DNA of 64,000 nt, taken from Dehalococcoidia bacterium (lineage in GTDB: Bacteria; Chloroflexota; Dehalococcoidia; Plut-88900). Position numbers and translations under genes: made by a program. The notes beneath the pieces are model-generated. The model was not told the origin of the DNA and did no database searches. It worked only from the letters and a program-made list of their open reading frames with translations. The stretch lies in assembly GCA_965197645.1 (NCBI GenBank), contig OZ240219.1:2656001-2720000 (forward strand), in the 5' to 3' direction. Shown piece by piece: positions 1 through 64,000 of this stretch. Position 1 is the first letter of the stretch; each line of letters starts with the position of its first letter.

Positions 1-1047
1 AACGATGGTAGTGGCATCCAGTCCCGCCATCATGCCGGCCAGGTTTCGGGTACCGCCGGCGAAGGTGGGAAACTCGTGCACGCCCATAGGACCGTTCCAG
101 AAGACGGTCTTACTCTTTTCAAGGTGCCTTCCGAAGGTCTCTATCGTACGGGGGCCCACATCTAGGATGTGGCCCTCCGGAGCGACTTCATCGATCGGTA
201 CGGTTTCGGCTGCGGCTTCGGCATCAAATCGATCGGCTACAACGACGTCCTCCGGCAAGACCATAGACGCGCCCTTCTTTTCGGCCTTTTCCATGATGCC
301 GGCCACAAACTCCAAGCTCTCTTCCTCCAACAACGACCGACCTATCTCGTAGCCCTTGGCCTTGAGAAAAGTGGCCGCCATGCCACCGCCGATCAGCAAG
401 ACGTCGATCCGGTCCAACAGGTTCTCCACTACGGCCATCTTATCGCTGATCTTGGCCCCTCCAAGTATAGCAACGAAGGGGTGGGCAGGCGCTCCGGCGG
501 CCAGGCTGAGATATCTGAGCTCTCTCTCCATGAGAAAGCCGGCGACCGCAGGCAGATACTGTGCCACACCTACGGTCGAGGCGTGGGCTCGATGGGCAGT
601 GCCGAAGGCGTCGTTGACGAAGATTTCGCCGAGGGAGGCCAGCTCCCTTGCGAAGTCCGGATCGTTGCTTTCCTCTTCGGAATGAAACCTGAGGTTCTCC
701 AGGAGGAGTATCTCGCCTGGGGCCAGTCGTTCGGCCTCGGACCTCGCATCCGGGCCGATGCAGCAGGAGGTAGTCGCCACCTCCCTCCGGATCAGCTGGG
801 AAAGGCGCTCTCCGATCGGCGCCATTCGTAGCGAATCTACCACCTTGCCCTTTGGCCGGCCGAGGTGAGAGCAGAGGACCAGGCGAGCATTCCTGTCCAA
901 CAGGTACTTGAGGGTGGGCAGTGCGGCCCGGATGCGACTGTCGTCGGATATGCCGCCCGTCCTGGGATCGGTGGGCAGGTTGAAGTCCACCCTGACCAGT
1001 ACCCGCTTACCCTTGACATCGATATCGGCGACGGTCTTCTTGTTCAT
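1..1047 (-). CDS. pgk: Phosphoglycerate kinase (3' end runs off window)
   Basis: Not in the ORF track. Manual translation from ATG 1047 gives MNKKTVADIDVKGKRVLVRVDFNLP...DDSRIRAALPT...SHLGRPKG, and the same frame reads ...DATTIV at position 1. Confidence 0.97.
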   Translation of the reverse strand, partial: MNKKTVADIDVKGKRVLVRVDFNLPTDPRTGGISDDSRIRAALPTLKYLLDRNARLVLCSHLGRPKGKVVDSLRMAPIGERLSQLIRREVATTSCCIGPDARSEAERLAPGEILLLENLRFHSEEESNDPDFARELASLGEIFVNDAFGTAHRAHASTVGVAQYLPAVAGFLMERELRYLSLAAGAPAHPFVAILGGAKISDKMAVVENLLDRIDVLLIGGGMAATFLKAKGYEIGRSLLEEESLEFVAGIMEKAEKKGASMVLPEDVVVADRFDAEAAAETVPIDEVAPEGHILDVGPRTIETFGRHLEKSKTVFWNGPMGVHEFPTFAGGTRNLAGMMAGLDATTIV

Positions 1048-1050
1048 GGG

Positions 1051-1683
1051 CTAAGCCGGTTGAACAATCGCCCCGGCGACTTGCTCGATCTGATCAACCG
1101 GGATGGCGCCCTGTCTGACCAGGACGGGTGCGTCCCCCGATACGTCCACCACCGTCGAGGCCAGCCCGCCGCGACATTCGCCCCCATCGATCACGATGTC
1201 CACGGCGTCGGCCAGTTGGTCTCTGACCACTTCCGATGATACCGGGTCGGAGCCGCCGCTGCGATTTGCGCTGGTGCCGGTAATCGGCGCTCCCAACCTC
1301 CTGGCCAGCTCTCGGGGGATGGGATGGTCCGGAACGCGCAGCGCTATGGTATCGCCGCCGCCGGTGACAGCGTCCGGAACGCTGGACGACCTCTTGAGCA
1401 CCAGGGTCAGGGCGCCGGGCCAAAACCGGGCTGCCAGATCGATAGCTATCTGAGGGATATTCGTTGCCACCACTGAGAGAGCGTCGGGGGAGTCGATCAA
1501 AAGGGGCAGCGCCTTGAGCTGGCCTCGCCCCTTCGCCGCGTAGACCTTTCGAACGGCATATTCGTCAAGACCATCTGCGCCGAGGCCGTACAGGGTATCG
1601 GTTGGATATGCTACGAGACCACCCCGCCTCAGCACCTCCACGGCACGATGTAGAATGGCGTCATCGACCTGTAACATGGGCAT
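1051..1683 (-). CDS. tsaC: L-threonylcarbamoyladenylate synthase (Sua5/YrdC)
   Basis: Motifs AYPTDTLYGL, KGR, FWPGALT, TSANRSG, STVVD. Confidence 0.93.
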   Translation of the reverse strand: MPMLQVDDAILHRAVEVLRRGGLVAYPTDTLYGLGADGLDEYAVRKVYAAKGRGQLKALPLLIDSPDALSVVATNIPQIAIDLAARFWPGALTLVLKRSSSVPDAVTGGGDTIALRVPDHPIPRELARRLGAPITGTSANRSGGSDPVSSEVVRDQLADAVDIVIDGGECRGGLASTVVDVSGDAPVLVRQGAIPVDQIEQVAGAIVQPA

Positions 1684-1772
1684 CGATTTCCGGTGGAAAA
1701 CTGCTTTTCTGGAGTCTTGACCGAGTATATCATGGGTGCTAATCTGAGGTCGAGAATCCCAGTGGAGGGCCC

Positions 1773-3455
1773 TTGGCAGAGGAGGAATCTAAGACCAAAA
1801 GCCGACGAGTAGCCGCCACCGACGATATGGAGGTATCCACCTACCTCGAGATCGCCGGCAGCAAGATAAAGCCGGGCCTCGCACCTACTGAGGAGCAGCC
1901 CGGCGAGCCTCAGCAAAAGCTGGAAACAGTGGTGGTGTTGGACTTCGGTTCCCAGTACAGCATGCTCATCGCCCGCCGGGTGAGAGAGTGCAAGGTCTTC
2001 TGCGAGATCCTTCCCTACGACACTCCCTGGGAACGCATAGCTCCCCTTAATCCCAAGGGTTTCATCCTGTCCGGTGGGCCCGCCAGCGTCTACGAGGAAA
2101 ACGCCCCTCTGGCGCCGTCCTACGTCTTCGAAAGCCGGCTGCCCGTGCTGGGAATCTGCTACGGGATGCAGGCCCTCACCCATCAGCTCGGCGGCAAGGT
2201 GGCGTCCGGAACCAAGCGGGAGTACGGACATGCGGTCCTCCACCAGAACGTAGCCGAGCATTCGATTTTCAGCGGCCTGGAAAAGGACCTGACGGTCTGG
2301 ATGAGTCACGGCGATGAGATCACCGATATGCCTCCAGGCTTCGAGAGATTGGCCTACACGGATAGCTCTCCCATCGCGGTAATGGGCAACGCGCAGGGGA
2401 TCATCGGGCTCCAGTTCCACCCGGAGGTGGCCCACACGCCCAACGGCAAGGAGATCCTCAACAACTTCCTCTACGAAATCTGCGGATGTAAGGGTGGCTG
2501 GACACCGGAGAACTTTATAGCTTCCGCCGTTGAACGGATCAGGGACCAGGTGGGCCATGGCCAGGTGATCTGCGCCCTATCCGGCGGTGTGGACTCGGCG
2601 GTTACGGCGGCGCTGGTCCACAGGGCGGTCGGCGACCAGTTGTGCTGCATTTTCGTCGACAACGGGCTCCTTAGACGGGAGGAGGCGGAGCGGATTCGTG
2701 CAGTGTTCGAGCGTCATCTCAACCTCCGGCTCATCTACGTCGACGCCAGCGAACGTTTCCTGGACCGGCTTGCCGAGGTTACCGACCCGGAAGACAAGAG
2801 ACACATCATCGGCGAAGAGTTCATCCGGGTGTTCGAGGAGGAGGCCGGTAAGCTGGGCGAGGTGCATTTCCTGGCCCAGGGCACCCTCTATCCGGATGTT
2901 ATCGAGAGCCAGCCTCCCAGGGATGCGCCCTCGGCGACGATCAAGACCCATCACAACGTGGGCGGGCTGCCCGAGGCGATGAAGCTGTCCCTCGTCGAGC
3001 CGCTGCGTCAGCTCTTCAAGGACGAGGTGCGGAACGTGGGCACGGCCCTCGGCATGCCCGAGGAGATGGTCTGGAGACAGCCCTTCCCCGGTCCGGGGCT
3101 GGCTATCCGGATCATAGGCGAGGTTACCGAGGAGCGGTTGGAGGTGCTGCGCCAGGCTGATTGGATCGTCATGGACGAGATCAAGGGAGCCAAGCTGTAC
3201 GGGCAGCTCTGGCAGAGTTTCGCCGTGCTGAGCTCCATGCACACCGTGGGAGTCATGGGCGACTATCGCACCTATGGCAACACCATCGCTATCAGGGCCG
3301 TCACCAGCGACGACGCCATGACCGCGGACTGGGCCCGCCTGCCTTACGATGTCTTGGCCAAGATCTCCAACCGCATAGTCAACGAAGTCCCTGGAGTGAA
3401 CAGGGTCGTATACGACATCTCCAGCAAACCACCCTCGACGATTGAATGGGAGTAG
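1773..3455 (+). CDS. guaA: GMP synthase (glutamine-hydrolysing) with N-terminal extension
   Basis: [35 protein letters not shown]. Confidence 0.98.
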
Positions 3456-3479
3456 ATTTCAACAAAAGGATGTGTCCGG

Positions 3480-3848
3480 TTGGCCTACTCACTTGATTTG
3501 AAAGAGCAGCTTGATCCTCGCCTGCTGCCGTGGGCCGGGGTGACCAGCCGGGAGATGTTCGGCGCCCTGTGCTACTTCCACGGGGACAAGATGTTCGTCA
3601 TAGTCACCGGGTCCTCGGTGGCCGTGAAGCTGTCCGAGGAGGAGAGGCAAGACGCTCTCGACAATCACGGCGCCACCGAGTTCGTGGTCAGCTCCGGACG
3701 GCCCTTCGGCCAGTGGGTCCAGTTCCCAATTTCGGAGCCATATGAGATCGATCCGGCCATGGACTGGATCGAAAAGAGCTATCGTTATGTCGAATACGAC
3801 ACCGCTCCCAGGCGTAGTAAGAGGCGCTCCAGAAGGGTTGTAGGTTGA
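3480..3848 (+). CDS. TfoX/Sxy N-terminal domain protein
   Basis: REMFGALCYFHGDKMF pattern; stop overlaps the purD start. Confidence 0.7.
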   Translation: MAYSLDLKEQLDPRLLPWAGVTSREMFGALCYFHGDKMFVIVTGSSVAVKLSEEERQDALDNHGATEFVVSSGRPFGQWVQFPISEPYEIDPAMDWIEKSYRYVEYDTAPRRSKRRSRRVVG

Positions 3849-5122
3849 ACGTTCTGGTAGTTGGAAGCGGGGCCAGGGAGCACGCCATCACCTGGAAGCT
3901 TCGCCAGAGCCCCAGGGTCGACGACCTGCTCGTCGCACCCGGCAACGCGGGCACGGCAGCGTTGGCCACTAATCTGGACATCGGGCCGGGTGACTTCGAA
4001 GGGATGGCGGCCGCGGTTGCGGAGCATGACGTGGGCCTGACGGTCGTTGGGCCGGAAGCTCCCCTGGCCGATGGCCTGGCGGACTACTTCGAGGAGCGAG
4101 GCCTGGCTGCCTTCGGCCCCAACAAAAGGGCCGCCCGCCTGGAATCCTCCAAGATCTTCGCCAACGATCTGATGACGAGGCACGGCATCCCCTGCGCCCG
4201 GAGTCGCGCCTTCTCCGATGCCGAAAAGGCTAAAGAGCACATATCCGGCGCCGAGCTGCCGCTGGTGGTCAAGGCCGACGGTCTCGCTGCGGGCAAAGGC
4301 GTAACCATCGCTCAAACTCACGAGGAAGCCTTCCAAGCGGTCTCCGATGCGATGGAGGCCCGGGTGTTTGGCGATGCCGGAGCTCGCGTTTCCATCGACG
4401 AGTACCTGACGGGCCGGGAGGTCAGCCTGTTCGCCTTCACCGATGGAGCGACGGTGAGCCCGCTGGTAGCCGCCTGCGACTACAAGGCTGTCCACGAGGG
4501 TGGCCGGGGCCCGAACACCGGCGGCATGGGAAGCTACAGCCCGCCCGAGTTCCTGGGCCGAGAGCTGACCGAACAGGTCCAGGAAGAGATACTCGCCGCC
4601 ATTGTCAGAGCGCTGGCATCCGATGGGATCGTGTATAGGGGTGCCCTGTACGGCGGCCTGATGATCACCGACGAAGGCCCCCGGGTCCTGGAGTTCAACG
4701 TCCGATTGGGAGACCCCGAGACCCAGGTGATACTACCGCGACTCGAAACGGACCTGGTGGACGTCATGATGGCCTCTGTACAGGGAAAGCTTCACGAGTT
4801 GGACATCCTGTGGAACGACGATGCCTGCGTGGCGGTGGTGCTCGCCTCTCCGGGGTACCCGGGCTCCTATCCCAAGGGATGTACCATCACAGGTCTGGAC
4901 TCGGTCGACGATGACGTTCTGGTCTTCCATGCCGGAACGGCCATGAATGGGTCCGACGTGGTGACGTCCGGGGGGCGAGTGCTTAGTGTGGTCGGCAGGG
5001 GGCCCACTTTGTCCGAGGCCCGTGCCAGTGCCTATCGAAACGTGGAGGTAGTCTCCTTCGAAGGTTGTCAGTACCGCCGTGACATCGCCGACGTGCCCGT
5101 ATCAATCGAAAGCAGTACTTAG
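3845..5122 (+). CDS. purD: Phosphoribosylamine-glycine ligase
   Basis: VGSGAREHA, KADGLAAGKGV, GPNTGGMG, EFNVRLGDPETQ. Confidence 0.98.
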   Translation: MNVLVVGSGAREHAITWKLRQSPRVDDLLVAPGNAGTAALATNLDIGPGDFEGMAAAVAEHDVGLTVVGPEAPLADGLADYFEERGLAAFGPNKRAARLESSKIFANDLMTRHGIPCARSRAFSDAEKAKEHISGAELPLVVKADGLAAGKGVTIAQTHEEAFQAVSDAMEARVFGDAGARVSIDEYLTGREVSLFAFTDGATVSPLVAACDYKAVHEGGRGPNTGGMGSYSPPEFLGRELTEQVQEEILAAIVRALASDGIVYRGALYGGLMITDEGPRVLEFNVRLGDPETQVILPRLETDLVDVMMASVQGKLHELDILWNDDACVAVVLASPGYPGSYPKGCTITGLDSVDDDVLVFHAGTAMNGSDVVTSGGRVLSVVGRGPTLSEARASAYRNVEVVSFEGCQYRRDIADVPVSIESST

Positions 5123-5135
5123 GTAAGCCAGCCGG

Positions 5136-6296
5136 ATGTCAGCCACTGAGTCGTCAAGAACTCACGACGTCATAGTAATCGGGGCGGGGCCATCGGGCTC
5201 GGTCCTCGGGTACGAGCTGGCCAAGGTCGGGCTTGACGTGGTCATACTGGAAAAGGAGCGGATCCCCCGGTACAAGACCTGCGGCGGTGGTGTTAACGTG
5301 AGGACCGCCCGGCTGCTGGACTTCGATATCTCTCCCGTCACAGAGCGGACCGTATCGAACGGGGAGGTGACGTACAAGCTGGGCAGCGGGTTCATCAAAC
5401 GGTATCCTGAGCCGCTGACCTACATGGTGATGAGGGACCGGTTTGATCAGTACCTGGCGGAGAAAGCGGCTGACGCGGGAACGGCGGTTGTGGACGGCCA
5501 CAAGGTCACAAACATCGAGCGGATCAACGGCCATTTCTCCGTCACCTGCCAGAAGGAAGCGTTCTCGGGCAGGATCGTAGTCGGCGCGGATGGCGCCAAC
5601 AGCGTCGTGGCCAGGAAGCTGGGTCTGATGAAGGGCGCCGGGCTCAGCGTCGGGTTGGAGGCGGAGGTGGAAGTGCCGGCGCGGGTCCTGGAACGCTGGA
5701 TGTCCATGGTAACTATCGACGTCGGGGTGATTCCGGCAGGTTACGGCTGGGTGTTTCCCAAAGGTAACCATTTGTCCATCGGTGTCGTGGGGGACGTCCG
5801 GCACTCGGAAAAGCTGAGGGGCTACTTCGAGAGGTTCGTAGCCGGGCAAAAGCTGGGCGACTACAAAGTGCTCAAGTTCAAAGGCCACAAGCTGCCCATG
5901 CGCAGGCCCGGTATGACGATCCAGAAGGATAGAGGGCTCCTAGTTGGGGACGCCGCAGGGCTTATAGACCCGTTCAGCGGAGACGGCATATACTACGCTA
6001 TCCGAAGCGCCCAGATAGCCGCCCCCGCCGTGGTCGAGGAACTAACCTCGAATGAGGACGGCCTATCCGGCTATCAACGGGGTGTGGACGAAGAGTTGAT
6101 GGTGGAGAGGCAGGTATCGGCCACCATGTTGCGCCTCTTTAGCTGGGCGCCCGGCGTCTACTTTAGATGGCTGAAGCATCACGATGTTCCGTGGAAGGCT
6201 GCGTGCGAGATAATACGAGGCGATAAGAGATACACTAGCGTCAGAGAGAGGCTGGGTCCTATCGGCCCTCTCTTCGACATGGTAAGGGGGCTGTAA
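5136..6296 (+). CDS. Geranylgeranyl reductase family FAD oxidoreductase
   Basis: [46 protein letters not shown]. Confidence 0.9.
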
Positions 6297-6754
6297 TGCC
6301 GCTGGTAGGCGTGGTAATGGGTAGCAAGTCCGACGAACCTTACGTCAAGGAAACGGTAACGATCCTGGAAAATTTTGGCGTCGACCACGAAGTAAACATC
6401 ATGTCGGCCCATCGTACGCCCGAGCGGGCAAGGGAATATGGCAAGTCAGCTCGAGAGCGGGGCCTTGAAGTGCTGATCGCAGCCGCAGGAGGCGCCGCCC
6501 ATTTGCCCGGCGTCCTGGCTTCCTGGACCACCATCCCCGTCATAGGCGTGCCCCTTCCCACCACGGACCTCAATGGCGCCGACGCCCTTCACGCTATAGT
6601 CCAGATGCCCGGCGGGATTCCCGTGGCCACGGTGGCCGTGGGCACCGCCGGGTGCCGTAACGCCGCGTATCTCGCCGCCGAGATTCTCGGTCTCAAGCAT
6701 CCCGAGATAGCCAAGGCATACGAGGACTATCGGGCCACGTTCACCAAGCGTTGA
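6296..6754 (+). CDS. purE: N5-CAIR mutase
   Basis: [29 protein letters not shown]. Confidence 0.98.
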
Positions 6755-6797
6755 TCGGGAGATAAAGTCGGTAAGGTCCTAAAGAGCAAAAACGCCC

Positions 6798-8090
6798 ATG
6801 ATCCCACGATATTCCAGGCCCGAAATGGCACGGGTCTGGTCCGATGAAAGCAAGTTCGACAAGTGGCTCCTGGTGGAGATAGCCGTGTGCGAGGCGTGGA
6901 CGGAAGAGGGCGTCATTCCCCCGGAGGCCACGGCCAAGATACGGAACGCCCGGTATGACCCGGATATATTCCAGGAGGCGCTAAAGGAAACCCACCACGA
7001 CATGACCGCCTTCCTCCGCTCGGTGTACCCCAGCCTCGGAGAAGAATCTCGGTACATTCATATGGGCCTCACCACCTCCGATGTGTGGGACACCGCCACC
7101 AGTCTCCAGATGGTGGATGCGGCCGATCTCCTGGCGAACGATCTGGACCTGCTGCTGGATGCCGTCGAGGCCAGGGCCAGGGAGCATAAAGATTCCATCA
7201 TGATCGGCAGGACCCACGGCGTTCACGCCGAGCCGGTCACCCTGGGGTTGAAGCTGGCGCTGTGGGCAGACGAGATCCGCCGCAACATCGAAAGGTTGAA
7301 GGACGCCAGGAGCGCCGTGGCAGTGGGCAAGATATCCGGTGCGGTGGGGACCTATGCCCTGGTGTCACCGAAGATCGAGGAACGGGTCTGCTCCAGTCTG
7401 GGAATTCGAGCGGCGCCTGTATCCAACCAGGTAATACAGCGAGACATCCACGCCCAGTACGTTATGACCTTGGCCCTGATCGCCGCATCCCTGGAGAAGT
7501 TCGCCACGGAGATAAGAAGCCTTCAACGCACGGAGATCCTGGAGCTGGAGGAACCCTTCGGCGCCGGCCAGACCGGTTCCTCGTCGATGCCTCACAAGCG
7601 CAACCCTGAGAAGTGCGAGCGGGTCTGCGGGCTGGCCAGATTGATACGGGGCTACGCCGTTACCGCCCTGGAGAACGTGGCGCTGTGGAACGAACGAGAT
7701 ATCAGCCATTCATCTACGGAGCGTATCATCCTGCCCGATGCCTGCCTGTCCCTGGACTACAGCCTGGACCTGCTGACCGGCATCATCAAGGGCTTGAAGG
7801 TGAACCTGAAGAACATGGAGCGGAACCTGGAGCTGACGCGGGGGCTCGCCTTCTCGCAGCGAGTATTGACCAGCCTGGTCGAATCAGGAACGGGGCGGGA
7901 GGAGGCCTACAAGATCGTACAGCGAAACGCGATGAAGGCCTGGAATGAGGACTTGGACTTCAGGCAGCTGCTCAGGGACGACCCGGAAGTATCCGCCATA
8001 ATGTCATTGGAAGAGTTGGAATCGTTGTTCGATTACCGGTTCTACGTGAGGCACGTAGACGAAGTATTCAAGCGGCTAGACCTGGAATGA
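6798..8090 (+). CDS. purB: Adenylosuccinate lyase
   Basis: GRTHGVHAEP, GSSSMPHKRNP signature. Confidence 0.98.
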   Translation: MIPRYSRPEMARVWSDESKFDKWLLVEIAVCEAWTEEGVIPPEATAKIRNARYDPDIFQEALKETHHDMTAFLRSVYPSLGEESRYIHMGLTTSDVWDTATSLQMVDAADLLANDLDLLLDAVEARAREHKDSIMIGRTHGVHAEPVTLGLKLALWADEIRRNIERLKDARSAVAVGKISGAVGTYALVSPKIEERVCSSLGIRAAPVSNQVIQRDIHAQYVMTLALIAASLEKFATEIRSLQRTEILELEEPFGAGQTGSSSMPHKRNPEKCERVCGLARLIRGYAVTALENVALWNERDISHSSTERIILPDACLSLDYSLDLLTGIIKGLKVNLKNMERNLELTRGLAFSQRVLTSLVESGTGREEAYKIVQRNAMKAWNEDLDFRQLLRDDPEVSAIMSLEELESLFDYRFYVRHVDEVFKRLDLE

Positions 8091-8101
8091 AGAGGGTATA
8101 G

Positions 8102-8977
8102 ATGACGACTATAGTTGAGACCCACCTGCCGAACATGGCCTATAGGGGCAAGGTGCGTGACACCTACGATCTGGATGAATACCTGCTGATGGTAGCCACC
8201 GATCGCATCTCGGCCTTCGATGTTGTGCTGCCCACGGGCATCCCGGGCAAGGGCGAAATCCTGTCCCGTCTCTCCGTTTTCTGGTTTGAGAAAACGGCCC
8301 ACCTGTTGCCCAACCACTATGTCGCCATGGCGACCGATGCGTCCGGTCTGACGGTTAGCCTCCCGGAGCTGGACGACGAGGTGGCAAAGCGGGCAATGGT
8401 GGTCAGGAAGGCAGAGCGTATCGACGTGGAATGCATAGTGCGGGGCTACATCACCGGCTCGGCCTGGGCCGAGTACAGGAAGCAAGGGACCGTGGGAGGT
8501 TCGCCCATGCCATCGGGGCTGCAGGACAGCCAGGAGTTCCCCCAGCCCCTTTTCACCCCCACCACCAAGGCCGAAACGGGCCACGACGAGAGCATAACCA
8601 TCGATGAGATGAAGGAGATGGTCGGGGCCGATCTGACGGAAGATCTCAGGGAGAAGAGCCTGCAGATCTACTCCTTCGCACGGCAGTTCGCCGCAACGAA
8701 GGGGATAATAATAGCCGATACGAAGATGGAGTTCGGGCTGATAGATGGACAGGTAACCTTGATAGATGAGGTGTTGACCCCCGATTCCAGCCGTTTCTGG
8801 GACGCCGAGCAGTATTCGCCGGGCAGATCTCAGCCCAATTTCGATAAGCAGTTCGTTCGGGACTGGCTGATCGAATCGGGATGGGACCGGGAACCCCCGG
8901 CCCCGCCTCTACCGGACGACGTTGTGGAGAGAACGGCGGAACGCTACTGGGAGGCTTTCCGCAGGTTGACAGGCTAG
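8102..8977 (+). CDS. purC: SAICAR synthetase
   Basis: GKVRD, TDRISAFD, ADTKMEFG, TPDSSRFW. Confidence 0.98.
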   Translation: MTTIVETHLPNMAYRGKVRDTYDLDEYLLMVATDRISAFDVVLPTGIPGKGEILSRLSVFWFEKTAHLLPNHYVAMATDASGLTVSLPELDDEVAKRAMVVRKAERIDVECIVRGYITGSAWAEYRKQGTVGGSPMPSGLQDSQEFPQPLFTPTTKAETGHDESITIDEMKEMVGADLTEDLREKSLQIYSFARQFAATKGIIIADTKMEFGLIDGQVTLIDEVLTPDSSRFWDAEQYSPGRSQPNFDKQFVRDWLIESGWDREPPAPPLPDDVVERTAERYWEAFRRLTG

Positions 8978-9036
8978 AGCATATGGTGGGATACTGGACG
9001 AGTAGTACGTAATTTATTTCACACAGAGAGGTACTT

Positions 9037-9678
9037 TTGGCGAGGAGAAGAGGCGGCCCAACTCCGCCACCCATCCCATCTTTTTGGCAACGCTATAGAT
9101 GGTTCATCTTCGGCGGCATTGGCCTGTTCTTCATCATAAGCGTAATCGCTCCGGCCCTTGGCAACCCGCCAGAGACGGAAGAGGAGGAGGGGACAACCGA
9201 CCCAACGGACGGAGCTCCCCAATTGCTGGTCGGAGAGCTGTACTTTCAGGCCGTGGCAATCGATAGCCGGGAGCACATCCCCGTCGGGCAGGCAGCTCGC
9301 TCCTATTCCAGCAATCCTCCCACCTCCGGGCCTCACTGGAACGCGGTGGGTATTGCGCCAACACCCTGGGGCCTAAAGGCGGACGTAATTCCGGACGAGG
9401 CTCTGGTGCACAATCTGGAGCACGGCGGCATAGTCATCCACTACCAGACTACCGCCCCTCAGAACCTCATCGATCAGCTCACTAGCTTCGTTCAAAGCCA
9501 GGCCAATTTCCCCAACGGATATGTTCTGGCCCCGCGAGAAGCCTTGCCCGCCACCATCACCCTGAGCGCGTGGGAATACTATCTCCCTCTGTTCCAGTTT
9601 AACGAGCAGCAGATGCGGGCCTTCGTAAGCGCCCACTACGATCAGGGGCCGGAGACTCTGGACGGCCAACTCAAGTAA
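9037..9678 (+). CDS. Membrane-anchored DUF3105-like protein
   Basis: N-terminal TM segment; YSSNPPTSGPHW and VHNLEHGG motifs. Confidence 0.8.
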   Translation: MARRRGGPTPPPIPSFWQRYRWFIFGGIGLFFIISVIAPALGNPPETEEEEGTTDPTDGAPQLLVGELYFQAVAIDSREHIPVGQAARSYSSNPPTSGPHWNAVGIAPTPWGLKADVIPDEALVHNLEHGGIVIHYQTTAPQNLIDQLTSFVQSQANFPNGYVLAPREALPATITLSAWEYYLPLFQFNEQQMRAFVSAHYDQGPETLDGQLK

Positions 9679-9698
9679 GAGCTAGGCCGAACCTAGCC

Positions 9699-9953
9699 AT
9701 GTTTCTGGCCAAGGTTTTCGTCACGCTAAAGCCGACAGTGAACGACCCCCAGGGACTCACCATCCTGGGGGCTCTTCATTCTCTGGGGTTTTCCTCCGCC
9801 AAATCGGTACGGGCCGGGAAGTACATGGAGGTACGGCTGGAGGGTTCAGATCTCTCGGGAGCCGAGGCGGAGGTGGAGCAGATGGGCCAAAAGCTGCTGG
9901 CGAACCCGGTCATCGAGGACTTTCGGTTCGACCTGGAGCGGATCGCAGACTAG
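9699..9953 (+). CDS. purS: FGAM synthase subunit PurS
   Basis: LKPTVNDPQG, LLANPVIE. Confidence 0.95.
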   Translation: MFLAKVFVTLKPTVNDPQGLTILGALHSLGFSSAKSVRAGKYMEVRLEGSDLSGAEAEVEQMGQKLLANPVIEDFRFDLERIAD

Positions 9954-9995
9954 CTAGCTGATATCCTGCCTCTGACTCTTCCTCCCGCCCACCCC

Positions 9996-10100
9996 GGATT
10001 GCTTAGCTGCCGTCGACTCCCCTCTGAACAAACTCCCCCGTCGCTGGCAACGACGGCATCGTCATTGCGAGACTCGACGAAGTCGGGGCCTGGCAATCCC
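9996..10100 (+). repeat. Degenerate palindromic REP-like element
   Basis: GGATTGC...GCAACGACG followed by CGTCATTGCGAG...GCAATCC (mutually inverted arms) in the purS-hisB convergent gap. Confidence 0.5.
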
Positions 10101-10154
10101 GCCATATCTCACCGTTGATCCGGCGGATACGGCCTCTTGAGGACTAACAATGCG

Positions 10155-10357
10155 TGGGAGGGATGCGGAGGGGTTCTGCTCCTCTGCACACCCCCACGTA
10201 CCTTGACCTCAACCAGAGAGTCCAGAGGGTTTCCCTCTGGCAGGGGGGTTGGGGGATGTCCCCCCAAGTCCAAAATCGTCTCAGGGTGGGTAGGAGGGCA
10301 GAATCACCTGGGGCAAGGGCCTTCCCGGCAGAAAAGGGGCCAGGGGGTATGGTCGAA
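10155..10357. repeat. Fragments of the dispersed MITE/REP-like repeat family
   Basis: CCTCTGCACACCCC at ~10181; reverse-strand TTCGACCATACCCCCTGGCCCCTTTTCTGCCGGGAAGG at ~10319-10357; both match parts of the copies at 19409 and 20333. Confidence 0.65.
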
Positions 10358-10376
10358 AGAGGTTTTCGACGCCCCG

Positions 10377-10982
10377 CTATGTCCCGCTTTCGATGACGCC
10401 CTTGGTGCTGGGCACCTGCCCCGAAATCCTGGCGTCCACCTGGGTTGCAGCGTCCAGGGCCCGGGCCAGGGCCTTGAACAGCGCCTCGATCTTGTGATGA
10501 TCGTTGAGGCCGGCGAGGAACTTGGCGTGCAGGCTAAACCTCCCCTCCGCGGCAAAGGTCTCCAGAAAATGACGAGCCATATCGGGCAGCAGGTCGCCGA
10601 TCTTTTCTACGCCAAAGGGCATGTCGACCACAGCGTAACCCCTGCCACCCACGTCCACGGCAACCATTGCCAACGCCTCGTCCAGCGGCACCACGGCGTG
10701 GGCCATCCGGGTGATCCCCTTGCGGTCGCCCAGCGCCTGACCGAAGGCCTGTCCCAACACTATGGCTATGTCCTCCACGACATGATGGCCGTCAGGATCG
10801 CTGGTAGCGGTGGCCGTAACCACGAGATCGAAGGTGCCGTGGCGGGCTAGCTGGGACAGCATGTGGTCCAGCATGGAGATGCCGGTGTCCACCTCGTTGC
10901 GCCCACTCCCATCGAGGCTGACCTCGACCGAGACCTGGGTCTCACCGGTGGACCTCTGGAGAGATGCGGATCGATCAGCCAC
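10377..10982 (-). CDS. hisB: Imidazoleglycerol-phosphate dehydratase (monofunctional)
   Basis: RSTGETQ, DHML, DGHHVVED, NDHHKIEA, PSTKG; no HAD domain. Confidence 0.97.
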   Translation of the reverse strand: MADRSASLQRSTGETQVSVEVSLDGSGRNEVDTGISMLDHMLSQLARHGTFDLVVTATATSDPDGHHVVEDIAIVLGQAFGQALGDRKGITRMAHAVVPLDEALAMVAVDVGGRGYAVVDMPFGVEKIGDLLPDMARHFLETFAAEGRFSLHAKFLAGLNDHHKIEALFKALARALDAATQVDARISGQVPSTKGVIESGT

Positions 10983-12099
10983 CGGACTCCCCTTCTATGG
11001 TCCTCAACACATCCATCACTATGTCCGTCTGCTCGGGGGTGCCGACGCTTATCCTGACGAAGTTGCGGAGCAACGGAGTGTCGAAGTACCGGATGTGGAT
11101 CTGTCTCTCCTTGAGCTGCTGGTGAAGAGCCTCGGCGTCCATGCCGAGCACCTCGCACATTATGTAGTTGCCCTGAGAGGGAATCGGCCGGAGGAGCTTT
11201 AGCTGGGTTAAGAGGGAGTGCATACGGTCTCGTTCCCGGACGATCTTCTGCACGTTCCCGAGGAGGTAGTCCAGGTCGTTCAACGACTCGATGCCGGCTC
11301 TCTGGGCCATGGTGCTGAGATTGTAGGGCATCTTGATCCTGGAGAGACAGGCAGCAACTTCAGGCGAGAAGACTCCATAGCCGATGCGAATGCCCGCCAG
11401 GCCGGCCCACTTGCTGAAGGTGCGTATCACCATGAGATTGTCATATCGAGAGACCAACGGCACGGCCGATTGGCCGCAGAACTCATAGTACGCCTCGTCG
11501 ACGATAACAGCCACACCGGTTTCCAGCAGCTGGGTTATCTCCGCATCCGTCACCGAGTTGCCGGTGGGATTGTTGGGAGACGTGATGAACACCATCTTTG
11601 TCCTGTCGTCTATGGCGTCCCGGATGGCTTCCACGTCCAGATCGTAGCTGGGGGTCCGTGCGACGTTTATCTCTTGGGCGCCGCTCACGTCCACGATGAA
11701 CTTGTACATACCGAAGGTGGGCGGGCAGTTGATCACCTTGTCGCCCGGCTCCAGCAGCAGTTGCGCTATCAGGCCCAGGAGCTCGTCCGCGCCGGCGCCG
11801 GCAACGATGCGCTCCGCTCCGACACCCACGTAGTCGGCGAGGGCGGCCCGCAGCTCACGATGGTTCGGATCGGGGTACAGGTGAAACAGGCTCTCATCGT
11901 CGAATATGCCACGAATCTTGGGGGAGCTGCCGTAGGGGTTTTCGTTGCCGTCCAGCTTAACAATCCGGGCCGGCGGAGCTTCCTTGGCCCCGCCAGAGTC
12001 CGACTTCTCGGCCGGCTGCACCCCTCGATATCCCACAAGGTCCCGAAGGTGGGGCCGTACCAGTTTCATCACTCCAGATTCGGTATTACGGGCGGTCAT
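10975..12099 (-). CDS. hisC: Histidinol-phosphate aminotransferase
   Basis: NENPY, SPNNPTG, DEAYYEF, RTFSKWAGLAGIRIG. Confidence 0.96.
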   Translation of the reverse strand: MTARNTESGVMKLVRPHLRDLVGYRGVQPAEKSDSGGAKEAPPARIVKLDGNENPYGSSPKIRGIFDDESLFHLYPDPNHRELRAALADYVGVGAERIVAGAGADELLGLIAQLLLEPGDKVINCPPTFGMYKFIVDVSGAQEINVARTPSYDLDVEAIRDAIDDRTKMVFITSPNNPTGNSVTDAEITQLLETGVAVIVDEAYYEFCGQSAVPLVSRYDNLMVIRTFSKWAGLAGIRIGYGVFSPEVAACLSRIKMPYNLSTMAQRAGIESLNDLDYLLGNVQKIVRERDRMHSLLTQLKLLRPIPSQGNYIMCEVLGMDAEALHQQLKERQIHIRYFDTPLLRNFVRISVGTPEQTDIVMDVLRTIEGESGG

Positions 12100-12107
12100 A
12101 AACTCCT

Positions 12108-13448
12108 TTATGCGCCTCGCCGGACGGCGTCCCGCGTCCTGGACTCGACGGACCGTGCGTGGGCCTCCAGTCCCTCTGACCTGGCTATGGTGGAGGCGGG
12201 TCCGATCAACGGCGCCGCTTCCCGGTCGGATAGTGATACCACCGACGTAACCTTTAGGAAATCATTCACGCCGAGAGCCGAGCTGTACCGGGCGGCCCCC
12301 GCCGTCGGCAGGGCGTGGCTGGGGCCTGCTACGTAGTCCCCGAGAACGTGGGGCGAGTCCTCGCCCAGGAACAGGGCGCCGGCGTTTTCCACCAGGGAAA
12401 CGTATCTCTCAGCATCTCGTATCAGAAGACACAGATGTTCTGGGGCGTACAGGTTGGAGAGGTGGACCGCCTGCTCGATGGTAGCTATCAGTATGATGGC
12501 GCCGTTGGCCTCCAGGGATGACCGAAGAATCGACTCTCGAGAGGCCATGCCCAGCTGTCTTTCCACCTCGGCGTCGACGTCGGAGGCCAGGCGGGCCGAA
12601 GTGGTGATGAGGATAGAAGTAGCCTGGGGATCGTGCTCCGCTTGGGCCAGAATATCGGCGGCGCACCCCTCGGGATTGGTGCTATCGTCGGCTACTAGGA
12701 CGGCTTCCGTCGGGCCCTGGATGGTATCTATCCCGACCGTGCCGAATACCTGGCGCTTGGCCTCCTGCACGAAGACGTTGCCGGGCCCGAATATCTTGTC
12801 CACGGCCGGGACCGTTTCGGTGCCAAGGGCCATGGCGGCGATGGCCTGGGCTCCGCCAAGCTTGAACACCCTGTCCGCCCCGGCGATTTCGGCGGCGGCC
12901 AGCACTACGGGAGCAACGGCGCCGTCCGGTCCGGGAGGTGTGGCGAGAACGATTTCCCCTACTCCGGCAACCCTGGCGGGGACCGCCGTCATCAGGACGG
13001 TGGAGGGGTATATCGCTCTACCGCCTGGCACATAGAGACCCGCTCGGTTGATGGCGGTTACCCTCTGGCCCAGACCGTCCCGGTGGTAGTCTCTGAGGCC
13101 GTTCTCTCTTGCGTCCTTTTGATAGGACTCGATACGCTGGGCCGCCAGCTCAAGAGATTCCATCAGGTCGCCAGGGACGTTCTTGGAGGCGTCGATACGC
13201 TCGGCATCGGTAACTTCGAGCTTGTCCATGTCCAGGCCGTCGATGCGACGCATATAGTCCAGGACCGCCCAGTCACCGAGCTGGGCAACATCGCGAATGA
13301 TCCGGGATACCGCCTCCTGGACACTCAGCTTCCGGCCGAAGACCCTTTCGATGCCGCCGGAGAGCTCCGGGCTCAGGGGCTCATCGTGCAGCGCAGATGT
13401 CCGGGTTAGGAACTCCTTGGCAGGCTCGAAACCCTTGATCAACCTCAA
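12108..13448 (-). CDS. hisD: Histidinol dehydrogenase (likely TTG start 13448, overlapping the upstream stop)
   Basis: GLYVPGG, GGAQAIAA, GPGNVFV, AQAEHD, APEHL, AGPSHALPT. Confidence 0.97.
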   Translation of the reverse strand: MRLIKGFEPAKEFLTRTSALHDEPLSPELSGGIERVFGRKLSVQEAVSRIIRDVAQLGDWAVLDYMRRIDGLDMDKLEVTDAERIDASKNVPGDLMESLELAAQRIESYQKDARENGLRDYHRDGLGQRVTAINRAGLYVPGGRAIYPSTVLMTAVPARVAGVGEIVLATPPGPDGAVAPVVLAAAEIAGADRVFKLGGAQAIAAMALGTETVPAVDKIFGPGNVFVQEAKRQVFGTVGIDTIQGPTEAVLVADDSTNPEGCAADILAQAEHDPQATSILITTSARLASDVDAEVERQLGMASRESILRSSLEANGAIILIATIEQAVHLSNLYAPEHLCLLIRDAERYVSLVENAGALFLGEDSPHVLGDYVAGPSHALPTAGAARYSSALGVNDFLKVTSVVSLSDREAAPLIGPASTIARSEGLEAHARSVESRTRDAVRRGA

Positions 13449-14197
13449 TCCAGGTACTCTCCCAGGATACTGACGAACCGATCGATGGCCTGGTTGCGAA
13501 AGTCGGATATCACCTGCTCTGGAACGTGGGACTTGCCGCGCTGCCGTAACGATTGCACGTCGTCGACCACGGAGTCCAAGGTCTGTTGATCGTCTTTCAG
13601 GTGCCTGGGCAGCCCCCTCCGAGCGAACCACCGGAAGTGATCCCAGGTCATTTCCTGTGAGCTGCGTTCATGGACTATCTCTCGCCACTTGCGCAGGACA
13701 TCCCGGTCGATGAAGCTTATCTCCACTTCCCGCTCACTCTCTTTCAGCAGGCCCAGCACGTCATCGATGGGGCCAAGGAGCTTGCGTTCCCTCTGGTCCA
13801 TCTCGAACTGGACGACCCGGTCAATCACGTTTCGCATGGGGTCGTCTGCTATGGAGGACGCAGAGCCGAAGTAGGGCCGGTATACGTCCACTATCCAGGT
13901 TTCGTCCGTGACCAGGTGGGACATGTAGCCGGCGATGAAGGACTTGGTGTCGCGGCCCAGTTTGCCGATCTCCGTCAGCTCGGGATGGTGCTTGAACAGG
14001 CCCTCGATCCCCTTGCCGGGGCTATCGCTATCCAGGTGAAAGAAGTGGGTGTCGTACCTGTCCCATCCCGTCATGTTTCGGATGTCGGGCGAGGTGGACC
14101 CCAGCAAAAAGCTGCCCATCCGATTGTTGAGCACTGGGTGGTCCAGCCGTCTGGCCGCCTCCTGGGCGAAGGACATGTGTAGCGAGATGTTGGGCAT
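13445..14197 (-). CDS. Zinc-dependent phospholipase C / P1-nuclease-like fold protein
   Basis: MPNISLH, LLGSTSPD, THFF, GYMSHLVTD metal-ligand pattern. Confidence 0.7.
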   Translation of the reverse strand: MPNISLHMSFAQEAARRLDHPVLNNRMGSFLLGSTSPDIRNMTGWDRYDTHFFHLDSDSPGKGIEGLFKHHPELTEIGKLGRDTKSFIAGYMSHLVTDETWIVDVYRPYFGSASSIADDPMRNVIDRVVQFEMDQRERKLLGPIDDVLGLLKESEREVEISFIDRDVLRKWREIVHERSSQEMTWDHFRWFARRGLPRHLKDDQQTLDSVVDDVQSLRQRGKSHVPEQVISDFRNQAIDRFVSILGEYLD

Positions 14198-14222
14198 TCT
14201 TACACTAAAGCGAGACCGGCCC

Positions 14223-15245
14223 CTAAGACTCGACCTGCTTGATCAGGTTGCACAGGATTCCGGTGGCGCCCTTCTCCCGAAGACGGGCCCTGACCTGGAG
14301 GTAGCGGGACTTGGGCACGGCGATGTTGACTGCATAGCCGATGGTCCTGCGGTCGACGTCGAGGAGCTCCGCCACGGTGGGGCCTTTGAGAGCCAGACGC
14401 TCCTGCTTGAGAAACATCAGGATGCGATCTAGGTCATCAGAGTCCACGTTGAATTTGACGTCGTAGTGTTTCCTGCCGTTGATGACTCCGCTCAGCAGCT
14501 CGCCAACCTCGGTCACCTTATCGGCCTTCCACGGGTCTTCGACTATGTTTCGTCGGGAGTACAGCCCCGCGGACGATTTCATTATCACTTCCAGCTTCAC
14601 GCCCCCTGCCCGCTGCAAGCTGGTCCCGGACTGTGTGTTGTCCACTATGGGGAAGCCCCGTCCGAGATACGCTTCGGTGGCGCCCTGAGAGTGGATGATC
14701 TGCACCTTGTCGTTGTCACCCTCCACGTAGCCAAAGACCTCGGTCTTGGGCGTCAGGCCTGGGTAGAGCTCTTGATAGCCATCGTTGTCCATCAGGTAGT
14801 TTCGGGTAAGGATCGGGTACTCGGTGTAGAAGGTCTGCGGCTCTTCATGATCCCGGGCCTGGAACAACAGCCCGGTAAGGTCCGCTATCCCCGAGTCCTT
14901 GGGAACGGCGACTACGACCTGGACGTTGCCATACTCCAGATCGACGATTTTGGTGAACTCGCCCGCTCCGCCGGGCCAGTTGTATATGCAGTCGTCGCCG
15001 GTGATGCTGAGGTCCAGCAGGCCACGGCTCAGGTCTCCGGGCACGTTGGCCGCCTTTACCAGGTGGGGGGATATCTCGTCATCGTTGAGGATGGCCAGCT
15101 GGCTCCGGTGTTCCCGCCCGGCCGCGTACCCGACGATGTCATAGCCGGCGTCGATGAACAGACCCTCGGTATCGCCTCTACCCGGAGTGTTCAGGCTGCC
15201 GCTGGGCAGACCCAGGTGCAGTTTGTTATTGTTATCGGATCCCAT
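14223..15245 (-). CDS. hisG: ATP phosphoribosyltransferase, long atypical form
   Basis: LGLPSGSL, LDLSITGDD, TEYP, SQGATE, IVDNTQSGTSL, C-terminal PT..LREKGA; first gene of the his cluster. Confidence 0.88.
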   Translation of the reverse strand: MGSDNNNKLHLGLPSGSLNTPGRGDTEGLFIDAGYDIVGYAAGREHRSQLAILNDDEISPHLVKAANVPGDLSRGLLDLSITGDDCIYNWPGGAGEFTKIVDLEYGNVQVVVAVPKDSGIADLTGLLFQARDHEEPQTFYTEYPILTRNYLMDNDGYQELYPGLTPKTEVFGYVEGDNDKVQIIHSQGATEAYLGRGFPIVDNTQSGTSLQRAGGVKLEVIMKSSAGLYSRRNIVEDPWKADKVTEVGELLSGVINGRKHYDVKFNVDSDDLDRILMFLKQERLALKGPTVAELLDVDRRTIGYAVNIAVPKSRYLQVRARLREKGATGILCNLIKQVES

Positions 15246-15265
15246 GTGACCGTCTTCCGGCAGCT

Positions 15266-15295
15266 ATTCTACCGTATTGAGCGCAGGCCATTCAA
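15266..15295 (-). promoter_or_regulatory. Sigma70-like promoter of the his cluster
   Basis: TTGAAT-18nt-TAGAAT on the minus strand, 20 nt upstream of hisG. Confidence 0.55.
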
Positions 15296-15416
15296 TGAAG
15301 ACGCGGAACCGTGTCCGCTTGCCGGCCCACAGTTGAGTCGCTCCGGAGAGCCGGTGTCCATCAGTTGATAGCGGACTTTGGCTTAAGGCGTCGCTCCCAG
15401 GAGTTCGGGGTGCTCG

Positions 15417-15833
15417 TTACCTGGCGGCCAGGAACTCGAACTCTACGAAGAACCCGGGTCGGGCCAGGGCATGGATTACCCGCAGAGTGCCGGCGGCCGG
15501 CTTGGGGTCTACGTCTTTGAAGGCATCGGCCCAGACCTGGAAGATGCCGTCCCGGTGCACGTCCAGGTCTACGTCCTTGGTCACGGTGATCTCCACTCGT
15601 ATGACGTCGTGCACGGACCAGCCTTCTTGATCGAGCATTCCCACCAGGCTATCGAAGACTCCCTGGGTCTGCCCGACGGGATCATCGGGATGGCGGCAGC
15701 TGCCGTCGGGGTCGCTGTCCACCTGGCCGGTCAGTATGAAGATCTCCTTGAAATCGGAGACTTTGAGTCCCCAGTTGAAGTTGGAGCTTCGATCGGGAGC
15801 GGTGTGGCACGGCACGGCGGTTTTCACGGCCAT
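15417..15833 (-). CDS. RidA/YjgF family protein
   Basis: LTGQV, GQTQGVF, PAAGTL...LARPGFFVEFE. Confidence 0.8.
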   Translation of the reverse strand: MAVKTAVPCHTAPDRSSNFNWGLKVSDFKEIFILTGQVDSDPDGSCRHPDDPVGQTQGVFDSLVGMLDQEGWSVHDVIRVEITVTKDVDLDVHRDGIFQVWADAFKDVDPKPAAGTLRVIHALARPGFFVEFEFLAAR

Positions 15834-15872
15834 GGGGTTACCTCCTTCATTTACTCATCTGGTTAATCGCTG

Positions 15873-16859
15873 TTATGTCAATTGGTGCAGCACCTCTTCG
15901 ACACACCTTTTGAACTGGCCCTGCTGGTCCCACGATGGGAAGCGGAGCAGGATATCGGTGGCGCCGGCGTCGATGAACCCCTGGAGCTGCTGGACACATT
16001 GCTGGGGTGATCCGCAGGCCACCCATCCTTCCACCACGTCGCGGGGATACTTCTGGGGGGTATAGTACTGCTCCAGGTAGTCGGTGGACTCTCTGATGGC
16101 CTCTTCCCGGTCGTCGTTGATGTTGATGTTGTAGTAGAGGGCGCATGGAAGGTCGCTGAAATCGCGTCCCTCCTCTGTGGCATAGCCAAGGATCCGCTCT
16201 CTCAGGCCGGCGAACCGTGCGGCGGGGTAGGCAGTGGTCAGCCAGCCATCGCCCAGCCGGGCTACGCGGCGTAGGTTCCGTTCTACGATCCGTTTTTTGC
16301 CTTCCTCCGGCGGGTCTCCCACCATCCAGATAGGTGGGGGAGTCTGTACCGGTTTCGGAAGCACGAAGGCATCCTTCAGAGTGTGGTACTTGCCCTCGTA
16401 GTCGACGCTATCTTCGGTCCACAGCCGACGCATGATGTGGATGCCCTCCTCCAGCCGGTGCCGGCGCTGGACGTTGGTGATGCCCATGTTGAACAGCTCC
16501 AGCCGGGCGAGGTTCTCCGATTCCGGAACGCCCATACAGGCGCCCATGATCATCCGTCCGTTGGAGAGGAGGTCCAGGCTGGCCCACTGGTAAGCGAGGA
16601 GAACGGGATGTCTAGAGGGGAAGCTCGCCATGCACGCCGGGCCTATCCTCACACGATTGGTACGAGCGGCGATGGCCGCCATCAGGGTGAGGGACTCCAT
16701 GCGGGGCTTGGCCATGATCTGGTCGCCCACCCAAACGTGGTCGAAAACGCCGGCTGCTTCGGCCTTCTCGGCCATCTCCAGCATCTCGGTAGGGTTGGTG
16801 AGTCCCAGGACGACGCCCCGGTTGGAAAGAGTCAGTCCGAATCTGGCTTTATTTGCCAT
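15873..16859 (-). CDS. Luciferase-like (LLM class) flavin/F420-dependent oxidoreductase
   Basis: FDHVWVGD, RHPVLLA..WASLDLLSNGR, PKPVQ.PPPIW. Confidence 0.92.
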   Translation of the reverse strand: MANKARFGLTLSNRGVVLGLTNPTEMLEMAEKAEAAGVFDHVWVGDQIMAKPRMESLTLMAAIAARTNRVRIGPACMASFPSRHPVLLAYQWASLDLLSNGRMIMGACMGVPESENLARLELFNMGITNVQRRHRLEEGIHIMRRLWTEDSVDYEGKYHTLKDAFVLPKPVQTPPPIWMVGDPPEEGKKRIVERNLRRVARLGDGWLTTAYPAARFAGLRERILGYATEEGRDFSDLPCALYYNININDDREEAIRESTDYLEQYYTPQKYPRDVVEGWVACGSPQQCVQQLQGFIDAGATDILLRFPSWDQQGQFKRCVEEVLHQLT

Positions 16860-16930
16860 GAGCTATTCCTTTGCTTTCTCCGACACATCCTGGGACTCCA
16901 GGACGGGCGTTATCCTTCCGTGCGCTGACC

Positions 16931-17752
16931 CTAGTCGTCAAAGTGGAGGGTGACCTCCCCACCAATCAGGGTCTTGAGTGAGCCGTCGGCCAGCCTCAAC
17001 AACAGGCGGCCTTCCTCATCCACCGACTCTGCGAGTCCCTGTTCAACCCAGCCCACCTCATCTTCTCGACGCCACTGCGCCCGGATCTGCCGCCCGATGG
17101 TGGACACGTACGGCTTCCAGGCGGTCAACGGGCTGTTTCCCGCTTTCGTGGAGTCGTAGAGGGCGTCCATTTCCGTGAAGAGCGCTTGGAGGACCTGCGT
17201 TCGGGACACCCGTTCCCCGACTTCGACCATGAGGCTGGTGGCCGGCGGGTGGATCTCGGACAGGGTTTCGGGAGCGATGTTGACGTTGATCCCGATGCCA
17301 ACGTTGACGTGGGACAGGCTATCGCCGCTATAGGTGTTGGTGATGAGAATGCCTGAGACCTTCTTGCCGCTCAGCTGGACGTCGTTTGGCCACTTGATGC
17401 GCGGCGCCAGGCCGCAGCACTTCTCTATCGACCGGACGATTCCCAGGGAAGCGATCATGTTGATCTTGGGCAGCACCTCCATCGTCGGCCTGAGAATGAG
17501 GGATATGGCGACGTTGGTCCCCCTGGGAGTAACCCACTTCCTATCGAACCGCCCTCTCCCCGCCGACTGATGGTTGGCCACCACCGCCGTTCCCTCAGCA
17601 GCCCCATCGTTGGCGAGCCGGTCGGCGACGTCCATAGTCGTTGGCAAGGAGTCGAAGTAGTGGACCTCCCGACCGATCAATCGGGTGTTCAGGCCGGACC
17701 GGATTGTTTCTGCGGAGTACTCGTCGGTAACCAAAGGCGACCCCTGCGGCAA
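16931..17752 (-). CDS. birA: Biotin-protein ligase (no HTH); true start may be TTG 17734
   Basis: QSAGRGRFDRKW, KWPND, KKVSGIL, GIGIN; a TTGACA-17-TATCAT promoter at 17780-17752 overlaps the annotated start. Confidence 0.93.
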   Translation of the reverse strand: MPQGSPLVTDEYSAETIRSGLNTRLIGREVHYFDSLPTTMDVADRLANDGAAEGTAVVANHQSAGRGRFDRKWVTPRGTNVAISLILRPTMEVLPKINMIASLGIVRSIEKCCGLAPRIKWPNDVQLSGKKVSGILITNTYSGDSLSHVNVGIGINVNIAPETLSEIHPPATSLMVEVGERVSRTQVLQALFTEMDALYDSTKAGNSPLTAWKPYVSTIGRQIRAQWRREDEVGWVEQGLAESVDEEGRLLLRLADGSLKTLIGGEVTLHFDD

Positions 17753-17800
17753 TGATAAGAACTGCGCGGCATGGTGTCAAAAGATTGGGCTGGGGGACAT

Positions 17801-18334
17801 CTATATGAAGACCAACAGCAGGTTTAGGACCAGCAGATGCGCCAGGAACCCGAGCACCGTTACCACCACCGCCTTCATGGTGCTGTTGTAGTCCAGGGCC
17901 TGTCGAACGGCGATTATCACGGCAACGATCCGCCAGATGTACGCAGCAGCTACGATGACAATGGATACGATGGTGATGGGAATGATGGCTAGCAAGGTCA
18001 ATAGCAGAGGGGTGGTGGCGAATCCCATGGTCCGCGCCAACTGGCCCCAGCTGGCCTCGGTTTGAGGCTCGCGGATCAACCTAGTGCCGATGAAGTACAC
18101 GGCGTATGCCCACACGGCCCAGCCCAATAACCCGAAGAGTATGTAGAAGGCCACGCCGGCCGCTCCCAGGGTCCCGAAGCTGCCTATCCCCAGGGCCAGG
18201 CTGGTGATCAGGACAACCACCATGGCCTGGATGGTTGCCGTCCGGTCGGCTTCCACCTCCTCGTACAGAGAGACGTCCAGTTTTGCGGCGCGTATCATCC
18301 GCGGGATGAGCATCCGGCTTCGGGTATCTTGCAT
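17801..18334 (-). CDS. YIP1-like multi-pass membrane protein
   Basis: About five hydrophobic segments; YEEVEAD and AVRQALD motifs. Confidence 0.7.
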   Translation of the reverse strand: MQDTRSRMLIPRMIRAAKLDVSLYEEVEADRTATIQAMVVVLITSLALGIGSFGTLGAAGVAFYILFGLLGWAVWAYAVYFIGTRLIREPQTEASWGQLARTMGFATTPLLLTLLAIIPITIVSIVIVAAAYIWRIVAVIIAVRQALDYNSTMKAVVVTVLGFLAHLLVLNLLLVFI

Positions 18335-18488
18335 CTTGGGGCCGGCCCTCCTTGCTTGGGTGTCGCTTAGTCGTGAGTATCCTGTGTTGTGTAACGTCGG
18401 TCAATACCTGCAGGATACCGGTTATCGACACTGCTGCAACCTAAGACTATAATTTTCGCATCTGGAAGGCCGAAAAAGGGGGAGTCAA

Positions 18489-19397
18489 GTGACAAATGAG
18501 CGAATCGTCTACCTAAACGGTGAAATGGTCCCCGAAAGCAAAGCCGTGATCTCGATCCACGATCGAGGCTTTATCGCCGGCGACGCCGTATTCGACAATA
18601 CCCGTACCTTCAACGGGGTCGTGTTCAAGATGAAGGAGCATATCGACCGGCTGTACGCATCGGCTAGGTACCTTCGCATCGATCCGGGAATGAGCAAGGA
18701 GAAGATGGCCGAGCTGACCCAGCAGGTGGTGGACGCCAACTTCCCCATCGAGCAGGAGGACTTCTGGGTGATCCAACGCATAACCCGGGGCGTGGAAGCG
18801 CCGTCTCACAGCTCTGCCGACAGCAGCCAGCCCACAGTAATCATCCAGTGCGAGCCCATCCCCTTCGCCAGCAGGGCCCACTACTACAGGAACGGCATCC
18901 CCCTGATCACCCCCTCGATCAGACGAACGCCTCCCTCCTCGATGAGCCCCAGGGCCAAGATCCAAAATTATGTTAACGTGACCCTCGCCAGTCTGGAGGT
19001 GGAGGCCCAGAACGAGGACGCCTGGGCCCTGCTGCTGGACACCAACGGCAACATCTGCGAGGGCACCGGTCAGAACATATTCCTGGTCAAGGATGGGACC
19101 CTCTACACACCCGACGAAAGGTACACGCTGCAAGGGGTCAGCCGGCAGACGGTGATCGATCTTGCGCGAGAGCTGGATGTCAACCTGGTGGAAGGCGACA
19201 TGGATATGTTCGACGCATACAACGCCGATGAGGCGTTTATGACGGCCACCAGCCTGTGCATCTGTCCGGTATCCAGCATCAACGGTGCGCCCGTCGGCAC
19301 GGGCAACGTGCCCGGTCCCGTGACGGAGAGGCTGACCAACGCCTACAGCGGATTTGTGGGCCTGGATATCACCGAGCAGTATCTATCGAAGCTGTAG
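18489..19397 (+). CDS. Aminotransferase class IV (branched-chain / D-amino acid type)
   Basis: DRGFIAGDAVF, HIDRL, EGTGQNIF, LQGVSR, ADEAF. Confidence 0.9.
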   Translation: MTNERIVYLNGEMVPESKAVISIHDRGFIAGDAVFDNTRTFNGVVFKMKEHIDRLYASARYLRIDPGMSKEKMAELTQQVVDANFPIEQEDFWVIQRITRGVEAPSHSSADSSQPTVIIQCEPIPFASRAHYYRNGIPLITPSIRRTPPSSMSPRAKIQNYVNVTLASLEVEAQNEDAWALLLDTNGNICEGTGQNIFLVKDGTLYTPDERYTLQGVSRQTVIDLARELDVNLVEGDMDMFDAYNADEAFMTATSLCICPVSSINGAPVGTGNVPGPVTERLTNAYSGFVGLDITEQYLSKL

Positions 19398-19408
19398 AAC
19401 GCCTCTCG

Positions 19409-19519
19409 CGACCATCCCCCTAGCCCCCTTCCTGGCCAGGAAGGGGGCACAAAAAGAGATAAGTTCTGAGGGACACCCTCAGGCTCCCAGCAAAGGGGCT
19501 TAGCCCCTCTGCACACCCC
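19409..19519 (+). repeat. Dispersed MITE/REP-like element, copy A
   Basis: CGACCATCCCCCT..CCCCTTCCTGGCCAGGAAGGGG..TCTGAGGGACACCCTCAG..GCCCCTCTGCACACCCC; three internal hairpins; same module order as 20333-20458. Confidence 0.8.
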
Positions 19520-19566
19520 GTGTTTTGTCAACCTGCTATCAGCAGTTGGGCAACGTTCGCGATGGA

Positions 19567-20295
19567 TTACAGGTTGAGGATGGAGAAGGACACCGCGTAA
19601 TCGCAGCCCACCTGCTCTCCGACCGCTGCGGCGCCGAAGGTGAGGAACATCTCGGGATCGAAGCCGCCTTCCAGGTTGTCGATGTAGACCTTGTGCTCCT
19701 TCAGTGAGGCCACTCCCCTATCGATGTAGTCGGTGACGTCGACGTAGTAGGTCGGCTGGGGAGGGTGGCTGATGAATATCCTCTTGACCCCTGTCCAGGG
19801 ATCGTATCCCTCGGCAACCAGTTCCGGGAAGATCCACCGGTTACCGGCGTCGCGGGCGGCGTCCAGCACGGCCAAGCCCACCCAGCGGTGGTCGGCCATG
19901 TTGAAGGTCTCGGAGCCCCAGGTCAGCTCGTGGTTGCCCGAGAGGATAACGTCGGGCTTGTGCTTACGGATGACCCTGGAAATGTCCCGGCGGAGATCGT
20001 TTCCGTATTCGATAACGCCATCGACGTGGTCCAGGAACTCGACGACGTCGACACCCACCACTTTTGCGCTCGCTATCTGCTCCAGCTCCCGGAGGGGCCC
20101 GGCTTCTTCTGGCGCCACCGAGTCGATACCGGCCTCGCCCCGGGTGACCATGAGATAGATCACCTCTTTGCCCTCGTCAGTCCAGCGAGCAATGGCGCTG
20201 GAGGATCCGAACTCCAGGTCGTCCGGGTGGGCGACTATGGCCATCATCTTGTTCCAATCTTCGGGAAGTTCTTGCAGCTCGGGTTGTTCGGACAT
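19567..20295 (-). CDS. PIG-L/LmbE family deacetylase
   Basis: AHPDDLE, TRGEAG, ADHR. Confidence 0.9.
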   Translation of the reverse strand: MSEQPELQELPEDWNKMMAIVAHPDDLEFGSSSAIARWTDEGKEVIYLMVTRGEAGIDSVAPEEAGPLRELEQIASAKVVGVDVVEFLDHVDGVIEYGNDLRRDISRVIRKHKPDVILSGNHELTWGSETFNMADHRWVGLAVLDAARDAGNRWIFPELVAEGYDPWTGVKRIFISHPPQPTYYVDVTDYIDRGVASLKEHKVYIDNLEGGFDPEMFLTFGAAAVGEQVGCDYAVSFSILNL

Positions 20296-20332
20296 CCGTT
20301 ACCTCGCTCTAGTACGGTACTGAAAGGCCTTT

Positions 20333-20458
20333 CGACCATCCCCCTGTCCCCCTTCCTGGCCAGGAGGGGGAAACAAGAGGTTTCTGAGGGACGCCCTCAG
20401 ACTCCCGGCCCCCCAGCAGGCGGTCACAGAAAAAGTGCTCCGCCCCTCTGCACACCCC
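20333..20458 (+). repeat. Dispersed MITE/REP-like element, copy B
   Basis: Same three-module architecture as 19409-19519. Confidence 0.8.
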
Positions 20459-20519
20459 TAGCCTGGTTGACAGGCGGTCTGGGACAAGACGGAGGGTAGT
20501 CTAGCACATGGGACGGCAA

Positions 20520-20890
20520 GGAGACCTGTAAGCCGAGTTCTGTGTCTCGACGGAATCGAGACGGTGGCCATCTATCTAGGCCCGACGTTGCCGGCGGGCT
20601 CAAGCGGCCAACCCGAGGACGGGCCGGGGCCCATAGTCCTCCTATTTGGCCTTGCTCCGGATGGGGTTTGCCCAGCTAGCCGGTCTCCCGGTCTACTGGT
20701 GAGCTCTTACCTCGCCATTTCACCCTTACCCCGACTCGCCGGCCTGAGCCGGCCCATCGGGGCGGTACGTTTCTGTGGCACTTTCCGTAGGGTTTCCCCT
20801 CCTGGGAGTTACCCAGCATCCTGCCCGGTGGAGCTCGGACTTTCCTCTCCGGCCCTTCCGAGGAAGGACTGAAGCGACCACCCGGTCTCC
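20520..20890 (-). ncRNA. rnpB: RNase P RNA (type A)
   Basis: Minus strand has GAGGAAAGTCCGAGCTCC, GAAAGTGCCACAGAAA and ACAGAACTCGGCTTA; terminal P1 helix GGAGACC/GGTCTCC. Confidence 0.97.
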
Positions 20891-20930
20891 ATGCGTCCCG
20901 CTTAAGCGTACTGTAACTGCTCGCAGCGGG

Positions 20931-21350
20931 TCAAACCCGTCTCCGGTCCAGCGCCCGATTGCAGAGCGCGTCGGCGTGGCGGTTCTGCGACCGAGGCACG
21001 TGCCGGATGGTGTACTGATCGAACCGGTCCAGGAGCCGCTGGGCCTCTCCGGCCAGGGACCTGAGGTTCGGCTTCTTGATCCGGTATCCGCCGCTGAGTT
21101 GCTTGACCACCAGCTCCGAGTCCAGCCTGATCTGGACAGAACCGATCCCCAGCTCGAGGGCCTTGGAGAGGGTCTCGATGAGAGCCTGGTACTCGGCAAC
21201 GTTGTTGGTGGTCCTGCCGATGATACGACTCACCTCGCCCAGCACTCCGCCGTTGGGGTCCTGGACTACGCCTCCGATGGCCGCCGGCCCGGGGTTGCCC
21301 CGCGATCAGCCATCGGAGTACACCTGCGCTGTAGTAACCTTCTCCGCCAT
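20931..21350 (-). CDS. Ribonuclease HI family protein with in-frame TGA at codon 15 (Sec candidate or pseudogene)
   Basis: MAEKVTTAQVYSDG*SRGNPGPAAIG...TNNVAEY...DSELVVKQL...HVPRSQNRHADAL; TGA at 21308-21306. Confidence 0.88.
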
Positions 21351-21357
21351 CTATTGC

Positions 21358-22056
21358 TCAGCTTACGTAGAGGATCCGGCTACAGCTGGTACACTGCACG
21401 ACTTCTTGACCGACCCGCGCCCTCTGCACGATTCCGACAGGGAGGGTGATGCGGCATCCCTGGCACATCCCTCGTTCAACCTTGGCTATCGTCGAGACAC
21501 CCTTGGAGCTTCGGACGGACTCGTAGACGCCAACAGCGCCGCGATCGATGGCGGCCGCCAGGCCTTGCCGCTTCTTTCCCAGATCGCTCAGCTGCACTTC
21601 AAGCCTGGCCTTCTCGTCCGCTAGCCGCTTGAGGTCATCGTCCCGCTGGGTCTCCAGGGCGGCGAACTCGGAGGAAGACTCCTCCAGATTGATCCTGGCT
21701 TCGTCCACCTTGTCCATCAGAATCAGGGACTTTTCTTCCACATCTCCTATCTGTCTTTTCAGGATAGCCGCCTCCAGAGCGAAGCCCTCGAGCTCCCGGG
21801 GGTTGGTTATCGAGCCTCCGTAGGCCTTCTGCTCGACCGATTTCAGCTTGGTCTGAAGGTCGGAAAGGGTGTTGTCCACATCTCGCTGTTCCCTGTCCAG
21901 GCCGGCGAGCTCTTCCGTACGACTAGAGACGAGCTGCTTCAGCTTCTTCAGGGCCTCGTCGTCTTCCAGTTGCCGTATCACCTCGGACAAGTCCGATTCC
22001 CGATCGTGGATATCCACGTCCAGAAGGTGCAGCTGATACAGATCTCTGGTGCTCAT
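21358..22056 (-). CDS. Coiled-coil C4 zinc-ribbon protein (DUF164-like)
   Basis: Long coiled coil followed by CQGC...CTSCSRIL. Confidence 0.88.
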   Translation of the reverse strand: MSTRDLYQLHLLDVDIHDRESDLSEVIRQLEDDEALKKLKQLVSSRTEELAGLDREQRDVDNTLSDLQTKLKSVEQKAYGGSITNPRELEGFALEAAILKRQIGDVEEKSLILMDKVDEARINLEESSSEFAALETQRDDDLKRLADEKARLEVQLSDLGKKRQGLAAAIDRGAVGVYESVRSSKGVSTIAKVERGMCQGCRITLPVGIVQRARVGQEVVQCTSCSRILYVS

Positions 22057-22128
22057 GTCAAATCCCAAGGATACAAAAAGGGCCGGGAAACGTTGTTAGA
22101 GATAACGAACGCCACCTCGATTGGTTCA

Positions 22129-22157
22129 ATTCTAAAAACAGGGCTGGGCGGTGTCAA
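22129..22157 (-). promoter_or_regulatory. Sigma70 promoter of the zinc-ribbon/RNase HI operon
   Basis: TTGACA-17nt-TAGAAT. Confidence 0.7.
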
Positions 22158-22292
22158 TGAATCGCTCTCCCACAAAATCTGCTGCGAGAACTACGGAGGC
22201 CATAAACTGTTCTGCAGTATGGTCCGGGTCAGGCGCCTGATAATGTGCTAAACTTTTTTTGTTGCTCGGATGACCTTCGATAGGCATCAGTT

Positions 22293-23702
22293 ATGTCGCG
22301 AACCAGACTAACACTCGTTATTATGGTCCTCACCATGGTCGCCGTGGTAGGCATCGCCTGCCGGACTTCCGGTGCGGCTACATCAGGAGAGCCTGAGGCC
22401 ACGCCTATCCCCGAGGTGTTCATCCCAGACGAAGGACGCATCCTCTACGAGGCGTGGCGGGTCATTATGCAGGACTTCGTCGAGCAGGACATTCTCGACC
22501 CCCGGCTACTGAGCGACGGCTCGATACTGGGGATCATAGCCAGCGATGAGGAGACTGTTCTATCTCTGCAAGCGGCCAGAGACCTGGTATACGACCTGGA
22601 CAACGCCGGCGGATTCTTCGATATCCCGGGCGGGGAGCAGCTGCGGGAGGCCTACGAGGTCTGGGCCTATGCCTACGAAGAAACGGTGGAAGAAGGCGAT
22701 AGGACCGTGCCGGAGCTCAACGAGGCAGCGATACGGGGATTGGTCGGCGCCCTGGGAGACCCGTACACCTCCTATCTGACGGCCACCGACCTGGAACTGG
22801 ACCGGTCGGACCTGAGAGGCTCCTTCGAGGGGATTGGCGCCTACGTTTCGACCAACGACGACGGATACCTGGTGATCATAGCTCCCATTGAAAACACTCC
22901 TGCGGAGGCGGCCGGAATACGTCCCGGAGACATCGTCCTGGAGGTCAATCGAGAGCCGACCAATCTGATGACCCTGCAGGAAGCCATCTTGAAGATAAGG
23001 GGTCCCGAGGGTACGTCGGTCCACCTGCTGGTCAAACACCTGCTGGACGACGAGCCCGTGGAGATAACCATCACCCGGGGCGAGATACCCAGGTACAGCG
23101 TGGCCATGTACATGGAGAGCGACTTGGTAGCCCGGATCAGGATAGGGGTGTTCACTCAGAGAACTCCCGAAGAGGTGGAACTGGCGATAAGGCAAGCAGA
23201 AGAGGCTGGGGCCCAGGGGTTGATTATAGACGTGCGGCAGAATCCGGGAGGCCTCTTGGCCGAAACTGTCGAGACGACAGGGATTTTCCTCGACGGCGGC
23301 CTGGTACTGACGGAGGAAGACGGTACCGGTAGGGTGGTCGATTGGACCGCCAAGTCCGGCGGGACAACCGATATACCGTTGGCAGTACTCGTAGACCAGT
23401 TCAGCGCCAGCGGCGCTGAAGTGCTGGCCGGAGCGCTCCAGGACAGAGGCCGAGCCGTCCTCATTGGCGATCTTACCTTCGGCAAGGGCAGCGTGACCCA
23501 CCTGAGAATCCTTAGCGACGGATCGGGCATCTACATCACCTTCGCTCGCTGGTACACACCCTCCGGCGAGCTGATAGAGGGTGAGGGGGTCGAGCCCGAT
23601 ATCGAGGTGCTCTTCACGGAAGCTGACCTGGCTGCTCAGCGAGACCCCCAGGTGGAGGAAGCGTTGCGATACCTGGAGGAGCTTGTCACTGCCGGGACTT
23701 AG
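22293..23702 (+). CDS. ctpA: S41 carboxyl-terminal processing protease, lipoprotein
   Basis: Lipobox GIAC, PDZ domain (GIGA...PAEAAGIRPGD), DVRQNPGG, SASGAE, TFGKG. Confidence 0.9.
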   Translation: MSRTRLTLVIMVLTMVAVVGIACRTSGAATSGEPEATPIPEVFIPDEGRILYEAWRVIMQDFVEQDILDPRLLSDGSILGIIASDEETVLSLQAARDLVYDLDNAGGFFDIPGGEQLREAYEVWAYAYEETVEEGDRTVPELNEAAIRGLVGALGDPYTSYLTATDLELDRSDLRGSFEGIGAYVSTNDDGYLVIIAPIENTPAEAAGIRPGDIVLEVNREPTNLMTLQEAILKIRGPEGTSVHLLVKHLLDDEPVEITITRGEIPRYSVAMYMESDLVARIRIGVFTQRTPEEVELAIRQAEEAGAQGLIIDVRQNPGGLLAETVETTGIFLDGGLVLTEEDGTGRVVDWTAKSGGTTDIPLAVLVDQFSASGAEVLAGALQDRGRAVLIGDLTFGKGSVTHLRILSDGSGIYITFARWYTPSGELIEGEGVEPDIEVLFTEADLAAQRDPQVEEALRYLEELVTAGT

Positions 23703-23744
23703 GCCCGGCCTCATCGGCCCCGGCGTCACCAACCTTTTCCTGCA

Positions 23745-24206
23745 ATGAAGACCATCACCGTCAACCGGAAGGCCCGGCATAACTACCACATTCTCGAAAC
23801 CGTGGAGGCGGGCCTGGTGCTGACCGGAACGGAGATCAAATCGATTCGAGCAGGGCGGGTGAGCATCGCCGAGGCGTTCGCCCGGGCCCAAAACGACGAG
23901 CTCTGGCTTTATAACGCCCACATAGCCGAGTACCCGGGCGCCAGTGTCAACAACCACGAGCCCACCAGGCCGAGGAAGCTGCTCCTCCACTACGATGAGA
24001 TGCGGAATCTCATAAGCAAGTCCGAGGAAAGAGGCCTGGCCCTGGTCCCCCTCAGGCTTTACATCTCGAACCACAGGGCCAAAACAGAGCTGGCGCTGGC
24101 GAAGGGCAAGAAGCTGTACGATAAACGTCGCAGCATTGCCGAAAAGGACGCCCAGCGTAACATTCAGAGGGCGATACGCCGCCGAGTCGGGCAGCTCACG
24201 TCCTGA
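23745..24206 (+). CDS. smpB: SsrA-binding protein
   Basis: NRKARHNY, EAGLVLTGTEIKS, RKLLLH, KGKKLYDKR. Confidence 0.98.
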   Translation: MKTITVNRKARHNYHILETVEAGLVLTGTEIKSIRAGRVSIAEAFARAQNDELWLYNAHIAEYPGASVNNHEPTRPRKLLLHYDEMRNLISKSEERGLALVPLRLYISNHRAKTELALAKGKKLYDKRRSIAEKDAQRNIQRAIRRRVGQLTS

Positions 24207-24252
24207 GCCCCTTTCCTAACTCCTCTCCAGGCCCCAACCACGCAGGCATCCG

Positions 24253-24261
24253 TGCTATAAT
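24253..24261 (+). promoter_or_regulatory. Extended -10 promoter of ssrA
   Basis: TGCTATAAT 17 nt before the mature tmRNA 5' end. Confidence 0.6.
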
Positions 24262-24278
24262 TTGACCGTTGTAACCGT

Positions 24279-24635
24279 GGGGACGCGTGGGTTCGACAGA
24301 GGGCGGGACTGTTCAGGGTTGCAGGCCGAGGTGCCGTTAACCTCGTAAAACAAGCGGCACAACTGTAACTGGCAACCGTCAGTTAGCAATGGCTGCCTAG
24401 TAACTTAGGTGGTCCGTCCAACCCGGTCTCCCTCGAAGGTTGGGATTGGGCGCCGATAAATCGAGGTGCGGCGGCCCCGATGCCGATAAGGGACGAGTAA
24501 GACATCATCGGATAGCCCGAAGGAACTCGGTCGGTAGAGGTCCGAAGGGCGAAACTCAAAGAGCCGACTAAGCCTGTAGTGGCTCTGGATGGCCCCCTTC
24601 TGGACGGGGAGTTCGACCCTCCCCCGTCTCCACCA
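24279..24635 (+). ncRNA. ssrA: tmRNA; tag (A)GNRQLAMAA at 24371-24400
   Basis: GGGGACG...CGTCTCCACCA acceptor stem with G3-U pair, T-loop GTTCGA, tag ending AA-stop, adjacent to smpB. Confidence 0.96.
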
Positions 24636-24648
24636 AGAGCGCATATTT

Positions 24649-24682
24649 GCCGCCCCCGGACTACCCGGGGGCGTCTCTGTTA
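24649..24682 (+). terminator. Probable intrinsic terminator hairpin after ssrA
   Basis: CGCCCCCGG-loop-CCGGGGGCG followed by TCTCTGTT. Confidence 0.55.
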
Positions 24683-24739
24683 TCAGTGCCGTTCCGGTTG
24701 TGACGGCAAAGGATGGCTGCGGGAAAACGTATAGGTCTG

Positions 24740-25144
24740 ATGATGCCGGAATTGACGAGTTCGCAGACGGCAGAGCCAGAGGTGGATGAGGGACCGGTGA
24801 CCGTGGTAGCCACTTACCTGAAACTGCGAAGCTGGCTGCGGCTCTGGCGGTTCTTCAGAGTGAACGGGAAAGTCGAGCGCCAACTGAAGACCACGCCCGG
24901 CCTGATCGGCTACTGGTTGAACGCCGACTTTCTACGGTTGCGATTCTCCACACTGTCAGTGTGGGAAAATGACCCTGCCGTCGATACTTTCGTGAGGACC
25001 GGCTCCCACCGGGAAGCCATGGCCATGTTCGATAAAATCGCTCTCCGAGATGAGTCCCACTTCGTGCGATGGAAAACGTCGGACCCTCACGAGACCACCT
25101 GGGAGGAAGCCGACCGGCGGCTGTCCGGAATGGGTCATTCCTAA
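24740..25144 (+). CDS. DUF3291-like / ABM-fold protein
   Basis: PGLIGY...TLSVWE...F...HREAM pattern; an alternative start exists at 24713. Confidence 0.6.
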   Translation: MMPELTSSQTAEPEVDEGPVTVVATYLKLRSWLRLWRFFRVNGKVERQLKTTPGLIGYWLNADFLRLRFSTLSVWENDPAVDTFVRTGSHREAMAMFDKIALRDESHFVRWKTSDPHETTWEEADRRLSGMGHS

Positions 25145-25253
25145 CGTTACCGGCAGACTGAGGACAATCGAAGGTCTAAACTCGGTGCCCCTCTATACCG
25201 GGTTTGCGACGTCCGGAGTGTTTTCGGTAGTGGAGCCTCAAAGGCAGGGGCTG

Positions 25254-26024
25254 CTACCAGGCTGTCCAACCACCGTCCACGCTCAAGACCTGGCCGGTGA
25301 CGTAGGTCGATGCATCTGAGGCGAACAACAGCAATGCCCCGGCAAGCTCCTCGGGCTGTCCCATACGCCCCATGGGAGTGCGCTGCTCAATCTCCTCCAA
25401 GACGTCGGGATTCTCGTGGACCCCTCCGCCAAGGTCGCTGGGAAAGTAGGCCGGGGCAATGGCATTTACGGTAATGCCCGTTTTCGCCCACTGAACGGCG
25501 AACTCCTTGGTCAGACCGATGACCCCGCTCTTCGAGGGCGTGTATCCTATGCTGGCGTCCGCCGGCATGGCTGCATTGATGCCGGATACTGAGGCGATGT
25601 TTACGATCCTACCGTACCCCCGGGCAAGCATCTCTTTGCCCACCTGCTGGGATAGGTTGAAAACGCTGACCAGATTTACGTCTATCTCCTCGACGAACTC
25701 TTCCAGCGTCTTCTCATCCGCCACTCCCGTCGAGCCTATCCCTGCGTTGTTCACCAGGATGTCGATTTTTCCGTACTCGTCCAGGGTCCTGGCGACGAAC
25801 TCTTGGACTTGGTCGTTCTGGCTCACGTCCGTTTGTAGCGTGAGGCACCTTCGTCCCAGAGCACGAACCATCTCTCCCGTCTCTTCCAACGGCGCCTGTC
25901 TGCGAGCGCAGATCGATAGGTCGGCCCCTGCCTCTGCCAGCACCCGGGCAAAGGTAACACCCAGTCCGCCGGAAGCTCCTGTGACTATTGCCACTCTTCC
26001 ATCGAGTCTAAACAGATCGGTCAT
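25254..26024 (-). CDS. Short-chain dehydrogenase/reductase
   Basis: TGASGGLG, NNAG, YTPSK, VDGG. Confidence 0.93.
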   Translation of the reverse strand: MTDLFRLDGRVAIVTGASGGLGVTFARVLAEAGADLSICARRQAPLEETGEMVRALGRRCLTLQTDVSQNDQVQEFVARTLDEYGKIDILVNNAGIGSTGVADEKTLEEFVEEIDVNLVSVFNLSQQVGKEMLARGYGRIVNIASVSGINAAMPADASIGYTPSKSGVIGLTKEFAVQWAKTGITVNAIAPAYFPSDLGGGVHENPDVLEEIEQRTPMGRMGQPEELAGALLLFASDASTYVTGQVLSVDGGWTAW

Positions 26025-26134
26025 GAAGGCATAGTCCAGACCTGGGCGTAGTTAGTATGACCCCTACCCTCTGGAGGAGTTCGGATGATCCCCAAGGTTG
26101 CCGGCGCGTTGTCGCCTAGGTAAAGCGTCGCCTC

Positions 26135-27310
26135 TTACGACGTGACGTTGTAGACCTTCAAGGCGTTCTCGCCCAGTATCTTCTTCTGGTCCGCCGCCGA
26201 CATCCCTCCGATGTGCTCCCTTATCTCCTTGACCGGCTCGGGGAAGGCATCGGTGTGAGGGTAGTCCGAGGCCCAGAACAGCTTGTCTGCTCCCAGTTCC
26301 TCGGCTATGAACGTCGCCGTATGGTCCTCGGGCTCCATGGAAATCCAGCACTGTCGCTGGAAGTACTCGGTGGGACTGCAGCTCCTGTCGGCAAACCTGT
26401 ACTTGTAGACCTCCGTCAGGTGGTCCATCCTGTCCAGCCAGTGGGGCATCCAGCCTGCGCCCGTCTCCAGGACCAGGGTCTTCAGCCTGGGAAACCGCTC
26501 GAACACACCCTCATAGACCATGTTTGTGAAGGCCATCTGGACGTCCAGGCTGAACAGAACGTCGCTCCACCAAACGGCATCGGACTGGTTCACACCATCA
26601 CCTTTGTACATGTGGTCTCCAACGTAGTTGGGGCCCAGGATGGGATGGATCCCTGCGGCTATGTTCATGTCCTGCAGAGCCTCCCAGTACCTATCGTTGT
26701 CGCGATGGCCAAAGGGCCGTTCGGAGAGCCATGGGGGCCTGGCATACACGAACACTCCGCCAACTCCCTTATCAGCGACCCGCTCAAGCTCGGTTATGGC
26801 CATATCCATGTCCAGCAGAGAGATGTGAGCAACCGGCTTCAGGCGGTCGGGGTCCGGGCTGCAGAAATCGAACAACCAATTGTTGTATGCCCTGCAGTAG
26901 GCCGCAGCCAACTCCGGGTCGGGACACTCCTGTTCCCAGGCTATACCGATAGTGGGATACATGAATGCCATGTCTATCCCGTCCTTGTCCATCACCTTGA
27001 GGCGCTCGTTGCCGTCATAGCCCCCCGGGGGCGATGCGTTAGCGAAGGTGGTCTCCTCGGTGGCGGTCAGGAAATGCTGGACAACGTCCGGGTCTCCGAT
27101 GGCGCCCAGGGCGCCTATCGTTCCCCCCTGCATCGCCGCCGACTTCTTCCCGGCCACCTCCAGGTATTCCAGCCCATTCTCATCCTTCTTGAATCGTATA
27201 GCCCGGTCCTTGTACTCGGGCTCCAGGTACTTCTCCCAGAGGTCCGGCGGCTCCATGATGTGCCCGTCGGCGTCGACGGTGGTAGTTTCCACGTGTATCT
27301 TCTCTGCCAT
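26135..27310 (-). CDS. Amidohydrolase_2 family metalloenzyme
   Basis: DADGH, AYNNW, LETGAGW, WASDYPH. Confidence 0.92.
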   Translation of the reverse strand: MAEKIHVETTTVDADGHIMEPPDLWEKYLEPEYKDRAIRFKKDENGLEYLEVAGKKSAAMQGGTIGALGAIGDPDVVQHFLTATEETTFANASPPGGYDGNERLKVMDKDGIDMAFMYPTIGIAWEQECPDPELAAAYCRAYNNWLFDFCSPDPDRLKPVAHISLLDMDMAITELERVADKGVGGVFVYARPPWLSERPFGHRDNDRYWEALQDMNIAAGIHPILGPNYVGDHMYKGDGVNQSDAVWWSDVLFSLDVQMAFTNMVYEGVFERFPRLKTLVLETGAGWMPHWLDRMDHLTEVYKYRFADRSCSPTEYFQRQCWISMEPEDHTATFIAEELGADKLFWASDYPHTDAFPEPVKEIREHIGGMSAADQKKILGENALKVYNVTS

Positions 27311-27501
27311 AGCTATCCTCCCTCTCTAGCGTGTCACCCTTGAACTGCCCCTAAGTTACCACAATAGTGTCCGTTTTGTCTTTGGTCGCCGGAGCATGGT
27401 CAATCATGCTGGGCGGCGGCACTGACCCACTCCAAATCCCTCGGCCTCTACGGAGCCCGGACGAAGAGTCATGGCGATGCTCCGGTCCTGTGTCCGTCAA
27501 C

Positions 27502-28521
27502 CTAGCGACGGTACTCGTCTCCGCAGTCGCCGACAATTGAGAACAGGTTGCTCGATTTATCTACGACCGCCCGGATCCGCTCTCCGTCTTCCTCGCTCAG
27601 AGATATGTCGAATGCCCGGGCGTTATCCTGAATATGTTGGGCGACCCCCAGCCGTACACCAACAGCAACGCCCGCAACGGCAGGGCGATCGAGTATGTAA
27701 CGAACGGCCACGTTGGCCGTGCTGACGCCATGCCCGGCGGCAACGGAGTTCAACGTTCCCAGCAACTCTTGAAACAGGCCCCAGCCGCCCCAGGCGTCTA
27801 TCATCTGCTTGTACTTCCTCAGACTGGCCGTGTTCAGCTCCCTGTACGTTGGCTCGGGTTGGCCCAGATACCTGTCGGAGAGAAGTCCACCGCAAAGCGT
27901 CCCGTAGGCCAGTAGCCCGACGCCGTGACCTTGACAGAACTGGGCCATTCGGACCTCTGGCCTCAGGTCCACCAGCGAGTACTGCACCTGGTTGGAGACG
28001 ATATCGATGCCACCTTCGACTATTCGCTCAAGGGTCTCGGTGCTGAAGTTGGTGAGGCTCAGATGCCGGATCTTGCCCTCGTCACGCAACTGGGCCAGGT
28101 GATGCAGGGCGTCAAAGTACCTGGAATCCTGGTAGTCCCACCAGTGGAACTGCAGCATATCCAGCGCTTCGACATCCATTCTTCTCAATGATACGTCGAT
28201 ATTGCTCTCGACCACCTCCCTGGTCATCGGCCCCGGTTGGGGCACCCACTTGGTAAATGCCTGCACCTGCTCCAGCTCATTCGCTCCCCTAGAGGCAGCC
28301 AGCCTTCGTCTGAACTCACCGATGAAGCTCTCCGCCGGGCCGTAGTGATCAGCCAGGTCCCAGGTGGTGAAACCCGCTGCATGGTGTGCCATCATGCTTT
28401 CGATAGCAGAGTCGGGATCAATCGGGCCGTGAGCGCCGGACACCTGCCACATCCCGTTCAGAAGGCGACACATCGACATGTCGGGCGTAATCTGGAACCT
28501 GCTGGTTTCGGGCAAGCCCAT
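27502..28521 (-). CDS. Aldo/keto reductase
   Basis: GMWQ, DLADHYG, QFHWW, NQVQYS; GGAGG upstream of ATG 28521. Confidence 0.9.
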   Translation of the reverse strand: MGLPETSRFQITPDMSMCRLLNGMWQVSGAHGPIDPDSAIESMMAHHAAGFTTWDLADHYGPAESFIGEFRRRLAASRGANELEQVQAFTKWVPQPGPMTREVVESNIDVSLRRMDVEALDMLQFHWWDYQDSRYFDALHHLAQLRDEGKIRHLSLTNFSTETLERIVEGGIDIVSNQVQYSLVDLRPEVRMAQFCQGHGVGLLAYGTLCGGLLSDRYLGQPEPTYRELNTASLRKYKQMIDAWGGWGLFQELLGTLNSVAAGHGVSTANVAVRYILDRPAVAGVAVGVRLGVAQHIQDNARAFDISLSEEDGERIRAVVDKSSNLFSIVGDCGDEYRR

Positions 28522-28667
28522 TTGTGCCTCCGGGGGACGCAGCAATGGCTGGTCGCTTGGAGAGAAGTGTATCGGTCGGACGGCCCTGTTGGGCTCCGTC
28601 GTAGCCCCGGGTATCACTATCTAAAGTGGTCTCTGAACGCCTAAGAAAAGGACCCGCGGCGCCGGCC

Positions 28668-29966
28668 CTAAACGCCGACCTTCTGCGCCAGCTCGATGCC
28701 GAACTGTTCGACGGCCGTGCCGCCCATCATCAGGGCGATGGTGGACTCCTCTACGTCCGCTCTGGTGAGGGTTTCGATGGCGTCCCAGGCGCTCGTTGTG
28801 TCCTGGTTGGGATAGCGGGAGCCCCAGACTATCTTCTCGGCGAAGGGGCGAGGCAGCTCCGGTATGAGCCGCTCCTCAGCGTCGAAACCCAGGACCACCC
28901 GGCCTTCCTCCCACATGTCCTCGGGGTCCGTTCTGACCGGGTAGTAGTGCTGGAGTGGGATCACCTTGGTCGAGGCCTCCATCTTTTCCAGCACCTCTTC
29001 CGCCCAGGTGGCCTTACCGTGGGACACCACTACCTTCATGTTGGGGAACCGTTGCATCAGCGAGTAGCCGACCAGCGAGGATGCCACGAACATGTGGTTG
29101 TCCAGCCAGTAGGACAGGATCGGCGCGAGATGATGGCCCAGGGGCAGCCGTGCATCCCCGATGAACCCCCGCTCGCCTCCACCGGCCAGGGGTCCTGCCC
29201 CCGCTGCCGTATTGGGGGTCAGCCACATGCCGGCCTCCACCATCCGGCCCTGCAGTCGCTCGACGAAGGGGCCGTGGGATGTCCACTCAGGGTTCCACAA
29301 GCCGGGTGTGGGGTGAACGGCGGCGGTCACGCCCAGGTTTTCCAGCTCCGTCCACAGCGGGTCGTAGTAAGGATGGGTGAAGTATCGCTCCTCTATGAAC
29401 ATGGGCCGGATGAAGGCGCCGCGGAAGCAGGGGACTTTGGACGTTCGATGCAGCTCCTCGATAGCGAACTCCATGTTCTGGAGCGGCAGCATGGCAGCAG
29501 CGAAGAGGCGGTCCGGCGCCGCGGCGCAGAAATCGGCCATCCAGTCGTTGTAGGCACGCGCCAACGCATAGGCGACGTCCGGGTCCTCCACGAGGTGGAA
29601 GCCCTCGGCGAACCAGGTCGGGTACAGGAAAGCCTGGTCGATTCCCATGGCGTCCATGTCCCGAAGCCGAGCCTCGGGGTCCCAGGCGCCCTCGTTCATC
29701 GGGTGGGGGACATCGGGATCTAGGGACCCTATGTCGCTCCAGGTGGTACCAGGACGCCAGATGGCATGGCGAGGGATGTTGGTGTTGCCCGTATCCCGGA
29801 ACATCTTGCCGTTGACCTTGAGATACGAGCCCAGCCTCCCCTCCTCCCGCCACAGGGCTGATTTACCCAGAACGCGGTACTCCGGTTCCAGGTACTTCGT
29901 CCAGACCTCCGGGGGCTCCACCACGTGGGAGTCGCTATCGAATACCGTGAAGCGCTTCTTCGTCAT
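28668..29966 (-). CDS. Amidohydrolase_2 family protein with altered metal-ligand motif
   Basis: DSDSH, AYNDW; WGSRYPN in place of W.SDYPH. Confidence 0.85.
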   Translation of the reverse strand: MTKKRFTVFDSDSHVVEPPEVWTKYLEPEYRVLGKSALWREEGRLGSYLKVNGKMFRDTGNTNIPRHAIWRPGTTWSDIGSLDPDVPHPMNEGAWDPEARLRDMDAMGIDQAFLYPTWFAEGFHLVEDPDVAYALARAYNDWMADFCAAAPDRLFAAAMLPLQNMEFAIEELHRTSKVPCFRGAFIRPMFIEERYFTHPYYDPLWTELENLGVTAAVHPTPGLWNPEWTSHGPFVERLQGRMVEAGMWLTPNTAAGAGPLAGGGERGFIGDARLPLGHHLAPILSYWLDNHMFVASSLVGYSLMQRFPNMKVVVSHGKATWAEEVLEKMEASTKVIPLQHYYPVRTDPEDMWEEGRVVLGFDAEERLIPELPRPFAEKIVWGSRYPNQDTTSAWDAIETLTRADVEESTIALMMGGTAVEQFGIELAQKVGV

Positions 29967-30033
29967 GATCGCCGTTCCCCTCGCCTTGAGTGCATTTCGG
30001 AGCCATGAGTAACCGGTTGAGAAGGGAGGTCCG

Positions 30034-49118: not shown

Positions 49119-50051
49119 TCACTTGAAGTTGGGAACTATCTCCTTGCCCAATCGCTCGACCTGCCCCTTGATCCGGTCCAACGGCGCAAGAGAGTTGAAC
49201 ACGAAGTGGGTCACCCCGGCGTCTATGAATCCCTCCATGCATCGCAGGCAGTCATCCGCATTGCCAAAGGGAAACCTGCCATCGTCCTCCAGAGGCACAT
49301 AGAAGTTCCGGCGGTTGGTCAACTCCTCCTCGCTTATGCGGAGGGCCTCGTTGCGGTCGTCGTCGATATAGTAGAAGAGGTGGACGGCCTTTGTGATGTT
49401 AGATGTGTCCCTGCCCAGCTCTTCGCCGAATCTACGTATCTGGTCCACGAGCTGAACGTACTCGTCGGCGCTGACCCTCACCGGATAGAAACCGTCGCAC
49501 CACCGGGCGGTCCTTCTGAGCATCGGCTCGGAAACGCCCCCGGCCCACAGCGGCGGATAAGGCCTTTGTTGGGGCGCGGGCAGCATCTGGATATCGTCGA
49601 ACTGGTAGAACCGGCCGTGGTGGCTGACAGGCTCGCCGCTCCAGAGGCCAGTCATGATCTCTAGGCTTTCATCGGTCCTTGCGCCCCGCTCCTTGAGGTC
49701 TACTCCGCAGGCAGTAAAGGCCGTCCGGGTGCCATCGGGCGGGCCGCCCACCCCGATCCCCAGTATAAACCTGCCGTTGGAAAGGACGTCCATGGCCGCC
49801 ACCTCTTTGGCCAGCACGGCGGGATGTCTCAACGGGAGGATGACGACACCGGTGCCGACAGTGATATTGGTGGTGAGATGGAGGAACGCGCTGGCGCCCA
49901 TCATTATGTCGAGGGCAGGCGGTTCGTTGACGAAGCCTTCGGGGAGCCAGATGGAGTCCAGGCCGATATCCTCGGCGAGGTTGGCAAACTCCGGCACCGG
50001 TATGTAGTCATGGATCCGGCTGTAGTGAAACCCTATCTTAATGTCTGCCAC
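49119..50051 (-). CDS. LLM class flavin/F420-dependent oxidoreductase
   Basis: LPLRHPAVLAKEVAAMDVLSNGR, PPLWAGG. Confidence 0.92.
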   Translation of the reverse strand: MADIKIGFHYSRIHDYIPVPEFANLAEDIGLDSIWLPEGFVNEPPALDIMMGASAFLHLTTNITVGTGVVILPLRHPAVLAKEVAAMDVLSNGRFILGIGVGGPPDGTRTAFTACGVDLKERGARTDESLEIMTGLWSGEPVSHHGRFYQFDDIQMLPAPQQRPYPPLWAGGVSEPMLRRTARWCDGFYPVRVSADEYVQLVDQIRRFGEELGRDTSNITKAVHLFYYIDDDRNEALRISEEELTNRRNFYVPLEDDGRFPFGNADDCLRCMEGFIDAGVTHFVFNSLAPLDRIKGQVERLGKEIVPNFK

Positions 50052-50121
50052 GGTGATTTTTGCCTTCCATAGAAAACGGGAGACCTGGAGACGATGAATT
50101 GCGCAAGGCCATACATTGCTC

Positions 50122-51327
50122 TCAATCGTCGGTGTGTATTGTCCTAATTTCGTTATGGGTAGGCGGCGGAGGAGCTAAACGATCTTGGTCCTTGCCAACG
50201 AGCTCAGCGAACTTGCGTCCTGCGGGAACGACGCGCCTCTCATACGAGCCAACGGACTTGTTGTAAGCTTCAACCGCCGACCCTAGTCCCTTGCCGATCT
50301 TTTCATAGTGGTCGACAAAAACGCGTAGCCGCTCGTACAGGTCTTCACCAGTTTGGCGGACTTTTTCTGCGCTTTCCGCAATTTGATATCGTTGCCAGCC
50401 ATTGGCCACGGCCCATAAGAGAGAAATCAACGACGCCGGGGTAGTGATGGCTACGCGTTTGCGCATGGCGTACTCTATCAAGTCGGAATTAGCATTCAGA
50501 GCGGCGGCTAGAAACTGGTCACCGGGGACAAACATGACCACAAAGTCAAGGGACCCGCTCACCTGCGCTCCGTAGTCCTTGCCAGCTAAGTCGTCCACTT
50601 GCTTTCGGAGGGCACCGGCGTGACGCTTCATAGCTTCGCCGACTGCCGCATCGTCATCTGCCTGCTGAGCCTCCAGGTATGCCTTCGTAGAGGCCTTAGC
50701 ATCTACTACCACCTTCCGCTGTCCGGGAAGCATGACAGTTAAATCAGGGCGGTCTCGAGACCCATTAACTTTCGCTTGCTCCGAAAAGTCACAATGCTCG
50801 ATCATGCCAGCCAGTTCCACCACTCGTCGAAGTTGTACTTCGCCCCAACTGCCTACCTGACTACTGTCGGTCAAAGCACTGGATAGCTTCTGGGTCTCGG
50901 CGGCCAGCAATTTCTCTTGCTGAATGAGGGATTCGATATTAGGGTTAAGTTTTTCGTAGTTTTCTTTCAGCGGCTTGACAAGGGCCTGGAACTGCTCGTG
51001 CTGCTGTTTGAACTCCCCCTTCGCCGATTCAAGGTTCTTCCCGAAGTTCTGCTCGGCGAGGGTTAGGAACGCTTTGTTGTTGTTCTGCAATGCATTGGCT
51101 GCCGTCGCTTGGAACGTCTCGCCGAACTTCTGGTTGGCGACTTCTACTAACTGTTTAGCATTGTCGACCTGTTCCAGTTGCCCTTCCAGACGAGCGACGG
51201 TCTCGCTGTGTTTGGACTCCGCTATGGCAATGCGAGTTTTACCCCGAAGCCCTTGTATCAACCAACACGCCAAGCCTCCAATTAAGAGCCCGACAACGAT
51301 CCCAACGATCCCGATGATTGCTTCCAT
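50122..51327 (-). CDS. rmuC: DNA recombination protein RmuC
   Basis: N-terminal TM, coiled coil, GSWGEVQLRRVVELAGM, RPD, VDAK, DFVVMFVP. Confidence 0.92.
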   Translation of the reverse strand: MEAIIGIVGIVVGLLIGGLACWLIQGLRGKTRIAIAESKHSETVARLEGQLEQVDNAKQLVEVANQKFGETFQATAANALQNNNKAFLTLAEQNFGKNLESAKGEFKQQHEQFQALVKPLKENYEKLNPNIESLIQQEKLLAAETQKLSSALTDSSQVGSWGEVQLRRVVELAGMIEHCDFSEQAKVNGSRDRPDLTVMLPGQRKVVVDAKASTKAYLEAQQADDDAAVGEAMKRHAGALRKQVDDLAGKDYGAQVSGSLDFVVMFVPGDQFLAAALNANSDLIEYAMRKRVAITTPASLISLLWAVANGWQRYQIAESAEKVRQTGEDLYERLRVFVDHYEKIGKGLGSAVEAYNKSVGSYERRVVPAGRKFAELVGKDQDRLAPPPPTHNEIRTIHTDD

Positions 51328-51493
51328 GCTCTAGCTCCCTTATCCCTCCGGGCTGTATAGTGACTCATCCACCTCTATCGGGCACATCGTGAGTATACTG
51401 TAGGCGGGATGGCGACTGTCAACGCTGGCTACACGCCGCCGGCAACCCCTACGGCACAGCGGCGGTCTAGCAGCGTAGAGCAAGGAGAAGATC

Positions 51494-52546
51494 ATGGTCA
51501 ACCTCTCAGCCGATAGGATCACAACCGTATGCCGGACTCTGCTGTCCGCCGGCGGGGCTACCGACCATCACGCATCGATAGTGGCCGAGCACCTGGCCGA
51601 TGCCAATCTGACCGGCCATGACTCCCACGGCGTAATCCGGATACCTCAGTACATGGAGGAGATCAAGCAGGGGAATCTGGACCCCGCGGCGGAGCCGGTC
51701 ATCGTCAAAGAAGACCGGGCCCTCGTCGAGGTGAACGGCAACAACACCTTCGGGCAGGTCGTTGGCAAGTATGCCACCGAGATCGCCCTATCCAAGGCCG
51801 GGGAGCACGGCATCAGCATGGTATCGATGTACAACCTCAACCACACCGGACGGATCGGCGCTTACCCCGAGATGATCGCCAGAGACGGAATGGCGGGCAT
51901 GATGTTCTGCGGATACGCTTCCAGGGGTGCGGGCGGGGTCGCACCCTTCGGCGGCCGAGAGGGACGGCTGGGCACCAATCCCATCGCCATCTCGTTCCCG
52001 CTTCCTTCCGGCAAGGTGGTCCTGCTGGACTTTGCCACGTCGATAGCCGCCGAGGGAAAGATAAGAGTCTACAAGTCCAGGGAAAAGATGTTGCCTGGCG
52101 AGTGGGTCCTGGACAAGGAGGGCAAGGTCAGCACTGATCCGGACGATTACTACGGTGGCGGTGCTCTCCTGCCCATGGGCGGAATGGACGGAGGCCACAA
52201 GGGCTATGCCCTTTCCTTCATGGTGCTGCTCCTCAGCGGCCTGTCTGAGGGCATCTTATCTTTGGACCCCGCAGCGGCCGGCCTCCAGTACGGCAACTCC
52301 ATCATTGCCATCGACATCGCCAGGTTTGCTCCGGTAGACCGGCTTGGAGAGCACGCATCGGGGCTGGTGGACCTAGTCAAGGATACGGCTCCGCTGCCCG
52401 GCTTCGACGAAGTGCTTTATCCGGGCGAGATCGAAGAGAGAAACCGGACGGAGAGAAGGGCGAACGGCGTCGAAGTGGAAGAGGCCACCTGGAGCAAAGT
52501 AACCGGCCTGCTGGAAGAGTACGGACTGGAGGAAGGGCCGGGCTAG
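51494..52546 (+). CDS. Ldh_2 family (malate/L-lactate/ureidoglycolate/sulfolactate) dehydrogenase
   Basis: GHDSHG, LGTNPIA, LDFATS, GHKGYAL, PGE.E. Confidence 0.9.
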   Translation: MVNLSADRITTVCRTLLSAGGATDHHASIVAEHLADANLTGHDSHGVIRIPQYMEEIKQGNLDPAAEPVIVKEDRALVEVNGNNTFGQVVGKYATEIALSKAGEHGISMVSMYNLNHTGRIGAYPEMIARDGMAGMMFCGYASRGAGGVAPFGGREGRLGTNPIAISFPLPSGKVVLLDFATSIAAEGKIRVYKSREKMLPGEWVLDKEGKVSTDPDDYYGGGALLPMGGMDGGHKGYALSFMVLLLSGLSEGILSLDPAAAGLQYGNSIIAIDIARFAPVDRLGEHASGLVDLVKDTAPLPGFDEVLYPGEIEERNRTERRANGVEVEEATWSKVTGLLEEYGLEEGPG

Positions 52547-52561
52547 CCCGAGTCGAGAAGA

Positions 52562-53209
52562 CTACCGGCCCCGGGGCTTGATGCTCACCTTTCGGTTGTC
52601 GCCGAGGCCGGTGCTCTCGGTGGTCACGTGGCGGTGGTCGGATAGAGCCATGTGAATAACCCGGCGCTCGCTGGGGGACATGGGCTCCAGCGTGAAGGCC
52701 CGGCCCGAGTTCCGGACCTTCTCCGCGAGGCGATGGGCCAAGCCGGTCAGCGACTTGTGCCTTCGCTGCTTGTACCCCTCGACGTCGATGTTGACGGGCT
52801 GCCAGCTCTCCAACCTGCGGCTGACCAGGAAGTTCACTATGTACTGGAGGGAGTTGAGGGTCATCCCCGACCGGCCGATGAGCAAGCCCGAATCATCGCC
52901 GATGATCTCGATGGAAAGGGGCCCGCCTGCGATCTCTTCCTGGTCCTTGAAGCGGACGGTGGCATCGGCATCCATCAGCCCGAGGAGCGTTTCAAGGACC
53001 TCCTTGGCCAGGATCTCGGCTTCGGGCGTCTCTGCCCTAGGGGTAACTCGAACTCTGGCAGGCTCACTGCGAATGCCGAGGATACCGGACCTACCTTCGG
53101 CGACGACGACGACGTCTACCTCCTCGCGCTCGGCGTCCAGTTCCTTGAGCGCTATCTCGATCGCCTCCTCCACCGTCTTCGCCGATATCTCCAGGCTCTC
53201 CCTCTCCAT
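52562..53209 (-). CDS. jag: Jag/KhpB/EloR RNA-binding protein
   Basis: KTVEEAI, KH domain LIGRSG, R3H ERRVIH. Confidence 0.93.
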   Translation of the reverse strand: MERESLEISAKTVEEAIEIALKELDAEREEVDVVVVAEGRSGILGIRSEPARVRVTPRAETPEAEILAKEVLETLLGLMDADATVRFKDQEEIAGGPLSIEIIGDDSGLLIGRSGMTLNSLQYIVNFLVSRRLESWQPVNIDVEGYKQRRHKSLTGLAHRLAEKVRNSGRAFTLEPMSPSERRVIHMALSDHRHVTTESTGLGDNRKVSIKPRGR

Positions 53210-54032
53210 TGACCACCGTCTCTTTCGAGTCCTCTACTGCCTCTTCGTCAGCGGCCGGTTGGCCGGAGGATCGGGCCGCGGCCGCCGGGGCAGGGATCAG
53301 GTCTCTGAAACCGCTGACGCGGTACTGCAAAGCAATTGTAATCACGTTGGAAACCACCCAGTACAGGGCCAGGCCGGCCGGGAATCCCAGGGTAAAGAAC
53401 CCGAACATAACCGGCATCATCCACTGCATCATAGTGTTCATGGACGCCTGTCTCGGGTCCTGGGGTGCGCTGGTCATCATCATCCTCTGCTGCACCCACA
53501 TGGACACGCCAACCAGTACAGGCATCAGGAACTTGGTCGGGTCCGGCTCGGCGAGGTCCATCCACAGGAAGCCGCTGTTTAGGGGAACGGCGTCGTGCAC
53601 TGCCGGCATCCAAGCCCACAACCGCTGAGACAGGTCCACGTAGCCCTCGGGAGATCTGGGCAATGCATTCAGAATGGCTTGATAGAGGCCGATCAGTATG
53701 GGCAGCTGAACGAACATGGGGCCCAGGCAGCCTATGGGATTGACACCCTCTTCCTTGTACAGCCGCATCGTCTCCTGGGATACCTTGCCCCTATCCTTGG
53801 CATAGCGTTTCTGGATCTCCCGGATTTTGGGCTGCAGGGACTGCATCGCTTTGGAAGCTTGCAGCTGACGCCTGGTCAGGGGGAACAGCGCTACTCGGAT
53901 CAATCCCGTGAAGGCGATTATGCTGATGCCGAAGTTATTGCCGAGAATGCTGTACAGGAAGATCAGGGCGTTCACCATGATATCGATGAACAGCCCGAAG
54001 AACTCTCGTATTATGTCCCAGAAAATGCCCAC
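53091..54032 (-). CDS. yidC: Membrane protein insertase YidC (short form)
   Basis: LQPKI..IQ..Y, NPIGCLGP..VQLPI, FPAGLALYW. Confidence 0.94.
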   Translation of the reverse strand: MGIFWDIIREFFGLFIDIMVNALIFLYSILGNNFGISIIAFTGLIRVALFPLTRRQLQASKAMQSLQPKIREIQKRYAKDRGKVSQETMRLYKEEGVNPIGCLGPMFVQLPILIGLYQAILNALPRSPEGYVDLSQRLWAWMPAVHDAVPLNSGFLWMDLAEPDPTKFLMPVLVGVSMWVQQRMMMTSAPQDPRQASMNTMMQWMMPVMFGFFTLGFPAGLALYWVVSNVITIALQYRVSGFRDLIPAPAAAARSSGQPAADEEAVEDSKETVVNGEGEPGDIGEDGGGGDRDSAQGTGRRARGGRRRRRRRR

Positions 54033-54043
54033 TCAGCTCCTCT

Positions 54044-55261
54044 TCACTGCCCTGAAGCCCAGCTTCGATTCAAGGAGCCCGTTTCGGCGTCCAAAGCGAA
54101 CAGTTCGTGGTTGGTGTTGACTACGTAGATCACGTTGCCGCCGGCGCCCACCTCCGCCAACACCCTGCCCCGGGCATCGAAGGGGGCTTCCCAGCCTGCG
54201 GCCTGTTGGCCGCTGATGGGATCTATGCCATATACCTTTCCATCTCGAGAGCCTACGACCAGCACCTGATCGCTCACCGAAGTGAAAGGCCCGGACAGGG
54301 AGCTCTTGTTGACCAGAACGGGGCTCGCTCTAACTCCCTGCCCCGTCTTGAACGGGCTTCGCCAGGCCGGGCTTCCATTGGATGCGTTTAGGGCATAGAC
54401 GTTCCCGTCCAAGGAACCTACGTAGATTATTTCTCCGGTGCCGGGGACCTGGGCCATGACGGCGCCGGACCAGAACCAGTTGCCTGCTTTGAACGTCCAG
54501 ATGGCTTTCTTCTCTGCGCCGATGGCGTAGAAGTTGTTGTCGAAGGAACCTACGTAGACCACTCCGTCTTCAACCAGGGGCCTGGCTATGACGGCGCCTC
54601 CGGCCTGGAACTCCAGTACCTTGTTGCCACTCTCGTTGACCCCGAAGACCTTCCCGCTAAGGGTGCCGAAATACACCACTCCGGCATCTACGACGGGCGT
54701 ACCCCAGATGGGGCTTTTGGCATCGAACAGGACGGCGCCCAGAAGGCCCTTGGGCTCTCCGGTGGCGGCATCGAGCGAGTAGAGCTTTCCGTCGTCGGAG
54801 CCTACATAGATGGTGTTGGTGACCGTGGAATAAGCGGGCCCGCCGAACACGGGCCCCATGCCGTCGGTCTCCGGATAGACCCAGTCTTTGCCCGAGCCTC
54901 TAACGTCGAGAGCGTACAACCGGCCGTAGTGGTCGCCGTCGCTCTCGTACACGGAGGTGGAGTAGAGGAGACTGTTCTCGTAGATGGGAGTGCCGTAGAT
55001 GGCTACCGGCTGCTGACCCTCTCCGAAGGGCTTCTCCTGCTGGTCGCCCCGAACGGTGTTCACTTCAATGATGGTAGTGAAGGCCCTATCCTGTTTGGAG
55101 GCCATGTAAACGTTTTCGTCAACCACTACGGGTCCGGACCAGCCGGTAAAGCTGAACCCCAGTCCGGTCTGGGAGCACGCCATCGAGACGACGGCGGCGA
55201 GGATGACCAGCGGTAGGATAAGTTTCGAGAGACGGGCCCTACGGGGGCCGCCAATAGGCAA
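54044..55261 (-). CDS. PQQ-like beta-propeller lipoprotein (BamB-like repeats); start uncertain
   Basis: Lipobox VSMAC; repeated IYVGS.DG.LY.L.A.TG...W blades. Confidence 0.85.
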   Translation of the reverse strand: MPIGGPRRARLSKLILPLVILAAVVSMACSQTGLGFSFTGWSGPVVVDENVYMASKQDRAFTTIIEVNTVRGDQQEKPFGEGQQPVAIYGTPIYENSLLYSTSVYESDGDHYGRLYALDVRGSGKDWVYPETDGMGPVFGGPAYSTVTNTIYVGSDDGKLYSLDAATGEPKGLLGAVLFDAKSPIWGTPVVDAGVVYFGTLSGKVFGVNESGNKVLEFQAGGAVIARPLVEDGVVYVGSFDNNFYAIGAEKKAIWTFKAGNWFWSGAVMAQVPGTGEIIYVGSLDGNVYALNASNGSPAWRSPFKTGQGVRASPVLVNKSSLSGPFTSVSDQVLVVGSRDGKVYGIDPISGQQAAGWEAPFDARGRVLAEVGAGGNVIYVVNTNHELFALDAETGSLNRSWASGQ

Positions 55262-55329
55262 CGAGCCTGCCCGCGCCAGCCGTCGCAGCGGTGGGGATGC
55301 AAGAGTACAACCTACGATCGTAGAGAGGT

Positions 55330-55539
55330 TCAAGGTATAGGGTCGTAGCCGCCTTTGGACAGCGGGTGACATCGGGCGAGGCGTTTTGCTGTGAGCCAAG
55401 CTCCCCTCGCTGTTCCGTGCTTTTCGATGGCGCCGGAACCGTAAGCGGAACAGGTGGGTTCATAGCGGCAAGCGGGGCCATAGTACGGCGATACAGCTGC
55501 CTGATAAAACTTTATCAGGCCGAGGGTAAAGCTCTTCAA
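55330..55539 (-). CDS. yidD: Membrane protein insertion efficiency factor
   Basis: CRYEPTCSAY...RCHP...GGYDPIP. Confidence 0.95.
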   Translation of the reverse strand: MKSFTLGLIKFYQAAVSPYYGPACRYEPTCSAYGSGAIEKHGTARGAWLTAKRLARCHPLSKGGYDPIP

Positions 55540-55548
55540 ATCTTCTCC

Positions 55549-55899
55549 TCAGACCGGTTGCGCCAGCAGGGAGCAGAGTAGACCTGCGCTGGAGAGCAAG
55601 TCATGTAATCTCTCTCGAAGATTCTGGTAGGTTGTATTGGTGGCGCCTTTCCGGCCTATTAGAACCAGGTCCCAGCCCTTTTGGGTCGTAAGCTCCCGAG
55701 TAACTTCCCGAAGCCGACGTTTGACCCGGTTCCTGAGAACCGCCCCGCCGAGACGCTTTCCCACGGAGAATCCGTACCTGTTGACTTCCAGGCCGTTGGG
55801 GTAGACCCCCAGTACCAGAAAATCGTTAGACCAGCGCTTTCCCCGTTTCAGGACCCGTACGAACTGTTCGTTCGTCTTGAGTCTCCGGTCCTGCGTCAT
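55549..55899 (-). CDS. rnpA: RNase P protein component
   Basis: RYGFSVGKRLGGAVLRNRVKRRLRE. Confidence 0.95.
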   Translation of the reverse strand: MTQDRRLKTNEQFVRVLKRGKRWSNDFLVLGVYPNGLEVNRYGFSVGKRLGGAVLRNRVKRRLREVTRELTTQKGWDLVLIGRKGATNTTYQNLRERLHDLLSSAGLLCSLLAQPV

Positions 55900-55940
55900 C
55901 CCGCTGCCGGGCTTCCCTTTCTTAAAGTTCTAGGTTATTG

Positions 55941-56078
55941 CTAGACGGCGATTCGTTGTCGTCCCTTCTGACGCCGTCTTCTAATTACGTCGCGGCCTCC
56001 CCGGGTATGCATACGGGCTATGAACCCGTGCTTACGCTTGCGAGGTCGCTTCTTTGGTTGATAGGTGCGCTTCGGCAC
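55941..56078 (-). CDS. rpmH: 50S ribosomal protein L34
   Basis: Not in the ORF track. GTG start; [45 protein letters not shown]. Confidence 0.97.
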
Positions 56079-56103
56079 TTGCCCGTCCGTCCTTTAAGTC
56101 GGG

Positions 56104-56132
56104 ATTATATTTAACCCCGATTTTAGTGTCAA
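56104..56132 (-). promoter_or_regulatory. Consensus sigma70 promoter of the rpmH operon
   Basis: TTGACA-17nt-TATAAT, a perfect match. Confidence 0.85.
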
Positions 56133-56331
56133 TTAACCCAGTTTATGCGGCCGTTCCAACACTCCCTACCATCTCCCTTGGTGACCGGAAAAGGGAGACG
56201 AGACAAAAGCGTAGGCGGCCCTGGATGGTATATTGTTAAACGCTCTACCCGGTTGATGCGATTGTGCATTGTATCACGACAAGGCCACCCGAAGCTATCG
56301 CCCAGGTCTCCTATCCCCCTACGGACGCCCC

Positions 56332-57057
56332 ATGTCGAAAGTAAGGCTGGATCTCCTGTTACTGCGGAAGGGCCTCGTCTCGAGCATAGAGGAGGCCCGA
56401 GGGTTGATCATGGCCGGCAAGGTGCGGCTGCAGGACCGGGTGATGGACAAGCCGGGCCACCAGCTGCGGGGAGATGAAGAGATAGTGCTGGCCGAAAGGC
56501 GTCGATACGTGGGCAGGGGAGGCATCAAGCTGGAGCATGCCCTGTCAGCGTTTGAGTTATCTGTGAAGGGGAAAACCGCCCTGGACGTCGGCGCCTCCAC
56601 CGGTGGGTTCACCGATTGCCTGCTTCAACAAGGCGCTGAAATGGTCTACGCGCTGGACGTGGGCCGAGGGCAGCTCGACTACCGTCTTAGGACCGACCGC
56701 CGCGTCACGGTGATGGAGAACATCAACGCTCACTACCCGTTCGAAATGCCGCAACTGGTCGATCTAGCCACCATCGACGTTGCGTTCATTTCGTTAGAGA
56801 AGGTGGTCCCCAACGTTCTGGAGCACCTCGAAGCGGACGGGCTGGTGGTAGCGCTGGTCAAGCCCCAGTTCGAGGCGAGGCGGGAGCAGGTGGAGAGGGG
56901 CGGCCTCGTGCGGGACCCGTCCGTGCATGCGGACGTTCTGGGGAGATTCGCGGTCTGGGCTATCGGTCAGAACCTCGGATTCGGGGGACTAACGCCCTCA
57001 CCTATTCTGGGGGCCAAGGGCAACCGGGAGTTCTTCGTGCTGCTTCGGAAGAACTGA
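56332..57057 (+). CDS. tlyA: TlyA family rRNA 2'-O-methyltransferase
   Basis: S4 domain RLD, YVGRGGIKL, DVGASTGGFTD, LVKPQFE, GNREF. Confidence 0.95.
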   Translation: MSKVRLDLLLLRKGLVSSIEEARGLIMAGKVRLQDRVMDKPGHQLRGDEEIVLAERRRYVGRGGIKLEHALSAFELSVKGKTALDVGASTGGFTDCLLQQGAEMVYALDVGRGQLDYRLRTDRRVTVMENINAHYPFEMPQLVDLATIDVAFISLEKVVPNVLEHLEADGLVVALVKPQFEARREQVERGGLVRDPSVHADVLGRFAVWAIGQNLGFGGLTPSPILGAKGNREFFVLLRKN

Positions 57058-57060
57058 CCC

Positions 57061-58629
<1,569 letters not shown>

Positions 58630-58840
58630 AAATATCGGCTCCGTTATGTCGAGTTATGTGTGTAGAGACCAAGCCAAATTACTCGGTAGGTTGCAGAGGG
58701 GAAAGGTGGTGAAGCAGTTGTCCGCTATTGGACATTCCGTGCCCAGGGTCGGTAACGGGCTGCTCGCTGGTTGGTAGGTAAGACTCAACGGAATATAGCT
58801 AACGATTGAGGTCTGCTGGGACGGAGGAATTATAACAAAA

Positions 58841-59815
58841 CTAGGACGAAACGTGGGGCGATTCCAGGCCCTTTGTCCCGACCCCCTTCGATTCCAGCCG
58901 GGCCATCACCTCTCCGACCCCCGCTACAAGCCCGTCTACAACCTCTCTAGCCGACAGGACCTCGTTGACGAGGCCGGCCCCCTGGCCCACGCTGAAGGGA
59001 TAGTCGACGCCGGGAAAGTGCCGGTCCATGAACTCCCGGCTGAAACCCCGCCCCGAATAGTTGCGATCGACCGAGGTACTGTCATCGGCAGCCATCAATA
59101 CGGCCCGTATGTGATCTTGGGATGCGCTGCTCTCCCTGGTGGCGATGAACCGGGTACCGACGTATATCCCCTCGGCGCCCAGCGCGAGGGCGGAGACCAA
59201 TGCTCGTGAATCGGTGACAGCGCCGCCCAATACAACCGGTATATCCAGCCTGTCCACAACCTGGGGCACCAGGGCCAGGTTGCCGATCTGCTGCCGGCTG
59301 GCCCCTCCCCCCGCCTCGGCGCCATTGGCAATGAAGATGTCGACCCCGGCCTCCTGGGCCTTCACGGCATGCCGCACCGTGGCGCCGACCTGGAGGGTCA
59401 CCATGCCAGCCTCCTTCAGGGTCGGTAGCAGGATCCTGGGATCTCCCGAGGACATGGTTGCGATCTCCACGCCCTCTTTCACTGCGATGTCCACCGCATC
59501 CCACATCTCCCGCTCCTTCCACTCCCGCAGAACGATGTGGGGGAAGTTGACCGAAAGAGGTTTATCGGTCAGGCTTTTGGCCTTGATCAGCTCGCGAAAG
59601 CCTTCGACTCCCATGCTGCTGGCCTTGATCAGCTCGCGGCGAAAGCCTTCGACTCCCATGCTGCTGGCCACCGTACCCAGGGCCCCGGCATTGGATACGG
59701 CCGCGGCCAACTCACCGAAGGAGACATCGGTCATACCCGCCTGTATGATGGGATGCCGTATCCCCAACAGCCGGGTGATGCGGGTGCTAATCACGGTTGA
59801 CGAGTCCATTTTCAA
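58841..59815 (-). CDS. Nitronate monooxygenase / FabK-like flavoprotein
   Basis: PIIQAGM, AAAVSNAGALG, GAEAGG, GTRFIATRES, GQGAGLV. Confidence 0.88.
   Translation of the reverse strand: MKMDSSTVISTRITRLLGIRHPIIQAGMTDVSFGELAAAVSNAGALGTVASSMGVEGFRRELIKASSMGVEGFRELIKAKSLTDKPLSVNFPHIVLREWKEREMWDAVDIAVKEGVEIATMSSGDPRILLPTLKEAGMVTLQVGATVRHAVKAQEAGVDIFIANGAEAGGGASRQQIGNLALVPQVVDRLDIPVVLGGAVTDSRALVSALALGAEGIYVGTRFIATRESSASQDHIRAVLMAADDSTSVDRNYSGRGFSREFMDRHFPGVDYPFSVGQGAGLVNEVLSAREVVDGLVAGVGEVMARLESKGVGTKGLESPHVSS
59578..59669. repeat. In-frame tandem duplication (42 + 45 nt)
   Basis: TGGCCTTGATCAGCTCGC(GGC)GAAAGCCTTCGACTCCCATGCTGC twice, then TGGCC. Confidence 0.95.
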
Positions 59816-59903
59816 AAAGGGCCAAGAACACTATTGCCACGTTGCCGAGACGGTTCCTCGGATGCACTTGCTACTTCGCGTAGCGGAATGACCCCGGAGA
59901 GGC

Positions 59904-60908
59904 TCAACGGTCCAGGATCTCATTGAGGCGGGTGACCAGTTCATTGACCACGCCAACCTGGGAGTTCCGCCTGGACCTGGCCTCCTCGAGTTCGTTGAAT
60001 TTCTGCTCCAATTCAGCGATGGGTATCAGGTCGACCAGGTAGAGGGCCTCGAACCTCTCGTATTGGAAGTTAAGCCCTTCAAACCGCCTGTCCAGCTGTT
60101 CGAACAAGATGAGAGCGATATCGTATTCGGCTTTCAGCCGATTATACTCCGAGAAGTCCTGGCAGAGCAGGTGTGTGACGAAGATATCGTGGCGGCGGCT
60201 GGGGATGTCCAGTATGGTGGTAGACACGATGTGGACCCCAACGGCCCCGGTGTCATAGCTGGCTCCGATCATGTTTCGGTAGTGGCTCGGGCTGTTCAAC
60301 CAGCCGTTGAAGGACTCTTTTGAGATGTATTCGGACGAGACCTCCATGCCGTTCAGGACCTGGAAGAGGTTCTCGGCGCAGCGAAGATCGGTCAAACCGG
60401 CCCGCTCGACCCGGTCCTGGGGCCCCAGGCCTTCCGGCGTGTAGTGATCGAAGTACTTTCGCTCGGCCATATCCTGTGAATGGGCCCGGGCGACCTCGAC
60501 CAGAAGCGCGTTCAGCGACAATCGGGGTAGTCCTTGCTCCCCTCGGAAGCTGTTGACCCTGACCTGTACCTCGCTTTCCGTCGTGTTGATGTCTGGAGTG
60601 GAAGGAGACGCTGCCTCCAAGTCGTCCAGCGATGAACGGGCGGAGACTATGAAGAGGGACGTCGGCGGCTCCTCCAGCGGTTGCCCAGCCTGGGGAAGAG
60701 AGGAGGGAGTGAACACCGGCCTGGAAGCTGCTTCCAACTCAGTGGTGTTAGTGGGCCTAGCAGTAGGAGTCGGCAGAGACTGGGATGCATCGTCTGAAGC
60801 TCCATCGGACATGGGGTTGTCGCCCGGGCTTCCCAGTAGACTCAGCAACACAGCGCCCACGAGCGCGGCAACGAGCACTAGTGACACTGCCGTACTGGCC
60901 GCTTTCAC
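59904..60908 (-). CDS. Membrane-anchored CAP (SCP) domain protein with C-terminal coiled coil
   Basis: VN..R...GL..L, ARAHSQDMA...YFDH, AENL, WLNSPSH..N. Confidence 0.88.
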   Translation of the reverse strand: MKAASTAVSLVLVAALVGAVLLSLLGSPGDNPMSDGASDDASQSLPTPTARPTNTTELEAASRPVFTPSSLPQAGQPLEEPPTSLFIVSARSSLDDLEAASPSTPDINTTESEVQVRVNSFRGEQGLPRLSLNALLVEVARAHSQDMAERKYFDHYTPEGLGPQDRVERAGLTDLRCAENLFQVLNGMEVSSEYISKESFNGWLNSPSHYRNMIGASYDTGAVGVHIVSTTILDIPSRRHDIFVTHLLCQDFSEYNRLKAEYDIALILFEQLDRRFEGLNFQYERFEALYLVDLIPIAELEQKFNELEEARSRRNSQVGVVNELVTRLNEILDR

Positions 60909-61013
60909 GTTGTAGTGGCCTCACCTGCACTAGAGATCCGAGAGGCAGCTACGATCACCGGGGCTATGCCTTCATCCATATGCCGATGAGAGTCGAGAAG
61001 TTAATGCAGGAAG

Positions 61014-61463
61014 CTAGATGGAGCCTCTGATAAGGCCAAACACCACAACGATGCCTACGGCTGCAAGGCCCAGGATTACCCAGTCTCTGAATTGGCTCAG
61101 GCGCGGCAGTTTGATTCCGGCGCGGCGATCATCGTCGCCGCCAAAGACTCTGAAGGACGTAGGTTCTACCTCGGTCGAGGTCTCACGCGGGTGCAGCGAG
61201 TAAGCTTTGCCGGTGAAGGTCCCGGATCTGCCCTCCACGTGGCCCTCCTGGTAGTATTTGCTTCCCGCGGCGTCGGCCGCCGGGGCGTCGAAATCGGGCA
61301 GAGACTCCAGAACGCCGTATCCCATGCCATAACCGCAACGAGCACATTCGACGGGCCCAATCCTGCGACCGGCCCAATAGCCCAGGGTGCCGCGGGTCCC
61401 TTCCCGAAACTGGCCGTTGCCGCATCGGGGACATTGGGATGAATCGTTCTTCAAGTTACGCAT
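61014..61463 (-). CDS. Hypothetical zinc-ribbon protein with C-terminal TM
   Basis: CPRC...CARCG; hydrophobic C-terminus. Confidence 0.6.
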   Translation of the reverse strand: MRNLKNDSSQCPRCGNGQFREGTRGTLGYWAGRRIGPVECARCGYGMGYGVLESLPDFDAPAADAAGSKYYQEGHVEGRSGTFTGKAYSLHPRETSTEVEPTSFRVFGGDDDRRAGIKLPRLSQFRDWVILGLAAVGIVVVFGLIRGSI

Positions 61464-61640
61464 TTTCGATTCCGGATTCTATAACGCTGCACGGGGCCAA
61501 GGGTACCCTGGCAGGCCGTTCAAGACCTCTTCGACCATCCGATTAGCACCCTTCAATTCTGTACAGCCCGTGTGATGGGGAGTCGTCTGATGCAATCCGG
61601 GGTGGGCAGGACGGAAGAACCACCATAAGTGATCGGCCTC

Positions 61641-61856
61641 CTAGTCCTTGACGGGAATGGTGCCCCAGACAATCTCATCGGGGGCGCTGACCAGCTTCTC
61701 CGCGCCGGCGATCTCCCGGATCTTGAGCAGGGTCATGTTGACTTCGGGGGTCAGGTATACCCATTCATCACCCTCGGGTATCCAATAGGGAGAGTTGATC
61801 CTTACCACCCTATTTTCCTTCTTGTTGAGGTATATGCCGAACTTGGACGGGTCCAT
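61641..61856 (-). CDS. Small hypothetical protein
   Basis: AGGAG SD, directly downstream of glmS, protein-like composition. Confidence 0.7.
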   Translation of the reverse strand: MDPSKFGIYLNKKENRVVRINSPYWIPEGDEWVYLTPEVNMTLLKIREIAGAEKLVSAPDEIVWGTIPVKD

Positions 61857-61874
61857 ATGACAAACTCCTGAGTA

Positions 61875-63719
61875 CTACTCGACGGTAACCGACTTTGCCA
61901 GGTTTCTGGGCTGGTCTACGTCGCAGCCCCTCCGCACAGCAATGTGGTATGCGAAGAGCTGCAACGGCACGACGGATACGATGGGTGACAGCAGATATGG
62001 CGTCTCCGGCAGGTAGATGACGTCGTCCACTCGTGAGGCTATCTCCTCGTCTCCCGCGGTGGCCAGAGCGATGACCCTTCCGTCCCTGGCCTTCACCTCC
62101 TCGATGTTGCTCAGCATCTTGGAGTACATCCGGTCCTTCAACGCGATCACCACTACGGGCATGTTTTCGTCGATCAGGGCTATGGGGCCATGCTTCATTT
62201 CGCCGGCCTGATAGCCCTCCGCATGACTGTAGCTTATCTCCTTCAGCTTCAGGGCGCCCTCCATGGCCGTGGGATAGTTCACCCCCCGGCCTAGGTAAAG
62301 GAAGTTGTTCATTCTGAAGTAGGACTGGGCCAGCTGGCGGCATTGGCCGTCCAGGTCCAGGGCTGCTCCCACGGCCGAGGGGAGTCTGGTCAAATCGTTG
62401 ACCATCGATGCCAGCTTGTCATCGTTCAGATATCCCCGGGCACGGCCCAAGTGGGCAGCGAGAAGATAGAGGGCTACCATTGCGTTGGTGAGGCACTTGG
62501 TGCTGGCCACGCCCACCTCCAGCCCTGCCCGCAGGTGAACTGTGTACCGGGCCACGCGGGTGGACTGGCTATGCTCTATGTTGCACAAGGTGATCTGGGA
62601 GGCGCCCTTACGCCCGGCCTCTTCCATCGCGGCAAGGGTGTCCACCGTTTCCCCGGACTGGCTGATGGAGACCACCAGCGTGGACCCGTCGATTATCGGG
62701 TCCCGGTAGCGGAACTCGGAGGCGTTGTCCACCTCGGCGGGGACACCGGTCAGCTCCTCTATCATCACCCGGCCGACCATCGCCGCGTGGAGGCTGGTGC
62801 CCATCCCGACCAGTACAACCCTGTCGATATTGGCCAGCTCCGCCGTGGAGAAGGTCATCTGCTCCAGGCCTATCGCCGGTGGGTCGAAGGAGATGCGGCC
62901 TCTCAGGGCGTTGGTAACCGCCTGGGGCTGCTCCATTATCTCCTTCAGCATGAAGTGCTTGTAGCCGCCCTTGGCAACTTCAATATCGCCGCGGGATATG
63001 GGCGTTGGCGTACGGTTGGCGGTTTGGCCGTCCGACCCGAAGTACCGTACGTCCTTCCGCTCGACCGAAGCCAGATCACCAGCTTCGAGGAACACGGCCC
63101 GATTGGTGTAGGGTAGTATGGCGGGCAGATCGCTGGCCACGTACATGGCCTCGTCTCCGTAGCCCACCACAATCCCGCCGGCGTTGCCAACCCTGGCGGC
63201 GACTATCTTCCCCGGATTGTGGACCCCCATCACCAGGATGGAAAATGCCCCCTCCAACGATTCCAGGGCATGGGCAACGGCCTTCTCTAGAGGCTCGCCG
63301 CCCCGGGTGTACTCCTCTACCAGATGGGCGATGACCTCGGTGTCCGTTTCCGAGAGCAGGGAGTGGCCGCTGTCTATCAGGCGTTGCTTCACCGGTTGGT
63401 AGTTCTCGACGATGCCGTTGTGGATCACGGCCACCTCTCGATGGCAGTCCAGATGGGGATGAGCGTTGAGGTCGGTGGGCTTTCCGTGGGTGGCCCATCG
63501 GGTGTGGCCCATGCCGGCGGTGCCGATGGGCGTCCCATCGCCTACGGCAGAGGTGAGGGCGCTCAGCTTACCCGCCGCTCTCTCGACGTAAAATTCGCCG
63601 TCACCGTTGAGGACGGCTATCCCGGAGCTGTCGTAGCCCCGGTACTCCAATTTTCGGAGGCCGTCCATCAGTATGGGGGCAGCGGGTTCGGTGCCTACGT
63701 ATCCAACAATGCCACACAT
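61875..63719 (-). CDS. glmS: Glutamine-fructose-6-phosphate transaminase
   Basis: MCGIVG, GHTRWATHG, SQSGET, PRNLAKSVTVE. Confidence 0.98.
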   Translation of the reverse strand: MCGIVGYVGTEPAAPILMDGLRKLEYRGYDSSGIAVLNGDGEFYVERAAGKLSALTSAVGDGTPIGTAGMGHTRWATHGKPTDLNAHPHLDCHREVAVIHNGIVENYQPVKQRLIDSGHSLLSETDTEVIAHLVEEYTRGGEPLEKAVAHALESLEGAFSILVMGVHNPGKIVAARVGNAGGIVVGYGDEAMYVASDLPAILPYTNRAVFLEAGDLASVERKDVRYFGSDGQTANRTPTPISRGDIEVAKGGYKHFMLKEIMEQPQAVTNALRGRISFDPPAIGLEQMTFSTAELANIDRVVLVGMGTSLHAAMVGRVMIEELTGVPAEVDNASEFRYRDPIIDGSTLVVSISQSGETVDTLAAMEEAGRKGASQITLCNIEHSQSTRVARYTVHLRAGLEVGVASTKCLTNAMVALYLLAAHLGRARGYLNDDKLASMVNDLTRLPSAVGAALDLDGQCRQLAQSYFRMNNFLYLGRGVNYPTAMEGALKLKEISYSHAEGYQAGEMKHGPIALIDENMPVVVIALKDRMYSKMLSNIEEVKARDGRVIALATAGDEEIASRVDDVIYLPETPYLLSPIVSVVPLQLFAYHIAVRRGCDVDQPRNLAKSVTVE

Positions 63720-64000
63720 TATGTCGAGTTATTCAGCGCTTGGATGATCTCTTCAACCACCTGTTCCCGGCTCTTGTGGTCAGTATCTATCATCAAAGCG
63801 TCCTCGGCCGGTTTCAGGGGGGCCAGCTCCCGCTCGCTGTCGATCTTGTCCCTGGCCTTCAGACTGCTGAGTATCGAGTCGTAGTCCTCTTCATGTCCCA
63901 GATTGCGCAGCTCCAAGTGCCGCCGGCGGGCCCGCTCCTCGGAGGACGCCAGCAGGTACACCTTGAGACCTGCATCGGGCAGGACCACGGTGCCTATGTC
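63719..64000 (-). CDS. cmk: Cytidylate kinase (5' part outside window)
   Basis: DIGTVVLPDA.LKVYL.AS.EERARRR...RD..DS.R..APL. Confidence 0.93.
   Translation of the reverse strand, partial: DIGTVVLPDAGLKVYLLASSEERARRRHLELRNLGHEEDYDSILSSLKARDKIDSERELAPLKPAEDALMIDTDHKSREQVVEEIIQALNNST

Follow-up and report, generated by a model that had tools for sequence, protein, structure and literature searches.

By the count in the main text of a 2026 database paper (PMC13326102), bacterial selenoproteins fall into 111 families, and those described there and in the main texts of two other papers (PMC13188914, PMC12013277) are redox enzymes with selenocysteine (Sec) in the active site. Term look-ups in these three main texts gave no ribonuclease or other nuclease as a selenoprotein, and full-text literature searches likewise turned up none. 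The present locus lies in a 64,000-nt stretch of a Dehalococcoidia genome (contig OZ240219.1), referred to as the window. Like fdhF-type bacterial selenoprotein genes, its RNase HI gene combines an in-frame UGA with an otherwise intact frame in a Sec-competent genome, and, again as in bacterial selenoprotein genes, close homologues have Cys at the same column. Unlike in known selenoproteins, Sec would here stand outside a redox motif (UxxC, CxxU or similar), and Cys at this column is not conserved across the RNase HI family, in which the strand-1 Asp-Gly is followed by Ala or Gly, or by Cys in three close lineages. We put the probability that the UGA at codon 15 is a lineage-specific Sec codon, derived from Cys by a TGY-to-TGA change, at roughly 0.5. 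Sec insertion, the core of the original prediction, is made plausible by the Sec machinery of the genome and by the Cys homologues; it is unproven, the accompanying hairpin being at chance level, and a nonsense mutation is a strong rival. The gene comprises the following features:

20931..21350 (-), RNase HI, an accessory type-1 RNase H of the RVT_3 (PF13456) kind, 139 codons, one of them an in-frame TGA
21306..21308 (-), in-frame TGA, codon 15, present in contigs of three studies
21314-21312 (-), Asp13 codon, in YSDG
21194-21192 (-), Glu53 codon, in NNVAEY
21122-21120 (-), Asp77 codon, in LDSELV
20972-20970 (-), Asp127 codon, in NRHAD
20961..20963 (-), Cys130 codon (TGC, in ADALCNRALD), strongest covariation partner of column 15
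21233..21245 (-), first GTG starts past the TGA (Val36 at 21245, Val40 at 21233), chosen by gene callers

Re-reading the frame (21350-20931, minus strand) reproduced the claimed course from ATG 21350 over 139 codons to a normal end, with the terminal TGA at 20933-20931. It reads MAEKVTTAQVYSDG-TGA-SRGNPGPAAIGG..., the internal TGA (21308-21306, minus strand) being codon 15 and hence, as had been noted, two residues past the first catalytic Asp at position 13. Under the standard code of the organism RNase HI fails as an uninterrupted frame at this codon; besides it, the 139 codons contain no second stop or frameshift. The motifs YSDG, NNVAEY, DSELV and NRHADAL, described as intact, were all found in the frame. 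With them come Asp13, Glu53, Asp77 and Asp127, which we take to be the catalytic residues of RNase HI; they keep the DEDD motif positions of the family intact and align with conserved columns of PDB entries 4e19 and 3u3g. PF13456 (RVT_3, RNase H type) matches above its cut-off, at 96 bits, and the match spans the TGA. By sequence, the protein shares its fold family with archaeal/actinobacterial-type RNase HI, the nearest solved structure being Halobacterium RNase HI (4e19, E 4.5e-34), followed by 3u3g (4.5e-30) and 3hst (6.3e-29), the metagenomic LC11-RNase H1 and the N-domain of M. tuberculosis Rv2228c, respectively. Starting from the GTG codons, gene callers obtain products of 104 or 100 aa (e.g. 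P0002) without Asp13; that the start at 21245 (104 aa) omits the active site had been foreseen.

Whether the TGA is genuine was addressed in Logan contigs from three studies, which confirmed it: those of runs X1, X3 and X4 show no variant at 21306-21308 (run X9 is without coverage of the TGA). X1, possibly the source sample, gives a contig with 0 differences over 20821-22100; the X3 contig has 13 differences, and the X4 contigs cover 20818-21691. Among the contigs of the three studies the neighbouring gene diverges by ~1-2.5%, and all have the TGA. A second genome (3.15 Mb) yields the same truncated call (P0003). In X4, the rnhA segment 20818-21378 is nearly identical, with 1 difference as compared to ~18 in the next 720 nt. 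This low diversity cannot be taken as a sign of selection: synonymous sites are silent too, and a local recombination tract explains it more simply.

An altered code could in principle account for such a codon, given that RNase HI genes of Gracilibacteria and Peribacteria (L054, L057-L060) have TGA, read as Gly, at the identical column. Searching 185,579 species genomes for the pattern DG-TGA-xRGNPG returned 10 matches, five of them RNase HI of such code-25 lineages and the other five chance. In code-25 organisms, UGA is Gly genome-wide and the same RNase HI genes contain further in-frame TGAs, unlike here, where UGA terminates genes, including both the zinc-ribbon gene upstream and the RNase HI gene itself, and is readable by tRNA-Sec only. 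Among the 50 tRNAs of the genome, the UCA anticodon occurs solely on tRNA-Sec, with tRNA-Gly(UCA) absent, which, together with the genes ending in TGA, excludes global UGA recoding, in agreement with the original prediction. The other in-frame TGAs of the genome occupy known Sec positions, and sequencing or assembly error is rejected by the independent short-read contigs of the three studies. We thus give next to no credence to an artefact or to genome-wide UGA = Gly (code 25); as explanations of the codon-15 TGA, both are refuted.

All four genes of the Sec machinery, selA, selB, selC and selD, whose presence had been proposed as a check, were found in the genome. tRNA-Sec (selC) scores 66.4 bits and is called SeC with anticodon tca by ARAGORN, selB and selA score 346.8 and 547.7 bits, respectively, and selD carries an in-frame TGA of its own. 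A de novo scan returned 36 TGA-joined coding ORF pairs, ~18 of them selenoprotein-like. Pfam confirmed 10 of 10 further candidates tested, with the domain extending to the TGA (the GRDB profile stops one residue short of it): UGSC, GRDB, GRDA, Thioredoxin_8, ADH_N, Rhodanese, DSBA, AhpC-TSA (twice) and Rdx. The genome offers its own examples of selenoprotein genes with an intragenic SECIS, in GrdB, SelD and DsbA-like, Prx-like and SelW-like genes. One feature of the RNase HI codon counts against Sec, namely a U at +4 after the UGA, a context not shared by any of the other 18 candidate Sec codons. On the three points singled out in advance as able to overturn the Sec reading, then, the TGA proved real, relatives with Cys exist and the machinery is present.

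The relatives in question are the nearest full-length lineages, P0004, P0018 and G002/L025, all with Cys at column 15 (TGT in G002). The closest full-length homologue is P0004 (69% identity), and in the phylogenetic tree P0004, P0018 and G002 are basal in the clade that is sister to the TGA clade (support 100/94 for the family clade, 100/95 for the TGA clade). Farther away, 109 of the 113 database homologues have Ala or Gly in column 15 (2 have Cys), as do all 80 JGI loci kept (from 81 motif matches); of 26 class orthologues, 1 has Cys and the others Ala or Gly. With Ala or Gly in most homologues, a thiol or selenol at this position is unnecessary for catalysis. The search for TGA or Cys in relatives bore out the Cys half and yielded no verified TGA orthologue. 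The gene occurs in 176 of 400 further class genomes; an internal TGA at column 15 is seen in none of the 150 matches listed, while 28 more matches lie outside this listing and G270 and G069 each bear a TAA flag. Flags that had suggested a conserved internal TGA in G011, G009 and G004, and others in G356, G308, G231 and G190, turned out to be terminal stops, as did a TAA flag in G025. In a JGI metagenome scan (alignment A1), the best of 595 relatives reached 55% identity, i.e. no close relative, and the TGA form was absent among the 80 loci kept. Column 15 covaries most with column 130 (APC-corrected MI 0.28; ranked fifth among pairs separated by 6 or more columns), which is Cys in the RNase HI studied here and in all Cys15 forms. 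This indicates Cys130 to be a possible partner of Sec15 or Cys15.

Bacterial SECIS elements, by the bSECISearch criteria, have a G in an apical loop located 16-37 nt from the UGA. Two structures compete downstream of codon 15:

21271..21294 (-), candidate SECIS-like hairpin CC-CCG-GGCC[GGC]GGCC-AU-CGG-A-GG, 11 nt past the UGA
21290..21302 (-), competing hairpin CGGGG-CAA-CCCCG, +4 to +16 relative to the UGA

The proposed hairpin at 21294-21271 exists with bSECIS geometry and was the best bSECIS-style structure in a constrained search (-14.4 kcal/mol with outer pairs); its 11-nt spacer and G-led GGC loop resemble those of the GrdB2 SECIS of the same genome, GCGUAGC[GGC]GCUACGC. What did not stand is its evidential weight. 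The unconstrained minimum-free-energy fold adopts CGGGG-CAA-CCCCG, the competitor already pointed out in the original prediction, and is less stable than shuffles, 199 of 200 of which fold at least as well (z +1.88). An energy of -14.4 kcal/mol or better occurs at 10.7% of 2500 random in-frame coding sites and at 40% of 211 GC-matched sites. The uninterrupted apical helix has only 4 bp, a length reached or exceeded at 64% of GC-matched sites, unlike 11 of the 18 other selenoprotein candidates of the genome, where it measures at least 6 bp (6-8 bp). An equally stable hairpin is found in 6 of 26 sense-codon orthologues, one of which (L038) has the same GGCC..GGCC stem, which GC-rich Gly-Pro-Ala-Ala codons seem to produce incidentally. 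A search of 20300-21500 for Rfam SECIS families at E up to 10 gave none, returning only rnpB and chance matches. Synonymous-codon resampling was discarded as a test without power either way, since the fractions for confirmed selenoprotein genes span 0.007-0.77 and are thus uninformative for rnhA (0.24). The hairpin is statistically indistinguishable from chance; it may work as a SECIS.

The predicted zinc-ribbon / RNase HI / rnpB context with its promoter was located in full, the promoter as a consensus match, and the same neighbourhood is kept around the RNase HI of relatives:

21358..22068 (-), upstream gene for a zinc-ribbon protein (PF24481/PF02591), its TGA end 7 nt before the RNase HI ATG
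22129..22157 (-), sigma-70-like promoter match TTGACA-17-TAGAAT, 11/12, by consensus only
20513..20893 (-), rnpB (bacterial RNase P RNA class A), directly downstream, 301.8 bits, E 1.7e-99

One promoter-like match was found as compared to a mean of 0.4 in shuffles, and the zinc-ribbon and RNase HI genes are probably co-transcribed. In five of nine species of the sister genus g4, RNase HI has been lost from between the zinc-ribbon gene and rnpB, a deletion that left a 15-aa 3′ remnant in G008. Canonical RnhA and RNase HII are both present in the genome as a backup. Accessory RNase HI is dispensable.

A sister lineage, P0005, is 83% identical over 102 aligned residues and is called as 104 aa only, from column 37. 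A zinc-ribbon protein of 232 aa, complete and 76% identical (P0245; it shares the C-terminus ...SCSRILYVS), comes from a Logan contig that has the same length as that of P0005, 1376 bp, which argues that the truncation is not a contig edge; the P0005 contig appears to span the whole zinc-ribbon/RNase HI junction. Judged from these sequences, P0005 is likely to be interrupted upstream of column 37, and may well carry the same TGA. The 17 differences between the RNase HI of the window (P0001) and P0005 fall in variable columns (Mann-Whitney p 3.3e-5), with 2 of 40 conserved columns changed. Relative to the P0005 lineage, RNase HI is 83% and the intact neighbouring gene 76% conserved, compared with 65-69% and 59% relative to the intact Cys form, so that the RNase HI/neighbour ratio is no higher for P0005 than for the Cys-form comparison. 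Avoidance of conserved columns and this ratio together give no sign of relaxed selection, in a test in which a very young pseudogene would look equally clean. The part after the TGA is under purifying selection relative to P0005. N-truncated RNase HI calls also occur in other clades without any stop, which weakens the argument from P0005. Among further such calls (P0123, P0125, P0138, P0145, P0147), we rejected the P0138 and P0145 clusters as additional UGA clades: full-length forms in the same clusters (P0229, P0233 and P0237, reading DGGSRGNPG or DGASRGNPG) identify these truncations as start-site miscalls.

The most serious competitor to a Sec codon is a young nonsense mutation that turned Cys TGY into TGA within a second, dispensable RNase HI, i.e. 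an early pseudogene devoid of further lesions, which we hold to be a substantial possibility somewhat short of even odds. The allele would be fixed in the species, possibly via a local recombination sweep, the hairpin would be a by-product of GC-rich codons and the P0005 truncation unrelated. TGY to TGA is a single step from the TGT found in G002, and early pseudogenes with a single nonsense codon likewise have a one-substitution stop in a gene dispensable in relatives, here one deleted in most g4 species and doubled by RnhA and RNase HII. The near-identical tract at 20818-21378 fits a recent sweep able to carry a null allele, and, code-25 lineages apart, no other genome examined at the DNA level has the TGA. 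A hairpin not above chance, the UGA-U context and truncated calls without stops elsewhere point the same way, as does a mostly Ala/Gly column that needs no thiol; to our knowledge, RNase H does no redox chemistry, which likewise counts against Sec. What such a mutation leaves unexplained is that P0005 would have to be truncated independently within the same N-terminal 36 codons, on a contig seemingly spanning the junction. Unlike early pseudogenes, moreover, the gene has no second lesion across 139 codons, shows no relaxed selection while being better conserved than its intact neighbour, and has its stop in all sampled populations and probably also in P0005. Were the nonsense mutation correct, the locus would be an ordinary early pseudogene, and a warning that in GC-rich coding sequence hairpins of the bSECIS type carry no information.

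Alternatively, the UGA might be a leaky stop that attenuates expression, near-cognate (Trp/Cys) readthrough without a true SECIS providing a low level of full-length protein. UGA is the leakiest stop codon, and readthrough would explain purifying selection past a retained UGA in the absence of a good SECIS. Yet U at +4 is a strong termination context, there is no suppressor tRNA besides tRNA-Sec, and Trp would probably disrupt a position that is confined to A, G, C, S and V and covaries with column 130. With nothing supporting it directly, we regard a leaky stop as improbable.

For the preferred reading, a Sec codon, we propose that, in a bacterium rich in selenoproteins, an accessory type-1 RNase H linked to a zinc-ribbon gene had a Cys codon (TGY) converted to TGA. 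SelB and tRNA-Sec would decode the UGA, helped by the GC-rich hairpin starting 11 nt downstream, and the product would be a full-length 139-aa RNase HI with Sec beside catalytic Asp13. Sec would then actually be inserted at codon 15. From covariation, residues 15 and 130 are predicted to touch, so that Sec15 would probably pack against Cys130, one helical turn past catalytic Asp127. Should this hold, selenium use would extend to nucleic-acid metabolism, by way of a Cys-to-Sec conversion at a non-conserved Cys that employs a hairpin from ordinary GC-rich codons, and the enzyme would show Sec placed by nature next to a two-metal nuclease centre, where it might serve as a redox switch. The fullest version, a selected Sec codon in at least two species-level lineages, the first selenoprotein nuclease and a selenenylsulfide across the active site gating activity, we consider doubtful. 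If it is true, a reversible Sec15-Cys130 selenenylsulfide could gate RNase HI by redox state, and the Cys15-Cys130 pair of the nearest relatives would be the sulfur version of this arrangement.

The accessory RNase HI gene of the window (rnhA, protein P0001) reads from ATG 21350 on the minus strand as a 139-codon frame, MAEKVTTAQVYSDG-TGA-SRGNPGPAAIGG...NRHADALCNRALDRRRV-TGA. The earliest start codon past the in-frame TGA, GTG 21245, would give a 104-aa product without Asp13. A Pfam match to PF13456 (96 bits) spans the TGA and places the protein among the RVT_3 type-1 RNases H, the nearest solved structures being Halobacterium RNase HI (4e19, E 4.5e-34), LC11-RNase H1 (3u3g) and M. tuberculosis Rv2228c (3hst). 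Re-derivation of frame, domain and flanking genes bore out the original prediction's account of the gene, its TGA and its neighbourhood:

21308-21306, minus strand: in-frame TGA, codon 15 of the frame from ATG 21350
21358-22068: zinc-ribbon protein gene, upstream of the RNase HI gene with a 7-nt gap
20513-20893: rnpB (301.8 bits), 37 nt downstream of the RNase HI gene
22157-22129: promoter-like site TTGACA-17-TAGAAT, a consensus-like match

A 224-codon open frame antisense over the entire gene (20775-21449, plus strand) is most likely a high-G+C artefact and no gene.

The TGA itself is genuine. Logan contigs from four sequencing runs were compared with window positions 20600-22100. Over 20821-22100, the contig of X1 (study P1; possibly the source sample) showed 0 differences and that of X3 (study P2) 13, while X4 (study P3), covering 20818-21691 and more, showed ~19; at 21306-21308 no difference was listed in these three, X9 having no coverage there. 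A second genome, of 3.15 Mb, has the truncated 100-aa call as well (P0003), with the single substitution G88E. Thus, the TGA is present in every population sampled. The X3 and X4 contigs differ from the window at one site in 20818-21378 and at 12-18 sites in 21379-22100, a sharp boundary that suggests a recombination tract over rnpB and rnhA.

The organism is a heavy user of selenocysteine (Sec). Its 3.21-Mb genome encodes tRNA-Sec (66.4 bits; ARAGORN SeC, anticodon tca), selA (547.7 bits), selB (346.8 bits) and selD, the last with an in-frame TGA of its own. Scanning by codon usage for pairs of coding ORFs with a single TGA between them returned 36 candidates, including the rnhA frame, of which ~18 carry what we take to be recognisable Sec motifs. 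In all ten candidates tested (UGSC, GRDB, GRDA, Thioredoxin_8/NHL, ADH_N, Rhodanese, DSBA, two AhpC-TSA and Rdx) the Pfam domain extends to the TGA, the GRDB profile stopping one residue short. The selenoprotein genes comprise SelD, GrdA, two GrdB, UGSC, a rhodanese, a Trx-NHL protein, three DsbA-like UPWC/UPYV proteins, a UPHC DsbA, two Prx-like proteins and a SelW-like Rdx; examples on G000:C1 of this genome, outside the window, lie at 2857715-2858800 (-), 2856087-2857409 (+), 256539-257858 (+), 259366-259836 (+) and 2251577-2253241 (-). A zinc-type alcohol dehydrogenase gene adjoining GrdB1 has TGA at the GV-C-HSD position, whose Cys is the zinc ligand. Three more TGA-joined frames lie at 1709612-1710487 (+), 2775824-2776666 (+) and 1494195-1494770 (-) of G000:C1; these frames (..MKDNT-U-GIMYS.., ..FCVPA-U-PLDHQ.. 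and ..FLLNA-U-SPALFE..), in which we could name no motif, have good coding scores either side of the TGA, two of them with 7-bp G-led hairpins downstream, and judged by sequence could possibly be unannotated selenoproteins.

The original prediction had proposed searching relatives for a conserved TGA or Cys at alignment column 15; Cys stands there in three lineages, with Ala or Gly in the majority of homologues. Orthologues occur in 27 of 60 relatives' genomes; the 26 readable at column 15 have Ala (23), Cys (one, G002, TGT), Gly (one, GGA) and Ser (one, TCA). The motif can be read in 113 database homologues, of which 84 have Ala, 25 Gly, 2 Cys, one Val and one Ser; the 81 motif matches in 80 JGI loci comprise 50 with Gly and 31 with Ala. 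Cys is found in P0004, the closest full-length homologue (69% identity, with an annotation as Dehalococcoidia MAG), in P0018 and in G002. A maximum-likelihood tree built from 57 sequences supports the family clade at 100/94 and, inside it, the TGA-side clade (P0005,(P0001,P0003)) at 100/95; in the sister clade the three Cys forms make up three unresolved basal lineages, with the Ala forms nested within. The TGA is therefore one step from TGY, the probable ancestral codon. Cys-to-Sec conversion and nonsense mutation each predict this pattern.

The diverged relative P0005, known only from Logan (a 1376-bp contig), shares 83% identity with the post-TGA part; its called product of 104 aa begins at column 37 (MGEVSR...). 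Querying with the zinc-ribbon neighbour brought up P0245, a full 232 aa long, with 76% identity and the same C-terminal ...CTSCSRILYVS, likewise from one 1376-bp Logan contig. From the equal size we infer one shared contig; the two genes take up 1014 nt of it, a geometry consistent with the window arrangement. The RNase HI N-terminus would therefore lie inside the contig, yet the gene call was not extended, so that the frame is likely to be interrupted somewhere upstream of column 37, and P0005 probably carries the same TGA. Stop-free N-truncated calls do occur in other RNase HI clades. The database-only proteins P0123, P0125 and P0147, of another clade, are N-truncated calls of 99-118 aa on 3-34 kb contigs, in clusters without any full-length member.

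P0001 and P0005 differ at 17 of 102 aligned residues. With conservation scored per column in a 201-sequence alignment, these differences fell in variable columns (mean conservation 0.39 at differing versus 0.66 at identical columns; Mann-Whitney p 3.3e-5), and only 2 of 40 columns of conservation at least 0.7 had changed. Toward P0005/P0245 the RNase HI part is 83% conserved versus 76% for the intact zinc-ribbon neighbour, the same ratio as toward P0004, an intact Cys form, with its own neighbour P0246 (65-69% versus 59%). The sparing of conserved columns and the unchanged ratio argue that constraint was not relaxed between the two truncated lineages.

The stem-loop originally proposed as a Sec-insertion element (SECIS) at 21294-21271 exists, being the best hairpin under bacterial SECIS-like constraints (-14.4 kcal/mol, GGC loop), and its 11-nt spacer and loop match the GrdB2 element GCGUAGC[GGC]GCUACGC of the same genome. 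An equal or better hairpin, however, follows 10.7% of 2500 in-frame sites drawn at random from long ORFs and 40% of 211 GC-matched sites (G+C is 77% over the 60 nt after the UGA). Its uninterrupted apical helix of 4 bp is reached by 64% of GC-matched sites; in contrast, 11 of the 18 other selenoprotein candidates have 6-8 bp, a length attained at just 11% of random and 16% of GC-matched sites. Equally stable hairpins occur in 6 of 26 sense-codon orthologues, and in locus L038 the same GGCC..GGCC stem arises from Gly-Pro-Ala-Ala codons. Free folding favours a rival hairpin, CGGGG-CAA-CCCCG, with shuffled sequences folding more stably (z +1.88), and a synonymous-resampling test proved powerless even on confirmed selenoprotein genes. 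For these reasons the hairpin carries no weight as SECIS evidence. The rnhA UGA is followed by U, unlike all 18 other candidate Sec codons.

Scanning 185,579 species genomes for DG-TGA-xRGNPG-(12 nt)-GG gave ten matches, five of them rejected as chance hits in unrelated frames. The other five (L054, L057, L058, L059 and L060) belong to Gracilibacteria/Peribacteria-type genomes and are RNase HI genes with TGA at column 15, some with additional in-frame TGAs, which fits UGA = Gly (code 25). The gene was found in 176 of 400 further genomes of the class, with no internal TGA at this column among the 150 matches listed (28 others went unlisted); every internal-TGA flag inspected was a terminal stop, and two further flags concerned TAA. 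Relatives from the JGI metagenome scan reached at most 55% identity. These UGA = Gly lineages aside, no UGA orthologue was seen at the DNA level in species or class genomes.

Family members tolerate loss of the gene: the zinc-ribbon gene is directly followed by rnpB in five of nine species of the sister genus g4, and the own genome also encodes RNase HII and a canonical 166-aa RnhA (DGAC...TTNNRMEL...CDS...GHSGNRENERCD). The five g4 loci are L141-L145 (G005, G003, G007, G010 and G008), and G008 retains a 15-residue remnant of the RNase HI 3′ end.

None of the three findings that the original prediction named as refuting Sec turned up: the TGA is genuine, Cys relatives exist and the Sec machinery is encoded. 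Indirect but weighty support comes from P0005, a diverged truncated relative under purifying selection; against it stand the weightless SECIS argument, the UGA orthologue unseen at the DNA level and the dispensability of the gene. A TGA common to P0001 and P0005 would mean that the gene has stayed functional despite containing a UGA; otherwise the two lesions would have to be recent and of independent origin. We put recoding of codon 15 as Sec at about 0.5. A young nonsense mutation, which also predicts the column-15 pattern, and which the g4 deletions favour and the spared conserved columns disfavour, is a less probable but serious rival. Leaky readthrough, which would also keep a UGA-containing gene functional, appears unlikely, and an artefact or altered genetic code is highly improbable, the contigs of three studies agreeing and tRNA-Sec being the only one of 50 tRNAs with a UCA anticodon. 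Literature searches and term searches of the main texts of recent selenoproteome surveys returned no ribonuclease or nuclease selenoprotein.

Were codon 15 read as Sec, a partner may be at hand. The strongest covariation partner of column 15 is column 130 (APC-corrected MI 0.28), and of all column pairs separated by 6 or more columns this one ranks fifth (alignment of 198 sequences, Neff 120). Gly15 rows (n = 76) have Val130 in 59, Ala130 in 16 and Cys130 in one, Ala15 pairs with Ala, Cys or Ser130, and column 130 is Cys in rnhA (codon 20963-20961) and in every Cys15 form, three residues past catalytic Asp127. If the residues touch, Sec15 and Cys130 might be bridged reversibly at the active site, as might Cys15 and Cys130 in relatives, a role suggested by covariation.

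Some 3 kb from the RNase HI gene, an smpB-like ORF (23745-24206, plus strand) is followed by a tmRNA (24279-24635, plus strand) with the tag peptide GNRQLAMAA. The gene at 19567-20295 (-) lies between two copies of a ~110-nt element (19409-19519 and 20333-20458; three blocks of 83-89% identity), the second copy directly downstream of rnpB; the element contains the palindrome CCCCCTTCCTGGCCAGGAAGGGGG and could be a small repeat or something akin to a terminator.
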